DNA of 64,000 nucleotides from the NCBI GenBank assembly GCA_034428795.1, contig DAOUHF010000071.1:19256-83255 (forward strand), read 5' to 3'. Made by a program: the position numbers and the translations under genes. The notes beneath the pieces are model-generated. The model did no database searches. It saw only the letters and a list, made by a program, of their open reading frames with translations, and was not told where the DNA came from. Each line of letters starts with the position of its first letter. Positions within the stretch are counted from its first letter, which is position 1. This DNA is from Dehalococcoidia bacterium. Lineage in GTDB: Bacteria > Chloroflexota > Dehalococcoidia > Lucifugimonadales > UBA3495. This document shows, piece by piece, positions 1-64,000 of the stretch.

Positions 1-964
1 TGCGAATGTAAGCGCCCATGTCGCCATACACGGTGGCGCGCATGGCCAACAGCGTCCCGTCGGTGCGGGCCGCTATTTCCACCTCGCAGACCACCTCTCG
101 GGAGTGATTAGCCGACATCAAGTGCTCGACCCGGTCCTCGACCCATTTCACGGGCCGGCCCAGCTTCATCGAGGCGAAGGGCGCTAGAAAGTCTTCGGGG
201 TAGAACTCCCCCCGGATCCCGAATCCGCCGCCAACGTCCGGCTCGATGAAATGTATTCTCTCCTCGGACAACTCCAGGTGGCTGGCGAGGATGGCCCGGT
301 TGAAATGGGGGACCTTGGTGGGACCCCAGACCGTAAGCTCGCCCGAATCGGCGTCGTAGTCGGCCAGGAGCCCCCTGGTTTCCATGGGGTTGCCGGTGTG
401 CCGGTTGGTGGTGAACTCCTCCCGGCGGGTGTAGTCGGCCGTCCGGAACGCTTCGTCCACGTCGCCGATGGCGATTCTGGTATGGCCCGCGAGGTTGGTC
501 CCGCTATCCCGGTGCAGCACGACCTCGTCTTTCAGGGCGTCGCGAACGCCGGTGACCGCGGGCAACGGCTCGTATTCCACGTATATGGCTTCCAGGGCAT
601 CTTCGGCGAGGTAGCGGCTTTCCGCAACGACCATTGCCACCGCTTCCCCAACATGACGCACCTTGTCGTGGGCAAGCGGTACCTGCAGAAAGCGGTCCAA
701 CCCCGGCAATTCGAACACCCGAATGGGTATGGCCTTGGCCAGGGAAGCGATGTCGTCGTAGGTGAAGACTGCCCACACTCCCGGCATGGCCGAGGCCTCG
801 GCAGTTTCGGTCCGCGCGATTAGGGCGTGGGCGTGCGGGCTGCGTAACAAGGCGGCGTGGAGCATGCCTGGCCGGGTGATGTCGTCCAGGAAATTGGCTC
901 GGCCAGTGAGGAAGCGCACGTCCTCCTCTCTCATTATGGGGGCGCCGATGTACGATTGGGTCAT
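1..964 (-). CDS. Xanthine dehydrogenase / aerobic CO dehydrogenase large-subunit family (molybdopterin-binding), N-terminal part; runs off the left edge
   Basis: My translation of the minus strand from ATG at 962-964 (GGGAGGG RBS upstream): MTQSYIGAPIMREEDVRFLTGRANFLDDITRPGMLHAALLRSPHAHA...DVGGGFGIRGEFYPED. This is a typical CoxL/XdhA-type N-terminus. The ORF is open to position 1 and is absent from the track because it is incomplete. Confidence 0.75.
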   Translation of the reverse strand, partial: MTQSYIGAPIMREEDVRFLTGRANFLDDITRPGMLHAALLRSPHAHALIARTETAEASAMPGVWAVFTYDDIASLAKAIPIRVFELPGLDRFLQVPLAHDKVRHVGEAVAMVVAESRYLAEDALEAIYVEYEPLPAVTGVRDALKDEVVLHRDSGTNLAGHTRIAIGDVDEAFRTADYTRREEFTTNRHTGNPMETRGLLADYDADSGELTVWGPTKVPHFNRAILASHLELSEERIHFIEPDVGGGFGIRGEFYPEDFLAPFASMKLGRPVKWVEDRVEHLMSANHSREVVCEVEIAARTDGTLLAMRATVYGDMGAYIR

Positions 965-1015
965 GCTGCCCTCCCGCTGGGCCCGGGCCTTATCGGTCCC
1001 GTGATTTCGCCGTCT

Positions 1016-2029
1016 TTACCACAACTCATCCTCTTCTTCCACATCCTCGGCCGGGCGGTCCCGGTCTGCGATGAGCCGGCCCTGCTCGACCTGCTCTAGC
1101 ATGCGCCCGTACTCTGAAGCTATCTCCGCCCCCACGATCAATATGAACGCGGAGAGGTAGGTCCAAACCAACAGGGCAATCACTGAACCCAGGGAACCGT
1201 AGACCTTCTCGTAGGCAGCGAAGTTTTCCAAGTAAAACACGAACACGCTCTTGCTGACCTCAAACGCGATCGCGGCGAGTAGAGCCCCTGGCCAAATGTA
1301 CCGCCAGCGGGTAGGGGTGTTGGGGACAAACTTGTAGATCAACAGGAAGATGGAGAGGGTGAACAAAAACGGCAACGGCCGGGTCAGGATGCTGATGGCG
1401 TCGCTCTCCAGAAAGCCGAGTTGTCCGACTTCGGGCAAGTCTACCGCGCCCAACACCTGCACGGCCGCGGTCGTGGCGAGGGACATGAGGAACAGTAGGC
1501 CCACGCTGAAAGCCATTCCGATATGGCGCAGCTTCGCCAGGTAGAAGGGAGGGTCGCGATGGAGGTCCCAAGCGCGGTTGACGGCCCTGCTGATGGCGCC
1601 GAAGACGGTGCTAGCGGTCCAGAAGAGGCCGACGATGCTGAGGAACCCCAGAACACCCCGTATCTTGCCTACGGCCTGGATGTTGGCTTCCAATGCGCCG
1701 GTGGAGCCGGGCAGGTACGTCTGAAAGAAGGCCAGCAACTGGACTTGTACGTCCCCGGACTCCAGGACGAGGCTTAACACGGCGATGAGCCCCAAGGTCA
1801 TGGGGAACAGGGAAAGGATGGCGTAGTAGGCGACGCCAGCCGCCATGTGGGTGGCGTCGTCGTCGCTGAGTTCCCGTATTGTCCGCATTGCCAGCACGAA
1901 CACCGGGATTTCCAGGAGCCGGTCTTTGACCCTCTCTTCTTTGGCGCGAAGGTAGCGGACCGGCCCATGGAATCGCGATATCAGCGGCGCCGATAGGCCG
2001 TACCATAGCTGCCTGCCAGGTATACGCAC
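1016..2029 (-). CDS. YihY/BrkB family inner-membrane protein
   Basis: 337 aa ORF with the AAGVAYYAILSLFP motif, multiple hydrophobic segments and an acidic C-terminal tail. The start could be an internal Met. Confidence 0.75.
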   Translation of the reverse strand: MRIPGRQLWYGLSAPLISRFHGPVRYLRAKEERVKDRLLEIPVFVLAMRTIRELSDDDATHMAAGVAYYAILSLFPMTLGLIAVLSLVLESGDVQVQLLAFFQTYLPGSTGALEANIQAVGKIRGVLGFLSIVGLFWTASTVFGAISRAVNRAWDLHRDPPFYLAKLRHIGMAFSVGLLFLMSLATTAAVQVLGAVDLPEVGQLGFLESDAISILTRPLPFLFTLSIFLLIYKFVPNTPTRWRYIWPGALLAAIAFEVSKSVFVFYLENFAAYEKVYGSLGSVIALLVWTYLSAFILIVGAEIASEYGRMLEQVEQGRLIADRDRPAEDVEEEDELW

Positions 2030-2042
2030 GGCTATACTCAGT

Positions 2043-2067
2043 GAATAACCCGGGGAATAACCCGGGG
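2043..2067. repeat. 12-bp tandem duplication (gaataacccggg x2), intergenic
   Basis: Read directly from the sequence. Confidence 0.9.
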
Positions 2068-2101
2068 CATGGCGGCCACCGTTTGGGACTCCAGGTTAAA
2101 A

Positions 2102-3205
2102 TTAACCGTCCGTTTCTTCGGACTTCCGGAACGGCGCTCTCACCACGACGCGTACGCCGGAGACTGTGCCGGAGACCGCTCCCGTGACGGTGTTTATGGT
2201 CGTCTCGCCGAACGACCCCGCGGCGCTCATCGCGCCGTTCGCCGCAGCCGACGCGGCGTCCTCGGCCCGCAGGCCGATGGACTTGGCGGAATCGATGGCC
2301 TCTTCGACAGCATTCCTGGCCACACTGCCGACGTCTCCCCCAACCTCCGCAGTGCCTTTGATCAATCCACGGGCGCTGTCTTCAATGGCCTGCAACACAT
2401 TTCCGCCGACCTGTTGTGTGCCGGTCACGGTGCCATTGATCGCGTCCCTGGCGGTGGTGGCCAATTCACCACCAATCTCCTGGGAGCCGTGGATCGCGCC
2501 CCGGGCGACGCTGAAGGCGGCGTCCTGCACCCGTACGGTGATACTGCCGGTGGCTTCGATAGCGCCCTCCACCGCGTTGCGGGTCACCGACGCCACGTCG
2601 CCGCCGACCTCCGACGCGCCGCCGATGAGGCCCCTTGCGGTGTCCTCAATGGCTTCCAGCACATTGCCGCCCACTTCCTGGGTCCCGGTGACGGTGCCTT
2701 TCATGGTGTCTCTGGCAGCTGCTCCGAGGTCGGCTCCCGCATCCCTGGTGCCCTGGATAGCGCCGCGGGCCACGCTGAACGCCATGTCTTCGGCCCGGAG
2801 CCCCAGGCTCTTGGTGGTCTCCATTGCGCCTTCGGCCGCGCCCCGGGCAACGGTGCCGACGTCGCCGCCGACCTCCCCGGTACCCTTGATGGCGGCCCGT
2901 ACGGTATCGCTCAGCACGCCAATGGAAACGGTGCTAACCTCGCCGGACCCACGGATTACTCCAATGACCGCCCCTTTCGCGGTGGACGCCAACTCCGTGC
3001 CCACCTCGTTGGTGGCCTGAATGGCTCCCTTCATCACGTCGCCGACCAAGCCCGAAAATTCCGTTGCCGTAGCCCGGGAGCCCTGCAGCGCGGCCACCGT
3101 GGTCGTGCGGGCGACCTCAATAGTACTTCCCACAACGTCGCCTGCGCCGCCGACCACGCCCGTCAACGCATCTCTGAGATTTCTGCCCAAGTTTCCAAGA
3201 GTCAT
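2102..3205 (-). CDS. Hypothetical Gly/Ala/Val/Thr/Glu-rich repeat protein (88-aa units built from 22-aa sub-repeats)
   Basis: 367 aa ORF with AGGAG 8 nt upstream of the ATG. Residues 138-225 and 226-313 are near-identical 88-aa units (..AFSVARGAIxGT..GTVTGTQxVGGNVLxAIEDxARGLIxGxxEVGGDVxSVxRNAVEEAI..). No signal peptide or TM segment seen. Confidence 0.6.
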   Translation of the reverse strand: MTLGNLGRNLRDALTGVVGGAGDVVGSTIEVARTTTVAALQGSRATATEFSGLVGDVMKGAIQATNEVGTELASTAKGAVIGVIRGSGEVSTVSIGVLSDTVRAAIKGTGEVGGDVGTVARGAAEGAMETTKSLGLRAEDMAFSVARGAIQGTRDAGADLGAAARDTMKGTVTGTQEVGGNVLEAIEDTARGLIGGASEVGGDVASVTRNAVEGAIEATGSITVRVQDAAFSVARGAIHGSQEIGGELATTARDAINGTVTGTQQVGGNVLQAIEDSARGLIKGTAEVGGDVGSVARNAVEEAIDSAKSIGLRAEDAASAAANGAMSAAGSFGETTINTVTGAVSGTVSGVRVVVRAPFRKSEETDG

Positions 3206-3500
3206 CGAATTTCTCCTCAGACGATCGCTTCTTTCCCAGCGATCTTCCCCTCTTCAGTTATAGATGCTCATATTCTACTACGATTTTACGTTCGAGCGGC
3301 TTTCCGCCAGGGCGTACCGTGGGCACTATTGCTCCGGGGTCCCTGCATCCAGTCCGGACGGCTCGTCTGGAGTGAGCCAACGGCGCCCCGACAATAGCGT
3401 ACCGGCCGCTGTGGAGCCTTGGGCGCCCTTCTCCTTGAGGGCCTCCCTGCTTGGGGGGTACAATACGTCGTCAAACTATCCGCACGCAAACAGGCCTTGG

Positions 3501-3539
3501 GCCAAGCCCCCAGGCCAAGCCCCCAGGCCAAGCCCCCAG
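3501..3539. repeat. 13-bp tandem repeat (gccaagcccccag x3) just upstream of the mutase RBS
   Basis: Read directly. It ends 2 nt before the AGGAGG that precedes the ATG at 3548. Confidence 0.9.
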
Positions 3540-3547
3540 GAGGCGGA

Positions 3548-5218
3548 ATGCCCAGCCAAGACAGACAACAGTGGGAGGAGGAAATCCTCAAACCCACTGT
3601 GGCCCGCTTCCCTGAACGCCGGGGGGCATTCCAGACCGACAGCGGTTTGGCCATAGACTCACTGTACGGCCCGGAGGACCTGGCGGGAGACGGGCTGGAC
3701 TTCACCAGGGACATCGGTTTTCCAGGGGAATTCCCATTCACCCGGGGAGTCCAACCCAACACTTACCGCGGCCGCATCTGGACCATGCGCCAGTACTCCG
3801 GCTACGGCACCGCCGCAGAGACCAACGAGCGATACCGCTACCTGCTGGAGCAGGGCCAGACAGGCCTGTCCGTAGCCTTCGACCTTCCCACCCAGATTGG
3901 CTACGATTCGGACCATCCCCTGGCCAAAGGCGAAGTGGGCAAGGTTGGAGTCCCCATCTGCAGCCTGGAAGACATGGAGACCCTGTTCTCGGGAATTCCC
4001 TTGGGCCGGGTCAGCACTTCGATGACGATCAACGCCACGGCGTCGCTGCTGCTGTGCTTCTATATCGCCGCCGCCAGGCGCCAGGGCGTGGAGCAACACG
4101 AGATAAGCGGCACCGTGCAGAACGACATACTCAAGGAATACATCGCCAGGGGCACCTACGCCTACCCGCCCCGTTCGTCCATGCGGTTGGTGGTGGATGT
4201 TTTCAAGTACTGCTCGGACAATGTGCCCAAGTGGAACACCATCAGCATATCCGGCTACCACATGAGGGAAGCCGGAGCAACTGCGGTCCAGGAGCTGGCC
4301 TTCACCTTCGCCAACGCCATTTCCTACGTTCAGGCGGCGTTGGATGCCGGCCTGAAGATTGATGATTTCGGTCCCCGCATCTCCTTCTTCTTCGTAGCCC
4401 AGAACAACCTGTTTGAAGAGGTGGCCAAGTTCCGGGCCGCCCGGCGCATGTGGTCCAGGATAATGCGGGACCGGTTCGGCGCCCGGGACCCACGGTCCAT
4501 GATGCTGCGCTTCCACACCCAGACCGCCGGCGTGAGCCTCACCGCCCAGCAACCGGACAACAACCTGATCCGATGCACAGTGCAGGCGCTGGCGGCCATC
4601 TTGGGCGGCTCCCAGTCGCTGCACGTCAACTCCCGGGACGAGGCGCTGGCCCTGCCGTCGGAAGAATCGGCACAGCTCTCCCTGCGTACCCAACAGATCC
4701 TGGCCTACGAGAGCGGGGCCGCCGACGTGGTGGACCCCTTGGGCGGCTCCTATTTCGTGGAGAGCCTGACCAACGAGCTGGAGGCCCAGGCGGAGGACTA
4801 CATTCGGCGTATCGACGACTTGGGCGGAGCGGTCTCCGCCATCGAGCAGGGGTTTCAGGTGCGGGAGATTGGCGACGCGGCCTACCGGCACCGGCAGGAA
4901 GTCGAATCGGGGGACAGGACCATCGTTGGGGTCAACCGGTTCACGACCGAGGAGCCTCCAGTCGAGGGGTTGATGAGGGTGGACGAAGCGGCCGCCCGGA
5001 GCCAGGTGGAGCGGCTGGAGCGGTTGCGCCGGGAGCGCGACGACGCCAGCGTCAGGGCGTCCCTGGCCCGGTTGTCCCAAACGGCCCGCTCTGATGGAAA
5101 CACTGAAAACACGGTGCCCGCCATTCTGGAGTGCGTGGAAAGCTATTGCACTCTTGGGGAGATCTCCGAGGTTTTCCGGAACGTCTTCGGGGAGCAGGAA
5201 GAGATAGCTGCCTTTTAG
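3548..5218 (+). CDS. Methylmalonyl-CoA mutase family, large catalytic (substrate-binding TIM barrel) subunit
   Basis: [61 protein letters not shown]; [21 protein letters not shown]. Start placed at the in-frame ATG at 3548, which has an AGGAGG RBS. The track ORF begins at 3419. Confidence 0.9.
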
Positions 5219-5276
5219 GGCTGGATTCCGGGGGCGGCCACCGCCGTCGTTAAGTTATTGGGTGGAGCGAACACCA

Positions 5277-6434
5277 ATGCCGGACTTGATACTGACCGAA
5301 GAGGAGCAGATGCTCCAGACCACCCTCAGGGGATTCGTCGACCAGGAGATTGCGCCAAAGGCCAAGGAATCGGACGAGCGCGCCGAATTCCAATGGGAGC
5401 AATGGCGCGGCTTGGCTGGACTGGGGCTGATGGGCTTGGGGGTCGACACCAAGTACGGAGGCAGCGGCCCGGCCAGCTACCGGCAGGTGTCCATCACGGC
5501 AGAGGAGGTGGCCCGGGGCGATGCCTCGGCCAGCGTGAGTTGGCTGGCGCACCTGGCATTGGGCGTATCCAGCATCGACGCCTTCGGCACCGAAGACCAG
5601 AAGCAGCGTTTGCTGCCGCCCTTGACCACCGGGCAAGGGGTGGCCGCCTTCGCGCTGACTGAACCGGGCGGTGGGTCCGACGCCGCGGCAATGCAGACCA
5701 CCGCCACCGAGCGGGATGGCACGTACTTCCTGAACGGCAGCAAGATGTTCATCACCAACGCCTCTGTCGCCCAGTCAATCGTCGTCTTCGCCACCCAAGA
5801 CCGCTCCTCGGGGTACAAAGGCGTCAGCGCCTTCGTCGTCCAGAAGGACAGTCCGGGGCTGACCATCAACCCGATGCACGGCAAGCTGGGGATGCGGAGT
5901 TCCACCACCGACGAGATAGTTTTTCAAGACACGCCGGTGCCTTCGGAAAACCTGCTGGGAGTGGAAAACCGGGGGTTCAACCAAGCCATGGAAATCCTCA
6001 CGTCCAGCCGCATCATCATCGCGGCCCAGAGCGTGGGAATCGGACAGTCGGCCCTGGAGGCGGCGGTGCGCTATGCCCAGCAGCGCCAATCATTCGGCAA
6101 ACCCATCGCCCAGCACCAAGCCATCCAGTTTATGCTGGCCGACATGGCCGCGGAGATCCACGCCGCCCGCGTGATCACGATGAACGCCGCCACCTTGAAG
6201 GACGCCGGTCAACCGTTCCTGCAAGAGGCCTCCATCGCCAAGCTGATGGCCTCCGAGATGTGCATCCGGGCCGCCGACAAAGCCGTGCAAATCCACGGCG
6301 GATCGGGCTACTTCCGGGAGGCCGGGGTGGAGCGGATTCTTCGCGACGCCAGGGTCACCACCATCTACGAAGGCACTTCGGAAGTGCAACGGTTGCTGAT
6401 CGCACGGCAGTTGCTGGACCAATACCCGGTATGA
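5277..6434 (+). CDS. Acyl-CoA dehydrogenase
   Basis: MPDLILTEEEQML..., ALTEPGGGSDAAAM, IYEGTSEVQRLLIARQLL. Typical ACAD N-, middle and C-terminal motifs. Confidence 0.9.
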   Translation: MPDLILTEEEQMLQTTLRGFVDQEIAPKAKESDERAEFQWEQWRGLAGLGLMGLGVDTKYGGSGPASYRQVSITAEEVARGDASASVSWLAHLALGVSSIDAFGTEDQKQRLLPPLTTGQGVAAFALTEPGGGSDAAAMQTTATERDGTYFLNGSKMFITNASVAQSIVVFATQDRSSGYKGVSAFVVQKDSPGLTINPMHGKLGMRSSTTDEIVFQDTPVPSENLLGVENRGFNQAMEILTSSRIIIAAQSVGIGQSALEAAVRYAQQRQSFGKPIAQHQAIQFMLADMAAEIHAARVITMNAATLKDAGQPFLQEASIAKLMASEMCIRAADKAVQIHGGSGYFREAGVERILRDARVTTIYEGTSEVQRLLIARQLLDQYPV

Positions 6435-6458
6435 CGAGAGTGAGGCGGCAGAGTAGAG

Positions 6459-6890
6459 ATGCAAGATAACCAACGGCCAACCAGGGTGCTGGTGGCCAAG
6501 CCCGGTTTGGACGGCCACGACCGGGGAGCCAAGGTCATAGCCCGTGCTCTCCGGGACGCCGGTATGGAGGTCATCTACACCGGGATTCGCCAAACTCCCC
6601 GGATGATCGTCCAGGCCGCGGCCCAGGAAGACGTCGACGTCCTGGGACTGAGCATTCTATCGGGGGCCCACCTGGACATACTTCCGGAGGTGGTGGACCT
6701 GCTGCGGGCCCAAGAGATGGACGACGTTTTGGTGGTGGTGGGCGGCATCATTCCCGCGTCGGACCGCCGGATATTGAAGGACATGGGGATCAGCGAGGTC
6801 TTCGGCCCCGGCACTTCCACCGGCGACATCGTAAGATACATCCAGACAGCCATGACCGAGCGTACAAACCCGAAGGAACCGCAAGCGTGA
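6459..6890 (+). CDS. Methylmalonyl-CoA mutase family, cobalamin-binding small subunit
   Basis: [34 protein letters not shown] (DxHxxG B12-binding motif) and GLSILSGAH. Confidence 0.9.
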
Positions 6891-6964
6891 AATCTCGCGT
6901 GACAGCAGCCGAATGGGGAGCGATTTCATGATGGCCTACGGCATTTTTGGAGGGGCTGGGGGCA

Positions 6965-7489
6965 ATGCGGTATAACATGGCTCAATTACTGATGGAGCCC
7001 ACGGGTTCCACCAGGAGCTACCGCCTCGACGAATCGTTCGAGGGTATCCAAAGCAGCCCGGCCCAGGCTACCGGAACGGTCGAGGTGCTTCGTACCCATC
7101 AAGGCGTGTTGGTGAGGGCCAGGTTGGATACCAGGGCGAGCACTACCTGTAGCCGTTGCCTGAGCGAATACCGGAGACAGTCGACCCTGACACTGGAGGA
7201 AGAGTCCTTTCCTACGGTAGACCCCAGCACCGGGAAAAAGGCTTTCCCACCGGATGAATCGGAAGGCGTGATTCACATCGATTCCCGCCACGTGCTGGAC
7301 CTGTCCGACGTCATTCGGCAGTACCTTTTGACCGACCAGCCCATAAAACCGCTCTGCGAGGATGGATGCCTGGGACTCTGTCCTGAATGCGGCGTCAACT
7401 TGAACGAGGAAGAATGCAAATGCAACGCCGCTCCCGTCGACCCCCGGTGGAACGCGTTGACGGATCTGCTGGCCGAGGACCAGGGCTGA
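6965..7489 (+). CDS. yceD: YceD/DUF177 family protein (large-subunit rRNA accumulation protein)
   Basis: CSRC...CEDGCLGLCPECGVNLNEEECKC C-terminal Cys cluster, and position directly upstream of rpmF. Start ambiguous (TTG 6947, ATG 6965 or ATG 6977). Confidence 0.8.
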   Translation: MRYNMAQLLMEPTGSTRSYRLDESFEGIQSSPAQATGTVEVLRTHQGVLVRARLDTRASTTCSRCLSEYRRQSTLTLEEESFPTVDPSTGKKAFPPDESEGVIHIDSRHVLDLSDVIRQYLLTDQPIKPLCEDGCLGLCPECGVNLNEEECKCNAAPVDPRWNALTDLLAEDQG

Positions 7490-7491
7490 CC

Positions 7492-7588
7492 CTAGGGAAC
7501 ATCTGAACAATTCCCTTCCCCCCGATGGGGGAAGGTTAGGATGGGGGCTTTCGCCTCAATGACCATAACTTGTTCAGAGGTTCCTTAG
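7492..7588 (+). mobile_element. MITE-like inverted-repeat element, copy 1 (short variant, 97 bp)
   Basis: cTAGGGAACATCTGAACAA...internal CCCTTCCCCCCGATGGGGGAAGGTTAGGATGGGGG...AACTTGTTCAGAGGTTCCTTAg. It lacks the ~30 bp internal segment present in copies 2-4. Confidence 0.8.
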
Positions 7589-7733
7589 AATCTTCGACGA
7601 GCGGCTCTGCGACAGGCCGAGCGTGAAATAGGAAAAGCGTCGGCAGGAAGAAAATGAAACAGCCCCGGATACATAGTCCCTGCTCTTGACCAGAAGGGTT
7701 GAGTTGGAGTCTAATTGCTCCGAAATATAGCCC

Positions 7734-7785
7734 GAATCCAATTCAGAGGCCTTCCCGTCCGACGGTTGGGCTCTCAATTGGATTC
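7734..7785 (+). promoter_or_regulatory. Perfect 10-bp inverted repeat (GAATCCAATT...AATTGGATTC) in the rpmF leader
   Basis: Read directly. 32-nt loop region; lies between a TTGACC box (7686-7691) and the rpmF RBS (GGAGG 7806-7810). Confidence 0.4.
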
Positions 7786-7820
7786 GCTGACCCAGAGCTA
7801 ACTGGAGGTTACAACCCGAA

Positions 7821-8003
7821 ATGGGCGCACTTCCCAAAAAGAAATTGACCCGTGCCCGGAAGGGACGAAGGCTGGCATCCTACCGGCTCCAGCCGGTTCA
7901 CGCCGCCCAATGCACGCGATGCCGAAGCGCCAAGCGTCCCCATACCGCCTGCCCCGCTTGCGGGTATTACCGGGGGCGGCAAATGGTGGAGGGCTCGGCT
8001 TAG
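7821..8003 (+). CDS. rpmF: 50S ribosomal protein L32
   Basis: 60 aa, ALPKKKLTRARKGRR N-terminus, CxxC...CxxC zinc knuckles (CTRC...CPAC), GGAGG RBS, follows yceD. Confidence 0.85.
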   Translation: MGALPKKKLTRARKGRRLASYRLQPVHAAQCTRCRSAKRPHTACPACGYYRGRQMVEGSA

Positions 8004-8067
8004 ACACGGTCCAATACCGGAAAGAAAAAGAGGAATAAGCCAGCGATTCACGGATCTTTCGGGCGCC

Positions 8068-9063
8068 GTGCCCTGGAATCGTCCCGGCAACTCAACTCAG
8101 ATCTCGGAGGCTAATACGACTACACGAGAATCAGACCGCCCGGCCTACATATTTCCGGGACAGGGGTCTCAACAGGTAGGAATGGGACTTGACCTTTTCG
8201 AAACGTTCCAGTCCTCTAGACAAACCTTTCAAGAAGCTGACGAGAGCCTGGGGTACCCACTAACCGAGTTGATCTTCAACGGTCCGGCTGCCGATCTGCA
8301 AGAGACCATTCATTCCCAGCCGGCGATTATGGCAGTAAGCATCGCAGCGTTGCGGGCTTGGCGGGAAATCCAGGGCTCCGTCCCCGAGCAGGCAATGGCC
8401 GTTGCTGGTCACAGCTTGGGCGAATACACGTCGCTGGTCGCGGCCGAGGTTTTGGACTTCGCCGACGCCCTGAAGCTGGTGCAACGCCGGGGCCAGTTGA
8501 TGCAGCAGGCATCCATTCACCGGCCAGGCGGGATGGCCGCCATTCTGGGTTTGGACGAATTTGCCTTCGACCAGATCTGTGCCGAGACCGGTGTGGAGTT
8601 GGCCAACATCAACACCGACAACCAGGTGGTGATCAGCGGCGACAAGATCGCCGTGGCCCGGGCCATGGACTTGGCCTCGGCCCGGGGCGCCCGCAAGACT
8701 GTCCCACTGCCGGTGAGCGGCGCGTTCCACTCATCTCTCATGCTGGAGGCGGAAGCGGGTTTGATCGAGGCAATGGCAGCCTTGAATTTCAAAGACCCGA
8801 AGATGCCCATAGTAGCCAACTGTGATTCAAGACCGTTGAACACTGGCGACGAAGTCCGCCAGGAATTGGTCAACGGCCTCTGCCGATGCGTCCAATGGAA
8901 GAACTCCGTGAGGTATCTGGTCGATTCCGGGGTTTCACGATTCGTGGAGTTCGGCTCCGGCGGAGTGCTGGCATGTCTTATCAAGCGAATAGACCGGGAA
9001 GTCCAGGTTGCCACGGTAGCCGATTCCGCCTCGATGCGGCGGCTGGCAGGGGAACCCGCTTAG
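8068..9063 (+). CDS. fabD: Malonyl CoA-ACP transacylase
   Basis: AYIFPGQGSQQVGMG, GHSLGEYTSL, VSGAFHS motifs. Start uncertain: no ATG lies near the conserved N-terminus, and GTG 8068 is the nearest canonical start. Confidence 0.85.
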   Translation: MPWNRPGNSTQISEANTTTRESDRPAYIFPGQGSQQVGMGLDLFETFQSSRQTFQEADESLGYPLTELIFNGPAADLQETIHSQPAIMAVSIAALRAWREIQGSVPEQAMAVAGHSLGEYTSLVAAEVLDFADALKLVQRRGQLMQQASIHRPGGMAAILGLDEFAFDQICAETGVELANINTDNQVVISGDKIAVARAMDLASARGARKTVPLPVSGAFHSSLMLEAEAGLIEAMAALNFKDPKMPIVANCDSRPLNTGDEVRQELVNGLCRCVQWKNSVRYLVDSGVSRFVEFGSGGVLACLIKRIDREVQVATVADSASMRRLAGEPA

Positions 9064-9087
9064 ACTCCTCGTTGTCTCTGGTGACCC

Positions 9088-9552
9088 ATGGCCATGGTTA
9101 AGTCCACAGACCACCGGCGAAAGGCAAGAACTGTCGCGTTGCAGTCTCTTTTCGCGTCCGATATTCGGGACAATCGGACGGAGCCGTCTTTCGAATGGCT
9201 GGACGAAGAGGAAGAGGTTGCACAGCAGGCCCTGGAGTTCGCCAACAGGCTTCTGCGCGGCGTTTTTGATGCTCGTCTTGATCTGGACGGTCTGATTGGC
9301 CGCTATGCGCCCGCTTGGCCGGTAAGCCAGCTTTCACCGATCGACCGCAATATCCTGCGCATAGCGTTGTTTGAACTGCTGCATAACCCGGGGACTCCCA
9401 GGAAAACGGCTGTCAACGAGGCCGTGGAGTTGGCCAAGGTTTTTGGCAGCGAGAGCTCCGCCAGGTTCATAAACGGGGTCTTGGGCTCCGTTATGGCCGG
9501 CCTGGAGTCCGGAGAAGTAACTACCACTGAACCTGTGCCTGAAGGGAGATGA
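9088..9552 (+). CDS. nusB: Transcription antitermination factor NusB
   Basis: [10 protein letters not shown]..., [35 protein letters not shown]. Confidence 0.9.
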
Positions 9553-9556
9553 ACAC

Positions 9557-9817
9557 TTGCCGTCCGTTTATGATCGGGTCAAAGATATAGTAATAGACAA
9601 ATTGGGAGTCGACGAAAGCGAGGTGAACGAATCCGCCTCCTTCGTGGAGAATCTCAACGCCGACTCCCTGGACTTGGTCGAGTTGATAATGGCCTTCGAG
9701 GAGGAATTTTCCACGACGTCGTCACGATTGGAAATCTCCGACGAAGACGCTGGCAGCATTGCCACTATCAACGACGCTGTGGTGTATCTCAAGGCGCACG
9801 GGGTCCAGGATACTTGA
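9557..9817 (+). CDS. acpP: Acyl carrier protein
   Basis: 86 aa, [19 protein letters not shown] (DSLD phosphopantetheine site). TTG start. Confidence 0.9.
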
Positions 9818-10042
9818 CCCCGGCCAAACCGGACCGCGGTTTCCAATCGCCAGAGCGCCATTCCAGTACCTTGCGGCCGGGTCATAACGGCGGGGGTCGT
9901 CCGCCACCGCAGCGCTCCGCCATCGTCCGGTCGCCGCAGCAGGGTTTTCGGGTGGGACCACGGCATTTCAGAGGAAGGCATCATACAGGTTACGTAAGGT
10001 AAATTCTGTAAAGAAGGGAAGTCGGCGGGAGGTGCGGGGATC

Positions 10043-10810
10043 ATGAAAGACCCGGAGAACCCGGAATCGAACGGCCCGCAACTGGAAAGCCTGGAGGACG
10101 TGGCCCGGACGGTGAGGCAATGCACCGATTGCGCATTGTACCGAGGGAGGAACAACGCAGTACCCGGTGAAGGAAACCCTGAAGCCGAAGTGATGTTCAT
10201 CGGCGAAGGTCCCGGATCCAGGGAAGACCGGGAGGGGCGGCCCTTTGTTGGCCCGGCAGGCCAACTGTTGGAAGGGCTCCTGGCGTCGATGGGCATCAAC
10301 CGTGACGAAGTTTTCATTGCGAACATGGTCAAGTGCCGGCCCCCGGACAACCGGGACCCTTCACCGGATGAAATCGGGGCCTGCGCCAAGTACCTGGACC
10401 GCCAGATAGAGCTGGTCAACCCGAAAGTGATCGTCACACTGGGCCGGTTCTCCCTGGGGAGGTTCTTCCCCGGCGAGAGCATCACCCGGGCCAGCGGCAA
10501 AGTCCGCCAGAAAGACGGGCGAACAATCTTTCCGGTCATCCACCCGGCAGCGGCGTTGCGGCGGAACGAACTGCGCCAGACCCTGATACAAGACTTCCGC
10601 ACCCTTTCCCAGGTGTTGGCGGAAACGGACCGGCCGGCGCCGGCCGCCAGCGGCGGCGAAGCAACTCCGCCCCAGGCAGCCGGCGTGGAGCCGGAGCAAT
10701 TGGGGCTGCTGGGCGGCCCGGTCAACGGCGGGCCGACGGCAGCGGCTATTGGCACGATTGGCATACCCGCCGAAGAGTCGGCCCAACCCGGACAACTGAC
10801 ACTATTCTAG
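10043..10810 (+). CDS. Uracil-DNA glycosylase, family 4
   Basis: CTDCALY..., VPGEGNPEAEVMFIGEGPG, GRPFVGPAGQLL, HPAAALR. C-terminal ~60 aa low-complexity tail. Confidence 0.85.
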   Translation: MKDPENPESNGPQLESLEDVARTVRQCTDCALYRGRNNAVPGEGNPEAEVMFIGEGPGSREDREGRPFVGPAGQLLEGLLASMGINRDEVFIANMVKCRPPDNRDPSPDEIGACAKYLDRQIELVNPKVIVTLGRFSLGRFFPGESITRASGKVRQKDGRTIFPVIHPAAALRRNELRQTLIQDFRTLSQVLAETDRPAPAASGGEATPPQAAGVEPEQLGLLGGPVNGGPTAAAIGTIGIPAEESAQPGQLTLF

Positions 10811-10829
10811 TCTAGGAAAATGTAAAGAA

Positions 10830-12488
10830 TTGTCTTCGCAACTACGCGTCATTCCCCTGGGAGGTCTGGGGGAAATCGGCAAAAACATGATGGCCCTCGA
10901 GTACGGCGATGATATTATCGTCGTCGATTGCGGGGTCCAGTTTCCCGAAGAGGGTATGTTCGGGGTAGACCTCATCGTCCCCGACATCTCCTACCTGGTC
11001 GAACGCGCCGACCACGTCCGGGGCATTTTGATCACCCACGGACACGAAGACCACATCGGCGCCCTGCCGTTCGTTCTTCCCCAACTGTCTGCGCCGGTGT
11101 ACGCCCCCAGGCTGGCCCACGGGTTGATATCCGCCAAGCTGAAGGAGCGCCCGGCCACCCGGGATTTCCGGGTGGAACCCATCGAGCCCGACACTCAATA
11201 CACGTTCGGCGAGAATTTCGGCGCCAGTTGGTTCCGGGTGTGCCACAGCATACCCGACGCCATGGGGATCGCCATCACCACTCCCCTGGGCACCGTAATC
11301 CATACCGGGGATTTCAAGATCGACCATACTCCGGTGGACGGACGCACCTTCGACCTCGCGTCGCTGGCCAACTACGGCACCGAGGGAGTGTTGCTTCTGC
11401 TGTCGGACTCGACGTATGCGGAAGTCCCAGGCTACACCGCCTCCGAGCAGGTGGTGGGTGAAGCGCTGGACCGGGCGATCGCCGAGGCTGAGGGGCGGGT
11501 GATGGTGGCCACCTTCGCTTCGCTGGTCTCAAGGGTCCAGCAGGTAATAGACGCCGCCCAACGGTACGGTCGAAAGGTCGGCATCGTCGGCCGCAGCATG
11601 GTCGATACGGCAAACGTCGCCAGCGAGCTCGGCTACCTGAAGATACCGCCCGGCGTGTTGGCGCCAATGAACGAAATCCGACGCCTTCCTCCGGAGCAGG
11701 TGGTCCTCCTGACCACCGGCAGCCAGGGAGAACCGACCTCGGCGCTGGTGCGGATCGCCAAGAACGAGCACCGGGAGGTGAACATCATCCCCGGCGACAC
11801 GGTAGTGATCTCCGCGACGCCCATTCCCGGCAACGAGCTTCCGGTGAGCCGGACCATCGATAACCTGCTGCGTCAAGGCGCCCGGGTACTATATGACCGG
11901 GTGGCTACGGTGCACGTCCACGGCCACGCCAGCCAGGAAGAGCTCAAGCTGGTGTTGAGCCTGGTGCGGCCCCGATACTTCGTGCCCGTTCACGGTGAAT
12001 ACCGCCACCTCGCCGCCCATGCCAGGCTGGCGTGGGACCTGGGCGTGGCCCAAGGCGGCATCTTCGTACTGGAAGACGGCGACGTGTTGGAGCTGGACGG
12101 AGAAACGGCTTGGTCCGAGGAACGGATCAGCGCCGGTCCCATCTACATCGACGGCCTCTCGGCCCGGGACACCCAGAGCCCGGTGCTCACCCAGCGGCGC
12201 AGCTTGTCCAAGGATGGGGTGGTAGTGCTGGTAGTGAAGGTCGACGGGCGTACCGGGCTGCCCCTGGAACGGCCGGCAGCCTTGGCCAGCGGTTTCATGG
12301 AAGACGCTGAAAGCCAGCAATTGTTCACGGACCTGGGCGCCCTGCTCTTCGAACGACTTTCCGGCGACGGCAATCCCGGCGCTGGCCGGGAGGAGCTCCG
12401 GTCCAAAGTCCGCGAAACTGCCCGTAGCTACATAGCTAGCGAAGCACGCCGGTCGCCTATGATTATTCCAGTAGTTATGGAGGTCTGA
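10830..12488 (+). CDS. rnj: Ribonuclease J
   Basis: LRVIPLGGLGEIGKNM, ILITHGHEDHIGALP (metallo-beta-lactamase HxHxDH), full 552 aa length. TTG start. Confidence 0.9.
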   Translation: MSSQLRVIPLGGLGEIGKNMMALEYGDDIIVVDCGVQFPEEGMFGVDLIVPDISYLVERADHVRGILITHGHEDHIGALPFVLPQLSAPVYAPRLAHGLISAKLKERPATRDFRVEPIEPDTQYTFGENFGASWFRVCHSIPDAMGIAITTPLGTVIHTGDFKIDHTPVDGRTFDLASLANYGTEGVLLLLSDSTYAEVPGYTASEQVVGEALDRAIAEAEGRVMVATFASLVSRVQQVIDAAQRYGRKVGIVGRSMVDTANVASELGYLKIPPGVLAPMNEIRRLPPEQVVLLTTGSQGEPTSALVRIAKNEHREVNIIPGDTVVISATPIPGNELPVSRTIDNLLRQGARVLYDRVATVHVHGHASQEELKLVLSLVRPRYFVPVHGEYRHLAAHARLAWDLGVAQGGIFVLEDGDVLELDGETAWSEERISAGPIYIDGLSARDTQSPVLTQRRSLSKDGVVVLVVKVDGRTGLPLERPAALASGFMEDAESQQLFTDLGALLFERLSGDGNPGAGREELRSKVRETARSYIASEARRSPMIIPVVMEV

Positions 12489-12552
12489 ACCCGGCTACAG
12501 CCGTACAAAAGACTAAAACAGACTAAAACGTAACTGCCACTGGAGGGACGTA

Positions 12553-14778
12553 GTGGCAAGTTCTGTAGGGAAGCAGCGGCAATCGGCCGCCGCGCCATCG
12601 ATCAAAGACACTACCCATGCTATTTCGGGCCCGGCGCGCGATGGCCTGATACTCTTCGCCATCGCCGTGGCGGCCGGTCTGGTTCTCTACACCATCACCG
12701 CCGGCCGGGAGTGGATCGTTCCCCACCTGGCCCAAACCCTGGGCCTCGGTTGGGCCCCGGTGGTCCTTTGGACGGCCTCGGTCGCCATCGTCCTGAGGCA
12801 TAACCGCCGCCTCGTTTTCTCCTACTGGCGCCGCTGGATCACGGGCGCCGTTGCCGTCGCCCTCGCAGTGGGGGTGCTCTCCACCATCGTCCCTTCCGAC
12901 GGACCCTTCGAAGACACCGGCCTCGGCGGTCTGTGGGGGCTGGAAGTCGGCGGGACTCCGCCCGTCCTCGCTGCAGCCAAACTTTTGGCGATCGCATTGT
13001 TAGCCCCAGCCCTGCTGTGGCCCAGAAGTATCGGCCCAGTCTATTACCGGGGCATCCGCCAGGCGTACTTCGCTCTGCGGGCGAGTTGGCGGGTCCTGTG
13101 GATGGCTGGCGCTTACGTCGTACACCAACTGGACCGGTTCGACTGCAAGATGCGTGAGGTCGCCCGCCGCCGTAAGGAAGAGGCCGGGACGCGCTCGCAG
13201 GCCCAGGGAGGAGCCGGACCGCCCGCCCCATCCTCGGCGGGCGGCCCGGAGTCGTCAGTCTGGAACGAGTCCCAACCCGGCATGATACCGACGTGGGACC
13301 CGGGCGAACCCGCCGCCCAAATAGCGGCGCCGGAGAACCCCCCGCCCGCCGCGGACAGTGCTCCATCGGGCAACAAGGATAGCTCCGCCTGGCAATTGCC
13401 GCCCGTCGACTTGCTGGCGCCGCCCGACACTCACCATGCGCCGGCGTCAGCCTTGCAGCAAATGGCGCGGCTGGTGGAAACCACCCTGGGCGACCACGGC
13501 GTCAGGGTAGAGGTTACCGACATCAAGGCCGGCCCCCGCATCGTTCAATTCGGCCTGGTGCCGGGCTGGGTCACCAGGAAAGGCGGAGACTCGAAAGACG
13601 GCGGCGAGCCAGGGGAACGCAGCAGGGTCAAAGTACAGAGCATTCTGACCCGGGAAAAAGACATGGCGCTGGCCCTCAAGACCCCCTACCTCAGGGTGGA
13701 AGCGCCTGTGCCCGGAGAGGCCTTGGTGGGTCTGGAAGTGCCCAATCCGTCTCCGAGTAAGGTCCACCTGCGAGAGGTGATGGAAACGCCGGGTTTCTCC
13801 GGCATGGCCGCCAAAGGCGGCCTGCCAATCGCCATTGGCCAAGACACCGGAGGAGCCGCCGTGGCATTGGACCTGGCTGCCCTGCCGCATATATTGATTG
13901 CCGGGTCAACCGGGGCCGGGAAAAGCGTCATGATCAACTCCATAGTGGCCTCCTTCCTGTTGACCAACGCCCCGGACCAACTGCGCATCCTGATGATCGA
14001 CCCCAAACGCGTGGAGTTGACCCCTTTCAACGGCATTCCCCATTTGATCTGCCCGGTCATCGTCAACGCAGACGAGGCCAACGGCTCCCTTCGGGGGCTG
14101 ATCCGGGAGATGATGCGGCGGTACAAGCTGATGGAGGAGATGGGCACCCGCAACATCGACGGGTACAACAGCCGCTCCAAGGAGAAAATGCCCTACCTGG
14201 TGCTGATCGTGGACGAGCTGGCCGACCTGATGATGGTCGGCGGGTTCGACATCGAGCAAAACCTGGTGCGGCTGGCACAACTGGGCCGGGCCACCGGCAT
14301 CCACCTGGTGCTGGCCACCCAGCGTCCGTCGGTGAACGTGGTGACCGGGCTCCTCAAGGCCAACATCGCCGCTCGAGCCGCCTTCGCGGTAGCGTCCCAG
14401 GTCGATTCCCGGGTGATACTCGACGCCGTGGGCGCCGAGAAACTGATGGGCAAGGGCGACATGCTGTTGCTGCACAAAGAATCGCCCAAGCCGCGACGGG
14501 TCCAGGGCACCCTGGTATACGATCAAGAGATCGAGCAGATAGTGGGGTTTTGGCTGGACCAGAAGGGCCCTCCGCTTCCGGCTATCAACCTCGAAGAAGA
14601 GGAGGAAGAAGGCGGATCGGATGGTCCGGATATCGACGCCCACATGCTGGAGACCGCCCGGGAGTTGGCGGCCCGCAATCCCGACCTCACTACCTCCTAC
14701 CTGGAGCGCCGCCTCAAAATCGGCGGCCGTAAGGCTGATCAGATTATGGAAGTCTTGGGGGAAGAGGGGTTTGTCTAG
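12553..14778 (+). CDS. ftsK: DNA translocase FtsK/SpoIIIE
   Basis: N-terminal TM segments, Pro-rich linker, GSTGAGKSVMINS Walker A, LVLIVDELADLMM Walker B, C-terminal winged-helix gamma-like domain. Confidence 0.9.
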   Translation: MASSVGKQRQSAAAPSIKDTTHAISGPARDGLILFAIAVAAGLVLYTITAGREWIVPHLAQTLGLGWAPVVLWTASVAIVLRHNRRLVFSYWRRWITGAVAVALAVGVLSTIVPSDGPFEDTGLGGLWGLEVGGTPPVLAAAKLLAIALLAPALLWPRSIGPVYYRGIRQAYFALRASWRVLWMAGAYVVHQLDRFDCKMREVARRRKEEAGTRSQAQGGAGPPAPSSAGGPESSVWNESQPGMIPTWDPGEPAAQIAAPENPPPAADSAPSGNKDSSAWQLPPVDLLAPPDTHHAPASALQQMARLVETTLGDHGVRVEVTDIKAGPRIVQFGLVPGWVTRKGGDSKDGGEPGERSRVKVQSILTREKDMALALKTPYLRVEAPVPGEALVGLEVPNPSPSKVHLREVMETPGFSGMAAKGGLPIAIGQDTGGAAVALDLAALPHILIAGSTGAGKSVMINSIVASFLLTNAPDQLRILMIDPKRVELTPFNGIPHLICPVIVNADEANGSLRGLIREMMRRYKLMEEMGTRNIDGYNSRSKEKMPYLVLIVDELADLMMVGGFDIEQNLVRLAQLGRATGIHLVLATQRPSVNVVTGLLKANIAARAAFAVASQVDSRVILDAVGAEKLMGKGDMLLLHKESPKPRRVQGTLVYDQEIEQIVGFWLDQKGPPLPAINLEEEEEEGGSDGPDIDAHMLETARELAARNPDLTTSYLERRLKIGGRKADQIMEVLGEEGFV

Positions 14779-14804
14779 ACAGAATCAAGGCGACATCCGT
14801 TCGA

Positions 14805-14849
14805 GGGGGGCTGGCCGATTTCAATTGGCCAGCCCCTTTGATATTATTT
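14805..14849 (+). terminator. Rho-independent terminator after ftsK
   Basis: GGGGCTGGCC-gatttcaatt-GGCCAGCCCC (10-bp perfect stem) followed by TTTGATATTATTT. Confidence 0.7.
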
Positions 14850-14907
14850 AACCGTTCCCAGACCGTTTCATCTGACACGCATATTCAGCCGGGTTCCGGA
14901 AGCTTCT

Positions 14908-15579
14908 TTGCTCATTGACCTGCATTGCCACACCTACCCCAAGTCAGACGACAGCTTCATGAACGTCGACGACCTGATACACGAGGCCAAGGCCCTGGGA
15001 CTGGACGGAGTGTGTCTGACCGAACACGACATCTTCTGGGCCGCCGGAGAAGTGATGGAGCTCTCGCGCCGCCATGACTTCCTGGTGCTGCCGGGTTGCG
15101 AGATCAACACCGACCCCGGACACGTCCTGGTGTTCGGCCTCGAGCGGTACGAGTTCGGCATGCACCGTCCCGAATACCTCAAGGCGTTGGTGGAGCAGGC
15201 CGGCGGCGCGATCATCGCCGCCCATCCCTACCGCCGCCGGTTCTTGCCCGGTCCGGCCGAAAAGACCGGGGCCAGGGAAGAAATGCTGGAGCGGGCCAGC
15301 AAAGACCGATTCTTCCAATACTGCCAGGCCATAGAGGGCCTCAACGGACGGGGCACCACGGAACAGAACCGGTTTTCCCAAGACCTGGGCGACCGTCTGT
15401 CCGCTCCTTTCACCGCTGGCAGCGACGCCCACCGCGTGGAACAGCTTGGGACTGCTGCCACCGAGTTCCCGGAGAATGTCCGCGGATTGGACGATCTGAT
15501 CGCTTGTCTGCGCGGCGGGGAATACCGTCCAGTGGAATTGCGGCCCAATGGGCTTGTGGCCGGCAGCCGGACAGAGTAG
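14908..15579 (+). CDS. PHP-domain metal-dependent phosphoesterase
   Basis: MLIDLHCHTYPKSDD...GVCLTEHD...AAHPYR...GSDAH motifs. TTG start. Confidence 0.75.
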   Translation: MLIDLHCHTYPKSDDSFMNVDDLIHEAKALGLDGVCLTEHDIFWAAGEVMELSRRHDFLVLPGCEINTDPGHVLVFGLERYEFGMHRPEYLKALVEQAGGAIIAAHPYRRRFLPGPAEKTGAREEMLERASKDRFFQYCQAIEGLNGRGTTEQNRFSQDLGDRLSAPFTAGSDAHRVEQLGTAATEFPENVRGLDDLIACLRGGEYRPVELRPNGLVAGSRTE

Positions 15580-16553
15580 TGGCAATCCTTACGATAGATA
15601 ACCTCCACGTGGAATTCCGTACCCGGGGGGGGACGGTCAAAGCCCTCAACGGAATATCCCTGACTCAAGAGGAAGGGCAGGTCTACTGTGTGGTGGGCGA
15701 GAGCGGGGCGGGAAAGAGCACCTTGGCCCTGGCTATCATGGGACTGCTGCCCCACGCCGCCAGTGTCATGCAGGGAAGCATCTCTTTCCAGGGCGCCGAC
15801 CTGCTGCGGTCGAGCCCGGACTATATCCGCCGACTCCGGGGCCATGAAATCTCCATGGTGTTCCAGGACGCCCAAGCGGCCCTGAATCCGGTGGAGCCCA
15901 TCGGCTCTCAACTGGAAGAGGTGATCCTGCAACACAGCAACCTCTCCCTGAGAAACGCCAACCGGTTGGCCCAAGAGACGCTGCACGAAATGGGACTGCC
16001 CGACCCGCGCCGGGTGATGGGACAGTACCCGTTCGCCCTGAGCGGCGGGATGTGCCAGCGGGTGATGATGGCAATAGCCTTGGTGTTACGTCCCAAGCTG
16101 CTCATTGCCGATGAACCGACCTCGGGCCTTGACGTCACCCTCCAGGCCGACATCCTGGAGAAACTTCGCAACCTGGTCCGGGAACAAAAGTCATCAATTC
16201 TGCTCATTACCCACGACATGGGCGTCGTGGCTTCAATGGCCGACAAGGTGGGAGTCATTTACGCCGGCACCATGGTGGAGCATGCCGACGTTATCCCGTT
16301 GTTCCACCGGGCCCAGCATCCCTACACCTGGTCGGTGCTCCAGTCCTTGCCGCGGCTGGACGAGCCTGGGCGCCGGATCCAGCCACTTCCCGGGGCCCCA
16401 CCGGATATGATGATCCTCCCGGATGAATGCCCATTCCTGCCCCGGTGCTTCAAGGCGATGGGTCGATGCCGCACCGATCCCCGGCCCAGCCTGGCGGAGG
16501 TGGAGCCGGACCACTACGTTGCCTGCTACAATCCGGTGCTGCCGCCAGACTAA
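15579..16553 (+). CDS. ABC transporter ATP-binding protein, OppD/DppD type (no cognate permease or SBP in window)
   Basis: GTG at 15579 overlaps the PHP stop (TAGTG). GESGAGKST Walker A, LSGGMCQR signature, LLIADEPTSGLD Walker B, C-terminal oligopeptide-type HPYT...CPFLPRC domain. The stop codon TAA (16551-16553) lies inside MITE copy 2. Confidence 0.85.
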   Translation: MAILTIDNLHVEFRTRGGTVKALNGISLTQEEGQVYCVVGESGAGKSTLALAIMGLLPHAASVMQGSISFQGADLLRSSPDYIRRLRGHEISMVFQDAQAALNPVEPIGSQLEEVILQHSNLSLRNANRLAQETLHEMGLPDPRRVMGQYPFALSGGMCQRVMMAIALVLRPKLLIADEPTSGLDVTLQADILEKLRNLVREQKSSILLITHDMGVVASMADKVGVIYAGTMVEHADVIPLFHRAQHPYTWSVLQSLPRLDEPGRRIQPLPGAPPDMMILPDECPFLPRCFKAMGRCRTDPRPSLAEVEPDHYVACYNPVLPPD

Positions 16554-16679
16554 GGAACCTCTGAACAAGTTATGGTCATTGAGGCGAAAGCCGAAATCTC
16601 GGAGGAGAGCTTAACGGTATTACCCCCATCCTAACCTTCCCCCATCGGGGGGAAGGGACTTGTTCAGAGGTTCCCTAAC
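16550..16679 (-). mobile_element. MITE-like inverted-repeat element, copy 2 (129 bp)
   Basis: cTAAGGAACCTCTGAACAAGT...ACTTGTTCAGAGGTTCCCTAa. Terminal inverted repeats of ~22 bp. Orientation is opposite to copy 1. Confidence 0.85.
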
Positions 16680-16715
16680 ATCCGCTACCGGTCAACGATG
16701 GGCCATCGCCGAGAC

Positions 16716-17777
16716 CTACCCGAACGCCGCCTGCTCTCCCACCAGTAACTCCAGGGCCAACTCCGGCTCCAGTTGCCCCTGCTTGATGGCAAGGTCGGCC
16801 TCCAACAACCGGTTGTAGCGCCAGACGATATCCGGAAGCGGGTGACGGCGGGCCTGTTCCAGGGTCTTGCGGACCACGAAATCCGAGGATACGCCCAATC
16901 GTCCGCCGATTTCGCCTGCGGCCACACCCTGATCGATGGCGTCCCGGGCCAAGGCCAACAACCGTAGTTGCCGCTCCACCATACTGATGATGTAGGGAGC
17001 TTCCCGGCCGTCTTCCTTGAGGTCGTGCAAGAGACGCAACGCTACGGTCGGACGCCCATCGATCATGGCGTCGACGGCGACGAAGATGCTTGCCTCCCGG
17101 ACCTGGGACACCATGGACTGAACGTCGGCCTCGGCAATCTCCCGAGACCCCCGGCCGGAGACGTACAGCGACAGCTTCTCCAACTCCTGTTCCAGGGTCC
17201 AGAGGTCGTTGCCCACGAGATCGGTGAGGGAGCGGATCGCGGAGGGTGAGATGGCAGCGCCTTTGGCTTCCGCCGCCTCCTTGGTCCAACGGGCGAGCGC
17301 CTCGCCCCTGGGAGCCGACAGCTCTTCAACCTGGCACACGGGACGCAGCAGCCGCAACAATGGGTTGTTCCCCGATAACGGTCCGTCGATAAACGTCAGC
17401 ACCGTGGATTCGGGCATATTGGGAATGCCGTCAGCCAGCGCCCGCCATTCATTGACCGCCGGCGAGTCAGCGGAAGCCGCCCTCCGGCCCGAACGCTGCC
17501 TGCCAGTGGACGACTCAGCCGTGCCCAGGAGCCCTTCCATTACAATCACCCGGTGGTCGTCCATAAAGGGGATGGCGTAGACGATGCTGAGGACTTCGGC
17601 CGGATTCGCCCGGCTCCCTTGCAACCGGTGACGGTTGGCGTCCAGCACCCCTTCCGGGGCCTGTTCCGCTTCCAGTTGGGCCAGGCGCCGGGGAGCGAGA
17701 AAACCATCGCCGAAGATTACGGTAGCGGGCAACCAGTCCTCACGGGCAACCAGTCCTAAATCGAGGCCATGGGCCAA
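16716..17777 (-). CDS. holA: DNA polymerase III subunit delta
   Basis: VIFGDGFL...IPFMDDHRVIVMEG...clamp-loader delta-type layout over ~340 aa. The start is TTG at 17777, or TTG at 17732 downstream of a 17-bp duplication. Confidence 0.75.
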   Translation of the reverse strand: MAHGLDLGLVAREDWLPATVIFGDGFLAPRRLAQLEAEQAPEGVLDANRHRLQGSRANPAEVLSIVYAIPFMDDHRVIVMEGLLGTAESSTGRQRSGRRAASADSPAVNEWRALADGIPNMPESTVLTFIDGPLSGNNPLLRLLRPVCQVEELSAPRGEALARWTKEAAEAKGAAISPSAIRSLTDLVGNDLWTLEQELEKLSLYVSGRGSREIAEADVQSMVSQVREASIFVAVDAMIDGRPTVALRLLHDLKEDGREAPYIISMVERQLRLLALARDAIDQGVAAGEIGGRLGVSSDFVVRKTLEQARRHPLPDIVWRYNRLLEADLAIKQGQLEPELALELLVGEQAAFG

Positions 17778-17780
17778 TAC

Positions 17781-18119
17781 CTACGGTTCGCAGTCCAAAG
17801 CGGCCAGCAGGCCGTCCAGTTCGCTGTCGCTCCCGAAGGCGCATCGCCGGGCCATCCGGTACAGATTATCCAGGTTGGACTTGTGCACTGAGCCCTGAGG
17901 CGTATCGACGTTGATCCAGTCGACTACCCGGCCGCGCTTGTTGAGGACTTTTAACGTCGGGATGTCGGAGCCAATGCCTCGCCAGTCCATGTCGATAACG
18001 ATGGAGAGATCTCCCACCAGAGCAATGAACGTGTCCTCATCCGTGGTAGGCTTCCAAGCCACCTTGTCGGCCTGGGTCCTTTCCAGGAGCTTGTTGAGGA
18101 TATCGATCATCGTTGCCAT
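17781..18119 (-). CDS. Hypothetical protein (paralog 1 of a tandem pair), family not recognised
   Basis: 112 aa ORF that stops 3 nt before the holA start. Clearly alignable with the next ORF (ILNKLLERTQADKVAWK / IAVKLMERTRERRIPWK; LYRMARRCAFGSDSELDGLLAALD / LFQAAKRSAQGVDERLNELLTTLE). Confidence 0.6.
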   Translation of the reverse strand: MATMIDILNKLLERTQADKVAWKPTTDEDTFIALVGDLSIVIDMDWRGIGSDIPTLKVLNKRGRVVDWINVDTPQGSVHKSNLDNLYRMARRCAFGSDSELDGLLAALDCEP

Positions 18120-18178
18120 GCAGGGTCACCTCGGGCGGTTGGTGTGGGACCTGGTTTCCGTCGGCGGGCAGCCTTTGA

Positions 18179-18514
18179 TTACAGCCCAGTCTCCAGCGTA
18201 GTCAACAACTCATTCAAACGCTCGTCCACGCCCTGCGCCGAGCGTTTCGCCGCCTGGAACAACCGCACGAGTAACTCATTCTCATCGTCGAAACCGCCGC
18301 GATACTGAAGGAATTCCAACTCGGTCCCCTTTTCGTCGAATATGGCAAGCTTGATCAATGTTCGATTCGCAGTGTCCGCTTGAGAAGAAATCATCACTGA
18401 CAAGTTACCGATAACGGCTGAAAAGAAGTTCGGATTTACTGAAGTTTTCCACGGTATCCTTCTTTCCCTGGTGCGTTCCATCAATTTTACGGCGATTTCA
18501 TTCATACCGGCCAT
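18179..18514 (-). CDS. Hypothetical protein (paralog 2 of a tandem pair), family not recognised
   Basis: Start placed at ATG 18512-18514 (MAGMNEIAVKLMERT...). The track ORF extends to 18544. About 47% GC in a 60-bp sample I counted, versus an estimated >60% elsewhere. Confidence 0.6.
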   Translation of the reverse strand: MAGMNEIAVKLMERTRERRIPWKTSVNPNFFSAVIGNLSVMISSQADTANRTLIKLAIFDEKGTELEFLQYRGGFDDENELLVRLFQAAKRSAQGVDERLNELLTTLETGL

Positions 18515-18518
18515 GTCA

Positions 18519-18650
18519 TTACCCCACTGTGGCGGTTTCGGCACCGCGTGCCACCGTACGGGCCTGTAATGCCACTCGTATCGCGAACACCAGTCCTATG
18601 CTTGATACGACAAGACCAGCCAAGCTGACAAAACTGCCCCACATATCCAT
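18519..18650 (-). CDS. Possible 43-aa single-pass membrane peptide
   Basis: My translation: MDMWGSFVSLAGLVVSSIGLVFAIRVALQARTVARGAETATVG*. The stop lies 4 nt upstream of the ATG of paralog 2. Too short for the ORF track and has no homology evidence. Confidence 0.3.
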   Translation of the reverse strand: MDMWGSFVSLAGLVVSSIGLVFAIRVALQARTVARGAETATVG

Positions 18651-18657
18651 TACGGAC

Positions 18658-18786
18658 CTAGGGAACCTCTGAACAAGTTATGGTCATTGAGGCGAAAGCC
18701 GAAATCTCGGAGGAGAGCTTAACGATATTACCCCCATCCTAACCTTCCCCCATCGGGGGGAAGGGACTTGTTCAGATGTTCCCTAG
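18658..18786 (-). mobile_element. MITE-like inverted-repeat element, copy 3 (129 bp)
   Basis: Near-identical to copy 2 and in the same orientation. Its right-hand terminal CTAG region contains the TAG stop (18783-18785, minus strand) of the neighbouring 136-aa gene. Confidence 0.85.
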
Positions 18787-19193
18787 GCGGAGATCTCCTG
18801 GTGGCGGGGGTGGAAGCCTGACTTGTCCTCGCAGGCGCCTGTTTCGGGGAAGATTTGAGTGTAGATGGCGCGGGAGCGGGCCGTTACTGTCTTGGTGACC
18901 CTTTCGTAAAGCGCCGTGGGGTCCGCGTTTTGCGCTTGGTACATCTCGTGCCGCAGCGCGCTGGAATCCTCCATTTCCCACAGGCACATGTACTTGAGCA
19001 TTCCGTCGTCGCCGCTCTCCAGCTTGAACCGCCGGGCGCTGACGTAACCCGGAATCTCCAGCCGTTCCGGAATATGCTGCTGGTTGTACCAGCGGTGGAA
19101 CTCTTCTTCGTCGGCGGGGTCTACGTCCATCATTACCACCATCACGGTGGAGCCGATGCGCTGTGTCGGAGTGTCGCCGTTTCGGTCCTGCAT
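18783..19193 (-). CDS. Small dimeric alpha/beta-barrel-type protein (DUF4286/EthD-like)
   Basis: This is only the C-terminal 136 aa of the 562-aa track ORF. VVMMDVDPADEEEFHRWYNQQHIPERLEIPGYVSARRFKL...YMCLWEMED resembles that family from memory. The rest of the long ORF is antisense to glmS. Confidence 0.55.
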   Translation of the reverse strand: MQDRNGDTPTQRIGSTVMVVMMDVDPADEEEFHRWYNQQHIPERLEIPGYVSARRFKLESGDDGMLKYMCLWEMEDSSALRHEMYQAQNADPTALYERVTKTVTARSRAIYTQIFPETGACEDKSGFHPRHQEISA

Positions 19194-19219
19194 CTTGGGG
19201 GCCCTCTCGCAAATTTCCC

Positions 19220-19248
19220 TTGTCCGCCAGTGAGGGGTAGTATAGCAT
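19220..19248 (+). promoter_or_regulatory. Candidate sigma70-type promoter for glmS (TTGTCC-N17-TAGCAT)
   Basis: Read directly. Spacing counted as 17 nt. Confidence 0.35.
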
Positions 19249-19265
19249 TGGTGAGATTGCGGGCC

Positions 19266-19300
19266 GGGTGTTGCGTCCGGGTGTTGCGTCCGGGTGTTCC
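19266..19300. repeat. 13-bp tandem repeat (gggtgttgcgtcc x2.7) in the glmS leader
   Basis: Read directly. Confidence 0.9.
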
Positions 19301-19331
19301 AAAAAAGAATGCAGTCAGGCAGGATGAATTT

Positions 19332-21194
19332 GTGTGCGGAATAGTCGCGTATGTTGGTAACGATGACGCTTGGCCGATAATCTACGAAGGGTTGCAGCGG
19401 CTGGAATACCGCGGCTACGACAGCGCCGGGATCGCCGTAGTCAGTCCTTCCGGCCAGTTCCACCTTCGTAAGACGGTGGGAAAGGTCAACGGACTGGAGG
19501 ACCTGGACGCGGGCTCCCACCCCGACGGCTACGTCGGCCTGGGACACACCCGCTGGGCCACGCACGGCCGGCCATCCCAAGCCAACGCCCACCCCCATAC
19601 CGACTGCAACGACCGGGTTGTCGTGGTCCACAATGGCATCGTCGAAAATTACCGTGAGATCAAACGACGGTTGACCGCCAGCGGCCACGTGTTCCGGTCG
19701 GAGACCGACACCGAGGTGCTGACGCATCTCGTAGAAGAGGGTCTCGACCTGGGACTGGACTTTCCGGAGGCATTCCGCCGAATGGGAGGCCTGGTGGAGG
19801 GGTCCCAGGCAATCATGGCCATGCTGCTGGACGACGATACCGAGATCTGCGCCCTGCGCCTGGGGTACGCCGGCGGCATCGTGGTAGCCCATCACGGCGA
19901 ACAGGCCATGATGGGCAGTGATCTGCCCGCATTGCTGCCCATGCTGGAGCGAAATACCCAGATCCGGGAGGTGGGCTTCCTGGAAGCCGGGGAAGTGGCC
20001 ATAATAAACCGGAACGGCGTCGAGTATCAGGACCTTCAGGGCGGGCAGTTGGCCAAACAGACCCGGAGTGTTTCTCAGGATGAGATGGTCGCCGACAAGG
20101 GCGGCTATCACCACTACATGCTCAAAGAGATCATGGAGCAGCCCCAAGCCGTGGCCAGCGCCATGCGTGAGCGGGTGGACTTCGAACGCGGCCGGGTGGA
20201 ACTGCCGGAATTCCCGCTGTCTCCCGCACAGATCGCCGGTCTTGACCGGGTGGTCTTTACCGGCTGCGGCACCAGCCTCCATGCCGCCCAAGTGGGGCGG
20301 CACCTCATGGAGCGTTTCGGCGGGCTTCCCGCCGAGGCCGAAAGCGCCTCGGAGTTCCGCTACCGTGACCCCTACATTGGGGCCAGTACCCTGGTCGTCG
20401 CCATCGGACAATCGGGAGAGACTGCCGACACGGTGGCCGCCATGCAACTCTCCCGGGAGAAAGGGGCCCATCTGGTCGCCATTTGCAACGCCGAGGGCAG
20501 CCAGGCCGCCCGGATGGCGGACGGCGCACTATACATGCGTTCCGGCCTGGAGGTGGGCGTCGCCAGCACCAAGACGTTTATCGCGTCGCTGACGATATTG
20601 AACCTGCTGGCCATATATATCGGGCAGTCCCGTGGTTTCCTGGAACCGGAAGCGACAAAAAAGCTGGTGGAAGGGCTGGCCCAGTGCCCCCGGCTGATCG
20701 GCGAAATGCTGGCCGGGTCGGAGGAATACCGTCAACTGGCCGAGAAGTGCGCCGACTATAACAATTTCCTGTTCCTGGCGCGCGGTCCCAACGCCCCCAT
20801 CGCCCTGGAAGGGGCGCTGAAGCTCAAAGAGATAAGCTACATCCACGCCGAGGGATACCCAGCGGGAGAGATGAAACACGGCCCCATCGCCTTGATTGAC
20901 CCGGGGATGTGTACGGTAGCCCTGGCTCCGAGGGACGCGCTGTACAACAAGGTGGCCGGCAACCTGAAAGAGGTCAAGGCGAGGGACGGCACGGTCTTGG
21001 CCGTGCTCACCGCCGGCGACACCGACTTGGCCCAAGACGTGGACTTTCCCGTTTACATCCCCGAGGCCCCCGACCACCTGGTCCCCATCCTGGCCACCAT
21101 TCCGCTCCAGTTATTGGCCTATCACGTCGGCCTGCTGCGCGGATGCGACGTGGACCAACCCAGGAACCTGGCCAAGTCGGTCACCGTAGAGTAG
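19332..21194 (+). CDS. glmS: Glutamine--fructose-6-phosphate aminotransferase
   Basis: GTG start giving MCGIVAYVG (N-terminal Cys nucleophile). Two SIS domains; C-terminal NLAKSVTVE. Confidence 0.95.
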   Translation: MCGIVAYVGNDDAWPIIYEGLQRLEYRGYDSAGIAVVSPSGQFHLRKTVGKVNGLEDLDAGSHPDGYVGLGHTRWATHGRPSQANAHPHTDCNDRVVVVHNGIVENYREIKRRLTASGHVFRSETDTEVLTHLVEEGLDLGLDFPEAFRRMGGLVEGSQAIMAMLLDDDTEICALRLGYAGGIVVAHHGEQAMMGSDLPALLPMLERNTQIREVGFLEAGEVAIINRNGVEYQDLQGGQLAKQTRSVSQDEMVADKGGYHHYMLKEIMEQPQAVASAMRERVDFERGRVELPEFPLSPAQIAGLDRVVFTGCGTSLHAAQVGRHLMERFGGLPAEAESASEFRYRDPYIGASTLVVAIGQSGETADTVAAMQLSREKGAHLVAICNAEGSQAARMADGALYMRSGLEVGVASTKTFIASLTILNLLAIYIGQSRGFLEPEATKKLVEGLAQCPRLIGEMLAGSEEYRQLAEKCADYNNFLFLARGPNAPIALEGALKLKEISYIHAEGYPAGEMKHGPIALIDPGMCTVALAPRDALYNKVAGNLKEVKARDGTVLAVLTAGDTDLAQDVDFPVYIPEAPDHLVPILATIPLQLLAYHVGLLRGCDVDQPRNLAKSVTVE

Positions 21195-21377
21195 GGTTAA
21201 CCAGCCCACCGTCCCGCCAACCACCTTCGCTGCTGCCCCTGGTATCCATCCGGAGGCTCCTCTCTTCGTCAACGCCTGGTTATGTCGAGCCAATCCGTTG
21301 GCCGTTCGACAATAGTCGTTGACAACCGTCCGATTATCTGTTGAACTCGGCAATCGTGCGATGGAATTATAGAGTCC

Positions 21378-22820
21378 GTGAAAAACTCGATGCCAGTCGA
21401 GCAACTTACCCAAGTCTGGAACCAAGATGGAAGGATTGATCCGATGTACCTGAAACTCGACCATCCCCCGGTTCACTACGAGGACTATGTTCCATTGATC
21501 GACCCTCAATTGGCCGCCAAACTCGATTCCATCCGTTCGGAGATGGGAAACCAGAGGGTCCTGCACCTCAACAGCACCGCCACCGGGGGAGGCGTGGCCG
21601 AGGTCCTCCAGTCAATGGTGCCTCTGAGCAACTCCTTGGGCATCGAGACCGAAAGGATCGTAATCAACCCGCCCTATCCCGAATTCTTCCAGGCCACCAA
21701 GAAGATACACAACCTCCTGCAGGGGGCCGAAGGCTCGTTGACCGGCGAGGAATGGGAAGTCTACTTCCGTTCCATCAAGGAAGTGGCCCGCGCCATGAAA
21801 CGGGACGCTCTGAAGGCCGACGTGTGGGTGCTTCATGACCCCCAGTTGTTGCCCTTGGCCCAATTCCTGCGGGAGCAGGACGGCTCCACCTGGCTGTGGG
21901 TGTGCCACATAGACCTCACGACTCCCAACGACAGCGTTTTGGACACGCTGCTGCCGTTGACCGGCCACTACGATCACCTGGTGTTCAGCCTGCAGGACTA
22001 CGTTCCCGACGGCTTGGACTGCCGGACGCCGGTGCACATCGCACCGCCGGCCATCGACCCCCTCAGCGTAAAGAACACCGCCATGCCCGAGGATTCGGCC
22101 CGGAGCATCGTGTCGGCTATGGGGATAGACCCCAACCGGCCCCTCATCTCTCAAGTGTCGCGCTTCGACTTGTGGAAGGACCCCTGGGGGGTGGTGGACG
22201 CCTTCCGGACCGCCAGTGAATCCGTCCCTGGGCTGCAACTCGCGCTGTTGGGACTGAGCCAGGCCACCGACGACCCCGAGGCTCTGGACGTACTGGCCAG
22301 CGTCCGCGCCCACGCCGCCGGGGACCCGGACATTCATCTCTACTATGACCCGGCCGGTCTTCCCGATACGATCGACCGCATCGTCAATGCCTTTCAGGTG
22401 GCGTCGCTGGTGCTGATGCAGAAATCCACCAGGGAGGGCTTTGGTCTGACCGTTACCGAGGCCATGTGGAAGAGCCGGCCGGTCATCGGCGGCAACGCCG
22501 GAGGCATTAGAACGCAGATACAGGACGGCGTGACCGGGCACCTGGTTTCCTCGCCGGAGGAATGCGCCCGGCGCATCGTCGAGTTGGTCCAATCGCCGGA
22601 ATTGCGGTCGCGAATCGGCGGGGCCGCGCGGGAAAGCGTCCGCCAACGGTTTCTGCTGCCTCGCCTGACCCATGACTACCTGAGCGTGGCCCAGTCCCAC
22701 AAGTCGCAGCGCCAGCGTGCGTACGCCAACGGTGCGGACGAGGCGAGCGCCCTGGAAAACCTGATCCCCGGCCGCAGGCCGCAATTCCAGGTTGGCGCCC
22801 CCAACGCCCATTCCATTTAG
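21378..22820 (+). CDS. GT4-family glycosyltransferase, trehalose synthase (TreT)-like
   Basis: LNSTATGGGVAEVLQSM, SRFDLWKDPWGVVDAF, STREGFGLTVTEAMWK. The layout resembles trehalose glycosyltransferring synthase. Confidence 0.7.
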   Translation: MKNSMPVEQLTQVWNQDGRIDPMYLKLDHPPVHYEDYVPLIDPQLAAKLDSIRSEMGNQRVLHLNSTATGGGVAEVLQSMVPLSNSLGIETERIVINPPYPEFFQATKKIHNLLQGAEGSLTGEEWEVYFRSIKEVARAMKRDALKADVWVLHDPQLLPLAQFLREQDGSTWLWVCHIDLTTPNDSVLDTLLPLTGHYDHLVFSLQDYVPDGLDCRTPVHIAPPAIDPLSVKNTAMPEDSARSIVSAMGIDPNRPLISQVSRFDLWKDPWGVVDAFRTASESVPGLQLALLGLSQATDDPEALDVLASVRAHAAGDPDIHLYYDPAGLPDTIDRIVNAFQVASLVLMQKSTREGFGLTVTEAMWKSRPVIGGNAGGIRTQIQDGVTGHLVSSPEECARRIVELVQSPELRSRIGGAARESVRQRFLLPRLTHDYLSVAQSHKSQRQRAYANGADEASALENLIPGRRPQFQVGAPNAHSI

Positions 22821-22821
22821 G

Positions 22822-22886
22822 CCGGAAACTCTTTTCGGCCGGGACCCCTGGTTAGACCGGAAACTCTATTCGGCCGGTACCCCTGG
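22822..22886. repeat. 35-bp-period direct repeat (2 units of ccggaaactcTWttcggccggKacccctgg) right after the TreT-like stop
   Basis: Read directly. The first unit forms the hairpin GGCCGGAAA-ctc-TTTTCGGCC starting at the stop codon. Confidence 0.85.
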
Positions 22887-23013
22887 CCCGTCGGCCCAGA
22901 GCGCACCCAAGGCCGGGCCGGTTGCCCTTGGTACCTGGATGGGGTAGAGTCGGAATACAATCGCACAGGCTCCACGTGCCTGACAACCCGCAGGCCGGGG
23001 GCGGGAGACGTCC

Positions 23014-24114
23014 GTGGACACCACAACGGTAATCGTCATGATTGACGGCCTCGACCCTGAGTACCTGGACGTGTGCAAAGCCCCCAGGTTGGCGGAGATC
23101 GCCGCGCGCGGCTTCCGTACCGCCGCCAAGGCTTTGATGCCCACGGTAACCAACGTCAACAACGTGTCCCTGGTGACGGGCAGCTACCCAAGTTCCCACG
23201 GCATCACGTCCAACTATTGGTGGGACCGCGAGCGGGACGCCGAGTACTACATGGAGTCGGGGGAGTTCCTCTGCACGGAAACGATGTTCCAGAGGGCCAG
23301 GGCGAAAGAAGCGCGCTCGTTGCTGGTCACCGCCAAAGACAAGCTCCGCAGCCTGCTCAGCGACGGGACGACGATCAACGTCTCCTCCGAGAAACCGCCG
23401 GGCTGGCTGCCGCAGGATGTCGGTGAGCCTCCGCCGGTCTATTCCCTTGAGGTCAACCCGTGGGTCATAAACACTGGCCGCTATCTCATGGCGGAGCAGG
23501 AGTTTGACCTGGTCTACCTGACCACCACCGACTACGCGATGCACACCTATCCACCGGAACACCCGGAGTCCCAACGGCACATGACCCTGCTGGACGAAGC
23601 GATAGGCCGGTTGATGGACGATTTCCCCGATTCGCGCATTTTGATTACCGCCGACCACGGCATGTCCTCGAAACGGCGCATGGTGCATCTGCCGCAGGAA
23701 CTCAGCAGAGCGGGAATTGAGGCCCGGGCGGTCCCAATCATCAAAGATCTGTATACGGCACACCATTCTAATCTGGGCGGTTGCATCTACCTGTACCTGG
23801 ACCCGGATCGTGTGTCCTCAGCGATGGAAGTGCTGCTCAATACCGGCGGCGTCGACGAGGCCCTGCCTCGAGATGAAGCGGCCCGCCGGTTCCGGTTGAT
23901 GCCGGAACGCATCGGTGACATCATGGTCATGGGAGCCCCTGACGTCGTATTCGGAGACCCCGATGAAATCGAACTGCCGCCGGACCTCCGGTCGCACGCT
24001 TCGTCCCACGAGTCCGACGTGCCGGTCATTGGCTTTGGTCCCGGGCTGGAGCCGTCCCAATTCAGGGAGAACCGCGATGTGGGGCGCTTCGTTCTCGATC
24101 AACTTCTGGCCTGA
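23014..24114 (+). CDS. Alkaline-phosphatase superfamily, nucleotide pyrophosphatase/phosphodiesterase (phosphonoacetate hydrolase-like)
   Basis: VIVMIDGLDPEYL, MPTVTNVNNVSLVTGSYPSSHGITSNYW, ITADHGMS. Confidence 0.7.
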   Translation: MDTTTVIVMIDGLDPEYLDVCKAPRLAEIAARGFRTAAKALMPTVTNVNNVSLVTGSYPSSHGITSNYWWDRERDAEYYMESGEFLCTETMFQRARAKEARSLLVTAKDKLRSLLSDGTTINVSSEKPPGWLPQDVGEPPPVYSLEVNPWVINTGRYLMAEQEFDLVYLTTTDYAMHTYPPEHPESQRHMTLLDEAIGRLMDDFPDSRILITADHGMSSKRRMVHLPQELSRAGIEARAVPIIKDLYTAHHSNLGGCIYLYLDPDRVSSAMEVLLNTGGVDEALPRDEAARRFRLMPERIGDIMVMGAPDVVFGDPDEIELPPDLRSHASSHESDVPVIGFGPGLEPSQFRENRDVGRFVLDQLLA

Positions 24115-24126
24115 CCAGAACACCCC

Positions 24127-25053
24127 ATGAACGCCTTCTGTGTCGCCGCTCCCGCCACCACCGCCAACCTCGGGCCGGGATACGACTGCCTCGGACTAGC
24201 CCTTGACCTGTGGAACACCGTGGAAGTCGACGTGCTGCCCCGGGGATCGTCTCCCGTGGTCGAAGTGACCGGCGAGGGGGCCGGCGAACTCGAGGAGGGT
24301 ACCGGCAACCTGGTGTACCGGGCCATGGAGTTCCTGTTCGCCGAAGCGGATGCGGAGATGCCGCCGGTCGGCTTGCGTTGCCGAAACGAAATTCCCTTGG
24401 CCCGGGGCCTGGGCAGCAGCGCCGCCGCCATTGCCGGAGGCCTGGCCGCAGCCAATCACCTGTGCGATTCCAGGTTTCCGGCGGCTGACCTCCTGGAGAT
24501 GGCCGCCACCATCGAGGGCCACCCGGACAACGTGGCGGCGGCGGTGCTTGGCGGGTTGCGTTTGGTGGTCACGGAGGGGCGGCAGCTTTACACGGTCGCG
24601 GTGAACGTTCCATCCGAGATTCACGCGGTGTTATTCGTTCCCGAAGTCAGAATCGCCACGGCGGATGCCCGCGCCGTCATGCCGGAACAGGTGAGCGTGG
24701 CCGACGCCGTACACAACATGGGGCGGGTGGCCCTGCTGGTTGCGGGGATGGCGACGAATCACCCGGAGTACCTGGAAGTGGCCACCCAGGACCGGTTGCA
24801 CCAGCCCTACCGCCAACCGCTCTTCCCGGCTATGAAGCTTCTTTTCAAGGCCGCGCGGGACGCCGGCGCACTGGGGGCGTTTCTTTCAGGAAGCGGGTCG
24901 ACCGTCTTGGCGCTTACTCGCGGCCGGGAAATGACCGTGGCCTACGAGATGGCCGAGGCTGCCCGGCAGGCCGGGGTAGAGGGCGCCGTCAAGGTCACTC
25001 GCACCACCGAATTGGGAGCGCACCTGGTCGATAGTCCCGTTCGGGTCAACTAA
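24127..25053 (+). CDS. thrB: Homoserine kinase
   Basis: [36 protein letters not shown] (GHMP kinase motif). Confidence 0.9.
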
Positions 25054-25055
25054 TC

Positions 25056-26462
25056 ATGGGACTTGTGGTACAAAAATACGGCGGATCGTCAGTAGCCGAC
25101 GCCGAGAAAATCTTGAGCGTCGCCCGGCGGGTCATTGAGACCGGCAAAGGCGGCAAGAGCGGCAAAGGCGGCAAGGGCGGCATAGATGTTGTGGTGGTGG
25201 TCTCCGCGATGGGGGACACCACCGACGACCTGATAGAACTGGCTACTTCCGTTTCTCGTGACCCCAACCCCAGGGAGCTGGACCTCCTGCTTTCCACTGG
25301 GGAGTTAGTGTCGTGCACCCTCCTGACCATGGCGTTGCGGGACCTCGGCCAGGATGCCATCAGTCTGAGCGGGCCGCAAGCGGGGATTCTGACCGACACG
25401 AGCCACGGGCGGGCCCGGATTCACCGGGTCGACACCGGACGGGTGCGACATGAGTTGACGCAGGGACGGACCGTGGTGGTGGCCGGTTTTCAGGGCATCA
25501 CCGAGGGGGACGACATCACGACGCTGGGCCGGGGCGGCAGCGACACCACCGCCGTGGCATTGGCCGCCGCTCTGGGCGCGGACCGGTGCGAAATCTACAC
25601 TGACGTGGAGGGAATCTACACCGCCGACCCCCGGGTGGCCCCCCGGGCCCGGAAACTGGAAGAGATCGGGTACGAGGAGATGCTGGAACTGGCCAATCAC
25701 GGCGCCAAGATGCATCCCCGGTCCATCGAGTTGGGCGCGGCCTACAGGGTGCCCATTTTCGTGGCGTCGAGCTTCAACAACGCTCCGGGCACCCTGATCC
25801 ACGGCGGCTGCGACACGGCGGGCAAGCCGCCGGAGCGTACTTTACCGCCGCCTGGACCATCGACTTTACCATCGGCTGGACCATCGGCTGGCCTGGCGAA
25901 TAATTCGACCCAAAATACGTTCCGGAATACGCCGGGGAATACGCCGGGGAATACGCCGGGGAATGCGCCGGGGAATGCTATGGAAGATAGAGTTAAAGTA
26001 ACCGGTATAGCATTGAACGCCAATGTTGCCAAGATCACGGTGCGGCGGGTCCCCGACCGTCCGGGCATCGCGGCCGCCCTATTCGAACCCTTGGCCGAGG
26101 CATCCATCAGCGTGGATACCATCGTCCAGAACACCAGCGCCGACCTCACCACCGATATCAGCTTCACGGTAAGCCGCGACGACCTGGCCGTCGCCCTGAC
26201 CAGGGTGACGGCGCTCACGGAGGAACTGGGGGCGGGCGGTGTGGTCAGCGACGCCGGACTGGCGTCCGTGAGTATCGTGGGGTCCGGGATGCAAAACACG
26301 CCCGGATATGCCTCGCGTATGTTCCGCTCCCTGGCCAACGGGAACGTCAACATCGATATGATCACAACGTCGGAAATTCGTATCTCCTGTATCATCAAAG
26401 AGGAGGACTGCAGGGAGGCGGTGCGGTTGCTGCATCGAGACTTCGAACTGGACCAGGACTGA
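25056..26462 (+). CDS. lysC: Aspartate kinase with two low-complexity insertions
   Basis: [42 protein letters not shown]-terminal ACT domains. Insertions are [13 protein letters not shown] and ~70 aa of Pro/Gly/Asn/Thr-rich linker. Confidence 0.9.
25143..25181 (+). repeat. 18-bp in-frame tandem repeat ([12 protein letters not shown]) inside lysC
   Basis: ggcaaaggcggcaagRgc x2 plus ggc, read directly. Confidence 0.9.
25865..25987 (+). repeat. Two in-frame 12-bp tandem arrays inside lysC (accatcgRctKK x3 at 25865-25900; ggaatRcgccgg x4.6 at 25933-25987)
   Basis: Read directly. They encode [12 protein letters not shown] and [18 protein letters not shown]. Confidence 0.9.
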
Positions 26463-26553
26463 TCTGGTCCGGGACGGGTCTCACGCTCCCGGCTCCTGAG
26501 AGTTCCCGTCGAACAGTCACGCCGGGCCAGAATCCCCAGCCGGAAGGTACCCA

Positions 26554-27276
26554 TTGTCCCAACCCTGCTTGCCCTACCTGTCGGTCGTCATTCCCGCCTA
26601 CAACGAGGAAGAGCGTATAGCCTATACGCTGCAACAGGTGATTGGGTACCTGGCCGCCCGCGACTATCCTTGGGAAGTGATCGTGGCGGACGACGGCAGT
26701 ACCGACGCCACGGCCGAAATCGTCGAGCGGCAAGGCTCCGGTTACTCCCAGGTGCGCCTTTTACCCCTCCCCCACTGGGGCAAGGGGTGGGCGGTCAAAA
26801 ACGGCATGCGGGCCGCGACCGGCGACTACCGGCTTCTGTGCGACGCTGATCTCTCCGTGCCCATCCAGCAGGTGGAGCGCTTGCTGCCTCCGTTGGGACC
26901 CGACGCGGACATTGCAGTGGGGTCCAGGGAAGCTCTTGGAGCCGCCCGGTATGGTGAGCCGTCCCGCCGCCACTTCATGGGACGTGTCTACAACAGCCTG
27001 GTCCGCCGGCTGGCTGTCCCAGGCTTGGAAGACACCCAGTGCGGCTTCAAATGTTTCAAGCGCGGTCCCGCCACCGATCTGTTCGGCCGGCAGACCATGG
27101 ACGGGTTCGCTTTCGACGTCGAACTTTTATACCTGGCGCGCCAGCAGGGGTTGACCATCCGGGAAATCGGAGTGGACTGGTACTACCGGGAGAGGAGTAA
27201 AGTCCGGCCCCTGCGGGACTCACTGGCGATGGCCCTGGACCTGCTGCGGATCAAGTGGCGACACCGGAAAGCCTGA
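26554..27276 (+). CDS. GT2-family glycosyltransferase (polyprenol-phosphate glycosyltransferase-like)
   Basis: LSVVIPAYNEEERI, VIVADDGSTDAT, DADLS, QCGFKCF motifs. TTG start. Confidence 0.8.
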   Translation: MSQPCLPYLSVVIPAYNEEERIAYTLQQVIGYLAARDYPWEVIVADDGSTDATAEIVERQGSGYSQVRLLPLPHWGKGWAVKNGMRAATGDYRLLCDADLSVPIQQVERLLPPLGPDADIAVGSREALGAARYGEPSRRHFMGRVYNSLVRRLAVPGLEDTQCGFKCFKRGPATDLFGRQTMDGFAFDVELLYLARQQGLTIREIGVDWYYRERSKVRPLRDSLAMALDLLRIKWRHRKA

Positions 27277-27530
27277 GCTATCGGCGCCGGCGCCGTACCA
27301 TACGCCGGATACCGATATTCGGCTGTTACGGGCCCGGCGCCGGTTTCGAAGCCGGACCGATAGCCCGGTCGCAACGGGCTTGTGGGACAGGTGAAAAATG
27401 TGGAATTTACGCTGGCATTTGGTATTGACCTATCCCATGCAATTGGTGTAACAGTAAACCGTCGCAGCTTCGATACCGCCCTCGCCAGCCTCAGTCGTCG
27501 TGTGCGAGGCCGCCGCCCTGGGTCGATACG

Positions 27531-27560
27531 ACTGGCTCAAACTGGCTCAAACTGGCTCAA
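27531..27560. repeat. 10-bp tandem repeat (actggctcaa x3), intergenic
   Basis: Read directly. Lies 24 nt upstream of the ATG at 27584. Confidence 0.9.
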
Positions 27561-27583
27561 TTGAAAGCTGTCCTGGAGAACCG

Positions 27584-28405
27584 ATGAACCGGAACACAAT
27601 ACAAACACCCAACGGTCTCAGGCTTAAGCGGGACTTGGACCGGGAAGCCGTGGACCTTGCACTCAAAGGCGAGTGGGAACGGGCCACCGAAGTGAACCGG
27701 GCAGTCCTGGAGTTGTTCACCGATGACGTGGAAGCGATGAACCGTCTCGCCAAAGCGCTTATGGAGCTTGGCGACTATGGCGAAGCCCGGAAAGTGCTGG
27801 ACAGTGTTTCAACCGTCGCCCCATACAACAAAATCGCCAAAAAGAACCGGGCCAGGCTGGACCAGTTGAGCAGTAATCCCTCCGGCAGCAGGCGCCACTC
27901 CCCAAGAGCGGCGGGCAAACCCCAACTATTCATCGAGGAAAGCGGGAAATCCACCACGACCATCCTGCGCCGTCCCGCCAGCCGTCCCGTTGCCGCCGGC
28001 GTTTCGCCCGGTGAGTCGGTGGACCTGGTGCAGGAGAACAACACGTTGAACGCCTATTCCGGGGACGGCGATTTCCTGGGGCAATTGGAGCCCAAGCTGG
28101 GCAAAAGACTGGCCGGGCTGATGAAAGGGGGCAACACCTACGCCGCCGCAGTAATCGGAGTGAACCCCCGGGGAGTTTCCGTGATCATCCGGGAGACTTC
28201 CCGCCACCGCAGCCTGCACAACGTATGCTCATTTCCCAATAGCGCCAAGGACGACGCCCTGGTTCACCTTAACGAGAAAGTTGCCCGGCTCTTTCGGAAC
28301 GACGACCGGCGCCGCGATCAAGGCGACGGGTCCGACGAAGATGACGAGGAGGAAGACGTCGTCAACGAGGGAGCCATGGAAGACGACTGGACGGAGAACG
28401 AATAA
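27584..28405 (+). CDS. Hypothetical protein: N-terminal TPR-like helices, central beta-rich domain (HIRAN-like?), acidic tail
   Basis: Start placed at ATG 27584 (GGAGA RBS). AMNRLAKALMELGDYGEARKVLD is TPR-like. The ESVDLVQENNTLNAYSGDGDFLGQLEPKLGKRLAGLMKGGNTYAAAVIG pattern is reminiscent of HIRAN. C-terminal DEDDEEEDVV. Confidence 0.5.
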   Translation: MNRNTIQTPNGLRLKRDLDREAVDLALKGEWERATEVNRAVLELFTDDVEAMNRLAKALMELGDYGEARKVLDSVSTVAPYNKIAKKNRARLDQLSSNPSGSRRHSPRAAGKPQLFIEESGKSTTTILRRPASRPVAAGVSPGESVDLVQENNTLNAYSGDGDFLGQLEPKLGKRLAGLMKGGNTYAAAVIGVNPRGVSVIIRETSRHRSLHNVCSFPNSAKDDALVHLNEKVARLFRNDDRRRDQGDGSDEDDEEEDVVNEGAMEDDWTENE

Positions 28406-28534
28406 TACCGCCCGCTGCTGCCTTCCGCCTCCCGGCTGAATCTGGACCGCCTGTACCTGCCGGCGCTTGGCCGCTTCAACCGCCGGGTCGTCCGCTGCTT
28501 CAAACGCTCGATTTCGATAGCCTTGGCAAGGGTA

Positions 28535-28563
28535 TTGATTAGTCATGGATACGCATATAGAAT
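28535..28563 (+). promoter_or_regulatory. Candidate sigma70-type promoter for speH-speE (TTGATT-N17-TAGAAT)
   Basis: Read directly. About 85 nt upstream of the speH start. Confidence 0.45.
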
Positions 28564-28650
28564 AAGGCACTGTCTCCCAGACCGAACTTTCCCAGACCGG
28601 ACTTCAGGGAGCGACGTGTAATTCTGATGACATAAGAGGAGGACAGGTGA

Positions 28651-29016
28651 TTGAATGTACTAGGTTGTCATCTTCTGCTGGAACTCAGGGACTGTAACCC
28701 CACCCTCCTTAACGACCTAGACTACATACGTCGGGTGATGCTGGCGACCGCCCATGACGTAGGCGCCACAGTCGTCGGTGAGTCTTTTCACCGCTTTACT
28801 CCACAGGGTGTTACCGGAATTCTGGCCATCGCGGAATCACACATCTCCATACATACCTGGCCGGAGTACAGGTACGCCGCCGCAGACATATTCTCGTGCG
28901 GGTCATCGTTCCTGCCCCGTGAGGCCGCCGCCCGGCTGATTGAGCAGTTCGAGTCCCTTGACCCGGACATCAGGGAGATCCAGAGAGGCTTGGTGGCCGA
29001 CGCCGTGGCCGGCTGA
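28651..29016 (+). CDS. speH: S-adenosylmethionine decarboxylase proenzyme (small bacterial/archaeal type)
   Basis: LGCHLLLEL, AIAESHISIHTWPE (self-cleavage site), FSCG. TTG start after AAGAGGAGGA. Confidence 0.85.
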   Translation: MNVLGCHLLLELRDCNPTLLNDLDYIRRVMLATAHDVGATVVGESFHRFTPQGVTGILAIAESHISIHTWPEYRYAAADIFSCGSSFLPREAAARLIEQFESLDPDIREIQRGLVADAVAG

Positions 29017-29040
29017 ACCACCGCAGGGTTCTCGGAATCC

Positions 29041-29952
29041 ATGGAATTATCCGGCAATTGGTTTATGGAGAGCGTATCACCGGACCTGGCAGTAATGCTG
29101 CGGGTCCGGGAGATTCTCTATTCCGGGGAAACACCCTACCAAAAGGTCGAAATCATCGATTCCGATGTTTTCGGACGCACCCTCGTTCTCGACGGAAAGA
29201 CCCAGTCCACCGAACGGGACGAGTTCGTGTACCATGAGACCTTGGTACATCCGGCGATGCTCTGTCATCCGGACCCGCGGCGGGTGTTCATCGGCGGGGG
29301 CGGCGAGGGCGCCACCCTCCGGGAGGTCTTGGCCCACCGAACGGTCCAGGAAGCAACTATGCTGGACTTGGACCAGGAGGTGGTGGATCTGTGCCGCCGC
29401 TATTTACCCAACCATCACCAAGGCAGCTTCGACGACCCCAGGACCAGTCTGTTCCATCAAGACGCCAGGGGCTTTCTGGCGGAGGATGGAGAGGGGTACG
29501 ACGTCATCATCCTCGATCTGGTTGATCCCCTTGAGGGCGGCACCGCCTTCCTGCTATACACCGAAGAGTTCTACCGGATCGCGAGGGCGCGACTCAACAG
29601 CGGCGGTGTTTTGGTAACCCAATCGGGACCGGCCGGACTGCCCAACCACCAGGAATGCTTTACCACCATCTACAACACCCTGCGGCGCGTTTTTGTCCAC
29701 GCCGCCGGGGCCCAGGTGCACGTTCCGGCCTTTCAGACCCTTTGGGGTTTCACCCTGGCCTCCGACTCGCCACTTCTTCCGGCGGGGGGGCAGCCGGTAG
29801 ATGAATTGCTGGCCGACAGGGTAAGCAAAGGGCTGAAGCACTACGACGGCGAGACCCATCGCGGCATGTTCGCCCTCCCCAAGTACCTCCGCAACGGACT
29901 GGAAAACGAGACCCGCGTCAACCGGGATGCCGCCCCGGTGTTCATGGTCTAG
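29041..29952 (+). CDS. speE: Spermidine synthase (polyamine aminopropyltransferase)
   Basis: YQKVEIIDSDVFGRTLVLDG, GGGEGATLREVL, DVIILDLVDP. Confidence 0.9.
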   Translation: MELSGNWFMESVSPDLAVMLRVREILYSGETPYQKVEIIDSDVFGRTLVLDGKTQSTERDEFVYHETLVHPAMLCHPDPRRVFIGGGGEGATLREVLAHRTVQEATMLDLDQEVVDLCRRYLPNHHQGSFDDPRTSLFHQDARGFLAEDGEGYDVIILDLVDPLEGGTAFLLYTEEFYRIARARLNSGGVLVTQSGPAGLPNHQECFTTIYNTLRRVFVHAAGAQVHVPAFQTLWGFTLASDSPLLPAGGQPVDELLADRVSKGLKHYDGETHRGMFALPKYLRNGLENETRVNRDAAPVFMV

Positions 29953-30056
29953 GCAAGAATCCCGGCCCCGGCGCGGAAACCCTCCCTCCTACCGAAAGAT
30001 TTCGTACACCGTCGCGGTGAAGGTTCCGGTCGCGCCTCGTGTCGCGGCTGCCATAT

Positions 30057-30191
30057 TAGGAAACATCTGAACAAGTCCCTTCCCCCAGATGGGGGAAGGT
30101 TAGGATGGGGGCCGCTAAGCTCTCCTCCGAGATTCCGGCTTTCGCCTCAACGACCATAACTTGGACCATAACTTGTTCAGAGGTTCCTTAG
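30057..30191 (+). mobile_element. MITE-like inverted-repeat element, copy 4 (135 bp, with internal 12-bp duplication gaccataacttg x2)
   Basis: TAGGAAACATCTGAACAAGTCCCTTCCCCCAGATGGGGGAAGGTTAGGATGGGGG...AACTTGTTCAGAGGTTCCTTAg. Same orientation as copy 1. Confidence 0.85.
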
Positions 30192-30204
30192 ACCCGGTCA
30201 GGCT

Positions 30205-32229
30205 CTACGGCTGGATCAGCACGCGCATCGAGCCGTCGGTGTCTTTGCGTTGGGTCAAGAGTTTGTGGCCTGCTTGTTCCGACCACAGGATGACGTCGTA
30301 GATGTTCAGGGCGTCGGCGAGGATGGCCTCGACGAAGGACTGGCGGTCGAGGTCCATCTGGTAGGTGATGGCTGCGATCACCCCGGCGCAACTCTTGCCG
30401 CGGCCATCGATGACCACCCAGCCGCTGTTGCCGTCGCTGATTATGGGGGCCATATCGCCGTGGACGCTGATTTCGCCGCTTTTCCGCATGTCCAACTGGC
30501 GTTTGAACTCCGCCACCGCTTCCCAAGCCACGGCCCGGCCGCGGTCGCCGTTGGAGCAGACGGCGCCGCGCACCCCGACGATGTCGGGATTGATGCGGGC
30601 CAGTTCGTCCAAGTCGTTGATTTTGAGGTGACCGGAAAGCGCGGTGCTCATGCCCATCTGCTTGCCCCGGAGCACTATGTCGCGTAAGACAGGCTCCGGC
30701 ATGAAGTCAAAAAGGTTCCGGCCGTCCTTGGTCAGGGTGTCGATCAGGAACCCGTCACACTCGCCGTCCTTGGCCAGTTGCACCATGCAAAGCGGATCCA
30801 GGCCGTCCTCGTAGAGCTCGTTGTCGGCGAACACCGAGCCGATGAGCTTGGTATTGAACCCCTCCAGCGCCCGCCTGGCCTGCCGCAGCACATCGACGGC
30901 GGTATCGTAGTCGCCGCGCTGGAACCCTACTTTCACCGACGTGGCGTCCAGGTGGGCAGCCGCATAGACGGCCATCGCCACTGTGCCGGGCTGGTTGGGC
31001 ACCACGCCCAAGGTGACGCTGACATGCTTCTCCACCGGGATTATGCCCCGCACCTGGCGCACGATTGAAGGATGTCCCGACCCGACCAGGGCCTCCTGCA
31101 GATTCTTGACGTCGACGACGTCGGCCCCGCCCTGCTCCGCTTCCAGGGCTTCGTCAACGTCCTGGACGCTCACCATCAGCAGCATCCCGGCAGCGAAATT
31201 GTTGTTGCCGTCCAGCCAGGCGGCCCTAGGTTGTGCCGCCGCAGCCACGGGCATCCGGGGTTTCAGGGGCTCAAGCTCGTCCCGCATTTGCTCTTTCTCC
31301 TGTGGGGTAAGGTCGATCAGGGGCAGGCGGGGAGGCCCGGCGGCCAGTCCCATCAACTCCGCCCAATGTTTCACCATGGAAACGGGCAGTGCGCCGTTGT
31401 ACTTGTCGAGCGTCCGGGTCCACCAGGTGTCAGAAAGCTCGTTCAACCGGCGTATGTGCCGGTCGTAGAAGGCCTCGTCCAAGTCGCCCTTGGTGGCCCG
31501 GTCGATAAACTGGACGTAGTAATTGGCCCCCGGAACGTCGAACCGCCAGTCTGAGGTGTTGGAGAACATCACCTGTTGCTGGAAGCCCAATTCCTGCGCT
31601 TTGAAGAAGATCCACTCGTCGGGAGTGCTTATGATTGCTTCCTTGCCCAGGGTCAGGTGGGCCTCGATGGAGATTTGCTGATTAAAGCTGGCCTCTTTGA
31701 TGCCGACGACGTTGGGGATGCGGCAGAGCCGCTCCAGGCCGTTGGTGCTCATCACGATCCCGAACTGGGGCGAGTTGTAGAACATGATGGCCAGGTTGGT
31801 ATTCTCGGCCAGAAGCCGAACGTACTCAACAACCTGGTCCTCGGTCTTCGTCACCATGAAGGGCGGAGCCACGACCAGCAGGTCGAACCCCTGGTCCTCG
31901 GCGTGCCGGGCAAGAGACAGCATCTCGGGGGCCGAAGAATCGGTAACGTGGGCAGCAATGAGCCAGTCACCAGCGGACTCCTCGGCCACCGTGTCCATGA
32001 CGTCGATGCGTTCGTCGTGGGTCAGGCTCCAGAACTCCCCCATACCCCAGGTGCAGCCGGCCCCGGTGGTGCCGAGGCTTCTGATGTGTCGGATGTTGCG
32101 CTTCATCCCTTCCCGGTCGAAGCGGTCATCCGGGGTGAAGGGGGTCACCAGAGTCGTCCATTGGCCCTTAAGGGCCTCCCACGCCCACGCCTGGGCCTCG
32201 TGTTTCGAGTAAGTAGCCATGACATGCAC
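30205..32229 (-). CDS. Three-domain fusion: DapA/NAL-family class I aldolase + MfnB-like (DUF556, 4-HFC-P synthase family) + TusA-like sulfur-carrier domain
   Basis: N-terminal ~330 aa has VTPFTPDD...VVGIKEAS (Schiff-base Lys context). Middle has LLMVSVQDVDEALEAEQGGADVVDVKN, KVGF, IDTLTKDGRNLFDF, ALSGH, DIVGVRGAVCSNGDR. C-terminal ~75 aa has IDGRGKSCAGVI...AGHKLL...MRVLIQP. AAGGAG RBS. Confidence 0.8.
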   Translation of the reverse strand: MHVMATYSKHEAQAWAWEALKGQWTTLVTPFTPDDRFDREGMKRNIRHIRSLGTTGAGCTWGMGEFWSLTHDERIDVMDTVAEESAGDWLIAAHVTDSSAPEMLSLARHAEDQGFDLLVVAPPFMVTKTEDQVVEYVRLLAENTNLAIMFYNSPQFGIVMSTNGLERLCRIPNVVGIKEASFNQQISIEAHLTLGKEAIISTPDEWIFFKAQELGFQQQVMFSNTSDWRFDVPGANYYVQFIDRATKGDLDEAFYDRHIRRLNELSDTWWTRTLDKYNGALPVSMVKHWAELMGLAAGPPRLPLIDLTPQEKEQMRDELEPLKPRMPVAAAAQPRAAWLDGNNNFAAGMLLMVSVQDVDEALEAEQGGADVVDVKNLQEALVGSGHPSIVRQVRGIIPVEKHVSVTLGVVPNQPGTVAMAVYAAAHLDATSVKVGFQRGDYDTAVDVLRQARRALEGFNTKLIGSVFADNELYEDGLDPLCMVQLAKDGECDGFLIDTLTKDGRNLFDFMPEPVLRDIVLRGKQMGMSTALSGHLKINDLDELARINPDIVGVRGAVCSNGDRGRAVAWEAVAEFKRQLDMRKSGEISVHGDMAPIISDGNSGWVVIDGRGKSCAGVIAAITYQMDLDRQSFVEAILADALNIYDVILWSEQAGHKLLTQRKDTDGSMRVLIQP

Positions 32230-32235
32230 ACTCCT

Positions 32236-32397
32236 TTAGGATGTGTTGCCGGAATCGCGTGGACCGTACGTCCGAAGGATAGCATCCCGTTCCGGCCAAG
32301 TATGGTCCTTGCATGCCGCATCCCAGCATTCGCCGCACCAGACCCGCGGGTCGTCCGGGCACTCGCCGCAGCAAGCATGGCAGTCGCCCGTCTCCAA
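32236..32397 (-). CDS. Possible 53-aa Cys-rich micro-ORF upstream of the fusion gene
   Basis: My translation: (L/M)ETGDCHACCGECPDDPRVWCGECWDAACKDHTWPERDAILRTYGPRDSGNTS*. Seven Cys, arranged CxxCCxxC-x7-CxxC-x4-C. The TAA stop overlaps the AAGGAG RBS of the fusion gene. Only a TTG start and no clear RBS. Confidence 0.25.
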   Translation of the reverse strand: METGDCHACCGECPDDPRVWCGECWDAACKDHTWPERDAILRTYGPRDSGNTS

Positions 32398-32442
32398 CTA
32401 GCTGCTGGTGCATGCTATTCCACTCGCCACAAAAACCTTGGC

Positions 32443-32853
32443 TCAGTAACCGTCATTCGAGCCTAATTGATCGTTCGAATCCTGGGGAATCAATCGGGCG
32501 ACCGCCTCAATGGTTCGTCTGGCGATCGGGACAGCTGCCTCAAGGTCTGCCAGTTCCACGTCGACATCATAAAATCCTTTATGCAAGATTTCCGCTGTGG
32601 AAAACCCCGCCAGGAGGTAAGGGTCGTCCGTCTCGCTAGATACTTGGATCGCGAAATTCTTCAGCCTCCGGTGCCGGGCGACGTCTATGCCGCGCACCGC
32701 TGCCAGCGCATGAAACACTTGGGTCACGCTTCCCCAGAACATTTCCCCGGCCTTGGAAACTTCTTCGTTCCTCAGCGCCTCCAGGCCGTTCTCAAAGTAT
32801 TGCTCGGAATGCTCCATGTGCCTTCGGACTTTAGTTGCCAATTCGGACGTCAT
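32443..32853 (-). CDS. PaREP1-like (HEPN-superfamily) protein
   Basis: 136 aa. EVSKAGEMFWGSVTQVFHALAAVRG and AEILHKGFYDVD match my recollection of PaREP1 features (AAxKxW...; LHxxFY). Lower GC by eye. Confidence 0.6.
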   Translation of the reverse strand: MTSELATKVRRHMEHSEQYFENGLEALRNEEVSKAGEMFWGSVTQVFHALAAVRGIDVARHRRLKNFAIQVSSETDDPYLLAGFSTAEILHKGFYDVDVELADLEAAVPIARRTIEAVARLIPQDSNDQLGSNDGY

Positions 32854-32863
32854 GCCACCGCCT

Positions 32864-33097
32864 CTATATGCTCACCCTTGCGTTCGATCGTGGCCTGGTC
32901 GTGCGCCTGGCGGACCATCGACAAAACGAATGGGATTCGGGAAGTCTGCTCCAGATCCACGATAACGCCATAAGGATGGCGTAAGGACGAATTCGGAATG
33001 AATTTCCGCCCCACTTGTAGTCGCGCTGGAAGACAGGGATCAGGAACTGCTTGACTCCGTTAATGATTCCCTGAAATGTGGTGTTCTTGGCTTCCAC
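32864..33097 (-). pseudogene. Remnant of a DUF262 (GmrSD-type, ParB-like nuclease N-terminal) gene
   Basis: GTG-start ORF begins MEAKNTTFQGIINGVKQFLIPVFQRDYKWG, which carries the DUF262 signature (IPxFQRxYxW). It then loses all resemblance. Only ~30 codons of a normally >500-aa protein remain. Confidence 0.5.
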
Positions 33098-33109
33098 GGC
33101 TATGCCACC

Positions 33110-35062
33110 CTACTCCTCGTCGCCGTACTGGCTCTTGAGGGAGTCCACCACGGCGGGGTCGGCCAGGGTGGTGGTGTCGCCCAAGGCGCGGCCCTCGGCT
33201 ACGTCCCGCAGCAGGCGGCGCATTATCTTGCCGCTGCGGGTCTTGGGGAGCTCGGCGGCGAAGTAGATGTCGTCGGGGCGGGCCATCGCCCCGATCTTCC
33301 CGGCCACGTGGGCCTTGAGTTCGGCGATCACGTCGTCGGACATGGCCACTTCGTCCTTCAGGGTTACGAAGGCCACGATAGCCTGGCCCTTCACCTCGTG
33401 TTCTTTGCCGATGCAAGCGGCCTCGGCGACCTTCAAGTTGTCCACCAGCGCGCTTTCGACCTCCATGGTGCCGATGCGGTGTCCCGAGACGTTGATCACG
33501 TCGTCCACGCGGCCCAGGAGCCAGAAATAGCCGTCCTCATCCAGCTTGGCTCCATCGGCGGTGAAATAGATGCCGGGGAACCGCGACCAGTAGGTGTCCT
33601 TGAACCGTTGCGGGTCGCCGTAGATGTTGCGCAGCATCGAGGGCCAGGGCCGTTTGATGGTCAGGTAACCGCCACCACCGGGACCAACCGCGTTCCCGGC
33701 CTCGTCCAGAATCTCGGCTTCGATTCCGGGGAACGGTTGGGTTGCCGAGCCCGGTTTCAGCGTGGTCAGGCCCGGCAACGGGGCGATCATGATGCTGCCG
33801 GTCTCTGTCTGCCACCAGGTATCCACCACCGGGCAGTTGCCCAAGCCGATGTTCTGCCAGTACCAGACCCAGGCTTCCGGGTTGATCGGCTCGCCCACGC
33901 TGCCCAGCAGCCGCAGGGTGGACAGATCGTGGCGTTGGGGATACGAGACGCCCCAGCGCATGAAGGTGCGGATGGCCGTCGGCGCGGTATACAGGATCGA
34001 GACGCCGTACTTGGCCACGATGGCCCAGAAACGGTCCCGGTCCGGGTAATCGGGGGAACCTTCGTACATAACCGTGGTGGCCCCGTTGGCCAAAGGCCCG
34101 TAGACAATGTAGCTGTGGCCGGTGACCCAGCCGATGTCGGCGGTGCACCAATAGGTGTCGTCTTCCTTCAAGTCGAAGACCCACTTGGTCGTGGCGTAGG
34201 TGCCCAGGAGGTATCCCCCGGTGGTGTGGACAATGCCCTTGGGCTTGCCGGTAGTGCCGCTGGTGTACAGCAGGTATAGCATGTCCTCGCTGTCCATCGG
34301 TTCCGGGTCGCAGGTCTGGGGTTGGCCCTCGACCAGGTCGTGCCACCAGATGTCCCGGCCGTCCACCATCTTGTCGTCGGCGCTGCCGGTCCGGCGCAGC
34401 ACCACCACCCGTTCGATGCTGGGCGAACCGTCCAAGGAATCGTCGGCGTTCTGCTTCAAGGGGACAATTCCGCCGCGGCGGTAGCCACCGTCGGCGGTGA
34501 TCAACACCTTGGACTCGGAGTCGTTGATGCGGTCGCGCAACGACTCGGCGCTGAATCCGCCGAACACGACGCTGTGGGGTGCGCCAATGCGGGCGCAGGC
34601 CAACATTGCGATGGGTAGTTCCGGGGTCATGGGCAGATATATGGTCACCCGGTCGCCCTTCCTCACACCGAGGCTCTTCAGGCCATTGGCGAAGCGGCAG
34701 ACCTCGCGGTAGAGGTCCCAGTAGGTATAGACTTTCCAATCGCCCGGCTCGCCCTCCCAAATGATGGCGGCCTTGTTGCGCCGGCCGGCCGTCAGGTGAC
34801 GGTCGATGCAGTTATAGGAGACGTTGAGCTTTCCGCCGACGAACCACTTGGCGAAGGGAGGATCCCACTCCAGCACTCGTTCCCACTTCTGGAACCAGTC
34901 CAACTCCTCGGCAAGACCGGCCCAGAAGGCCTCGGGGTCCTGCCGGGCCTTCTCGTAGATGTCCGGGTCCGCCATGTTGGCTTTCCCGACAAAATCCCCA
35001 GGAGGAGGGAAGGTGCGCTCCTCCTGGAGCAAGGCTTCAATGTTTCCTGAGTTCTCTACCAT
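33110..35062 (-). CDS. acs: Acetyl-CoA synthetase
   Basis: 650 aa, [19 protein letters not shown], canonical Acs N- and C-termini. Confidence 0.95.
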
Positions 35063-35095
35063 AAAAGCCCTCCGACATGGCCGCTGTCCTTCCGG

Positions 35096-35761
35096 TCAGC
35101 TTTGAACGACTGATAAAAGTTCCTGCTCGTAGAACTCGGCGCCCCTATCATACGTTTCAGGAAACCGGTCTAACATTTCAACGAATTGTCTCATTATCGG
35201 ACTGATCCAACCGATAGTTTCCAGAATTTGTCCGTGGAGCTCTGTCAAGTCGCCACGGCTCCACACCGGCTCGTGATGAAATACCCGGTTTCGCAACAAG
35301 CGTATATGATAAAGGCGCTTAGATAGGCGGCCCCGAGTCCGGTGTTGATTTGGGACGCCGGGAAAAACCGGTTTGAGTAGCTTTCGCCATAGTTGCTCCT
35401 CGTATTGGCTATCAAACAGACCTGCCCAGAATCCGAAATTCAGTTGGGCTACCATGTCTCCTGAGGTGAACGAAGCCCCTAGTTTCTTCCGCGCCTTCTG
35501 CAGAGCGTCCTTCGATTTCTTCGTCCTAAGTCTGTCGAACCAGTACTCGTCGCCGAATTCGTCACTAGCGGCGTAGTGAATATGGTTGCGCAGCGTGATT
35601 TCCAAGCCGTTTAATACAGGATACAGGCTTTCGCATAATGCCACATTCCAAGCGTAGGCGCTTAACGATAGCAAATCGTTCGCTGTGGCCTGCTGTCGAT
35701 AAGGTCCAATCCGAGACTCGGAAATCGTGTGACAGATTTGATGAACGTATTCTGATGGCAT
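35096..35761 (-). CDS. Abi-like protein (Abi_2 / AbiD-AbiF family, HEPN-type RNRxxHHE motif)
   Basis: 221 aa. YAWNVALCESLYPVLNGLEITLRNHI, FGFWAGLF, LLRNRVFHHEPVW. About 52% GC in a 60-bp sample I counted. Confidence 0.7.
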   Translation of the reverse strand: MPSEYVHQICHTISESRIGPYRQQATANDLLSLSAYAWNVALCESLYPVLNGLEITLRNHIHYAASDEFGDEYWFDRLRTKKSKDALQKARKKLGASFTSGDMVAQLNFGFWAGLFDSQYEEQLWRKLLKPVFPGVPNQHRTRGRLSKRLYHIRLLRNRVFHHEPVWSRGDLTELHGQILETIGWISPIMRQFVEMLDRFPETYDRGAEFYEQELLSVVQS

Positions 35762-35795
35762 CCGGTGTTGTTATCTGTTAGTATTGGCATGTAGT

Positions 35796-35851
35796 CCCCG
35801 GGTCGTCCTCTCCCGACCTTTAGGTCGGTGATGACGCCGGGGTTTTTGTTT
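35796..35851 (+). terminator. Orphan terminator-like hairpin plus T-tract with no upstream plus-strand gene
   Basis: CCCCGGGTCGTC..CCCGACC-ttta-GGTCGG..GATGACGCCGGGG followed by TTTTTGTTT. Confidence 0.4.
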
Positions 35852-35910
35852 GCCCTCGATTGGGTCGGGATCGGCCCTCCACGGCATTTGTAGCACACGC
35901 TACCCACCTT

Positions 35911-35942
35911 GTAAACGACCAGCGGCGTAAACGACCAGCAGC
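35911..35942. repeat. 16-bp tandem duplication (gtaaacgaccagcRgc x2) upstream of the MFS gene
   Basis: Read directly. Confidence 0.9.
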
Positions 35943-36012
35943 CGACGGGCGCCACCGCTGCCCCCCGCCTCCGCACCCGCGTCTTCCGCCCATGCCGTAG
36001 AATTCATGGGCT

Positions 36013-37515
36013 ATGAGTGCCTCCGGCAGTCCCATAACCGCACCCGGTGGCGGCGCTCCCGCGGCCGGACGCTGGAACGACGTTGTCTTGGCCTCCATTG
36101 CCGGTTTGGGCATGTTCCTGGCGACGCTGGACTTTTCCCTGAACGTGGCGCTGCCCGCCGTGGCAGAGGCGTTGGGCGCGGACCTGCAGAGCGTCCAGTG
36201 GCTGCTGGTCGTGTTCATCGCAACCAGGGCAGGTATTGCCATGGGTGCGGGCAGCTTGGCCGACAGGATCGGGCTGAGGCCCGTCTACCTGTGGGCCACC
36301 GTAACCTACGCCGTATCCATGGTCTGCATTGCCTACTCGCCTGGCCTGTCGGCAATGGTGGGCTTCAGGGCGATGCAGGCAATCGGGACGGGCGCGCTGT
36401 ACGCCGTGTCGCCGGCCATTGCCGCCAACGTCTTCCCCGCCCACCGGCGCGGGCTGGGGATGGGGTTCACGGCCGGGTCTCACGCTCTGGGCATGTTGGC
36501 CGGGACCCTCGGCGCAGGGTTGTTGACCGGATGGCTGGGCTGGGAGTGGACCTTCCTGGGAAGAGTCCCCTTTGCGGCAGTCGCTTTGGTGTTGGCCTTC
36601 ATCTACCTGCAGCGGAGTCCCGGCAAAACCGGGCCGGGCGGCGGCGCGGCCGCGCCGCCGTTCGACATCGCGGGGGCCTTCTCGCTGGTGGCAGGGGTAT
36701 TGTGCTTGGTGATAGGCCTGCGTTTGGGCCGTTCAATCGGCTGGGACTCTTTGCCCGTATTGGTCCTGTTGCCGCTGGCGCCGCTCATCTTATGGCTATT
36801 CTGGCGGCTGGAACGGACAGCCTCCTGGCCGGTCCTGCCGCTGCACCTGCTTCGCAACCGGGGATTCGCCGTTTCCACCATCACCATGTTCCTCGCCTAT
36901 TTCTGCGCCTTTGTAATCTGGTTCATCTTCCCGTTTTACGTGGCCGACAGCCTGCTACGGGGACCGGTGACGATCGGTATCCTGCTGGGCATCAACGCCT
37001 TGATGATTTCCGGCTTTTCCGGCTTCGGCGGGTGCTTGAGCGACCGTACGGGCACCGCCCCGGTGGGGGTGGCCGGCATGCTGCTGATGGCCGCCGGTCT
37101 CGCCTATATGGCGTTCTTGGACCAGGAGTCGTCCCTCGGTAATGTTGGCTTCCGGGCGGCCATCGTGGGCGCCGGCCTTGGACTCTTCCAAGCGTCGGCC
37201 TACGCCCTGATGATGAAGAGCGTGCCGGAGGAACGCTTTGGGACGGCGGGCGCGGCGTTGTCCCTGGCCCAAGCGGTGGGCTCGGTATTGGCGATTGCAA
37301 TCCTGGGAGGCGTTTTCGCTTGGCGGAGCGATTACCATCTGGCTAACCTGGCTGGAATCGTCAACCCCGAAGGCGTGGCCTTCGTCAAAGCCCTGCGAGA
37401 CGTTTACCTGTTGGGCTCGGTACTGGCCCTATTGGGAGCGGTCGTTTTCCGGTTCGGAGTCGCCAGGCGGTCGAAGGAAAATCCGCCGGAGGGCCCGCCG
37501 GCGATCAGGACGTGA
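36013..37515 (+). CDS. MFS transporter (DHA2/EmrB-like, ~14 TM segments)
   Basis: 500 aa, hydrophobic throughout, LADRIGLRPVY (motif A-like). The alternative frame 36006..37142 was rejected. Confidence 0.85.
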   Translation: MSASGSPITAPGGGAPAAGRWNDVVLASIAGLGMFLATLDFSLNVALPAVAEALGADLQSVQWLLVVFIATRAGIAMGAGSLADRIGLRPVYLWATVTYAVSMVCIAYSPGLSAMVGFRAMQAIGTGALYAVSPAIAANVFPAHRRGLGMGFTAGSHALGMLAGTLGAGLLTGWLGWEWTFLGRVPFAAVALVLAFIYLQRSPGKTGPGGGAAAPPFDIAGAFSLVAGVLCLVIGLRLGRSIGWDSLPVLVLLPLAPLILWLFWRLERTASWPVLPLHLLRNRGFAVSTITMFLAYFCAFVIWFIFPFYVADSLLRGPVTIGILLGINALMISGFSGFGGCLSDRTGTAPVGVAGMLLMAAGLAYMAFLDQESSLGNVGFRAAIVGAGLGLFQASAYALMMKSVPEERFGTAGAALSLAQAVGSVLAIAILGGVFAWRSDYHLANLAGIVNPEGVAFVKALRDVYLLGSVLALLGAVVFRFGVARRSKENPPEGPPAIRT

Positions 37516-37594
37516 CGTCCCGCGGCTGGTCGTCCAAAATATCGAGCAAACACGGTGGGAAGTGGAATTCGACAGGCTCCCGCATCGCATTTTC

Positions 37595-37623
37595 TTGACC
37601 CGGTAGGGGTTGGTTGTTACACT
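37595..37623 (+). promoter_or_regulatory. Candidate sigma70-type promoter for tRNA-Val (TTGACC-N17-TACACT)
   Basis: Read directly. The -10 element ends 10 nt before the mature tRNA 5' end. Confidence 0.6.
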
Positions 37624-37633
37624 GCTTCGGTGC

Positions 37634-37710
37634 GGGCGGTTAGCTCAGTTGGTTAGAGTACTTGCTCGACACGCAAGAGGTCAGTGGTTCGAGTCCACTA
37701 CCGCCCACCA
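37634..37710 (+). tRNA. tRNA-Val (anticodon GAC), CCA encoded
   Basis: Hand-folded: acceptor GGGCGGT/ACCGCCC, D arm GCTC-AGTTGGTTA-GAGT, anticodon arm CTTGC-TCGACAC-GCAAG, T arm AGTGG-TTCGAGT-CCACT, discriminator A plus CCA. Position 33 reads C rather than U. Confidence 0.85.
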
Positions 37711-37841
37711 CCTGCCCATTTGATTGGCATGGTGACCGCGCCGATTTCCGATCCATCCCATCATCAGGCTAACCGTCCGGCGTCGGGCTGACCATTCGGC
37801 CCACCACTTTGTCGCCCTGACGGTTGCATCAGAGAGAAAAA

Positions 37842-38366
37842 ATGGACGCCGCCCAACTGACGAAACCTACCGCCAACCCCAGAATTCCAAGGTTCGGGCC
37901 GGGAGACACCGTAAAGGTGAATTTCCGCATTCGCGAGGGTGAGAGGGAACGGATCCAAGCCTTTCAGGGCGTGGTCATCCGCCTGCAGAACGGCACGGGT
38001 CCCGCCGCCAACTTCACCGTCCGCCGGATCTCCAGCGGCATCGGCATCGAGCGTATCTTCCCCATCTACTCCCCGTTGGTGGAGTCGCTGGAGGTAACCC
38101 GGTACGGCTCGGTGCGCAGGGCCAAGCTTTACTACTTGCGCGGTCTCCAGGGCAGGGCAGCCCGCATCAAGGAAAAAAGTCCGCTGCAGCGGCGCAAGGC
38201 CTCTCGGCCAACGCAGGCGGCCGTTGATGCCGAAGCTGCCGAAGCTGCGGCGTTGGCCGCGCTGGCTGCGGAAGCCGCGGAAGAACCGCCGGTGGACGAA
38301 CTGGAAGCACCTGCAGAGGAAGGACCGGAACAGGGACCTCCCGAGGACCCTGAAGCGAAAGAATAA
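37842..38366 (+). CDS. rplS: 50S ribosomal protein L19 with ~60-aa Ala/Glu/Pro-rich C-terminal extension
   Basis: [40 protein letters not shown]. Start placed at ATG 37842. Confidence 0.85.
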
Positions 38367-38471
38367 GACCATGAACCGGCCCGCCAGGAGCGGGCCGGTT
38401 GGTTTCACGGCCGGGCCGCGACCTCCCGGCTCACCTCAACGCACCGGGATTCGACTCCGACCATGGCCTGC

Positions 38472-40970
38472 ATGAGATACGCGGATGTGGCGGTGGACGC
38501 CGCAGTACCCCACCCAACCACCTTCTCCTACAAGATACCTGCTCATTTATCTGTGGAGTCCGGACACCTCGTATGGGTGCCCTTCGGCAGCCAGGTCCTC
38601 AAAGGCTTGGTGGTCGGGCTCTCCCCGTCGTCACCGGTTGCGGCCACTCGTGACATCCTCCAGGTCGTGGAACCTTCCCCTTTGTTGGGCCCGGTCCAAC
38701 TGGAGTTGGGACGGTGGTTGAGCCGGTATTACCGTTGCGTCTTGTTTACCGCTTTATCCCTGTTCCTGCCTCCAGGGTTCGAAGCTCAAGTCCGTTCCCG
38801 CCTCAAGGTGTCCCGGGAAATCGACGTGGACTCCCTCGGTTTGAAACCCGGCGTCGCTGCGGCTCTTGAGGCGCTGGCCACGCGGACTTCCCAGCCCGAG
38901 CGGGAGTTCTTGAAGGCTCTGGGCCGGTCGGACCAGAGAGAGGTGAACCGTCTCGTGGAACGAGGCGTGGTGCTGCGGACCGTTTCCCTCCCCACCCCAA
39001 TGGCTCCTCGGTACGAGTCTTTCCTGCTTCTCCGTGACGCCTCGCCCCCTGAAGCTGATCTGGACGCCGATTTGGGCGCCGGTCTGGGCGGCCGGCAGCG
39101 AGCTCTTTTCTCGGCCCTGCAGTCCTACGGAGAGCCGTATCCTGCCCGGCTGGCCAACAAGGAATTTGGCGCCGGTACCGCCCAGGCGCTGTTCGACAAG
39201 GGGCTGGTGGGGATGGAATGGCGGCGCACCGGGCCCAACTCCCTGCGTGAAGAAAAAGCGGGGCCATCTTTCGGAACGCCACGCTCCGGGCCGACAGGCC
39301 TCACGCTGACGCCGGAGCAGGGAACGGCGCTGGCCGACATCGAGCTCGCGCTGGACAACCCGGCCCATGAGCCCCGGAGCTTCTTGCTGCACGGCGTAAC
39401 CGGCAGCGGCAAGACCGAAGTCTACCTGAGGGCCATCGACCGTGTGGTGCGCCACGGAAAACGGGCCCTGTTCCTGGTGCCGGAAATCTCCCTTACACCC
39501 CAGACGCTGGAGCGTGTCAATGCGTGGTTCCCCGGAAGGGCCGCCCTATTGCACAGTCGAATGACCCCGAGGCAACAGTTCGACCAGTGGTGGAACGTGA
39601 GAGAAGGCCGTTTCGACGTGGTGGTCGGGCCGCGGAGCGCGTTGTTTGCACCGTTGGAGGACTTGGGGCTCATCGTCATCGACGAAGAACACGAGTGGAC
39701 CTACAAGCAGATAGAGTCCCATCCCTTCTACCATGCCCGCACCGTTGCTATGGAGCTGTCGAGATTGACCGGCGCCGGAGTGGTCTTGGGCAGCGCCACC
39801 CCGGACGTCGAGTCCTACTATGACGCTTCCCGCGGCCGGCACCGCTTGTTGACGTTACCCAACCGCGTAGGTCCGGCGCTACTGGGTCCGGTGGCCGGGG
39901 CGCCGGAGCTTCCCGGACCCGGGACCCAGTCCGCGGCGGCACGCATGGCCGAGGTGCAGGTCGTCGATATGCGCCAAGAGTTGCGGGAAGGGAACCGGGA
40001 GATATTCAGCCGGGAGTTGGCCACAAGGCTGACAAGATGTATCGATGAAGGGCGGCAGGCGATCCTCTTCTTGAATCGACGGGGGGCCGCGCCCATCGTG
40101 CAGTGCCGGGACTGCGGTTTCGTGGAGACCTGCCGCCGCTGTTCCGTCTCGCTGACCTATCACTCCGTTTTGGGACGGCTGGTCTGCCACCAATGCTACG
40201 GCCGGACTTCCATGCCCCGGCAGTGCCGCCGCTGCTCCGGCAGTCATATCCGCCACCTCGGCTTGGGCACCCAAAGGGTGGTGGACGAGGCGACGAAGCT
40301 CCTGCCCGGAGTCCGCATTGACCGGTTGGATGGAGACTCCACACGCTCTGGGCACGGCTTGGAGCTGGCGATGGACCGGCTGACCAGAGGAGAGACCCAG
40401 GTGCTGGTTGGGACCCAGATGGTAGCCAAAGGACTCGACGTGCCGAACGTTTCCTTGGTTGGTGTAGTGCTGGCCGACATAGGCCTCTTTCTGCCCGATT
40501 TTCGTGCTGGCGAGCGCACGTTCAGCCTGCTGTGCCAAGTGGCCGGCCGGGCAGGCCGGGGCGGCGCGCCGGGGCGGGCCATCATTCAGACCTACAACCC
40601 GGAACACTACGCCGTCAGGGCCGCAGGCGCTCAAGACTATTCGGCCGTCTACCCGGTAGAGATCGAGTCCAGGCGGCAACTTGGCAATCCGCCGTTCAAC
40701 CGGATGGTCCACCTGGTATTTCACAATTCGAATCGCGGTTCGGCCCAACGTCAGGCGGCGCAGGTCCGGCGCGAATTGGACCGCCGCGCCTTCTCGAAGG
40801 GACTGACTGACGTGGACGTTTCCGGCCCCGCGCCGGGCGTTCCGGAGCGGGTGCGCGGCCGTTACCGGTGGCGACTCTTGTTGCGGGGCCAAGACCTCCA
40901 CGAGGTGTTGGAGGGGATGGACCTTCCCGCCGGCTGCACGGTAGACGTTGACCCGGTCCATCTGCTCTAG
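38472..40970 (+). CDS. priA: Primosomal protein N' (replication restart helicase PriA)
   Basis: MRYADVAVD..., GVTGSGKTEVY Walker A, IDEEH, Cys4-Cys4 zinc region CRDCG..CRRCS..CHQC..CRRC. Confidence 0.9.
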   Translation: MRYADVAVDAAVPHPTTFSYKIPAHLSVESGHLVWVPFGSQVLKGLVVGLSPSSPVAATRDILQVVEPSPLLGPVQLELGRWLSRYYRCVLFTALSLFLPPGFEAQVRSRLKVSREIDVDSLGLKPGVAAALEALATRTSQPEREFLKALGRSDQREVNRLVERGVVLRTVSLPTPMAPRYESFLLLRDASPPEADLDADLGAGLGGRQRALFSALQSYGEPYPARLANKEFGAGTAQALFDKGLVGMEWRRTGPNSLREEKAGPSFGTPRSGPTGLTLTPEQGTALADIELALDNPAHEPRSFLLHGVTGSGKTEVYLRAIDRVVRHGKRALFLVPEISLTPQTLERVNAWFPGRAALLHSRMTPRQQFDQWWNVREGRFDVVVGPRSALFAPLEDLGLIVIDEEHEWTYKQIESHPFYHARTVAMELSRLTGAGVVLGSATPDVESYYDASRGRHRLLTLPNRVGPALLGPVAGAPELPGPGTQSAAARMAEVQVVDMRQELREGNREIFSRELATRLTRCIDEGRQAILFLNRRGAAPIVQCRDCGFVETCRRCSVSLTYHSVLGRLVCHQCYGRTSMPRQCRRCSGSHIRHLGLGTQRVVDEATKLLPGVRIDRLDGDSTRSGHGLELAMDRLTRGETQVLVGTQMVAKGLDVPNVSLVGVVLADIGLFLPDFRAGERTFSLLCQVAGRAGRGGAPGRAIIQTYNPEHYAVRAAGAQDYSAVYPVEIESRRQLGNPPFNRMVHLVFHNSNRGSAQRQAAQVRRELDRRAFSKGLTDVDVSGPAPGVPERVRGRYRWRLLLRGQDLHEVLEGMDLPAGCTVDVDPVHLL

Positions 40971-40976
40971 GCGGTT

Positions 40977-41005
40977 TTGCACTCACCGGAAGGGTTCAAT
41001 ATAAT
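40977..41005 (+). promoter_or_regulatory. Candidate sigma70-type promoter for def (TTGCAC-N17-TATAAT)
   Basis: Read directly. Confidence 0.45.
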
Positions 41006-41108
41006 GGTCGTCAGCCCCTCGCAGGCGTCGGGTGTAAGCTGCGGGGGGTCATAGGTAATTGAGAATCAAGATGCTGCGGATTCGTCCGCGGTGCAGAGGC
41101 GGTATACC

Positions 41109-41741
41109 GTGGCGGTACTAACGATCCGGACGGCGCCGGACCCGGTGCTTTTCAAGAAAGCCAGAAAGATAGCGAAGATAGCCCCCCGGCACAAGAAACT
41201 GACCGACGACATGGTGGAGACCATGGAATATCACAACGGGGTGGGCCTGGCTGCCAACCAGGTGGGCGTGCTGGAACGCGTCGCAGTGGTCCGCACTCCC
41301 GAAATGGAAGAGGCCATGGTGCTGGTCAATCCGGAGATCGTTCGGCAGGAAGGCGAACGGGAGGTGGAGGAAGGGTGTCTCAGCGTTCCCGGTTACCGGG
41401 GTATAGTACGGCGTTCTCTGAAGGTCCGGGCTCGGGCCCAATCGCTGGACGGCAAGCAGTTCAAGGTCGATGCGGAGGAGTTGCTGGCCCAGGCGTTGGA
41501 ACACGAGATCGATCACTTGAACGGCATTCTCTACATGGACCACCTGATCAGCCACGAAACCCTGCGAAAGGTCGACGAGTCCCCTGACGAAGAGTGGGAA
41601 GAAGAGGACTCGGACGGACCGGATTCCGGGTCGGGGCACAGTCACCTCGATGGCGCCGGGTCTAGTTTCGAAGACTTGCATCGCCGGTTACACGGCATTG
41701 GCGATGAATCCGGGGCCCGGGCTGAAGCTCCGACGGCCTAG
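41109..41741 (+). CDS. def: Peptide deformylase with ~50-aa acidic C-terminal extension
   Basis: GVGLAANQVG, EGCLSVPG, HEIDHLNG. Start placed at GTG 41109 (AGAGG RBS). The track start is 41091. Confidence 0.85.
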   Translation: MAVLTIRTAPDPVLFKKARKIAKIAPRHKKLTDDMVETMEYHNGVGLAANQVGVLERVAVVRTPEMEEAMVLVNPEIVRQEGEREVEEGCLSVPGYRGIVRRSLKVRARAQSLDGKQFKVDAEELLAQALEHEIDHLNGILYMDHLISHETLRKVDESPDEEWEEEDSDGPDSGSGHSHLDGAGSSFEDLHRRLHGIGDESGARAEAPTA

Positions 41742-41895
41742 CCGGGGAGAAGCCGCGCTCGGCGAATCTCGCTTCGCTTTTTCATCCGCACGCAGCGCCT
41801 TGGGCCCAGCCGCTTAGCCTGGATGTCCTCTTTTGGGCCTTGGGATTTGCATGGCAACGAACCGGCAATATTTTTCGTGAGATGCCAACCGCAAG

Positions 41896-43419
41896 ATGAT
41901 TAATCAACTATTGGAGTTCTTCGGCTCTCGCGAGACGCCGGTATACCTGGTTGGCGGGTATGTGCGGGACCGGCTGTTGTCCCGCCCCACTGACCGGGAC
42001 ATCGACCTTGCCGTCGGGGGGGATGCCCTGGCAATTGCCGCCGTCCTGGCCCCTCACCTGGGCGGCTCTCTAGTGCCGCTGAGCCCCTCCCGAGGGTCGG
42101 TGCGCGTCGTGGTAAAAGCAGCTTCGCAAAAGGCCGCGGGACTCGATCCGGAAGTCGACCCGGAAGTCGACCCGGAAGAATCTGGTCCGGAGCAATCTGG
42201 TCCGGACGATGATGGTCCCCCATGGACGATTGACCTCACCGGCTATTCCGGCAGCATCGAGGAGGAGTTGGGGCGCCGGGACTTCACGGTCAACTCCATG
42301 GCCTTGCCCCTCGCCAGATGGGATGACCGGGAGGCCCTGTTGGACCCGCTGGGAGGACAGGCGGACTTGGCCCGGAAGCAGATACGTGCGCTCGGGCCCG
42401 GAATTTTCGAGTCGGACCCCGGCCGGTTGTTGCGGGCCATGCGGCTTTCTTCTCAATTGCGGTTCCGCCTTGAGCCCGAAACAGTCCGGCTGGTGGCCTC
42501 CAACGCTCACCGGCTGGCGGATGTGTCCGCTGACCGGGTCCGGGACGAATTCCTGCGTATTATGTCGTTGAATGGCGCCAAGGGACAACTGGAAGCCATG
42601 GACCGCCTTGGGCTTTTGGGGTTGATCATCCCGGAGTTGGAGGCCACCAAGGGAGTGGACCAACCCCGGATGCACTATTGGGACGTTTGGGGACACACCC
42701 TCCACGCCGTGGAAACCGCTGAATTGGTGACCCAGGGCCATCAGAATTCGTCCATCTATTTCTGCGTGCCCTGGCGCCCGGAAAGCGCGGCTTATTTCAA
42801 CCAGACCGTGGCCAACGGTCACAACAGGCGCACGGTGCTCAAGCTGGCGGCCCTCTTCCACGACATCGCCAAACCGCAGACCAAGACCGTGGACGCCACG
42901 GGCCGCACCCGTTTCTTCGGCCATTCGGAGCAGGGGGCCGAGACCGCGGCCAGACGCCTGCGGCAGCTTCGCGTAAGCTCCCGGGGGATCGCCATGGTGT
43001 CACGGATGGTGGAGGAGCACCTTAGGCCCACCAACATGATGCAGGGACAGGAATGGCCCTCCAACCGGGCAATTTACCGGTTTTTCCGGGATGTGGGTGA
43101 AGTCGCCACCGACACCATCTATTTGTGTCTCGCCGATTATTTGGCCGCAAAGGGGCCCGAGTTATCGCATCCGGAATGGCTTGACCATGCTAGAATGATG
43201 ACGCACATCCTCCACGTGGGCGCCAGTGAGCCGGTCTCCCCAGCAACCGTTCGTTTGGTTACCGGCCGGGACATAATGGAACGCCTCGGGTTGGATCCCG
43301 GTCCTAGGATCGGGTCGTTACTGGAAATAATCGAAGAAGCCCGGGCCGCCGGCCAGATCGAATCGGCCGAGCAGGCCTTGGAATTAGCCGCCCAGACACT
43401 GCAAAACTTGGAAGACTGA
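41896..43419 (+). CDS. cca: CCA-adding tRNA nucleotidyltransferase / poly(A) polymerase family with HD domain
   Basis: VYLVGGYVRDRLL, DIDLAV, RRDFTVNSMA, HD-region LFHDIAKP. Acidic repeat insertion DPEVDPEVDPEESGPEQSGPDDDGP. Confidence 0.85.
   Translation: MINQLLEFFGSRETPVYLVGGYVRDRLLSRPTDRDIDLAVGGDALAIAAVLAPHLGGSLVPLSPSRGSVRVVVKAASQKAAGLDPEVDPEVDPEESGPEQSGPDDDGPPWTIDLTGYSGSIEEELGRRDFTVNSMALPLARWDDREALLDPLGGQADLARKQIRALGPGIFESDPGRLLRAMRLSSQLRFRLEPETVRLVASNAHRLADVSADRVRDEFLRIMSLNGAKGQLEAMDRLGLLGLIIPELEATKGVDQPRMHYWDVWGHTLHAVETAELVTQGHQNSSIYFCVPWRPESAAYFNQTVANGHNRRTVLKLAALFHDIAKPQTKTVDATGRTRFFGHSEQGAETAARRLRQLRVSSRGIAMVSRMVEEHLRPTNMMQGQEWPSNRAIYRFFRDVGEVATDTIYLCLADYLAAKGPELSHPEWLDHARMMTHILHVGASEPVSPATVRLVTGRDIMERLGLDPGPRIGSLLEIIEEARAAGQIESAEQALELAAQTLQNLED
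42145..42210 (+). repeat. In-frame tandem repeats inside cca (12 bp x3, then 15 bp x2)
   Basis: gaYccggaagWM x3; tctggtccggaSSaW x2. Read directly. Confidence 0.9.
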
Positions 43420-43428
43420 CACTCATCA

Positions 43429-45468
43429 ATGCGCTCACGTAGTATCCGCTTGTCCATCGGGATCCTTTTGGTTCTCGGTCTCGCAATCGTCGCTCTCGGC
43501 TTCCCCTCCATCAATATAGACCTTCCGGGTTTCCCCGCGCTGGCGCGGGGCGGCTCCGGGCCGCTCGGCCTGAAGTTGGGCCTCGATCTCCGTGGGGGCG
43601 GCCACCTGGTCTATCAAGCCGACACCGGCACGCGCTTCGACGTCGCCTTTACGCAACCCATCGATTTCAACGAGTTAGCCGCGACCCTGGAACAGCTTCG
43701 CTTCGGTGAAGACGATTTGGCCCTGGAAGACTACCAAATCGTCCCCAGGGACCTGACGCTCCAGGTGCGGCAACCGGTCGAGGAAGCGCCGGAAAGCGAA
43801 GGAGAGGCCGTTCCCGATGAACCGGCCCCGGACGGACCGGCTGAGGACCAACCGGCCCCGGACGGAACGGTTGAGGATGGACCGGCGCCAGACGAGCAGG
43901 CTGAGGATGGACCGGCGCCAGACGAGCAGGCTGAGGATGAAGCGCCTCCCGAGCCGACGTTCGTCCAAGTTGTAAGCCGGTTCCAAATTCGGGCAACGCT
44001 CCTGGACCCAGCCGACCCGCGCCGGAACGGTCTGAGGGAGGCGCTCTCCACCGCGCTGGGGGAGATCAGCCTGTTCCAGATCACGGATATCCCCAGTCCA
44101 ACTCAGGACCAGATGGAAGGGATCCTGGACAACATAACCCGCCGGGTCAACCGCTTCGGCACCGAAGAGCCCATTATCCAGATATTCGGCGACGACCGGA
44201 TCATCGTCCAACTGCCCGGCGCCAGCGGTTCCACGTCGGAAATCCGGTTCATTGAACCGGCGGCCGGGCCCGCACAGTTGGGACTGGTGCGCCGCATTCT
44301 GGAAGATGCCGGAGTCGATGACGCTACGGTCACCCGGCTCGACGACAATACCTTCCACGTCATCTCGAGCACCATCGGAGCGGACATCCGCGCCGACGCC
44401 CAAGCCGCTCTGACCGACCAGATAGGCGATATAGACTCGTTCGAAGTCAACAGCGCCATCGACGCAGCCAAGAACCTCATCGGCCAGACCGCCCGGTTGG
44501 AATTCAAGGAGCGGACCTGTGCCGACCAGGGCTGCGTCCGTTTTGCCGACGCGGACCTTGGGCTGAGCGGCGACGACCTGGACCGTGCCGAGGCCGGAGC
44601 CGACCCTTCCGGATTCGGTTGGGTTGTAAACCTGCAGTTCAAAGACCGGGGCACGGAAATATTCTCGGAGCTTACCCGGCGAATTGTGGATGTTCCTACC
44701 AAGCGGATCGCGGTCGTTATGGACGATGACGAGCTCATCGCTCCCGTGGCCCTTGCCTGGATCAGGAACGGCCGCACTGTAATCAGCGGGGATTTTACCC
44801 GTGACGAAGCTCGTAACCTGGCCATCCAGCTTGAATCGGGGCGCCTGCCCGTGCCGTTGCAGCTGGTCCAGGAAAGGGACGTCGACGCCCTGCTCAGCTC
44901 CGAGTCCCTCAAGAACAGCCTGCTGGCCGGGATGGTCGGCTTGGGGCTGGTGCTGGTGTTCATGATCGCCTACTACCGAATGGCCGGAGTGGTGGCGGCC
45001 GGGGCGCTGATCTTCTATGCAGTCATAGTGCTGGCCGTGTTCAAACTGATTCCCATCACGTTGGAACTGGCCCACGTCGGGGGGTTCATACTCTCCATCG
45101 GTATGGCGGTGGACGCCAACATACTGATCTTCGAGCGAATGAAGGAAGAGGTCCGCATTGGGCGCACCCTCTCTTCGTCCATGGAGGTCGGATTCAGCCG
45201 TGCCTGGCCGGCCATCCGGGATAGCAACATTTCCACGATGATCACCTGCCTGGTGCTGATGTGGTTCGGCGACCGGTTGGGCGGCGGGTTGGTCACTGGG
45301 GTGGCCATCAGCCTGTTCATCGGGGTGGCGGTAAGCATGTTCACAGCGCTGGTCGTGAGCAGGAACCTGCTCCAGTTGATGGCCTGGATTGGTCTGGGAC
45401 AGCGGATCAGCCTGTTCACCCCGGAGCCGGCGTCGAGCCCCGCCCAGACCACTGGAGGAAACCGCTAG
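43429..45468 (+). CDS. secD: Protein translocase subunit SecD with a large periplasmic-domain insertion
   Basis: N-terminal TM, LGLDLRGG, C-terminal six-TM block GGFILSIGMAVDANILIFER. 679 aa. Confidence 0.9.
   Translation: MRSRSIRLSIGILLVLGLAIVALGFPSINIDLPGFPALARGGSGPLGLKLGLDLRGGGHLVYQADTGTRFDVAFTQPIDFNELAATLEQLRFGEDDLALEDYQIVPRDLTLQVRQPVEEAPESEGEAVPDEPAPDGPAEDQPAPDGTVEDGPAPDEQAEDGPAPDEQAEDEAPPEPTFVQVVSRFQIRATLLDPADPRRNGLREALSTALGEISLFQITDIPSPTQDQMEGILDNITRRVNRFGTEEPIIQIFGDDRIIVQLPGASGSTSEIRFIEPAAGPAQLGLVRRILEDAGVDDATVTRLDDNTFHVISSTIGADIRADAQAALTDQIGDIDSFEVNSAIDAAKNLIGQTARLEFKERTCADQGCVRFADADLGLSGDDLDRAEAGADPSGFGWVVNLQFKDRGTEIFSELTRRIVDVPTKRIAVVMDDDELIAPVALAWIRNGRTVISGDFTRDEARNLAIQLESGRLPVPLQLVQERDVDALLSSESLKNSLLAGMVGLGLVLVFMIAYYRMAGVVAAGALIFYAVIVLAVFKLIPITLELAHVGGFILSIGMAVDANILIFERMKEEVRIGRTLSSSMEVGFSRAWPAIRDSNISTMITCLVLMWFGDRLGGGLVTGVAISLFIGVAVSMFTALVVSRNLLQLMAWIGLGQRISLFTPEPASSPAQTTGGNR
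43821..43940 (+). repeat. In-frame 30-bp tandem repeat x4 inside secD (encodes PAPDGPAEDQ-type decapeptides)
   Basis: Units 3 and 4 differ at one base. Read directly. Confidence 0.9.
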
Positions 45469-45481
45469 TGCTGGACGACAA

Positions 45482-46438
45482 ATGTTAGACGTAGTGGGCA
45501 AGCGGAAGTGGTACTTCCTCTTCTCGGCGCTGATTATCATACCGGGGCTGCTGTCGATGCTGGCGCCGCCGGGCTGGGTGAGCGGTAACTCGGGATTCCT
45601 GGCCGGGATCGACTTCACCAGCGGCTCGGTCTTGAACGTGACCTTCGACGCTCCGGTCAACGAGGAGGATGTACAGGAACGGATGGCCCAATTGGGCCAC
45701 CCGGAAGCCCTGGTGCAGAGATTGGGCCGGGACAACTTCTTCATCCGCACCAAGGTGCTGAAGGAAGCGGTCGCCGGCGGCCTATCGGAGCGGGAGACCA
45801 TCGAACAGGGCCTGGAGGAACACCTCGGCCTGCAGCGGCAACGCGTGGAGTTCGACACCGTCTCACCCATCGTGGCCCAGGAAACGGTGCAGACCGCCTT
45901 CTATGCCCTGATCGCGGCCTCGGTATTCATCCTGCTGTATGTTTGGTACGCATTCCGCCGGGTACCCAAGGCCCATCGCTACGGGGTCAGCGCCATACTG
46001 GCCCTGGTTCACGACATCCTCGTGATCCTGGGTGTGTTCTCGATCCTGGGGCGGGTGATCGACCTCGAAGTTAACTCCATGTTCATCGTTGGTCTGCTCA
46101 TCGTCACCGGGTACAGCGTCAACGACACCATCGTGGTCTTCGACCGCATACGGGAGAATGTGCTGCGCCATCCCGACCGGGAGCTGGGACCGTTGGTGAA
46201 CCTGAGCATTATGGAAAGCCTGGGCCGGTCGTTGAACACCAGCATGACAACCCTCTTCGTCCTGGTTGCCATGCTGCTCATCGGAGGGACGAGCATCCGG
46301 GAGCTCCTGCTGGTGTTGGCCATCGGAGCCGTTGTCGGCACCTACAGCTCGATTTTCATCGCTAGCCAGTTCCTGGTCTCCTGGGACCGCGGCGAAATCG
46401 GCCGGATACTGCGCCGCCGTTCACCCGCCCCCGCTTAA
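45482..46438 (+). CDS. secF: Protein translocase subunit SecF
   Basis: Start placed at ATG 45482: MLDVVGKRKWYFLFSALIIIPGL. GYSVNDTIVVFDRIREN. Confidence 0.9.
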   Translation: MLDVVGKRKWYFLFSALIIIPGLLSMLAPPGWVSGNSGFLAGIDFTSGSVLNVTFDAPVNEEDVQERMAQLGHPEALVQRLGRDNFFIRTKVLKEAVAGGLSERETIEQGLEEHLGLQRQRVEFDTVSPIVAQETVQTAFYALIAASVFILLYVWYAFRRVPKAHRYGVSAILALVHDILVILGVFSILGRVIDLEVNSMFIVGLLIVTGYSVNDTIVVFDRIRENVLRHPDRELGPLVNLSIMESLGRSLNTSMTTLFVLVAMLLIGGTSIRELLLVLAIGAVVGTYSSIFIASQFLVSWDRGEIGRILRRRSPAPA

Positions 46439-46579
46439 CGACCAAAAAGACCCCCCTTTGGGGTTGGGCGCCCGGGGTGATTCCTCAGCCCTCCCAAAAG
46501 GCTGTAGCCTGGCGTAGCAGGGATCTTCCGTAGTTGCCCTTTTGCGAAGGAGGGAGGAGCGGCTCCGGCCGTTCATGCG

Positions 46580-47440
46580 GTGGCTCATATGGTGGTAATC
46601 GACGCTCATTGTCACGTCGTTCCGCCCTCGTTCCGTTCCCGGCGTCACGAACTGGTGGATGCCGACGCCACCTTCGGCGCCCTGTTCGCCCGGCCGGAGT
46701 CCAAACTGGCCACCGCAGAGGAACTGCTGGATGCCATGGATCGAGACGGGATCGACCGGGCGGTGGTGATGGGACTGGGATGGGACGACCGGCGGACCGC
46801 CGCGGAGGCCAACGACTACATCATCCAATCGGCCACGGTTTACCCCGGCCGGCTCACCGGCTTCTGCTCCGTGAACCCGGCGTGGGGAGAGGAGGCGCTG
46901 CGGGCGGTGGAGCGTTACGCGGCCGCTGGCGCGCGGGGCATCGGTGAGCTTCATCCGGATACGCAAGGCATCGACATCACCGACCGGGCGCTCATGGCCC
47001 CGCTCATGGACCTCGCCCGCTCGCTGGACCTGCCGGTGGTGGTGCATTCGTCGGAGCCGGTGGGTCACCAGTACCCCGGTAAGGGAAGCACTACACCCGG
47101 AAAGCTGTATAGCTTCATCACCAATTTCCCGGACAACACCATTATCTGCGCCCATTGGGGGGGCGGCCTGCCCTTCTACGCTCTGATGCCGGAAGTGCCC
47201 GGTTCGTTAGAACGGGTGTACTTCGACTCGGCGGCTTCGCCGTTTCTGTACTCCCCGGAAATATTCAGAACGGTGGCGGCGCTGGCCGGGGCGGACAAGG
47301 TGCTCTTCGCCAGTGATTACCCCCTGATGAGCCCGGCCCGTCCGCTGCGTCAACTCCGCTCCCTTGACCTGCCTCCGGAACACCAGCGGCTGATACTGGG
47401 TGAAAACGCCGCGCGCATCCTGGACCTCCCGGCCCTGTGA
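46580..47440 (+). CDS. Amidohydrolase-2 family metal-dependent hydrolase (TIM barrel)
   Basis: VIDAHCHVVPP, VVVHSSEP, FASDYP. Confidence 0.75.
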   Translation: MAHMVVIDAHCHVVPPSFRSRRHELVDADATFGALFARPESKLATAEELLDAMDRDGIDRAVVMGLGWDDRRTAAEANDYIIQSATVYPGRLTGFCSVNPAWGEEALRAVERYAAAGARGIGELHPDTQGIDITDRALMAPLMDLARSLDLPVVVHSSEPVGHQYPGKGSTTPGKLYSFITNFPDNTIICAHWGGGLPFYALMPEVPGSLERVYFDSAASPFLYSPEIFRTVAALAGADKVLFASDYPLMSPARPLRQLRSLDLPPEHQRLILGENAARILDLPAL

Positions 47441-47457
47441 CTCCAGGAACTGTGACA

Positions 47458-47991
47458 ATGGAACCCGAGTTCACCACATTGCCGGACTACTTGAAGGACG
47501 GGTTGGACCTCGTGTTAGTCGGCCTCAACCCGTCCCAGTACTCGGTGGAGGCCGGACACTACTTCGCCAACCCTCGTAATCGCTTTTGGACCGCGTTAAA
47601 CCGTTCGGGCCTGGTCCCGCGCGAGCTGGCCCCTGAGGATGACGGCAGCCTGTTGGACCTCGGCATCGGGCTGACCGACGTGGTGAAACGGCCAACACCT
47701 CAAGGATCGGGACTGAAAGCGGCAGACTACCGCCGCTGGGCCCCGGTGCTCAAAGAGAAACTGCTTCGCTGCCAGCCGGGCTTGGTCTGCTTCCACGGCC
47801 TGATGGCCTACAAGGCCTATCTCCGTTACGCTGACGGTCTCCAGGAGAGTCCGGGCTTGGGGCTGCAATTACGGACCATCGGCGCATCCCGGGTGTTCGT
47901 CGTTCCCAACCCCAGCCCGGCCAACGCCAAATATTCGGTCAACGACCTGGCATGTTGGTACCGTGAGTTGAAGGCAGTGCTGGAATCATGA
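47458..47991 (+). CDS. mug: G/U mismatch-specific (Mug/TDG, family 2) DNA glycosylase
   Basis: LVLVGLNPSQYS, GHYFANPRNRFW, VVPNPSPAN. An alternative GTG start at 47437 overlaps the upstream stop (GTGA). Confidence 0.8.
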   Translation: MEPEFTTLPDYLKDGLDLVLVGLNPSQYSVEAGHYFANPRNRFWTALNRSGLVPRELAPEDDGSLLDLGIGLTDVVKRPTPQGSGLKAADYRRWAPVLKEKLLRCQPGLVCFHGLMAYKAYLRYADGLQESPGLGLQLRTIGASRVFVVPNPSPANAKYSVNDLACWYRELKAVLES

Positions 47992-48617
47992 CCGCCGGAG
48001 ACCACACCCTCAGGGTATTCATCGCCACCGCCATATCCGGCGAAGCGCACCGGGCCCTGGAGCAGGTCATCGACGGACTGCGCCTCGAGCTTCCGTCGGG
48101 AGTGACCTGGGTCAGGCCGGAGGGAATCCATCTGACGCTGAAGTTCTTGGGCAACGTGAAGCGAGAACCCCTGTCACGGCTGCAAGAGGCGGTGGCCTCC
48201 GGGGTAATCGCCCAATCGCCCTTCCGGCTGCGCCTGTCCGGCTCCGGCGTGTTTCCCAACCGGAGGCGGCCCCGGGTGCTGTGGGCCGGCGTACAGGGGG
48301 AACTGGAAGCTCTGGGCGACCTGCGGCAAATGGTGGAGGACGCCGCCGTAAGGGTTGGATTCGCCCCGGAGGGACGCCCCTTCTCGCCGCATCTCACCTT
48401 GGGCCGGGTGCGGCGGGACGCCAACGAAGCTCTGCTGGAACGTATTTCCGCGGCCGTCGCCGCAGTCGACCTTCCCTACTCCGGCCCATGGGAGGTCCGC
48501 TCCGTCCAGACCATGCGGAGCATCCTCCATCCCACGGGCGCCGAATATACGGTGCTGGAATCGCCGCCCCTGGCGGGTTCGAGGCCGACCCAGGCCGCAA
48601 GTCCGGCGGGCCCCTGA
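47988..48617 (+). CDS. thpR: RNA 2',3'-cyclic phosphodiesterase (ThpR/LigT, 2H family)
   Basis: Two HxTx motifs (IHLTLKFLG, PHLTLGRV). ATGA overlap with mug. Confidence 0.8.
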   Translation: MTAGDHTLRVFIATAISGEAHRALEQVIDGLRLELPSGVTWVRPEGIHLTLKFLGNVKREPLSRLQEAVASGVIAQSPFRLRLSGSGVFPNRRRPRVLWAGVQGELEALGDLRQMVEDAAVRVGFAPEGRPFSPHLTLGRVRRDANEALLERISAAVAAVDLPYSGPWEVRSVQTMRSILHPTGAEYTVLESPPLAGSRPTQAASPAGP

Positions 48618-49522
48618 TGGACCGGGCGACTACGACAATAAGTCCCGTTCCGCCCTACGATTTCGAGCTTACGGCCGCGTTCCAGAGCCGCTATGGCCTC
48701 GACACCATGGAGGGCGGCACCTACCGCCGGTTGTTGGATCTCGGCGACAAGTTGGTGCTCGCTTCCGCCCGGTCGGTGGGGTCGATAAACACTCCCCAAC
48801 TGGAACTTCGGCTGCAAGGAGAGGGCCTTGGGTACGACGACGTCGGGCGGGCGACCCGACAGGTGGAATGGCTGCTGGGCGCCACCCAAGACCTGCAGCC
48901 ATTCTACTCGTTGGCCGCGTCGGACCCGGTGATGGCCGGATTGGTGGAGCGGTTTTACGGACTGCACCCAACCCACACCGCCACCCTGTTCGAGGCCCTG
49001 GTGCTTGGGGTGCTGGGACAGCAGATAGCCGCCAACGTGGCCCGTATCATCCGCACCCTGATAATCGAGCAGTTCGGACTCAGCGCCGTCATTGACGGAG
49101 AAACTTACTACGCTTTCCCTCGTCCCGATGCCATTTGGGCCTCCTGCCCTGACGTACTGCGGACGATGAAGCTGACCCAGCGAAAGTCCGAATACATACA
49201 CGGCCTGGCCGGGGCGGCGCTGGACCCCGCAACAAGCCTGGACCCCTTGGGCCACCTGCCCGACGAGGAGGTGGTCCAACGGCTGGTTTCCCTGCGGGGA
49301 ATCGGCAAATGGACCGCCCAATGGGCGCTGATCCGGGGTCTGTCCCGTCCCAACGCGCTTCCTTTGGGCGATTTGGCGCTGCGCCGGGTAGTATCCCGCC
49401 TCTATCTCGACGGACAAGAGACAACCGACGCTCAAGTGGAAGCGGTGGCCCGCCAATGGGAACCCCACCGCACTTATGCCACCGTCTACCTCTTCACCGC
49501 CCTCCGCTACGGGGTGGAATAG
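48617..49522 (+). CDS. HhH-GPD DNA glycosylase (AlkA-like 3-methyladenine glycosylase II)
   Basis: Start placed at ATG 48617, overlapping the thpR stop (TGATG). LRGIGKWTAQWALIRG...PLGDLALRR. Confidence 0.75.
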   Translation: MDRATTTISPVPPYDFELTAAFQSRYGLDTMEGGTYRRLLDLGDKLVLASARSVGSINTPQLELRLQGEGLGYDDVGRATRQVEWLLGATQDLQPFYSLAASDPVMAGLVERFYGLHPTHTATLFEALVLGVLGQQIAANVARIIRTLIIEQFGLSAVIDGETYYAFPRPDAIWASCPDVLRTMKLTQRKSEYIHGLAGAALDPATSLDPLGHLPDEEVVQRLVSLRGIGKWTAQWALIRGLSRPNALPLGDLALRRVVSRLYLDGQETTDAQVEAVARQWEPHRTYATVYLFTALRYGVE

Positions 49523-49624
49523 CGGAAGCCGCCTCCCTCTCGTCGTCCCGGTCGCAACCGGGACCCAGGGACCGATGCTGATTTCGGCTCCCCGGAATGC
49601 CGCTAACCGAAGATTCGGGTCTGG

Positions 49625-49644
49625 ATTCCGGCTGCGGCCGGAAT
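49625..49644. terminator. 8-bp GC-rich hairpin between convergent alkA-like and ffh genes
   Basis: ATTCCGGC-tgcg-GCCGGAAT. No strong U-tract on either strand. Confidence 0.3.
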
Positions 49645-49679
49645 GACGGGGGATTTTCCGACAGTTAAATGACCTTGGG

Positions 49680-51014
49680 TTAGCGGAACATCTTGAGGAG
49701 GGAAGCAGGGTTGCGTGACCGGGAGACTTGCTTTACCAGTTTCTGGGTCTGTTTGAATTGGTTCAAGAGCTGGTTGATGTCCTGGGGTGTGGTGCCGCTG
49801 CCCCGGGAGATGCGCCGCTTGCGGCTGCCGTTGATGATCTCGGGGCGTTGGCGCTCGTCGGGGGTCATGGAGCGGATAATCGCTTCGATGCGCTCAATCC
49901 GGCTTTCGTCCAAGTCGCCTGCGGGCAACTGCTTGCTCATCTGACCCATACCGGGAATCATTTCCATTATTTGGCTCAGGGAGCCCATCTTCCGGACGCT
50001 CTGAATCTGCTCCAGAAAGTCCTCCAGGTCGAAGCTGGCTTGCCGGAACTTTCGTTCCATCTCCTTGGCCCGGTCTTCGTCCACGGCGCTCTGGGCCTTT
50101 TCGATGAGAGTGAGAACGTCGCCCATGGCCAGGATACGGGAGGCGAGGCGGTCGGGGTGGAAGGCTTCCAGCCCGTCGGGGCGCTCCCCAACGCCCATGT
50201 ACTTGATCGGAACGCCGGTGACCCGCGTGATGGACAGGGCTGCGCCGCCCCGGGCGTCGCCGTCCATCTTGCTCATAATCAGGCCGGTCAACCCCACCCG
50301 GCCGTGGAACCCTTCGGCGGTGTTGACGGCGTCCTGCCCGGTCATGGCGTCGACGACCAACAGGATTTCGTTGGGGGAGACGGCCTTTTTGACCTCCTCC
50401 AACTCTTTCATCAACCCGTCGTCGATCTGCAGGCGGCCGCCGGTGTCGATAATAGCCCAGTTGACGCCAAGTTGTTGCGCCCGCTCCAGGCCGGCCCGGG
50501 CGACCTTGACAACGGACGATGACTTCGGGTCTTCGGAATAGACGGGGATGTCCAGTTGCCGTCCCAGGGTTTCCAGTTGCTGGATGGCGGCGGGACGCCT
50601 CAGGTCGGCGGCGATGAGGAGCGAGCGGCGGCCCTGCTTACGCTGCTCCAAGGCCAGTTTGGCGGCGGTGGTGGTTTTTCCCGAGCCTTGCAGTCCCACG
50701 AGCATGATGGCGGTGACCGGTTGGCTGGACAGCGTCAGGGTGTGGCTGCCCCCGCCGAGCAGAGAGGTCAACTCATCATGGACGATTTTTACGACCTGCT
50801 GTCCCGGTGTGAGGCTTTCCAGCACCTCGGAGCCTTGGGCCCGCGCTTTGACGCTGGCGACGAAGTCACGGGCCACGCGGAAATTGACGTCGGCCTCCAG
50901 CAAAGAGCGCCTGACCTCGCTCAGGGCCTCGTCGATGTCCTTGTCGGTCAGCCGGCCTTTGCTGGACAACCGGTTAAATATCCCGGTCAACCGGTCCGTC
51001 AGGTTCTCAAACAT
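49680..51014 (-). CDS. ffh: Signal recognition particle protein
   Basis: MFENLTDRL, GLQGSGKTTT, DTGGRL, M-domain with Met-rich segment. Confidence 0.95.
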   Translation of the reverse strand: MFENLTDRLTGIFNRLSSKGRLTDKDIDEALSEVRRSLLEADVNFRVARDFVASVKARAQGSEVLESLTPGQQVVKIVHDELTSLLGGGSHTLTLSSQPVTAIMLVGLQGSGKTTTAAKLALEQRKQGRRSLLIAADLRRPAAIQQLETLGRQLDIPVYSEDPKSSSVVKVARAGLERAQQLGVNWAIIDTGGRLQIDDGLMKELEEVKKAVSPNEILLVVDAMTGQDAVNTAEGFHGRVGLTGLIMSKMDGDARGGAALSITRVTGVPIKYMGVGERPDGLEAFHPDRLASRILAMGDVLTLIEKAQSAVDEDRAKEMERKFRQASFDLEDFLEQIQSVRKMGSLSQIMEMIPGMGQMSKQLPAGDLDESRIERIEAIIRSMTPDERQRPEIINGSRKRRISRGSGTTPQDINQLLNQFKQTQKLVKQVSRSRNPASLLKMFR

Positions 51015-51044
51015 TGCATTTCTCCATCGGCGCTATGACAGTTC

Positions 51045-51073
51045 GGGTAGTTTGATTCTAGTTATGGTGAATA
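51045..51073 (-). promoter_or_regulatory. Candidate sigma70-type promoter for ffh (TTGACC-N17-TAGAAT)
   Basis: Read on the minus strand. The -10 element ends ~30 nt upstream of the ffh ATG; GGAGA RBS follows. Confidence 0.55.
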
Positions 51074-51239
51074 AATGGGTCAAGGAAGTACCGGTCTCCC
51101 GCAGCAGGAATCGTGGCCGCCAGCCCGGTTGTGGGCGACCGGGTGTGCTAGAATTGTGGCGTTTCCAGGCCGCAGGGACGGCCAGATGGTGCGGCGGAGG
51201 TGTGGAACGGCCCGGTGTGTGTCGGGACCGTTCGTCCCC

Positions 51240-53822
51240 ATGATCCCCATTAGACTCTCTCTCTCCAACTTTCTTTGCTACCGGGACAACGTCCCAACCC
51301 TGGATTTCACCGGCATCCACGTCGCCTGCTTGTGCGGCCCCAACGGCCACGGCAAGTCGGCTTTGTTGGACGCAATCACCTGGGCCCTGTGGGGCCGGGC
51401 CAGAAGCCGGACCAACGACGAGTTGATTTCCTACGGCGCCGACGAGTGCCGGGTCGACCTCGATTTCTCCTCTCGCGGACAGGAATACCGGGTCACTCGC
51501 AGCCACGGCCGGGCCGGGAGACGGCGAAGCGGCTCCAGCGGACTGCAATTGGCATTGGTCAGCGGAGGAGTGGCGGCGCCCCTGACCGGTAACGTAATGC
51601 GGGAGACCCAAGCCCGCATCGACAACACGGTCGGCATGGACTACGACACTTTCGTCAACTCCGCCCTCCTGGTGCAGGGCCGCGCCGACGAGTTCACCCG
51701 GCGGACCCCCGCTGAACGCAAGACCGTCCTTGGCAAGATACTGGGCCTGGAGACCTACGACCGGTTGCAGGTCCGGGCCAAGGAGCGGAGGGACCGGCTC
51801 GAATCCACTGCCCATGGGTTGGAAGCCAGCATCCAACGAATTCGCTGGGAGCTGGAGCAGTCGGCCGGCTCGGAGGACGAACTCGCACTGGTTTCCACCC
51901 GGTTGGCAGCTTTGGAACAGCAACTGGCCCTTCAGAACGACAGGACTTCCGCCCTGGACATCCGGATAGCCGACCTGCGGAGACGGCAACTGCAGCTCGG
52001 GGACTCGGTCGAACGCCTGGAGTCGCTGCCGGTGGAGTTGGAAGGCCTGAAATCGGCGGAGGCGGCTACTAGAGAACAGGTCCAACAGTTCGAAACGCTG
52101 ATCGGGCAATCGGCCTCTATCCGGGACGGGGCGGCCTGGTTGGCCGCCGCCCGCCGCCGGTTCGAGGACCTGGAGCAGGTCCGCGCCGAATTCGACAGCC
52201 TGGAGCGGGAGAAGACTGCTCTTCGAGGGACCATCCAGGTCCGGAAGACCCGCCTGGAGTCGGACATAGAGGAGTTGCGGCGCCACATCGACCGCCTGAC
52301 CCCCAAAGCCCAAGCCTGCCCCGGACTGGAGGAGGATCTCCGGGTGGCGCAAGAATACGAGCCGGTCTTGGCCCTGCGGGAAAAGGAGATAAACGAAGCG
52401 CGGGCAAAGATCACCAAGCTGTCTGTCAAGATGGGCCAAATCCAGGGCTCCGTCGAGCGCTTCACCAGCGAGGGCAAGGAACTGGCTAGCAAATTGGAGT
52501 TGCTGCGCAAGGCCTCCGATGACGGAGACGCGGTCTGCCCTCTCTGCCAGACCCCGTTGCGGGAAGACGGTTGCCTACGCCTGGAGGAATCGTACACCCA
52601 GGACATCGAGTTAAAGCGCAAGGAATTCCAGGATGCCAAAACCCAGCTAACACAGCTCGAAGCCCACAACCAGCAACTGGGAAACGGCCTGCCTTTGCAG
52701 GAACGGGAATTGGCGGAGGCCAGGACCCACCGGGAGGTGAGGCTGAAACAACTGGCCGCCGGAATCGAAGAATCTCGGCTGGCCGCCCAAGAATTGGAGC
52801 AATCGTCGAAAGGACTGGCCAAATACACGCTGCGCCTGAATCAAGACGAGTACGCCGAAGAAGAGGCCGGCGGGCTCCGCTTGCTGGAAGAGCGCAGCCT
52901 GGAAATGGCCTACGACGATAACGCCCGCCAGTCCAGCTATCGGGAGACCCAGGAACTGGAGGGGTTTGCCTTGCAGGTACGGTTGCTTGACCGGGCGGAA
53001 ACCGAGGCGCCCGGTCTGCGTGAGGCGCTGAACCGGACCGTCGATATGATCGTCCGCCGCGGAGAGGAGTTGGACAACCTGCGGCGCTCCCTGGCCGACG
53101 ATGAAGCCGCGTTGGCCGGTCTGCCGGCCTTGGAGTCGGAGCTCGATGTTGAGAAGACCCAGGAATCGGCCATCCAACAAGCGATACAAACAGCAACCAC
53201 CCGCCGTGGTTATCTCCAGGGTCAGGTGGACCTCAGGAAACGTCTCAGCCGCGATCTGGAAGAGGAAACCCGCCGGTTGGTTAGCACTCGCGAAGGATAC
53301 TCCATCTATCATGAACTGACGGCAGCCTACGGTAAGCAGGGTATCCAGGCTATGCTCATCGAGACAGTCGTGCCCAGAATCGAGGACGAAGCCAACGAAC
53401 TGCTGGGAAGAATGACCGACCACCGGATGAACGTTAAATTGGAAACCCTCAAAGAGCCGTCATCGGGCAAAGGCGCTCCCAGGGAGACGCTGGAAATACT
53501 GGTCAGCGACGAGCTGGGCCCGCGCAGCTACGAAATGTACAGCGGCGGCGAAGCGTTCCGGGTCAATCTCGCCCTGCGTATCGCCCTGTCCAAGGTGCTG
53601 GCCCAGCGGATGGGCGCCCCGCTGCCCACCCTGTTCATCGACGAGGGTTTCGGCACTCAGGACACCGTGGGGAGGGAACGGGTGCTGGACGTGATCAGCG
53701 CCATCGGCGGCGAGTTCGAGAAGGTAATCGTCATAACCCACCTTGACGACCTCAAGGAGGCCTTCCCGGTGCGCATCGAGGTCTTAAAAGAAGGCAACGG
53801 CTCCAGCTTCTGCCTGACCTGA
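51240..53822 (+). CDS. sbcC: SbcC/Rad50-family ATPase (coiled coil with CxxC zinc hook)
   Basis: Start placed at ATG 51240: MIPIRLSLSNFLCYRD, GPNGHGKSALLDA Walker A, long coiled coil, CPLCQTPL hook, YSGGEAFRVNLALRIAL signature, LFIDEGFG Walker B. Confidence 0.85.
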   Translation: MIPIRLSLSNFLCYRDNVPTLDFTGIHVACLCGPNGHGKSALLDAITWALWGRARSRTNDELISYGADECRVDLDFSSRGQEYRVTRSHGRAGRRRSGSSGLQLALVSGGVAAPLTGNVMRETQARIDNTVGMDYDTFVNSALLVQGRADEFTRRTPAERKTVLGKILGLETYDRLQVRAKERRDRLESTAHGLEASIQRIRWELEQSAGSEDELALVSTRLAALEQQLALQNDRTSALDIRIADLRRRQLQLGDSVERLESLPVELEGLKSAEAATREQVQQFETLIGQSASIRDGAAWLAAARRRFEDLEQVRAEFDSLEREKTALRGTIQVRKTRLESDIEELRRHIDRLTPKAQACPGLEEDLRVAQEYEPVLALREKEINEARAKITKLSVKMGQIQGSVERFTSEGKELASKLELLRKASDDGDAVCPLCQTPLREDGCLRLEESYTQDIELKRKEFQDAKTQLTQLEAHNQQLGNGLPLQERELAEARTHREVRLKQLAAGIEESRLAAQELEQSSKGLAKYTLRLNQDEYAEEEAGGLRLLEERSLEMAYDDNARQSSYRETQELEGFALQVRLLDRAETEAPGLREALNRTVDMIVRRGEELDNLRRSLADDEAALAGLPALESELDVEKTQESAIQQAIQTATTRRGYLQGQVDLRKRLSRDLEEETRRLVSTREGYSIYHELTAAYGKQGIQAMLIETVVPRIEDEANELLGRMTDHRMNVKLETLKEPSSGKGAPRETLEILVSDELGPRSYEMYSGGEAFRVNLALRIALSKVLAQRMGAPLPTLFIDEGFGTQDTVGRERVLDVISAIGGEFEKVIVITHLDDLKEAFPVRIEVLKEGNGSSFCLT

Positions 53823-53866
53823 GCCTTTGAGCCCCTCGAATACCCATCGGCGGCAACGGGACAACC

Positions 53867-54364
53867 ATGAACAACGCTACGGACAGCCCGGTTTACGTCA
53901 GGACCGCCGGCCCCGAGGACGCCGAGGTCCTGGCCTGGTTTAACCGGGCTATGGCCCTGGAAACTGAGGGCCGGGAATTGGATGGCGACCTGGTGCGTTC
54001 GGGCGTCGAGGCGGTCTTCGCCGGCGGTGACAAAGGGTTCTACGTCGTTGCAGAGCTCTCGGACCGGATCGTCGGAGGGCTGCTGGTCACCTACGAATGG
54101 AGCGATTGGCGGAACGCATTGTTCTGGTGGATACAGAGTGTGTACGTGAGACCGGACAGCCGCCGTATCGGGGTGTACCGGGCGATGCACGGCTACGTCG
54201 CATCCAAAGCGGCGGAGCGCGGCGGCGTATGCGGCGTCAGGCTCTACGTCGACAAGGACAATCACCTCGCCCAACAGGTATACGCCGGTCTTGGCATGCG
54301 GCAGGCCCGGTACGAAATGTTCGAAGTCGAGTTCGAAGAGCGATCCGGGAATCAACAGGCTTGA
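53867..54364 (+). CDS. GNAT-family N-acetyltransferase
   Basis: 165 aa. VRPDSRRIGVYRAMHGYV (acetyl-CoA binding motif A-like). Confidence 0.75.
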   Translation: MNNATDSPVYVRTAGPEDAEVLAWFNRAMALETEGRELDGDLVRSGVEAVFAGGDKGFYVVAELSDRIVGGLLVTYEWSDWRNALFWWIQSVYVRPDSRRIGVYRAMHGYVASKAAERGGVCGVRLYVDKDNHLAQQVYAGLGMRQARYEMFEVEFEERSGNQQA

Positions 54365-54388
54365 AAAAGATGTGGGGAGGCAAATCGG

Positions 54389-54808
54389 ATGTTGCCCGAT
54401 AACGTCAGAGAATTCATCACCGTCAACCACGAGGGCGTATTGACCTGCTTCAGGCGCAACGGCGCCGCCCAGATGAGCATCGTGACCTGCGGGGCGTACC
54501 AGGACGGCGTGGCGTTCACCACCACAGAAGACCGGTCCAAACTTCACAACCTGCGCCGGAATCCGAGGTGTTCCCTGTTGGTGTCTCACCGGGACTGGCG
54601 TCCGTTCGTCGTGTTGGAAGGAACGGCGCGAATCCTGTCCCCTGGCCGCTCGGACCCCGAGGAATTGAAACAGGCATTGCGCGACGTGTTTACGGCAGCC
54701 TCGGGACAAGTCCATCCCAATTGGGACGAGTACGATCAAGTGATGGCGCAAGACCGCCGGTCGGCGATTGTCGTCGTGCCCGACCACATTTACGGCACCG
54801 CTCTTTAA
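54389..54808 (+). CDS. Pyridoxamine 5'-phosphate oxidase-family (PPOX-class, probably F420/FMN-dependent) protein
   Basis: 139 aa. GVLTCFRRNGAAQMSIV, KLHNLRRNPRCSLLV. Confidence 0.7.
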   Translation: MLPDNVREFITVNHEGVLTCFRRNGAAQMSIVTCGAYQDGVAFTTTEDRSKLHNLRRNPRCSLLVSHRDWRPFVVLEGTARILSPGRSDPEELKQALRDVFTAASGQVHPNWDEYDQVMAQDRRSAIVVVPDHIYGTAL

Positions 54809-54949
54809 GGGCGCGTTAGTCCATAAGGAACAGGTCCGATACGTCGACATCCGGCGCCACGGCTTCGGCTATCACCGCCCGCCCCCCCTGCCGTATTTCA
54901 TTCCTCAAGTTTGCCTCGAGAGGACGAGCGATAGTAAGCAGACCGGAGA

Positions 54950-56662
54950 CTACTGCAAGTCAGCGCCAGCCAAGAGTTGGCGTACGGCGTCGAGCGCGTC
55001 GGCGACGGGCACTGTACGGGCTTCGTCGTCCTGCCGGCCCTTGACCTCGACGACCCCGTTGCGCAGGTTGCGGGGGCTCACCACCAGGCGCGCCGGCAGT
55101 CCCAGCAGGTCGGCGTCGTTGAACTTGACCCCGGCTGCCTGGTCCGCCCGATCGTCGTAGAGCACGTCGATGCCGTGTGATGTCAATTCCGCGTAGAGGT
55201 CGTCGGCCGCTTTGGATACGGACTCGTCGGAGAGGTTCAGGCCTACCAGGTAGGCGTCAAAGGGGGCGATGGGGACCGGGAACACGATTCCCTGCTCGTC
55301 GTTGTTCTGCTCTATGGCGGCGGCCAGCAGGCGGCCCACCCCGATGCCGTAGCAGCCCATGATGATGGGGTGCTGCTGACCGGAGGCGTCCAGGAAGTTG
55401 GCGCCCAAGGACTCGCTGAAGAAGGTGCCGAGCTTGAAGATGTGGCCCACCTCGATGCCCCGGATCGACTCCAGCGGGCTGCCGCAGCGGGTGCAAGACT
55501 GACCGGGTTGGGCCAAGGCGATGTCGGTGAGGAGGTCCACCTGGAAGTCCCGCGGATAGTTGGCGCCGAGCAGGTGGGTGTCCGGTTTGTTGGCGCCGAC
55601 CACGAAGTTGTTGCCTTCGTTTATCGAAGGATCGGCGACTTTCGTGATGTGGGCGATGCCCACCGCCGAGGCCGATCCCGCCACCAGTCCGGCGGACTGG
55701 ACCTCGGCGTCGTCGGCGAACCGCAGGTCGGCGCAATGCAGGGCATTTTTCAGCTTGACCTCGTTCACCTCCAGGTCTCCCCTGATGGTGACGAATACCG
55801 GCTCCCCGTCCGCCATGTAGAAGACGGCCTTCAGGGTCTTGGCTTCCGGGACGCCAAGAAATTCCGCCAGGCCGGCAATGGTCTTGATGCCGGGAGTCGC
55901 GACTTCCCGCAGCGGCGCTTCCGGCTCCAGCGCCACGTCGGGGCGCGCCGACTCAGCCTTCTCGGCGTTGGCCGTGTACTGGCAGTCGGGGCAGCTGATT
56001 ACGGTATCTTCCCCGGTGGGGGTGGAGAGCAGGAACTCGTGGGAGTCCTTCCCGCCGATGGCCCCGCTGTCGGCCTCGGCCATCAGGACCGGCAGTCCGC
56101 AACGCCTGAAGATGTTGCGATAAGCCTGGGCCATGTCCTGGTACGTCGAGTCCAGGCTCTCGTCGTCGGCGTTGAAGCTGTAGGCGTCTTTCATGTCGAA
56201 CTCCCGCACCCGTACCAGCCCGGCCCGCGGACGTGGTTCGTCCCGGAACTTCGTTTGTATCTGGTACAGGAGAAGCGGCAGATCCCGGTAACTCTGCACG
56301 TTGGCCTTGACGATGTTGGTAACGACCTCCTCGTGGGTGGGCGCCAGCACCATGGGGCGGCCCCGGCGGTCTTCGAAGGAGAACAGGTTGTCGCCGAAAG
56401 CGGCGCTCCGGCCCGTCTGCTCCCAAAGCTCCAATGGCTGCAGGGCGGGCATCATCAGCTCCTGACCGCCGGCGGCGTCGATCTCCTCGCGAATGATGGC
56501 CTCTATCTTGCGCAGAGAGCGCAGGGCCAACGGCAAGTACGAGTAGACCCCGGCCGCCACCTGGTGGATGAGCCCGGCCTTGAGCATCAGGCGGTGGCTC
56601 GCGGTTTCGGCTTCGGGCGGATCGGTGCGCAGGGTCCTGGTGACCAGATGAGAGACTTTCAT
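54950..56662 (-). CDS. proS: Prolyl-tRNA synthetase (bacterial type with editing domain)
   Basis: 570 aa, FRDEPRPRAGLVRVREF, class II motifs. Confidence 0.95.
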   Translation of the reverse strand: MKVSHLVTRTLRTDPPEAETASHRLMLKAGLIHQVAAGVYSYLPLALRSLRKIEAIIREEIDAAGGQELMMPALQPLELWEQTGRSAAFGDNLFSFEDRRGRPMVLAPTHEEVVTNIVKANVQSYRDLPLLLYQIQTKFRDEPRPRAGLVRVREFDMKDAYSFNADDESLDSTYQDMAQAYRNIFRRCGLPVLMAEADSGAIGGKDSHEFLLSTPTGEDTVISCPDCQYTANAEKAESARPDVALEPEAPLREVATPGIKTIAGLAEFLGVPEAKTLKAVFYMADGEPVFVTIRGDLEVNEVKLKNALHCADLRFADDAEVQSAGLVAGSASAVGIAHITKVADPSINEGNNFVVGANKPDTHLLGANYPRDFQVDLLTDIALAQPGQSCTRCGSPLESIRGIEVGHIFKLGTFFSESLGANFLDASGQQHPIIMGCYGIGVGRLLAAAIEQNNDEQGIVFPVPIAPFDAYLVGLNLSDESVSKAADDLYAELTSHGIDVLYDDRADQAAGVKFNDADLLGLPARLVVSPRNLRNGVVEVKGRQDDEARTVPVADALDAVRQLLAGADLQ

Positions 56663-56678
56663 GACAACGGCTCGATCA

Positions 56679-56828
56679 TTAGGAAACCTCTGAACAAGTC
56701 CCTTCCCCCCGATGGGGGAAGGTTAGGATGGGGGCGCCGGCGTTCATTGCATTGCTGACCTCCCTAATCTACCCTCCGGGATTCCGGCTTTCGCCGCCAT
56801 GTCGCTGACTTATTCGGAGGTTCCTTAG
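56679..56828 (+). mobile_element. MITE-like inverted-repeat element, copy 5 (150 bp, divergent right arm)
   Basis: TAGGAAACCTCTGAACAAGTCCCTTCCCCCCGATGGGGGAAGGTTAGGATGGGGG...GACTTATTCGGAGGTTCCTTAg. The internal part differs from copies 2-4. Confidence 0.75.
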
Positions 56829-56904
56829 CAGACTTGGGACGCGGTGAAAGCCGGTCCAGCTTTCCAAACCATTATAACCAGTGAAACGGCTCGGGCGCGG
56901 CCCG

Positions 56905-56934
56905 AAAAAAGAGGGCCTCCCGGGGGAGGCCCTC
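56905..56934 (-). terminator. Rho-independent terminator after ispG
   Basis: On the minus strand: GAGGGCCTCC-cccg-GGAGGCCCTC followed by TTTTTT. Confidence 0.75.
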
Positions 56935-56980
56935 GGCACTGGCGCTGGCACCGGTACTCAATGGTCTTCGGGTTTCGGCG

Positions 56981-58120
56981 TTAATCGCCAGCAGGGGCGG
57001 ACGTGCTCTCCACCTCTTCCATGAGGGCGGTCAGCATCTCATGTTCGGGGACCACCCGGACCTTTTCGCCCTTGCGGAAAATCACGGCCCGGCCGGCCCC
57101 GGCGGCGATCCCGACGTCGGCGTCCTTGGCTTCGCCGGGGCCGTTGACCTCGCACCCCATCACCGCGACCTTGATGTCCTTGGACTTGGACCGCAGCAAG
57201 GCGTCCACGTCATTGGCCAGCTTCACCACATCCACGTCGGCCCGGCCGCAACTGGGGCAGGCCACCAACACCGCGCCCTTGCGCCGCAGGTTCAGGGACT
57301 TGAGGATTTCATACCCGGCGATCACCTCTTCGGTGGAATCGCCGGCGAGGGAGACGCGGATGGTGTCGCCGATTCCTTCGTAGAGCAGCACTCCCAGTCC
57401 CACTGACGTGCGGATGGAACCGGACATCGGGGTGCCGGCCTCCGTGACGCCCAAATGGAGGGGGTAGGGGACCATGTCGGCCAGACGCCGATAGGCTTCC
57501 ACAGTGGTGGGGACGTCGAAGGCCTTCATTGAGATCTTGATCTGGTCGAAGTCCTGGTCTTCCAGCAGGCTGATCTCCCACAGGGCAGTGGCCACCATGT
57601 GGTCGACCACGCTGTAGTCGCCCTCCCGTGCGTCTCCGGCCTTGGGGAGTTTGTTCACCAAGTCCATATGCCGCGAGAAGCCGCGGGTGCGGCCGATGCC
57701 GCCCACCGGGGGCAGGCTGCCGAAGTTGACCCCAATGCGTATGGGGACGTTCATCGCCTTGGAGGCCAGGACGACCTCCCGGACCTGGTCCTCGTTTCTC
57801 AGGTTGCCGGGGTTCAGGCGCAGGCAATCCACGCCGCCCTCCAGGCATTTCAACGCCAACTGGTAGTGGAAGTGTATGTCGGCGATCAACGGTATGTTGA
57901 TCTGCTTCTTGATCTCTCCCATGGCCTCGGCGGCGGCCATGTCGGGCACGGCGGAGCGGATGATTTCGCAGCCGGCCTCTTCCAACTCGTGAATTTGCCG
58001 GACCGTGGCCGCCACGTCCCGCGTGTCCGTCTTGGTCATCGACTGTACGGTGATATCGGCGTCGCCGCCGACTTTGACGCCGCCCACGTATACCGGCTTG
58101 GTTGGCCGTCGTTTACTCAT
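56981..58120 (-). CDS. ispG: 4-hydroxy-3-methylbut-2-en-1-yl diphosphate synthase
   Basis: 379 aa, VQSMTKTDT, CPSCGR, GCEVNGPGE. Confidence 0.95.
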   Translation of the reverse strand: MSKRRPTKPVYVGGVKVGGDADITVQSMTKTDTRDVAATVRQIHELEEAGCEIIRSAVPDMAAAEAMGEIKKQINIPLIADIHFHYQLALKCLEGGVDCLRLNPGNLRNEDQVREVVLASKAMNVPIRIGVNFGSLPPVGGIGRTRGFSRHMDLVNKLPKAGDAREGDYSVVDHMVATALWEISLLEDQDFDQIKISMKAFDVPTTVEAYRRLADMVPYPLHLGVTEAGTPMSGSIRTSVGLGVLLYEGIGDTIRVSLAGDSTEEVIAGYEILKSLNLRRKGAVLVACPSCGRADVDVVKLANDVDALLRSKSKDIKVAVMGCEVNGPGEAKDADVGIAAGAGRAVIFRKGEKVRVVPEHEMLTALMEEVESTSAPAGD

Positions 58121-58268
58121 CTGTCAGTCCCCTCCGATGTTGCGGTATGGCGGCCAGGCTACCTCGGCTGCCGATGGTGAGTTACGGACATGTTACACGA
58201 TAGAGGTGACCGGTTCCATAAGACGAATTGACTCTTGAATGGGAACTCGTCCGTTCGTTTTTCTGCCA

Positions 58269-58653
58269 TTAGTTACTTGCCAACCCTTCCGCGCCCCGGA
58301 TGTAGTCCGCCGTCGCCCGGATATCCGCAATAACGGCTTTTTCGGGTTCGCAGTCCCCGTCGTAAAAATATGCGCCATGGAGGTTGTGGGCTATTGAGCC
58401 GTATCGGACTGCTAAATCGATGAAAGCCTAACCCTCGTTACGCAAGTTTCGGATTCCACGCCGCGTTTGCCCAGTCGTGCGGGGTTCCTGCCCCGTTCCG
58501 GGCCAGGACCAGAGCGTCGGTGGCCCGCTTTGTCGCTCCCCAGGCCTTCTCGGCTGCGTTACGCAGCTTACCGCGCTCCAACTCTTCCAGGGCGTCCTCG
58601 TAAAGCACCCAGGCATCAACGAATATGGCGGTTACTTGTTCTGTTTCTAACAC
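58269..58653 (-). pseudogene. PaREP1-like (HEPN-superfamily) gene disrupted by a frameshift
   Basis: The N-terminal 71 codons (58438-58653: ...KLRNAAEKAWGATKRATDALVLARNG...) end at TAA. The expected C-terminal half (AFIDLAVRYGSIAHNLHGAYFYDGDCEPEKAVIADIRATADYIRGAEGLASN*) is open in a different frame from 58427 to 58269. Confidence 0.6.
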
Positions 58654-58717
58654 GTGCCCTCGGCGCTTCCAGTCACGTCGATTCTGCCATTCTCCCCCTT
58701 TGTTCCCGCCCGTTATC

Positions 58718-60037
58718 CTACCCCAGGAAGCTGCGGCCCTCCAGAAGGCGGTTGATGTCGTTGGCGGTGATGATTACGATGCCGACCAGCAGTACAGCGA
58801 GCCCTATCATGTGCACCAGGCCCTCTTTTTCGGGCGGGACCCGTTTGCCCCGGCGCACCCATTCCAGGGCGACAAAGACTATCCGGCCGCCGTCCAGCAT
58901 GGGTATGGGAAGGATGTTCAGGATGGCCAGGTTGATGCTCAGCAGTATACCGATCCCCAACCAGCCGGTGAGCCCGGCCTGCCGGGTGATTTCCCCGGTC
59001 ACCTGAGCGATACCGACGGGGCCGGATAGCTCCGGGGCCGAGCCTTGGGAAATTGCCCCGCCCAACGATTGTTTCAGCAGGACCAGCGTCTCCCACATGT
59101 CGACGAAGCTCCGGGGGACCGCTTTCCAGAAGGGCTCGGAGCGGGTCTCCACCCGTGACTCCATCAATTGGGGCACCACCCCCACCAGCCATCTTCCGGC
59201 GTCGGCGTCGAAGCGGGGATTGACCGGTAGCAACCGCTCCCCGTCGCCTCTCTGCACCAGCAACTCCATTCGCGAGCCGCCGTTCAGGTTTACCTCGCGG
59301 GCGAAGTCGCGGCGGCTTTCTATTTGCCGTCCGTTAGCCGCCAGTATGACGTCGCCTTCCTGTATTTGGGACTCGGCGGCGGCCGTGCCGGGGCCGACCT
59401 CGGAAACCGTGAGGCGGCCGACGACGACTTCCTGGGGAATCATGAGCAGTATGGTGAATATGGCAATGGGGAGGATGGCGTTCATGAAGGGCCCGGCGGC
59501 CAGCACCAGCAAGCGGGCGCCCGCCCCCTTGCTGGCCAGGCTGCGGGGCACGTTGGGGTTGGACTCCCCAGCCAGCCGGACGAATCCCCCCAAGGGCATC
59601 AAGTTCACTGAATAGAGCATGTCGGCCAAGACGAATGATCCGGGTGCGACGGCCCGGACCTTACCCTCGTGCTTCAGCAGGTCTTCGTCGTCGAAGCGGG
59701 GCCCATTGTCCTTTTCATGTTCCCGTGGGCCGCCAACTGCCTCGACGCGCTTGGCGAGCAGGTTGCCGTCGGCGTCCTCGGCGGAGCTCACCTTGAGCCG
59801 CATCCCCGGCTGGATAGCCTGCGGTCCGGGCAACCCGGCGAACAGGGTGGCGCTGTCGGTGAGCACCGGGGTGCGGCCGGTGTAGATGCCGAAGGCCCGA
59901 GGCGGGAACCCAATGCCGAATTCCAGAACCTTGATCCCCATGGCCCTGGCGGTGGCAAAATGACCGAACTCGTGCACCACTACAAGGACCACCAGAAGGG
60001 GCAGAAGGGATGCGATGGCGATCAGGAAGGAGTCCAT
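58718..60037 (-). CDS. rseP: RIP metalloprotease RseP (site-2 protease, M50)
   Basis: VVHEFGHFATA (HExxH), PDZ region, NILPIPMLDGG. Confidence 0.9.
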   Translation of the reverse strand: MDSFLIAIASLLPLLVVLVVVHEFGHFATARAMGIKVLEFGIGFPPRAFGIYTGRTPVLTDSATLFAGLPGPQAIQPGMRLKVSSAEDADGNLLAKRVEAVGGPREHEKDNGPRFDDEDLLKHEGKVRAVAPGSFVLADMLYSVNLMPLGGFVRLAGESNPNVPRSLASKGAGARLLVLAAGPFMNAILPIAIFTILLMIPQEVVVGRLTVSEVGPGTAAAESQIQEGDVILAANGRQIESRRDFAREVNLNGGSRMELLVQRGDGERLLPVNPRFDADAGRWLVGVVPQLMESRVETRSEPFWKAVPRSFVDMWETLVLLKQSLGGAISQGSAPELSGPVGIAQVTGEITRQAGLTGWLGIGILLSINLAILNILPIPMLDGGRIVFVALEWVRRGKRVPPEKEGLVHMIGLAVLLVGIVIITANDINRLLEGRSFLG

Positions 60038-60094
60038 AGGCGTCGAAGAACAACAAAGTCCGGAGTCGAATGGGCCGGCGGTCCCGGATAAGGC

Positions 60095-61213
60095 TCAGGC
60101 GTAGGCTATCTCTTTGCTCCGCGCCGAGGCCCACGCATCGGCGCTCAACACCTCTTCGGCGTTCCCGGCGGGCAGGGACTCGTGCTCGGAGAGCACCTGC
60201 TCCACCAACCGGTGGATTCCAGTGTAACCGATTCTTCCGTCGAGGAAGGCCTGCACCGCCACTTCGTCGGCGGCGCTCAACACCGCCGGGTAGGTGCCCC
60301 CCTTTTGGCCGGCCGATACGGCCAGGGAGAAGCAGGGATAGCGTTCCGGTTCCAAAGGGTCGAACGTCAGGGAGTGGGAAACCCGGGTGTCCAGACGTGG
60401 AATCATCTCGTTGGGCAAGCGGTTGGGGTAGAACAGGGCGTACTGGATAGGCAGCCGCATGTCCGGGGGGCCCATCTGGGCCTTTACCGAGCCATCCGCG
60501 AACTCCACCATCGAGTGGATCGTGCTCTGTGGATGCACCACCACCTCTATGCGGTCCCAGGGAACGTCGAACAGCCAATGGGTCTCTATCACCTCGAACG
60601 CCTTGTTCATCAGCGTGGCGGAGTCGATTGTGATCTTCCTGCCCATCTTCCAGGTGGGATGCTGCAATGCCCGTTCCGGCGTCACGCTTTCCATCTCTTC
60701 CAGAGGAGTCGTGCGGAAGGGGCCGCCGGACGCGGTAATCAGCAGCCGCAGTATCTCGTTGTCCTCTCCCCGGAGGCACTGCCAGATGGCGCTGGGTTCG
60801 CTGTCGACCGGCAGGACCTTCCCGTGGTAGCGGGACTCGTATTCCTTGATGAGGCGGCCGGCCATCACTATGGGTTCCTTGTTGGAGAGGGCCACCGTCT
60901 TGCCGTGTTCCAACGCAGCGAGAGTGGGCGCCAAGCCGACGCTGCCCATCAGGGCCACCATCACCTGATTGACCTCTTCCAGGCACACCATATCCGCCAT
61001 GGGAGTAATGAAGGCGCCGGAGAGGGACATATCGGGCCGGGCGGAACACCACGTGTGACGGGGCTTGAACTCGGCCGCCTGTTGGGTCAATAACTCGACG
61101 TTGTTGCCGCCGGCCAGCCCAATGACTTCAAACTCGTCGGGGAACGCCCGGACGATGTCCAGGGTCTGGCGGCCTATGGAACCAGTGGACCCGAGGACCA
61201 CGATCCGTTTCAT
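60095..61213 (-). CDS. dxr: 1-deoxy-D-xylulose 5-phosphate reductoisomerase
   Basis: VVLGSTGSIGRQTL, LANKE-type SNKEPIVMAG, HPTWKMG. Confidence 0.95.
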   Translation of the reverse strand: MKRIVVLGSTGSIGRQTLDIVRAFPDEFEVIGLAGGNNVELLTQQAAEFKPRHTWCSARPDMSLSGAFITPMADMVCLEEVNQVMVALMGSVGLAPTLAALEHGKTVALSNKEPIVMAGRLIKEYESRYHGKVLPVDSEPSAIWQCLRGEDNEILRLLITASGGPFRTTPLEEMESVTPERALQHPTWKMGRKITIDSATLMNKAFEVIETHWLFDVPWDRIEVVVHPQSTIHSMVEFADGSVKAQMGPPDMRLPIQYALFYPNRLPNEMIPRLDTRVSHSLTFDPLEPERYPCFSLAVSAGQKGGTYPAVLSAADEVAVQAFLDGRIGYTGIHRLVEQVLSEHESLPAGNAEEVLSADAWASARSKEIAYA

Positions 61214-62091
61214 GGCTCAAACACCGCTCCCAGCAAATAATATACGGCGGGCAGGGCGAGGAGGATGCTGTCCATCCGGTCCAGTATTCCGCCGTGTCCC
61301 GGAATTATACTACCCGCGTCCTTGGCATTTGACAGTCGTTTCAGCCAAGATTCCAGCAGGTCTCCCGCTTGGGAGACAGCCCCCACTGTAGCACCAATGA
61401 CCGCCTGCTGCCACCCGGCCAGTCCCAGGTCCAGGAACAGGCCCACCAACAGCGCCGCCGCCACAGCCGCGGTGAACCCGCCGATGCTGCCCTCCCACGT
61501 CTTGTTGGGGCTGATGGACGGGGCCAATGGCGTCCGTCCCACCGCCCGTCCCACGGCGTAGGCCCCGGTGTCGGTGGCGAAGGTCATCAGCAGGCAAAAC
61601 AGCAGCCAGTTCCGTCCCAGCTCGCCGCCTCCGGGGATTTCCCGGAGCGCCAGACTGTGGGATAGCAGGAAGCCGGCGTAAAGAGGGCCCGCCAGCAGGT
61701 AGATGTAGCCGAGCACGTGGCGTTGACCGGCGTAGAAGGCGATGTACCAGAGGGTGACCGCGAAGGCGCCGGCGGCCAGCACGACACCCATAACCGTCAG
61801 GTAGCTCTCCAGACCGGACGACGCCTGCGCCGCCAGCAGTATGGCGGCAACCCAGGTTATGCCGAGGGCGGTGGGGAGAGGTCCGACGCCGGACGGCAGG
61901 AGGCGGTAGAATTCCCAGAGAGCGACCGCTCCCGCCGCGACGACCAGTATGGTGAGCCAGGGAGCGCCCAGCCAGACGGCGCCCAGGAGGATGGGCAGGC
62001 CCACCCCCGCCGTGATTAGTCTGAGTCGCAGATGCTCAGCCCTGGGAATCCACCCTGCCGTAACGCCGCCGGCGGTTGGCAAATGCCTCAA
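61210..62091 (-). CDS. cdsA: Phosphatidate cytidylyltransferase
   Basis: Multi-TM. SPNKTWEGSIGG, GHGGILDRMDS. The ATG at 62091 would overlap uppS by 56 nt, so the true start may be downstream (CTG just after the uppS stop). Confidence 0.85.
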   Translation of the reverse strand: MRHLPTAGGVTAGWIPRAEHLRLRLITAGVGLPILLGAVWLGAPWLTILVVAAGAVALWEFYRLLPSGVGPLPTALGITWVAAILLAAQASSGLESYLTVMGVVLAAGAFAVTLWYIAFYAGQRHVLGYIYLLAGPLYAGFLLSHSLALREIPGGGELGRNWLLFCLLMTFATDTGAYAVGRAVGRTPLAPSISPNKTWEGSIGGFTAAVAAALLVGLFLDLGLAGWQQAVIGATVGAVSQAGDLLESWLKRLSNAKDAGSIIPGHGGILDRMDSILLALPAVYYLLGAVFEP

Positions 62092-62872
62092 GAACGGTAT
62101 CCAACTCCTCGGTCCCGAGGTCGGGCCACAGGGTGGGGGTGTGGTAGTATTCGCTATAAGCCGATTGCCATAGCAGGAAGTTGCTGATGCGCTGCTCTCC
62201 GGCCGTCCGGACTATCAGGTCCGGATCGGGGCAATGGGCAGTGAACAGGTACCGGCTGAAGGTCTCTTCATCGACTTCTTCGGGAGTCAGGCCATCGCGG
62301 ATAATGCGGCGGACCGCTTCAGTGATCTCGGCGCGGCCACCGTAGTCTAAGGCGACGTTCAGGGTGACCGCCGTGTTGTTTCGGGTGAGTTCTTCCGCAT
62401 CGGCGATGGACTTCCCGAGCTCCGGGGCCATGTTGTCCTTCTGGCCCACGTGGACGATGCGCACGTTCTTCTCATGCAACTCAATGGTCTGGGCGCCGAC
62501 GGCCTCGGAGAAGATGTCCATAAGGCCTTCGACTTCGCCTTGAGGGCGCCGCCAGTTCTCTGTCGAGAAGGCGTAGATGGTGATGACCTTAACACCCTTG
62601 TCTCTAAGGGCTTCCAGGATGGCCTGGATCCGTTCAACTCCGGCCTGATGCCCCTCCAGCCGCGACAATCCCCGCCGCTGGGCCCAGCGGCCGTTGCCGT
62701 CCATGATGAAGGCGACGTGAACGGGTACAGTGGAGCCGCCTTGAATGGAGCCGTCTTGAATGGGGTGGCCTTGAGCCGATCTAACGGGCGAACCGCCAGC
62801 CGACCGGTCCGGCGACCGGCCTGCCAAGGGGTGCGGCAATTGATCCCGTGCCTGGTCCAACCCGGTCTTCAC
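62036..62872 (-). CDS. uppS: Isoprenyl transferase (undecaprenyl diphosphate synthase) with ~45-aa N-terminal extension
   Basis: HVAFIMDGNGRWA, FSTENWRRP, RTAGEQRISNFLLWQ. GTG start. Confidence 0.9.
   Translation of the reverse strand: MKTGLDQARDQLPHPLAGRSPDRSAGGSPVRSAQGHPIQDGSIQGGSTVPVHVAFIMDGNGRWAQRRGLSRLEGHQAGVERIQAILEALRDKGVKVITIYAFSTENWRRPQGEVEGLMDIFSEAVGAQTIELHEKNVRIVHVGQKDNMAPELGKSIADAEELTRNNTAVTLNVALDYGGRAEITEAVRRIIRDGLTPEEVDEETFSRYLFTAHCPDPDLIVRTAGEQRISNFLLWQSAYSEYYHTPTLWPDLGTEELDTVLEAFANRRRRYGRVDSQG
62732..62776 (-). repeat. 15-bp tandem repeat x3 in the 5' extension of uppS (encodes IQDGS/IQGGS-type units)
   Basis: ggRgYSgYcttgaRY x3, read directly. Confidence 0.85.
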
Positions 62873-62882
62873 CCGTGCCCGA

Positions 62883-63476
62883 TCACACCTGGCGTATTTC
62901 CGCCTCTTTCGCGGACCCCGTTTCGTCGATCCGTTTGCTGTGGCCGTCGGTCACCTTTTGCAACTGCTCCTGGGCCCGGCGGTTCTCATCCTGGGAGATT
63001 GCTTTATCCTTTTCCAGCTTTCGCAGCGTGTCCAACCCGTCCCGGCGCACGTTCCGGAGCGACACCTTGCCGTCTTCCACCTTCTTCTTGAGCAGCTTGA
63101 CCATTTCCTGGCGCCGGTCGTTGGTCAGGGCCGGGATCGGCACGGTGATGACTGCGCCGTCGTTGGAAGGGTTGAGGCCAAGGTCCGATTTTATCAGGCC
63201 CTTTTCGATTTCACGCAAAGAACCCCGGTCCCAGGGAGTCACCTGGATTGCCCGGGGGTCGGGGGCCGCTATGGAGGCGATTTGCTTCAGAGGAGTCGGC
63301 GCGCCGTAGTAGTCCACCGGCACGTTTTCGATCAGCGCCGGGGTGGCCCGCCCGGTCCGCAACTGGTTCAAGTCCCGTTTGAAGGCATCGAGCGTCCGGT
63401 CCATCTTGGTGTCCACTTCGCTCAATACCTGTTCCGGGGTTAAGTCAGGCTCGCTGTCCATCTCTTTTGGAGGCAT
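62883..63476 (-). CDS. frr: Ribosome recycling factor
   Basis: LRTGRATPALIENVPVDYYG, ITVPIPALT. ATG 63476 preferred. The track starts at TTG 63482, which overlaps the pyrH stop. Confidence 0.9.
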   Translation of the reverse strand: MPPKEMDSEPDLTPEQVLSEVDTKMDRTLDAFKRDLNQLRTGRATPALIENVPVDYYGAPTPLKQIASIAAPDPRAIQVTPWDRGSLREIEKGLIKSDLGLNPSNDGAVITVPIPALTNDRRQEMVKLLKKKVEDGKVSLRNVRRDGLDTLRKLEKDKAISQDENRRAQEQLQKVTDGHSKRIDETGSAKEAEIRQV

Positions 63477-63478
63477 GA

Positions 63479-64000
<522 letters not shown>

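Follow-up and report, generated by a model that had tools for sequence, protein, structure and literature searches.

Several families of short bacterial repeats have features in common with the elements described here. Nezha, RUP and the Correia elements of Neisseria are 100 to 150 bp in length, have inverted ends and carry TA within their target, and Nezha and RUP are MITEs of the IS630 type. All three are intergenic and can form a long hairpin. REP/BIME and ERIC sequences are likewise short, palindromic, intergenic repeats that lie near gene ends. BrickBuilt/MITEPgRS of Porphyromonas gingivalis and ATR of Neisseria, the latter linked to ISNme1, are small and non-autonomous, hold no transposase remnant and have inverted ends that match insertion sequences (ISs) of the IS5 family; these ends (GAGACC...) are those of other IS5 subgroups, with duplications that vary or are unclear (PMC4596501). 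IS5 itself, an element of E. coli that ISfinder places in the IS5 group, is 1195 bp long and duplicates the 4-bp motif YTAR (PMC10359306). The BoxC/PIT/TMECO repeats of E. coli and other Proteobacteria are intrastrand triplex motifs, wherein a C-rich block is followed by its complement and by a mirror purine block (Holder et al. 2015, PMC4666352). Triplex formation by TMECO has been measured by CD or NMR on an oligonucleotide, and the E. coli motif was reported to have neither promoter nor terminator activity (PMC4666352). The same 2015 survey reported no link between the motif and mobile elements (PMC4666352).

Here we describe five repeats in a 64-kb stretch of DNA (the window) from an uncultured SAR202-type Dehalococcoidia lineage. 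These very probably form a single non-coding MITE family that has IS5-group ends and was moved in trans by an IS5-family transposase. The repeats share with IS5 most bases of their ends and the 4-bp YTAR duplication. They differ from it in being 89 to 142 bp long and non-coding, in having nothing in common with it except the ends, and in residing in an uncultured Chloroflexota host. Although they resemble BrickBuilt/MITEPgRS and ATR in size and in the lack of a transposase remnant, the window MITEs have ends of the IS5 group proper, a YTAR duplication and clean empty sites. IS630-derived MITEs duplicate TA only, whereas these duplicate 4 bp and have IS5 as their cognate type, and there is no sequence similarity to REP/BIME or ERIC. 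As a MITE the element is of an ordinary type; its distinguishing feature is a module of the BoxC class inside it.

The first-pass annotation of this DNA had reported five copies of the element, and all five (c1 to c5) are found at the positions it gave. Most of its ends are exact, and two are one base off, at 16679 (16678) and 30057 (30056) (Table 1). The family stands far above chance. The 18-mer terminus yields 10 matches in the window, arranged as five inward-facing pairs (≤3 mismatches), against 0.02 expected, and the conserved G/C hairpin module, present in five of five copies as claimed, yields five matches against 0 expected. An nhmmer profile of the element returns exactly five matches in the window, which are c1 to c5. 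When oriented by the hairpin module, three copies are on the plus strand and two on the minus strand, so the elements do occur in both orientations. They also share common boundaries once aligned. The terminal inverted repeat, originally described as ~22 bp, is properly 17 bp: the sequence GGAACCTCTGAACAAGT (GGAAC...GTTCC) is common to the five copies, and the ten termini carry 0 to 3 mismatches each.

Table 1. Positions of the repeat copies and of the features of the focal copy c2 in the window, with the handles of the full-length relatives.
Feature	Position	Strand	Flanks	Remarks
c1 with flanks	7492..7588	+	CTAG / TTAG (mismatched)	89-bp element 7496-7584
c2 (focal copy) with duplications	16550..16678	-	CTAA / CTAA	121-bp element 16554-16674
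c2 direct repeat CTAA	16550-16553 and 16675-16678
c2 inverted repeat, end distal to hairpin module	16554..16570			17 bp
c2 inverted repeat, end adjoining hairpin module	16658..16674			17 bp
c2 module of BoxC/PIT/TMECO class	16623..16657	-		inside element
c3 with flanks	18658..18786	-	CTAG / CTAG	121-bp element 18662-18782
c4 with flanks	30056..30191	+	TTAG / TTAG	128-bp element 30060-30187
c5 with flanks	56679..56828	+	TTAG / TTAG (CTAA on - strand)	full-length 142-bp element 56683-56824, subfamily B
Full-length relatives, Dehalococcoidia MAGs				L009, L027, L069, L089, L110
Full-length relatives, Proteobacteria				L028, L033, L035, L113
Further matching IS5-type element, Dehalococcoidia MAG				L136

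The master form of the element, from which the 121-, 128- and 89-bp copies derive by internal deletion, is 142 bp and occurs in two subfamilies. Copies of subfamily A are 94 to 100% identical to one another. The c1 element has lost 53 bp internally, and c4 has lost 26 bp and carries a 12-bp tandem duplication (GACCATAACTTG). A 21-bp internal deletion is common to c2 and c3, which lie at different sites. Because the same deletion is present at two independent sites, this variant transposed after the deletion had arisen. No copy is long enough to code for a transposase, and no ORF of at least 35 aa lies wholly within c1.

The motif is not confined to the window. The genome holds at least the five copies in these 64 kb and others (L076, L084, L087 and L098) on three further contigs of a MAG of the same species, an assignment based on a 99% HolA match on a 595,836-bp contig. 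The 142-bp copy L098 is 100% identical to c2 in the corresponding parts. A search of the PLSDB plasmid collection with the element gave no match, and a scan of JGI metagenomes for the exact module gave 0 matches. At gathering scores, Rfam recognizes one tRNA elsewhere in the window and nothing on the element; over c5 there is no match even at E = 1. A known RNA family was rejected as an explanation on this ground. In agreement with the earlier view, the repeat is not a named family; it is an undescribed IS5-derived MITE family.

Two types of transposase make different predictions for the DNA that flanks each copy. The first-pass annotation proposed a MITE moved by a transposase of the IS630/Tc1-mariner type with TA duplicated on insertion, as might be expected from the many bacterial MITEs, including Nezha and RUP, that are of the IS630 kind. 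TA does adjoin each end of every copy, but it is only part of a 4-base YTAR direct repeat, which flanks four of the five window copies, with c1 as the exception. If the duplication were of 2 bp, the outermost bases of the element would need to covary with the flanks. Among 70 non-redundant TIR pairs drawn from many genomes, 43 have identical flanking 4-mers, and in 21 of these 43 the 4-mers form a direct repeat that is not palindromic (CTAA..CTAA or TTAG..TTAG). The inverted arrangement, which is expected if these bases belonged to the inverted repeat, is found in none of these.

The sites that lack an insertion in related genomes bear directly on the same question. Relatives with 90 to 97% identity have clean empty sites for c2, c3 and c5, wherein a single YTAR stands in place of the two present at the filled site. 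At c5, the window reads CTAA, 142 bp, CTAA, whereas the exact empty site in L131 (ProS identity of 97%) has one CTAA. At c2, L133 and L135 each have one CTAA (TTAG when read on the opposite strand), and L134 has TCAG; at c3, a single CTAG is present in L133, L134 and L135. In L133 and L135, the c1 site is occupied by 128 to 179 bp of unrelated sequence, and thus this site has been rearranged and reveals no clean insertion. In the more distant ProS relatives (L128-L130, 81 to 84% identity), the ispG-proS spacer is too diverged for use as an empty site. The duplication is therefore of YTAR, not TA. Together with the observation that the full-length elements sharing these ends, where their coding sequence was examined or matched by tblastn, code for transposases of the IS5 and not the IS630 family (see below), this makes the IS630/Tc1-mariner origin almost certainly wrong.

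The three exact empty sites and the copies elsewhere in the genome demonstrate the mobility of the repeat and bear out the proposal that it is a non-autonomous mobile element. Its insertions are fixed among strains that are 99.7 to 99.9% identical and are missing at 90 to 97% identity. The c4 copy is shared by three conspecific strains (L125-L127) and c5 by all six strains L001 to L006, and relatives at 90 to 96% nucleotide identity have no copy within 47 kb. The copies c2, c3 and c5 are recent insertions.

The identity of the probable mobilizing enzyme is suggested by the ends. The 21-nucleotide MITE end GGAACCTCTGAACAAGTCCCT and the left end of E. coli IS5, GGAAGGTGCGAACAAGTCCCT, are identical at 17 of 21 positions, comprising 13 of the 17 bp of the inverted repeat and the next four bases; in c2, this is the end that adjoins the hairpin module. 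The IS5 left end and length used for this comparison (1195 bp) were read from L137. The MITE ends also resemble the end form of the IS5 group, GGAAGGTGCGAA(C/T)AAG. Full-length elements with the same ends and with YTAR duplications are present in Dehalococcoidia MAGs and in Proteobacteria (Table 1) and measure 1137 to 1195 bp. One of these, L009, has a left end identical to GGAACCTCTGAACAAGT, the c2 end distal to the hairpin module.

The proteins encoded by these elements are of the IS5 type. The ORFs of L009 and L027 contain DUF772 and DDE_Tnp_1 domains, and the L009 ORF (4277-5227) scores 339 bits on model NF033581 ('IS5 family transposase'), for which the cut-off is 140. NCBI gives the name "IS5 family transposase" to a 97% relative. 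The IS5-type proteins are 55 to 57% identical to InsH of E. coli IS5 over 96 to 99% of their length. With the L009 transposase as the tblastn query, all nine complete elements that carry these ends give matches of 44 to 81% identity over nearly the whole protein, as do several elements cut by contig ends.

We considered whether the mover might instead be another DDE transposase family that has IS5-like ends and a 4-bp target, such as one similar to IS1182 or ISNCY. The IS5-type protein does give matches to the IS1182 and ISNCY models, and no partner is seen in the DNA covered from this species. These matches, however, are sub-threshold: the L009 and L136 proteins score far above the NF033581 cut-off and far below the cut-offs of the other models. 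Given also the tblastn matches of all nine complete elements and the fact that the MITE end is closest to that of IS5 itself, a different DDE family is extremely unlikely.

The relationship between the MITEs and any one IS is less direct than that between their ends. Beyond the 17 to 21 terminal bases, the MITE has nothing in common with the full-length ISs, and thus an origin from any one IS through internal deletion is conjectural. L136 was considered as the autonomous IS of this species. It derives from the sample that also yielded a relative, but from a different contig of 4.0 Mb, and 21 kb of it hold no MITE copy, so it could not be linked to the lineage. No IS5-type transposase is found in the window, consistent with the annotated absence of a transposase there, or in ~110 kb of DNA from the same species. 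We therefore infer the partner that mobilizes the element in trans, namely an IS5-type transposase that is present in the species now, or was formerly, and that moved these copies. The cognate partner may be absent from the species, in which case the family would now be immobile.

The favored model for an IS5-mobilized MITE has the following steps. The MITEs would be deletion or mosaic derivatives of an IS5-group insertion sequence from which nothing but the 17-bp ends is retained. A DDE transposase of the IS5 family, provided in trans, would bind to the GGAACCTCTGAACAAGT ends and then excise or copy the element. Insertion would occur at a YTAR tetranucleotide, where staggered cuts would cause these 4 bases to be duplicated.

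The report that the copies are intergenic and sit at gene ends is borne out for the family. The left CTAA of c2 includes the TAA stop codon of an ABC-transporter ATPase ORF (15096-16553), and the right CTAG of c3 (18783-18786) includes the stop codon of a DUF4286 gene (TAG, minus strand); in both cases the stop codon is regenerated by the duplication. The c1 copy begins 2 nt past the yceD stop (7489) and lies 232 nt ahead of rpmF (7821-8003). The c4 copy separates two convergent genes, speE with its stop at 29952 and a DHDPS/4-HFC-P synthase fusion with its stop at 30205, and c5 precedes the proS start codon (56662, minus strand) by 17 nt.

This placement is best explained by target supply in combination with selection. 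In a genome with a G+C content of 62%, the window contains 135 YTAR sites where 567 are expected, a 4-fold depletion, and long ORFs contain 1.5 of them per kb, compared with 5.0 per kb in the DNA outside. In addition, the stop codons of 14 of 52 ORFs form a YTAR. On this explanation, elements come to lie at gene ends because YTAR is rare, is denser outside ORFs and includes the stops TAA and TAG. A copy that enters a YTAR within a stop codon restores that codon and so leaves the gene intact.

Gene-end placement is also what might be seen if the repeats were structured elements selected by the host (terminators, mRNA stabilizers or protein-binding sites), similar to REP/BIME, and spread by recombination or by a REP-associated tyrosine transposase. 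Hairpins are strongly predicted on both strands (z-scores of -3.6 to -6.7), and the internal module is kept across phyla. The fold, however, is mostly due to the inverted ends, and c5 lacks an Rfam match even at a permissive threshold. On neither strand of the element does a T-run follow the hairpin, and an intrinsic terminator was rejected for this reason. The sole terminator-like site near c5, at 56934-56911, lies outside the element and is the hairpin that follows ispG, downstream of which c5 is inserted. An exact 4-bp duplication and perfect inverted ends of 17 bp are together the hallmark of cut-and-paste DDE elements. REPs are not known to make a target duplication or to have terminal inverted repeats associated with one. 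A host-selected origin is thus very unlikely, although secondary co-option may have occurred at single loci such as c5 in the proS leader. For the IS5-mobilized MITE, the capacity to form a long hairpin is a by-product of having inverted ends together with the internal BoxC-like module.

This internal module directly adjoins one end of the MITE in the Chloroflexota genome. Its design comprises three blocks of 9 nt: a C-rich block, a G-rich block complementary to it and a mirror block that places T opposite A at position 4. A 4-nt loop separates the first two blocks, and the loop TTA separates the last two. In c2 (minus strand), these parts are, in order, CCTTCCCCC, CGAT, GGGGGAAGG, TTA and GGATGGGGG. 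A rule-based finder of triplex motifs, which looks for a C-rich block followed by a complementary block and by a purine block in mirror order (pairing rules G·G, A·A and T·A; loops of 3 to 6 and 3 nt) as defined previously (PMC4666352), flags five of five copies. The BoxC/PIT/TMECO repeats have the same design, but their blocks are CCCTCNCCC, GGGNGAGGG and GGGNGAGGG. The literal TMECO pattern, CCCTCNCCC N3-6 GGGNGAGGG N3 GGGNGAGGG, has no match in the element since the block sequences differ. Judged by its sequence, the module is a variant of the BoxC/PIT/TMECO class and not TMECO itself. The corresponding oligonucleotide, CCTTCCCCCCGATGGGGGAAGGTTAGGATGGGGG, is a predicted triplex former.

The association between IS5-type ends and this class of module extends to a second phylum. 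Environmental Gammaproteobacteria carry MITEs of ~150 bp that have the same ends and YTAR duplications, and whose core is a canonical TMECO/BoxC pair. A profile of these gammaproteobacterial MITEs matches the BoxC pairs of E. coli with E values of 1e-16 to 1e-19. In the DNA sampled, the triplex motif is ~50 times denser inside IS5-type MITEs than outside them. The E. coli BoxC pairs have no recognizable IS5-type ends, and both BLAST and profile alignments stop at the core. The presence/absence polymorphism at gabT-gabP was evaluated as a candidate BoxC empty site and rejected, since the BoxC pair there is replaced by REP sequences. It is conceivable, if on balance doubtful, that IS5-type MITEs are the vehicle that has spread triplex motifs within and between phyla and that the E. 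coli BoxC pairs, which lack TIRs, represent MITE cores that have decayed or been domesticated.

As an undescribed family of IS5-derived MITEs in its lineage, the element is a routine addition. It can serve as a strain marker and as an aid to annotation, wherein it explains several intergenic hairpins. The family also provides evidence of a recent transposition burst and an example of a YTAR-targeting element that enters stop codons harmlessly. The module has broader implications. Many bacteria contain abundant, conserved repeats of the BoxC class, whose origin and spread were unexplained. The presence of the motif inside mobile IS5-type MITEs of two phyla makes this question directly testable. 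If MITEs are indeed the vehicle, this would provide an origin and a mechanism of dissemination for BoxC repeats 30 years after their description, and the 'genomic instability' at BoxC loci would reflect the insertion, excision and decay of transposons.

The five-copy repeat family proposed in the first-pass annotation is borne out by the sequence of the window. The terminal 18-mer has 10 matches at three or fewer mismatches, which form five inward-facing pairs (0.02 expected from shuffles), and the hairpin module occurs five times against an expectation of zero. The five copies, c1 to c5, share common boundaries once aligned, as the annotation had supposed, although two of its boundaries were corrected by one base. 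A profile built from these copies finds only those five in the window.

Positions of the inverted-repeat elements (including flanking duplications), their internal modules and the sequences compared with them
Feature	Sequence	Position	Hairpin plus TTAGGATGGGGG module	Flanking 4-mers
c1	window	7492-7588	7513-7547	CTAG/TTAG
c2	window	16550-16678	16623-16657	CTAA/CTAA
c3	window	18658-18786	18731-18765	CTAG/CTAG
c4	window	30056-30191	30077-30111	TTAG/TTAG
c5	window	56679-56828	56700-56734	TTAG/TTAG
c1-site comparison	window	7495-7584		
c1-site comparison	L133 (relative)	20025-20203		
c1-site comparison	L135 (relative)	19937-20064		
TMECO-pair MITE, genome scan, among the matches listed	L018	3944-4095		
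TMECO-pair MITE, genome scan, among the matches listed	L091	185-335		
TMECO-pair MITEs, genome scan, among the matches listed	L106, L117			
TMECO-pair MITEs, JGI contigs, examples	L144, L155, L157, L162			

The window has a G+C content of 62.4%. Its ProS has identical counterparts on metagenome-assembled contigs, the longest of 3.1 Mb, and homologues at greater distance carry the names SAR202 cluster, Dehalococcoidia or Chloroflexota. A HolA homologue with 99% identity resides on a 595,836-bp contig matched to CBDCUJ010000001.1, from a Dehalococcoidia bacterium MAG (isolate 29918375-...). Three contigs of this MAG carry further copies of the same element (loci L076, L084, L087 and L098), and thus the family is not confined to the window, a restriction that the first-pass annotation held would speak against mobility. 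In strains 99.7-99.9% identical to the window, the c4 and c5 insertions are found wherever the site is covered, and no family copy was found in the 47 kb read from three relatives (L133-L135).

The master form of the family is 142 bp long and occurs as two subfamilies that are ~82-85% identical to each other. Subfamily A includes the MAG copies L076, L084 and L098, and its members are 94-100% identical among themselves; subfamily B includes c5 and L087. Copies c2 and c3 belong to subfamily A and, at separate sites, share an identical 21-bp internal deletion, which indicates that the deleted form itself transposed. Copy c4 has lost 26 bp and gained a 12-bp tandem duplication, and c1 has a 53-bp deletion. 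On L087, a module-only partial copy with a truncated end (7822-7879) directly precedes the subfamily-B copy (7891-8000), and this arrangement is tandem or nested.

The inverted repeat spans 17 bp (GGAAC...GTTCC), and the four flanking bases outside it were compared copy by copy. We also scanned one genome per species with the pattern TARGRAACNTCTGAACAAGT, which yielded at least 118 stretches from many phyla. After ends were paired within the scanned loci and six redundant strain copies of c5 were removed, 70 pairs were left among the matches listed, and 43 of these have identical flanking 4-mers. The 43 include the non-palindromic direct repeats CTAA..CTAA (n = 9) and TTAG..TTAG (n = 12), and none has the inverted arrangement expected if these bases belonged to the inverted repeat. 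TAR was imposed by the search pattern on a single side, which leaves the opposite side and the first base as independent observations. The duplication is therefore 4 bp, YTAR (CTAA, CTAG or TTAG). The TA originally noted on both sides is indeed present in the flanks, but it is only part of the duplicated unit.

Empty sites in relatives were compared for c1, c2, c3 and c5, no available relative covering the c4 site. The c5 region of L131, a relative with 97% ProS identity, reads ...CAAGCCTG-CTAA-TGATCGAGCC..., whereas the filled site in the window reads ...CAAGTCTG-CTAA-[142 bp]-CTAA-TGATCGAGCC.... In L133, L134 and L135, which are relatives at 90-96% nucleotide identity, the c2 site contains a single TTAG (CTAA on the + strand; TCAG in the most distant relative), and the c3 site contains a single CTAG. 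Empty sites thus exist at c2, c3 and c5, as anticipated for a mobile element, but each is marked by one YTAR, and it is this tetranucleotide, not TA alone, that stands twice around the element at the filled site. The c1 site of the relatives is occupied instead by 128-179 bp of unrelated sequence. This and the unequal flanks of c1 argue for a rearrangement over a simple insertion, and suggest deletion or recombination between two elements. The segment in the relatives ends ...TTCGGGTTCCAGG-TTAG, faintly like a decayed end of the same type. Directly beside c3 is a 509-bp segment of 52% G+C (18153-18661) that is absent from L133-L135 and is a second, unrelated insertion at this spot; its orphan ORF (18179-18544, - strand, 121 aa) has no Pfam, NCBIfam or PADLOC match.

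At least nine end pairs in the genome-scan loci are 1137-1195 bp apart. Among the matches listed, such long pairs occur in Dehalococcoidia MAGs (L009, L027, L069, L089 and L110) and in Proteobacteria (L028, L033, L035 and L113). The L009 and L027 elements each have one ORF with DUF772 and DDE_Tnp_1 domains. On NCBIfam NF033581 'IS5 family transposase', the L009 protein reaches 339 bits (cut-off 140). It shares 55-57% identity with E. coli IS5 InsH across 96-99% of its length, and has a 97% homologue that NCBI names IS5 family transposase. Its relatives are encoded, according to tblastn, by all nine complete elements listed and by several that are cut by a contig end. The MITE further resembles E. 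coli IS5 in its termini, wherein the left end of an annotated 1195-bp plasmid copy (GGAAGGTGCGAACAAGTCCCT) and the MITE end (GGAACCTCTGAACAAGTCCCT) are identical at 17 of 21 positions, and in its YTAR duplication, which is the documented IS5 motif (PMC10359306). MITEs that likewise have IS5-family ends are already known from Porphyromonas and Neisseria (PMC4596501).

The MITE-like reading of the first-pass annotation is correct: the family is a real and recently active group of MITEs, as the shared ends, target duplication and empty sites attest, and its ends and 4-bp duplication are those of the IS5 group. These same features contradict the IS630/Tc1-mariner assignment and TA duplication put forward in the first-pass annotation; the complete elements listed with matching ends encode IS5-family rather than IS630-family transposases. 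Consistent with the earlier statement that the window lacks a transposase, no IS5-type gene was found there or in the other DNA of its species examined, and trans-mobilisation by an IS5-type transposase in this genome is therefore inferred rather than demonstrated. L136, another full-length element with a CTAG duplication, comes from a sample that also yielded a relative; its 4.0-Mb contig could not be linked to the lineage of the window.

Many unrelated MITE families, 74-520 bp in size, also have the IS5-type end GGAACCTCTGAACAAGT as their boundary, and all of them show YTAR duplications (L007-L124, among the matches listed). The hosts listed include Casimicrobiaceae, Pseudomonadales, Thiotrichaceae, Acidobacteria and Prochlorococcaceae, and some of these MITEs are back to back (e.g. 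L014 1810-2132). One strain (L003 1-546; ENA ERZ28763704 contig_3) has a transposase gene with DDE_Tnp_1_assoc and DDE_Tnp_1 domains, a combination that we take to be typical of ISAs1; at this position the other strains instead have an amidase gene, which lies upstream of rpsB.

All five copies are outside ORFs, in agreement with their proposed location in intergenic gaps at gene ends. Base composition predicts 567 YTAR sites in the window but only 135 occur, a 4.2-fold under-representation, and outside long ORFs their density is 3.4 times that inside (5.0 versus 1.5 per kb); the stop codon forms YTAR in 14 of 52 long ORFs. The CTAA at c2 contains the TAA stop of an ABC-transporter ATPase gene and the CTAG at c3 the TAG stop of a DUF4286 gene, and the duplication restored the stop at both. 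Copy c1 is located between yceD and rpmF, and c4 in the gap where speE and a DHDPS/4-HFC-P synthase fusion gene converge. Copy c5 follows the terminator-like hairpin of ispG and lies 17 nt upstream of the start codon of proS. Only ~27% of the remaining YTAR sites are outside ORFs, compared with five of five insertions, which implies that selection against disruptive insertions is probably also at work. The fusion gene (30205-32229, - strand) is a single 674-aa ORF with a DHDPS-family domain and a 4-HFC-P synthase (methanofuran-pathway MfnB-like) domain. The window also has two small PaREP1-domain genes (~32443-32853 and ~58270-58650), one of which has a predicted length of 127 aa in some strains and 71 aa in others (L001 8011-8394 versus L002 8010-8225) that are otherwise 99.7-99.9% identical.

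For both strands of the element, a long hairpin is predicted (z-scores -3.6 to -6.7), the stem of which is formed by the inverted transposon ends. The element has no T-run after its internal hairpin and no Rfam family match.

The internal module reads CCTTCCCCC-CGAT-GGGGGAAGG-TTA-GGATGGGGG, wherein a C-rich block is followed by its complement and by a purine block mirroring the second block, with T opposite A at position 4. The E. coli BoxC/PIT/TMECO repeat, CCCTCNCCC N3-6 GGGNGAGGG N3 GGGNGAGGG, has the same design, and by this likeness the MITE hairpin plus TTAGGATGGGGG is a putative triplex motif of the BoxC/PIT/TMECO class. This repeat adopts a triplex structure in vitro and many bacteria carry it in large numbers, and a 2015 survey found no association of the motif with transposons, phages, plasmids, transposases or integrases (PMC4666352). 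A rule-based finder flagged triplex motifs in 11 of the 62 MITE-size end pairs among the matches listed, representing three families within which copies are not independent, and gave a density of 0.94 per kb inside such pairs versus 0.018 outside.

The core of ~150-bp MITEs from environmental Gammaproteobacteria that are bounded by IS5-type ends and YTAR duplications consists of paired canonical TMECO motifs, and one such core has a median of 17 matching places per E. coli genome. When seven of these MITEs are built into a profile, four E. coli BoxC pairs align to it (E = 1e-16 to 1e-19) across model positions 15-124, the ends not being covered. The BoxC pairs of the MITEs and of E. coli are homologous. 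Unlike the MITEs, the E. coli BoxC copies have no IS5-type ends. The one polymorphic E. coli locus examined, the gabT-gabP spacer, has a BoxC pair in 1305 of 5426 complete genomes, about a quarter (L132 301-390), and REP sequences in most others, K-12 derivatives included (L132 versus L163); this BoxC-to-REP replacement is uninformative on a MITE origin. None of the papers in the library searched connects BoxC with MITEs or IS5. An equally simple explanation is that the MITEs captured a motif already present in the host and, because of this and the missing ends in E. coli, we propose only tentatively that IS5-type MITEs may carry and spread BoxC-class triplex motifs.

Follow-up and report, generated by a model that had tools for sequence, protein, structure and literature searches.

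A conserved fusion of aldolase, MfnB-like and TusA-like domains in marine SAR202/Dehalococcoidia that may belong to a route to a quinone-like molecule

The gene described here occupies positions 30205..32229 (-) of the window, that is, the whole 64-kb stretch of DNA that was analysed, and is defined by the ORF call, Pfam and public gene calls as a fusion of a DHDPS/NAL-like, an MfnB-like and a TusA-like part. Counted from the GTG at 32229, the reading frame gives 674 aa and closes with the stop codon at 30205-30207. The public gene calls place the start at an ATG three codons inside this GTG (32218-32220), which leads to a protein of 671 aa and is the probable true start. The domains are connected by linkers that are less conserved than the domains themselves, a Pro/Ala-rich one that differs in length and sequence among species (linker 1, aa 321-348, 31186..31269 (-)) and a variable Gly/Asn/Ser-rich one (linker 2, aa 581-603, 30421..30489 (-)), and the length of the fusion ranges from 670 to 737 aa among 80 fused orthologues. 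The motifs quoted in the sequence-only reading of this DNA were all located, namely GIKEAS (176-181), DVVDVKN (370-376), VKVGF (432-436), IDTLTKDG (496-503), GVRGAVC (552-558) and DGRGKSCAGV (608-617), and the three-domain architecture that it had proposed was borne out, by Pfam for the two barrels and by family ranking and predicted fold for the TusA part. The Schiff-base lysines are kept in both barrels, as is the TusA-type cysteine. Its description of the neighbours was also correct: speH (28651-29016) and speE (29041-29952) lie on one side, and PaREP1 (32443-32853) and Abi_2 (35096-35761), both of the HEPN type, lie on the other.

At least 428 species-level genomes carry the same fusion, almost all of them with the label Dehalococcoidia, SAR202 or Chloroflexota, and it accounts for over 120 protein clusters with identities of 74-100%. 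It is a single uninterrupted ORF in 80 of the 80 species loci that were fetched, which come from independent projects and lie on contigs of up to 5 Mb. Strong purifying selection acts on all three domains across these 80 species, and the motifs KEASF, DVKN, VKVGF, IDTLTKDG and DGRGKSCAG are invariant in the fused orthologues. The species that carry the fusion keep the protein at 70-100% identity, and therefore it does something important. Split two-gene and three-gene forms exist in other lineages, which could be taken to mean that the ORF is a chimera created by misassembly or a frameshift. This explanation is effectively refuted, with a probability close to nil, given that the same ORF recurs in every species locus and in all of those clusters, on contigs of up to several Mb, and that nucleotide composition is uniform along the window. 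The fusion is thus a real, highly conserved and uncharacterised three-part enzyme of marine SAR202/Dehalococcoidia. In public annotation it carries the name 'dihydrodipicolinate synthase family' or 'hypothetical', and IMG labels it by its domains. The earlier suggestion that the architecture is undescribed holds in so far as no published description was found in the literature on MfnB with DHDPS, SAR202 or menaquinone; it is not rare, being present in hundreds of Dehalococcoidia species, and the IMG domain label already exists. A literature match for 'DUF556' turned out to be DUF5565.

The three parts form a module that occurs in four layouts. The triple fusion is present in the window and in loci L001-L080, L104 and L106-L108; a DHDPS gene adjacent to an MfnB-TusA gene is found on many independent contigs with GC contents of 0.29-0.65; an MfnB-TusA gene also occurs alone; and three separate genes, arranged as an operon or convergently, are found in L111-L114, L117/118, L120, L121, L123, L125 and L126. 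The MfnB and TusA parts are fused or adjacent wherever the module MfnB occurs, and each of the three parts is a module-specific subfamily. The fact that the same three parts are linked in archaea indicates that the module is a functional unit both old and mobile, and not a quirk of one lineage.

Domain 1 (aa 20-320, 31270..32172 (-)) is a class I aldolase barrel of the DHDPS/N-acetylneuraminate-lyase superfamily. Its match to PF00701 spans aa 20-320 and profile positions 2-287 of 289 (E 1.9e-32, 112.6 bits versus a cutoff of 22.1). It shares with DapA, NanA, KD(P)G aldolase and KdgD the TIM barrel, the lysine in G-x-K-E-A, the tyrosine in Y-N-x-P and the xxGE of the GxxGE motif. The Schiff-base lysine K178 (31696-31698 (-)) and the catalytic tyrosine Y151 (31777-31779 (-)), which align with the corresponding residues of DHDPS structures, are invariant in the 80 fused orthologues and in 41 split or standalone module members. 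The description of this domain as 'DapA-like' stands at the level of the superfamily and fails for DapA proper, since the DapA model TIGR00674 scores 76.8 bits versus a cutoff of 206.15 and the DapA-specific residues are replaced. Thr-Thr, Tyr-Tyr and Arg of the aligned DHDPS structures are G62/M63, F124/M125 and F156 in domain 1; in the numbering of the DHDPS literature for E. coli DapA, the counterparts of T44, Y107 and R138 are G62, M125 and F156. The GxxGE site reads W61-G62-M63-G64-E65, so that G-E is retained and the first Gly has become Trp, and alignment of module members to DHDPS structures shows the Thr-Thr pair replaced by Gly/Asn-Met. Given that domain 1 does not have the usual Thr/Ser pair of this carboxylate-binding motif, pyruvate is not assured as the donor, although backbone amides could still bind a carboxylate.

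Domain 1 is about equally distant from every named DHDPS/NAL subfamily and belongs to a module-specific one, the 'TWGMGEFW' subfamily, with the signature W-(G/N)-M-G-E-F-W. The module-linked aldolases fall into two clades with common invariant residues that are not found in unlinked paralogues, and the archaeal nature of the second-clade hosts is read from marker proteins only (Spt4, Rpo7 and Alba in L126; Nep1 in L122/L124). The nearest standalone aldolase, P0134/P0271 ('TWPGGEFW'), was set aside as an unlinked paralogue in a catabolic-looking cluster. The superfamily includes KD(P)G aldolases, and domain 1 might accordingly have a supply or catabolic role in which a 2-keto-3-deoxy sugar acid phosphate is split into pyruvate and GA3P, the latter for the MfnB-like domain. 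The matches that point this way are those to archaeal KD(P)G aldolases, NF040954 at 45.6 bits and the structure 2nuw at E 0.088, but the scores lie far under the cutoffs, and no significant match to solved structures was obtained with the C-terminal half of the domain, over which 2nuw was aligned. A dedicated supply of GA3P, a central metabolite, would not be needed; moreover, in L122/L124 the aldolase stays with UbiA and not with MfnB, and in the operon order of the split archaeal forms it lies downstream of MfnB-TusA. This role is therefore considered very improbable.

Domain 2 (aa 349-580, 30490..31185 (-)) is an MfnB-like barrel of the 4-HFC-P synthase family, with a strong match to PF04476 (4HFCP_synth) over aa 351-575 (E 2.6e-54, 184.8 bits versus a cutoff of 22.4). 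The structures of M. jannaschii MJ1099 (4rc1/4u9p) match it at E 4e-42, with 38% identity across the whole domain. K375 (31105-31107 (-)), K433 (30931-30933 (-)) and D497 (30739-30741 (-)) correspond to K27, K85 and D151 of MJ1099, and D373, K501, R554 and R563 correspond to D25, K155, R208 and R217. Domain 2 thus keeps every catalytic residue of MfnB (D373, K375, K433, D497, K501), and all seven mapped positions are conserved within a common fold family. The domain nonetheless stays under both NCBI MfnB equivalog cutoffs (NF002573, 189 bits versus 341; NF002575, 175.5 bits versus 304), and so do the MfnB-like proteins of the split forms (184-228 bits). In a neighbour-joining tree of 69 sequences, built without bootstrap values, the module-linked MfnB sequences form one separate long-stemmed clade, while MJ1099 clusters with other standalone proteins, with identities of 37-45%. 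The claim of an MfnB-like domain is therefore upheld for the PF04476 family and the catalytic residues, and does not extend to characterised MfnB. The module clade carries the invariant substitutions P29L, Y83S, Y122F and A186S (MJ1099 numbering) at positions conserved elsewhere, and for this reason its product may not be 4-HFC-P.

These data bear on the most familiar explanation, which is that the middle domain is an MfnB making 4-HFC-P for a C1 carrier in canonical methanofuran or methylofuran synthesis, with the other domains as accessories. Besides the family match, the complete set of catalytic residues and the identity to MJ1099, it would account for the PGAP name of the two-domain form, '(5-formylfuran-3-yl)methyl phosphate synthase', and for a class I/II aminotransferase that lies 1.4 kb from mfnB in L126, for which the best model with its cutoff passed is a generic PLP-dependent aminotransferase. 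We regard it as most unlikely given the equivalog scores and the separate clade, and because the aldolase and TusA-like partners are constant and have no role in the known pathway. The sequence-only reading had noticed that methanofuran genes are not linked to the fusion, and this was confirmed on a larger scale: no mfn or H4MPT gene was found within about 7 kb of the fusion in the window, and no mfnA/C/D/E/F, fwd/fhc or H4MPT gene in about 45 annotated loci. No paper linking SAR202 to methanofuran or H4MPT was found in the literature either. Unlike MJ1099, the MfnB part of the module always has a TusA-like partner fused or adjacent to it and is linked to an aldolase, and other mfn genes are absent nearby.

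Domain 3 (aa 604-674, 30208..30420 (-)) has a predicted TusA/SirA fold with the order beta-alpha-beta-alpha-beta-beta, assigned by Pfam ranking and AlphaFold/Foldseek. The match to TusA (PF01206, aa 607-673) is below threshold, with E 0.021 and 15.1 bits in the full protein and 20.2 bits for the isolated domain versus a cutoff of 28.6. The proposal of a TusA-like C-terminus with the xDxRGxxC cysteine nonetheless proved right, because TusA is the top Pfam family, over its full length, for 17 of the 17 C-terminal sequences tested (best E 6e-7), and because of the predicted fold. Several short relatives of the domain have precomputed PF01206 hits and TusA names, and the free-standing TusA genes of the module are recorded as PF01206 hits. 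The AlphaFold model built with an alignment reached a pLDDT of 87.7 (the single-sequence model, at 47, was unusable), and the structures closest to it in Foldseek are those of YeeD/TsuB, E. coli TusA and a SirA-like protein (8j4c, 8k1r, 3lvj_C, 3hz7, 3lvk_B and 1dcj; TM 0.67-0.71, rmsd about 2 A, probability 1.0). When a profile of the C-terminal domain was searched against PDB sequences, no match reached significance, and the best of the TusA-like ones was 1pav at E = 1. In the model, helix 1 has the invariant Cys614 (30388-30390 (-)) as its N-cap residue, which lies within I-D-G-R-G-K-S-C-A-G-V, where the canonical motif is C-P-x-P; in the TusA parts of the module Pro-x-Pro is replaced by A-G-V, K-G-V, T-G-I or similar (Cys-x-Gly-Val/Ile). 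The domain has in common with TusA, SirA and YeeD (TsuB; PDB 3lvj, 1dcj, 8j4c, 3hz7) the two-layer alpha/beta fold, an N-cap cysteine on helix 1 and the spacing of hydrophobic-Asp...Gly...Cys, and differs from them in its Cys-x-Gly-Val/Ile motif, in its fusion to a biosynthetic barrel and in that no sulfur-relay partner was seen nearby.

By analogy with thiazole synthesis by ThiS-ThiG, in which a Schiff-base barrel and a sulfur carrier build a five-membered heterocycle phosphate, the fusion could be a sulfur-heterocycle synthase, where persulfide sulfur from Cys614 would enter an MfnB-type 1,4-dicarbonyl intermediate or the aldol product to give a thiophene or another thio-compound. In the model the cysteine occupies the structural position of TusA Cys19, it lies in a retained Phi-D-x-x-G-x-x-C context and is invariant or nearly so in all forms of the module, fused or free-standing, and MfnB and TusA adjoin one another or are fused in every case. 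Set against this are the replacement of CPxP by C-x-G-V/I, the lack of a significant profile match to solved TusA sequences, and the fact that none of the loci inspected showed an IscS/SufS, rhodanese or DsrE gene next to the module. We consider this possibility unlikely, and it would be compatible with the quinone-like reading developed below as a sub-variant of it.

The gene neighbourhoods of the module suggest a link to quinones. Late-step quinone genes (UbiA/MqnP-like, UbiD/MqnL, UbiX and UbiE/MenG) lie beside or near it in five independent lineages (L117/118/121; L122/124; L126; L105; G1/G2/L127), once within one operon. This operon, in L117/118/121, has the order mfnB-tusA-dhdps-ubiD-ubiA with ubiX alongside. 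The best model for its UbiD is MqnL (TIGR03701, 439 bits), its UbiA is MqnP-like and its UbiX scores above the cutoff; given that the UbiD and UbiA fall under the MqnL and MqnP equivalog cutoffs, their substrate may differ from 1,4-dihydroxy-6-naphthoate. In L122/L124 the aldolase gene has a divergently oriented UbiA gene as its direct neighbour, and MfnB and TusA are absent nearby. This pairing, together with the gene order in L121, fits the aldolase being the last actor within the module. UbiE/MenG adjoins the module in the archaeal L126 (173 bits) and in the bacterial L105 (202 bits), versus a cutoff of 158 in both cases. In low-GC Dehalococcoidia an MqnL equivalog (537 versus a cutoff of 496) lies 6-9 kb downstream of the module, a linkage that may be inherited synteny. 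No quinone gene was found near the fusion in the window or in most Dehalococcoidia loci, where housekeeping genes surround it, or in about ten other lineage groups, and no UbiA, UbiD, UbiX or UbiE homologue anywhere in the 64-kb window. Among eight Dehalococcoidia-type lineage groups only the module itself is common to all, and the synteny seen in close relatives consists of housekeeping genes (thrB, lysC, GT2, TPR, speH, speE, acs, MFS and rplS, or alternatively recG, fakA, pheA and trk). The late steps of the futalosine menaquinone pathway (MqnP, MqnL, MqnM, MenG) were predicted in PMC4746308, and it is their families (UbiA-like, UbiD-like, UbiX-like and UbiE) that flank the module in the five lineages. 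None of the three fusion domains is related to the enzymes of the known early steps, MqnA-E, and no mqnA-E gene was seen in the module loci.

The three-part module may therefore represent a so far unrecognised pathway to a molecule resembling a respiratory quinone, given that its parts neighbour quinone-building genes as separate genes in soil archaea. The explanation that we favour, tentatively and with somewhat less than even confidence, is that the trifunctional enzyme is the fused form of a conserved biosynthetic module feeding a prenylated quinone-like product, possibly with sulfur. With the architecture, the conservation of catalytic residues, the predicted fold of domain 3, the repeated occurrence of the module as fused and as split genes and the gene linkages established, we infer the chemistry as follows. 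In the first step the MfnB-like domain, through Schiff bases at Lys375 and Lys433, would carry out the condensation of two triose phosphates to 4-(hydroxymethyl)-2-furancarboxaldehyde phosphate or a closely similar C6 compound, as suggested by the 38% identity to characterised MfnB and the full set of catalytic residues. In the second step, proposed from family chemistry and gene order, an enamine formed at Lys178 of the DHDPS/NAL-like domain with pyruvate or another 2-oxo acid would add to this aldehyde and lead to a C9 2-oxo-acid or (hetero)aromatic acid. Aromatic-aldehyde hydratase-aldolases of the same superfamily, such as NahE, provide a precedent for pyruvate addition to a heteroaromatic aldehyde. 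The third step is the least certain, in that Cys614 might hand persulfide sulfur to an intermediate, or might tether and pass on the reactive intermediate. In the fourth, for which the gene neighbourhoods in other lineages speak, the product would go to a UbiA-type prenyltransferase, a UbiD/UbiX decarboxylase and a UbiE/MenG methyltransferase, so that the head group of an isoprenoid-quinone-like lipid would come from the module or be tailored by it. Routes from C6 plus C3 to a known quinone head group were tried on paper (aldol addition with ring closure, bridged bicycles and Diels-Alder-type benzannulation), and none was compelling.

The sequence-only reading had envisaged a self-contained route, on one polypeptide, to a small and possibly sulfur-containing heterocycle. 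The route is probably not self-contained, because the parts recur as separate linked genes, repeatedly flanked by quinone-synthesis genes for a prenyltransferase, a decarboxylase and a methyltransferase. A bolder version, which we think rather unlikely, is that the module would be the missing early part of a chorismate-independent pathway, in which SAR202/Dehalococcoidia and soil and peat archaea would make a possibly sulfur-bearing quinone head group from triose phosphates and pyruvate, followed by UbiA/MqnP-like, UbiD/UbiX and UbiE/MenG steps. A class I aldolase that assembles an aromatic acid directly from triose-phosphate-level precursors is known in GriI-GriH (3-amino-4-hydroxybenzoate synthase). 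As with ThiS-ThiG, only the logic is shared, given that these families are unrelated to TusA/NAL, and homology is not claimed.

SAR202 are among the most abundant dark-ocean bacteria. If the quinone link reflects function, the module would lead to a new quinone or add a third way in which quinone head groups are made, with consequences for respiration, for chemotaxonomic biomarkers and for how aerobic metabolism evolved. It would also help to explain the many Chloroflexota in which a 2026 survey found no known quinone pathway (PMC13386864). Even with another product, the fusion would be the first case of an MfnB-family enzyme that works outside methanofuran synthesis, and its TusA-type domain would have found a new use in an aldolase-based pathway.

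In group G4 (L096 and L098-L101), where MfnB-TusA occurs without a DHDPS gene, a divergent neighbour matching HpcH/HpaI pyruvate aldolase was considered as a non-homologous substitute for the aldolase and rejected. It is a decaying pseudogene, with frameshifts that differ from locus to locus, and is mostly deleted in L101.

The fusion is encoded by an uninterrupted ORF (30205..32229, reverse strand) of 674 residues counted from a GTG codon, the numbering used here; the public gene calls for the identical or near-identical protein all start at an ATG three codons downstream and give 671 residues. Pfam matches are strong for the DHDPS-family barrel (residues 20-320, E 1.9e-32) and for the barrel of the MfnB (4-HFC-P synthase) family (residues 351-575, E 2.6e-54), and weak for TusA (residues 607-673, E 0.021, 15 bits versus a threshold of 28.6). 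The motifs quoted in the sequence-only reading were all found where it had placed them. That reading had also raised the possibility that the ORF is an artefact joining separate genes. This is excluded, given that the single ORF is intact in 80 of 80 fetched loci, that more than 120 clusters of 74-100% identity came out of the protein search, all 671-740 aa long, sharing the two strongly matched domains and lying on contigs of up to 4.9 Mb, and that the base composition of the window is even throughout, with no sign of inserted foreign DNA or of a chimeric junction.

Conservation across the 80 loci is strong in each of the three domains, with KEASF, DVKN, VKVGF, IDTLTKDG, and DGRGKSCAG invariant, and the two linkers differ in length and sequence. 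An exhaustive search among 50%-identity representatives gave only one full-length fused cluster, which means that the fusion is a single tight clade. With each species represented by a single genome, a scan gave at least 428 genomes that encode a relative, and almost all of the genomes listed are labeled Dehalococcoidia, SAR202 cluster, or Chloroflexota. One locus binned as 'Planctomycetota bacterium' (L052, JADFOJ010000064.1) carries a fusion that is 76% identical to that of the window, with a C-terminus typical of the SAR202 type, and is probably a mis-binned Dehalococcoidia contig. The proposal that the architecture is new stands only in part: no paper on it, or on the module (the same three parts, fused or as linked separate genes), was found in the literature, but it is not rare at the species level, and databases label it by its domains alone. 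The families are known; what is new is the fused, widely conserved unit of module-specific MfnB, NAL-type aldolase, and TusA subfamilies.

In 17 of 17 diverse C-terminal sequences, the top-ranking Pfam family was TusA, matched along the whole of its model (best E 6e-7). A profile search with the third domain returned many short relatives that already have TusA Pfam hits and are named 'TusA-related sulfurtransferase' by JGI and 'sulfurtransferase TusA family protein' by NCBI. A sequence-profile search of this domain against solved structures gave nothing significant, and its single-sequence structure model was poor; the model obtained from a 52-row alignment was confident (pLDDT 87.7), with the topology beta-alpha-beta-alpha-beta-beta. 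This model comes closest in structure to YeeD/TsuB, to E. coli TusA as solved in the IscS complex, to YhhP, and to a SirA-like protein, with a TM of ~0.70, an rmsd of ~2 Å over 69 columns, and a probability of 1.0. As modeled, the third domain has the TusA fold, which agrees with the TusA-like C-terminus and the three-domain fusion put forward in the sequence-only reading. Helix 1 has the invariant Cys614 as its N-cap residue, within the context hydrophobic-Asp-x-x-Gly-x-x-Cys, a position that corresponds to Cys19 of TusA. Where TusA has the canonical Cys-Pro-x-Pro, the fusion of the window has Cys-Ala-Gly-Val and its relatives have C-K-G-V, C-T-G-I, or C-I-G-V. JGI gives the name 'formylmethanofuran dehydrogenase subunit C' to protein P0422, which is a 108-aa piece of the TusA-like C-terminus; this name is probably spurious, and perhaps caused by the Gly/Asn-rich linker.

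The second domain matches MJ1099, the characterized MfnB of M. jannaschii (4rc1/4u9p), with an E of 4e-42 and 38% identity, and keeps all of its residues D25, K27, K85, D151, K155, R208, and R217, of which K155 and R217 are described as binding the substrate (PMC11365854). The earlier assignment to the MfnB family is therefore sound with respect to the Pfam match and the catalytic residues, but the domain scores 189 bits versus the cutoffs of 341 and 304 of NCBI's curated MfnB equivalog models. In a neighbor-joining tree of 69 sequences, all MfnB-like sequences that are linked to the module group in a single long-stemmed clade, which leaves out MJ1099 and each of the other standalone representatives. 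Canonical methanofuran synthesis is made unlikely by the separate clade, by the scores below the cutoffs, and by the lack of linked mfn, fwd, or fhc genes at the loci looked at; nor did the literature search turn up any mention of methanofuran from these hosts. The lack of methanofuran and H4MPT genes, remarked on previously for the surroundings of the fusion, holds for the window neighborhood and for every module locus looked at. The module clade carries invariant P29L, Y83S, Y122F, and A186S (MJ1099 numbering) at positions conserved elsewhere, and this clade-specific loss of two conserved tyrosines leaves room for a different end product.

The first domain had been described as DapA-like. 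It belongs to the DHDPS/NAL superfamily and keeps the Schiff-base lysine K178 and the catalytic tyrosine Y151, but it reaches only 77 bits against the DapA model (cutoff 206) and has G62/M63, F124/M125, and F156 at the positions taken by Thr-Thr, Tyr-Tyr, and Arg in the DHDPS structures aligned to it. It is about equidistant from every named subfamily and is, judged by its sequence, an aldolase of the NAL superfamily and not DapA. The W-(G/N)-M-G-E-F-W signature, K178, Y151, F156, D227, W228, and R229 do not vary among the 41 module aldolases that are split or standalone; unlinked paralogues mostly lack Y151, with Phe or Leu replacing the catalytic Tyr in most. Both the aldolase and the MfnB-like barrels look catalytically competent, but both belong to divergent subfamilies. 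The nearest standalone relatives of the aldolase domain (P0271, at 8001-9017 of L116, and its relatives P0134, P0272, and P0273) have a 'TWPGGEFW' motif and are not linked to MfnB; the cluster that holds them looks catabolic and also has genes for a cyclase, a cupin, BKACE, a CoA-transferase, and malate synthase.

A metagenome scan with the two-domain relative P0124, together with context look-ups, showed that the module occurs in four layouts. The triple fusion (layout A) is found in the window, L001-L080, L104, and L106-L108. In layout B, an aldolase gene is followed by an adjacent MfnB-TusA gene, with a stop between them and often in another frame, on many independent contigs with a GC of 0.29-0.65; the label is Chloroflexi for L119 and Dehalococcoidia for the P0124 cluster. 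Layout C, an MfnB-TusA gene with no aldolase within 8 kb, is found in one lineage. In layout D there are three genes, either as an mfnB-tusA-aldolase operon (L117/118, L121, L123, L125) or with mfnB-tusA convergent with the aldolase gene (L111-L114, L120, L126). The clade of layout D is partly archaeal, given the presence of Spt4, Rpo7, Alba, and an archaeal-type ProRS in L126 and of Nep1 in L122/L124. That the three parts are fused in one lineage and stay adjacent, though rearranged, in distant ones argues strongly for their acting in one process. The tri-domain protein has intact catalytic residues in all three parts, and the module is conserved across two domains of life.

In the lineage that has no DHDPS-like gene nearby, a pyruvate aldolase gene of the HpcH/HpaI type lies divergent from the MfnB-TusA gene (L096 6607-7752; L098 6855-8000; L099 6852-8000; L100 3107-4260; L101 3313-3863). 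This candidate was rejected as a pseudogene; its frameshifts vary by locus, and the L101 copy is mostly deleted. In several low- and mid-GC Dehalococcoidia lineages, the MfnB-TusA gene is followed on the same strand by two small ORFs of ~90-130 aa (L083 9000-9597; L089 9071-9705; L094 2957-3641; L127 12072-12724), one of which, in L127, has a YtxH hit, the others having no family.

The neighbors of the fusion, both in the window and in close relatives, are housekeeping genes: thrB, lysC, GT2, TPR protein, speH, and speE on one side, and PaREP1, acs, Abi_2, an MFS transporter, and rplS on the other. The speH/speE and HEPN-like neighbors noted earlier are all present. The PaREP1-family gene (32443-32853, reverse) and the Abi_2-family gene (35096-35761, reverse), both families being presumably of HEPN type, lie on either side of the acetyl-CoA synthetase gene (33110-35062), a short way upstream of the fusion. 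Given that their homologues occur in only 22-29 of 80 related loci, these two genes look like mobile insertions into conserved synteny. The kinase and ACT regions of the aspartate kinase ORF of the window (25056-26462, forward) are separated by an insert of low complexity that is rich in Pro, Gly, Asn, and Thr (…[17 protein letters not shown]…). No gene besides the module itself is common to all eight Dehalococcoidia-type lineage groups.

Genes of quinone late-step families recur beside or near the module in other lineages. L117/118 and L121 have a tight mfnB-tusA-aldolase-ubiD-ubiA operon, with a UbiX-family flavin prenyltransferase gene on the opposite strand; the best model of the operon UbiD is TIGR03701 'menaquinone biosynthesis decarboxylase' (439 bits, cutoff 496), and the models nearest to the UbiA are UbiA-like and MqnP. 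In L122/L124, a UbiA-family gene directly adjoins the aldolase gene, divergently, and MfnB and TusA are absent within 9 kb of the latter. A MenG/UbiE methyltransferase gene is located ~650 nt from mfnB in the archaeal L126 (173 bits versus 158) and divergent from the split module in the bacterial L105 (202 versus 158). In low-GC Dehalococcoidia (groups G1 and G2, and L127), a UbiD gene is found 6-9 kb downstream of the split module, past pheA and trk (L083 15372-16172; L086 10990-12465; L085, L088, L089, L102; L127 19821-20999), an arrangement conserved in several lineage groups; the one tested, that of L086, scores above the equivalog cutoff for MqnL, the menaquinone decarboxylase (537 versus 496). 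The late steps predicted for the futalosine menaquinone pathway are those of the same four families, UbiA/MqnP, UbiD/MqnL, UbiX, and UbiE/MenG (PMC4746308).

Immediate adjacency to quinone genes amounts to 4 cases in ~15 lineage groups, far more than expected from a chance of ~1% per locus, which is a rough post hoc estimate based on a handful of such genes per genome, for lineages that are not fully independent. In ~10 lineage groups, including that of the window, the module has no quinone late-step neighbor. The most interesting possibility is that SAR202 and soil archaea use the module as an early, so far unrecognized route to the head group of a quinone. If true, this would fit a 2026 survey in which many Chloroflexota are without any known quinone pathway (PMC13386864).

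In the most likely mechanism, the MfnB-like domain would join two triose phosphates through imines of Lys375 and Lys433, giving 4-HFC-P or a related C6 product, to whose aldehyde the aldolase domain would add pyruvate as the Lys178 enamine. That the aldolase acts after MfnB is suggested by the operon gene order and by L122/L124, where the aldolase and not MfnB is kept beside UbiA; an upstream role of domain 1 as a KDPG-aldolase-like supply enzyme does not fit these two observations. Cys614 of the TusA-like domain would donate persulfide sulfur or tether an intermediate, and the product would be prenylated, decarboxylated, and methylated in a quinone-type pathway. No specific known quinone head group was derived on paper from C6 plus C3. 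The sulfur-containing heterocycle suggested in the sequence-only reading is compatible with the module, although no sulfur-donor gene was found next to it in the loci looked at.

Two genes from the aldolase gene, L122/L124 encode a ThDP-dependent enzyme like benzoylformate decarboxylase (L122 10345-12129, forward), and L125 has, straight after the aldolase gene, an AMP-forming acyl-CoA synthetase that is MbcS-/benzoate-CoA-ligase-like (10114-11796, forward), both below the curated cutoffs. These neighbors give weak hints that the product of the module is a 2-oxo acid or an acyl compound.
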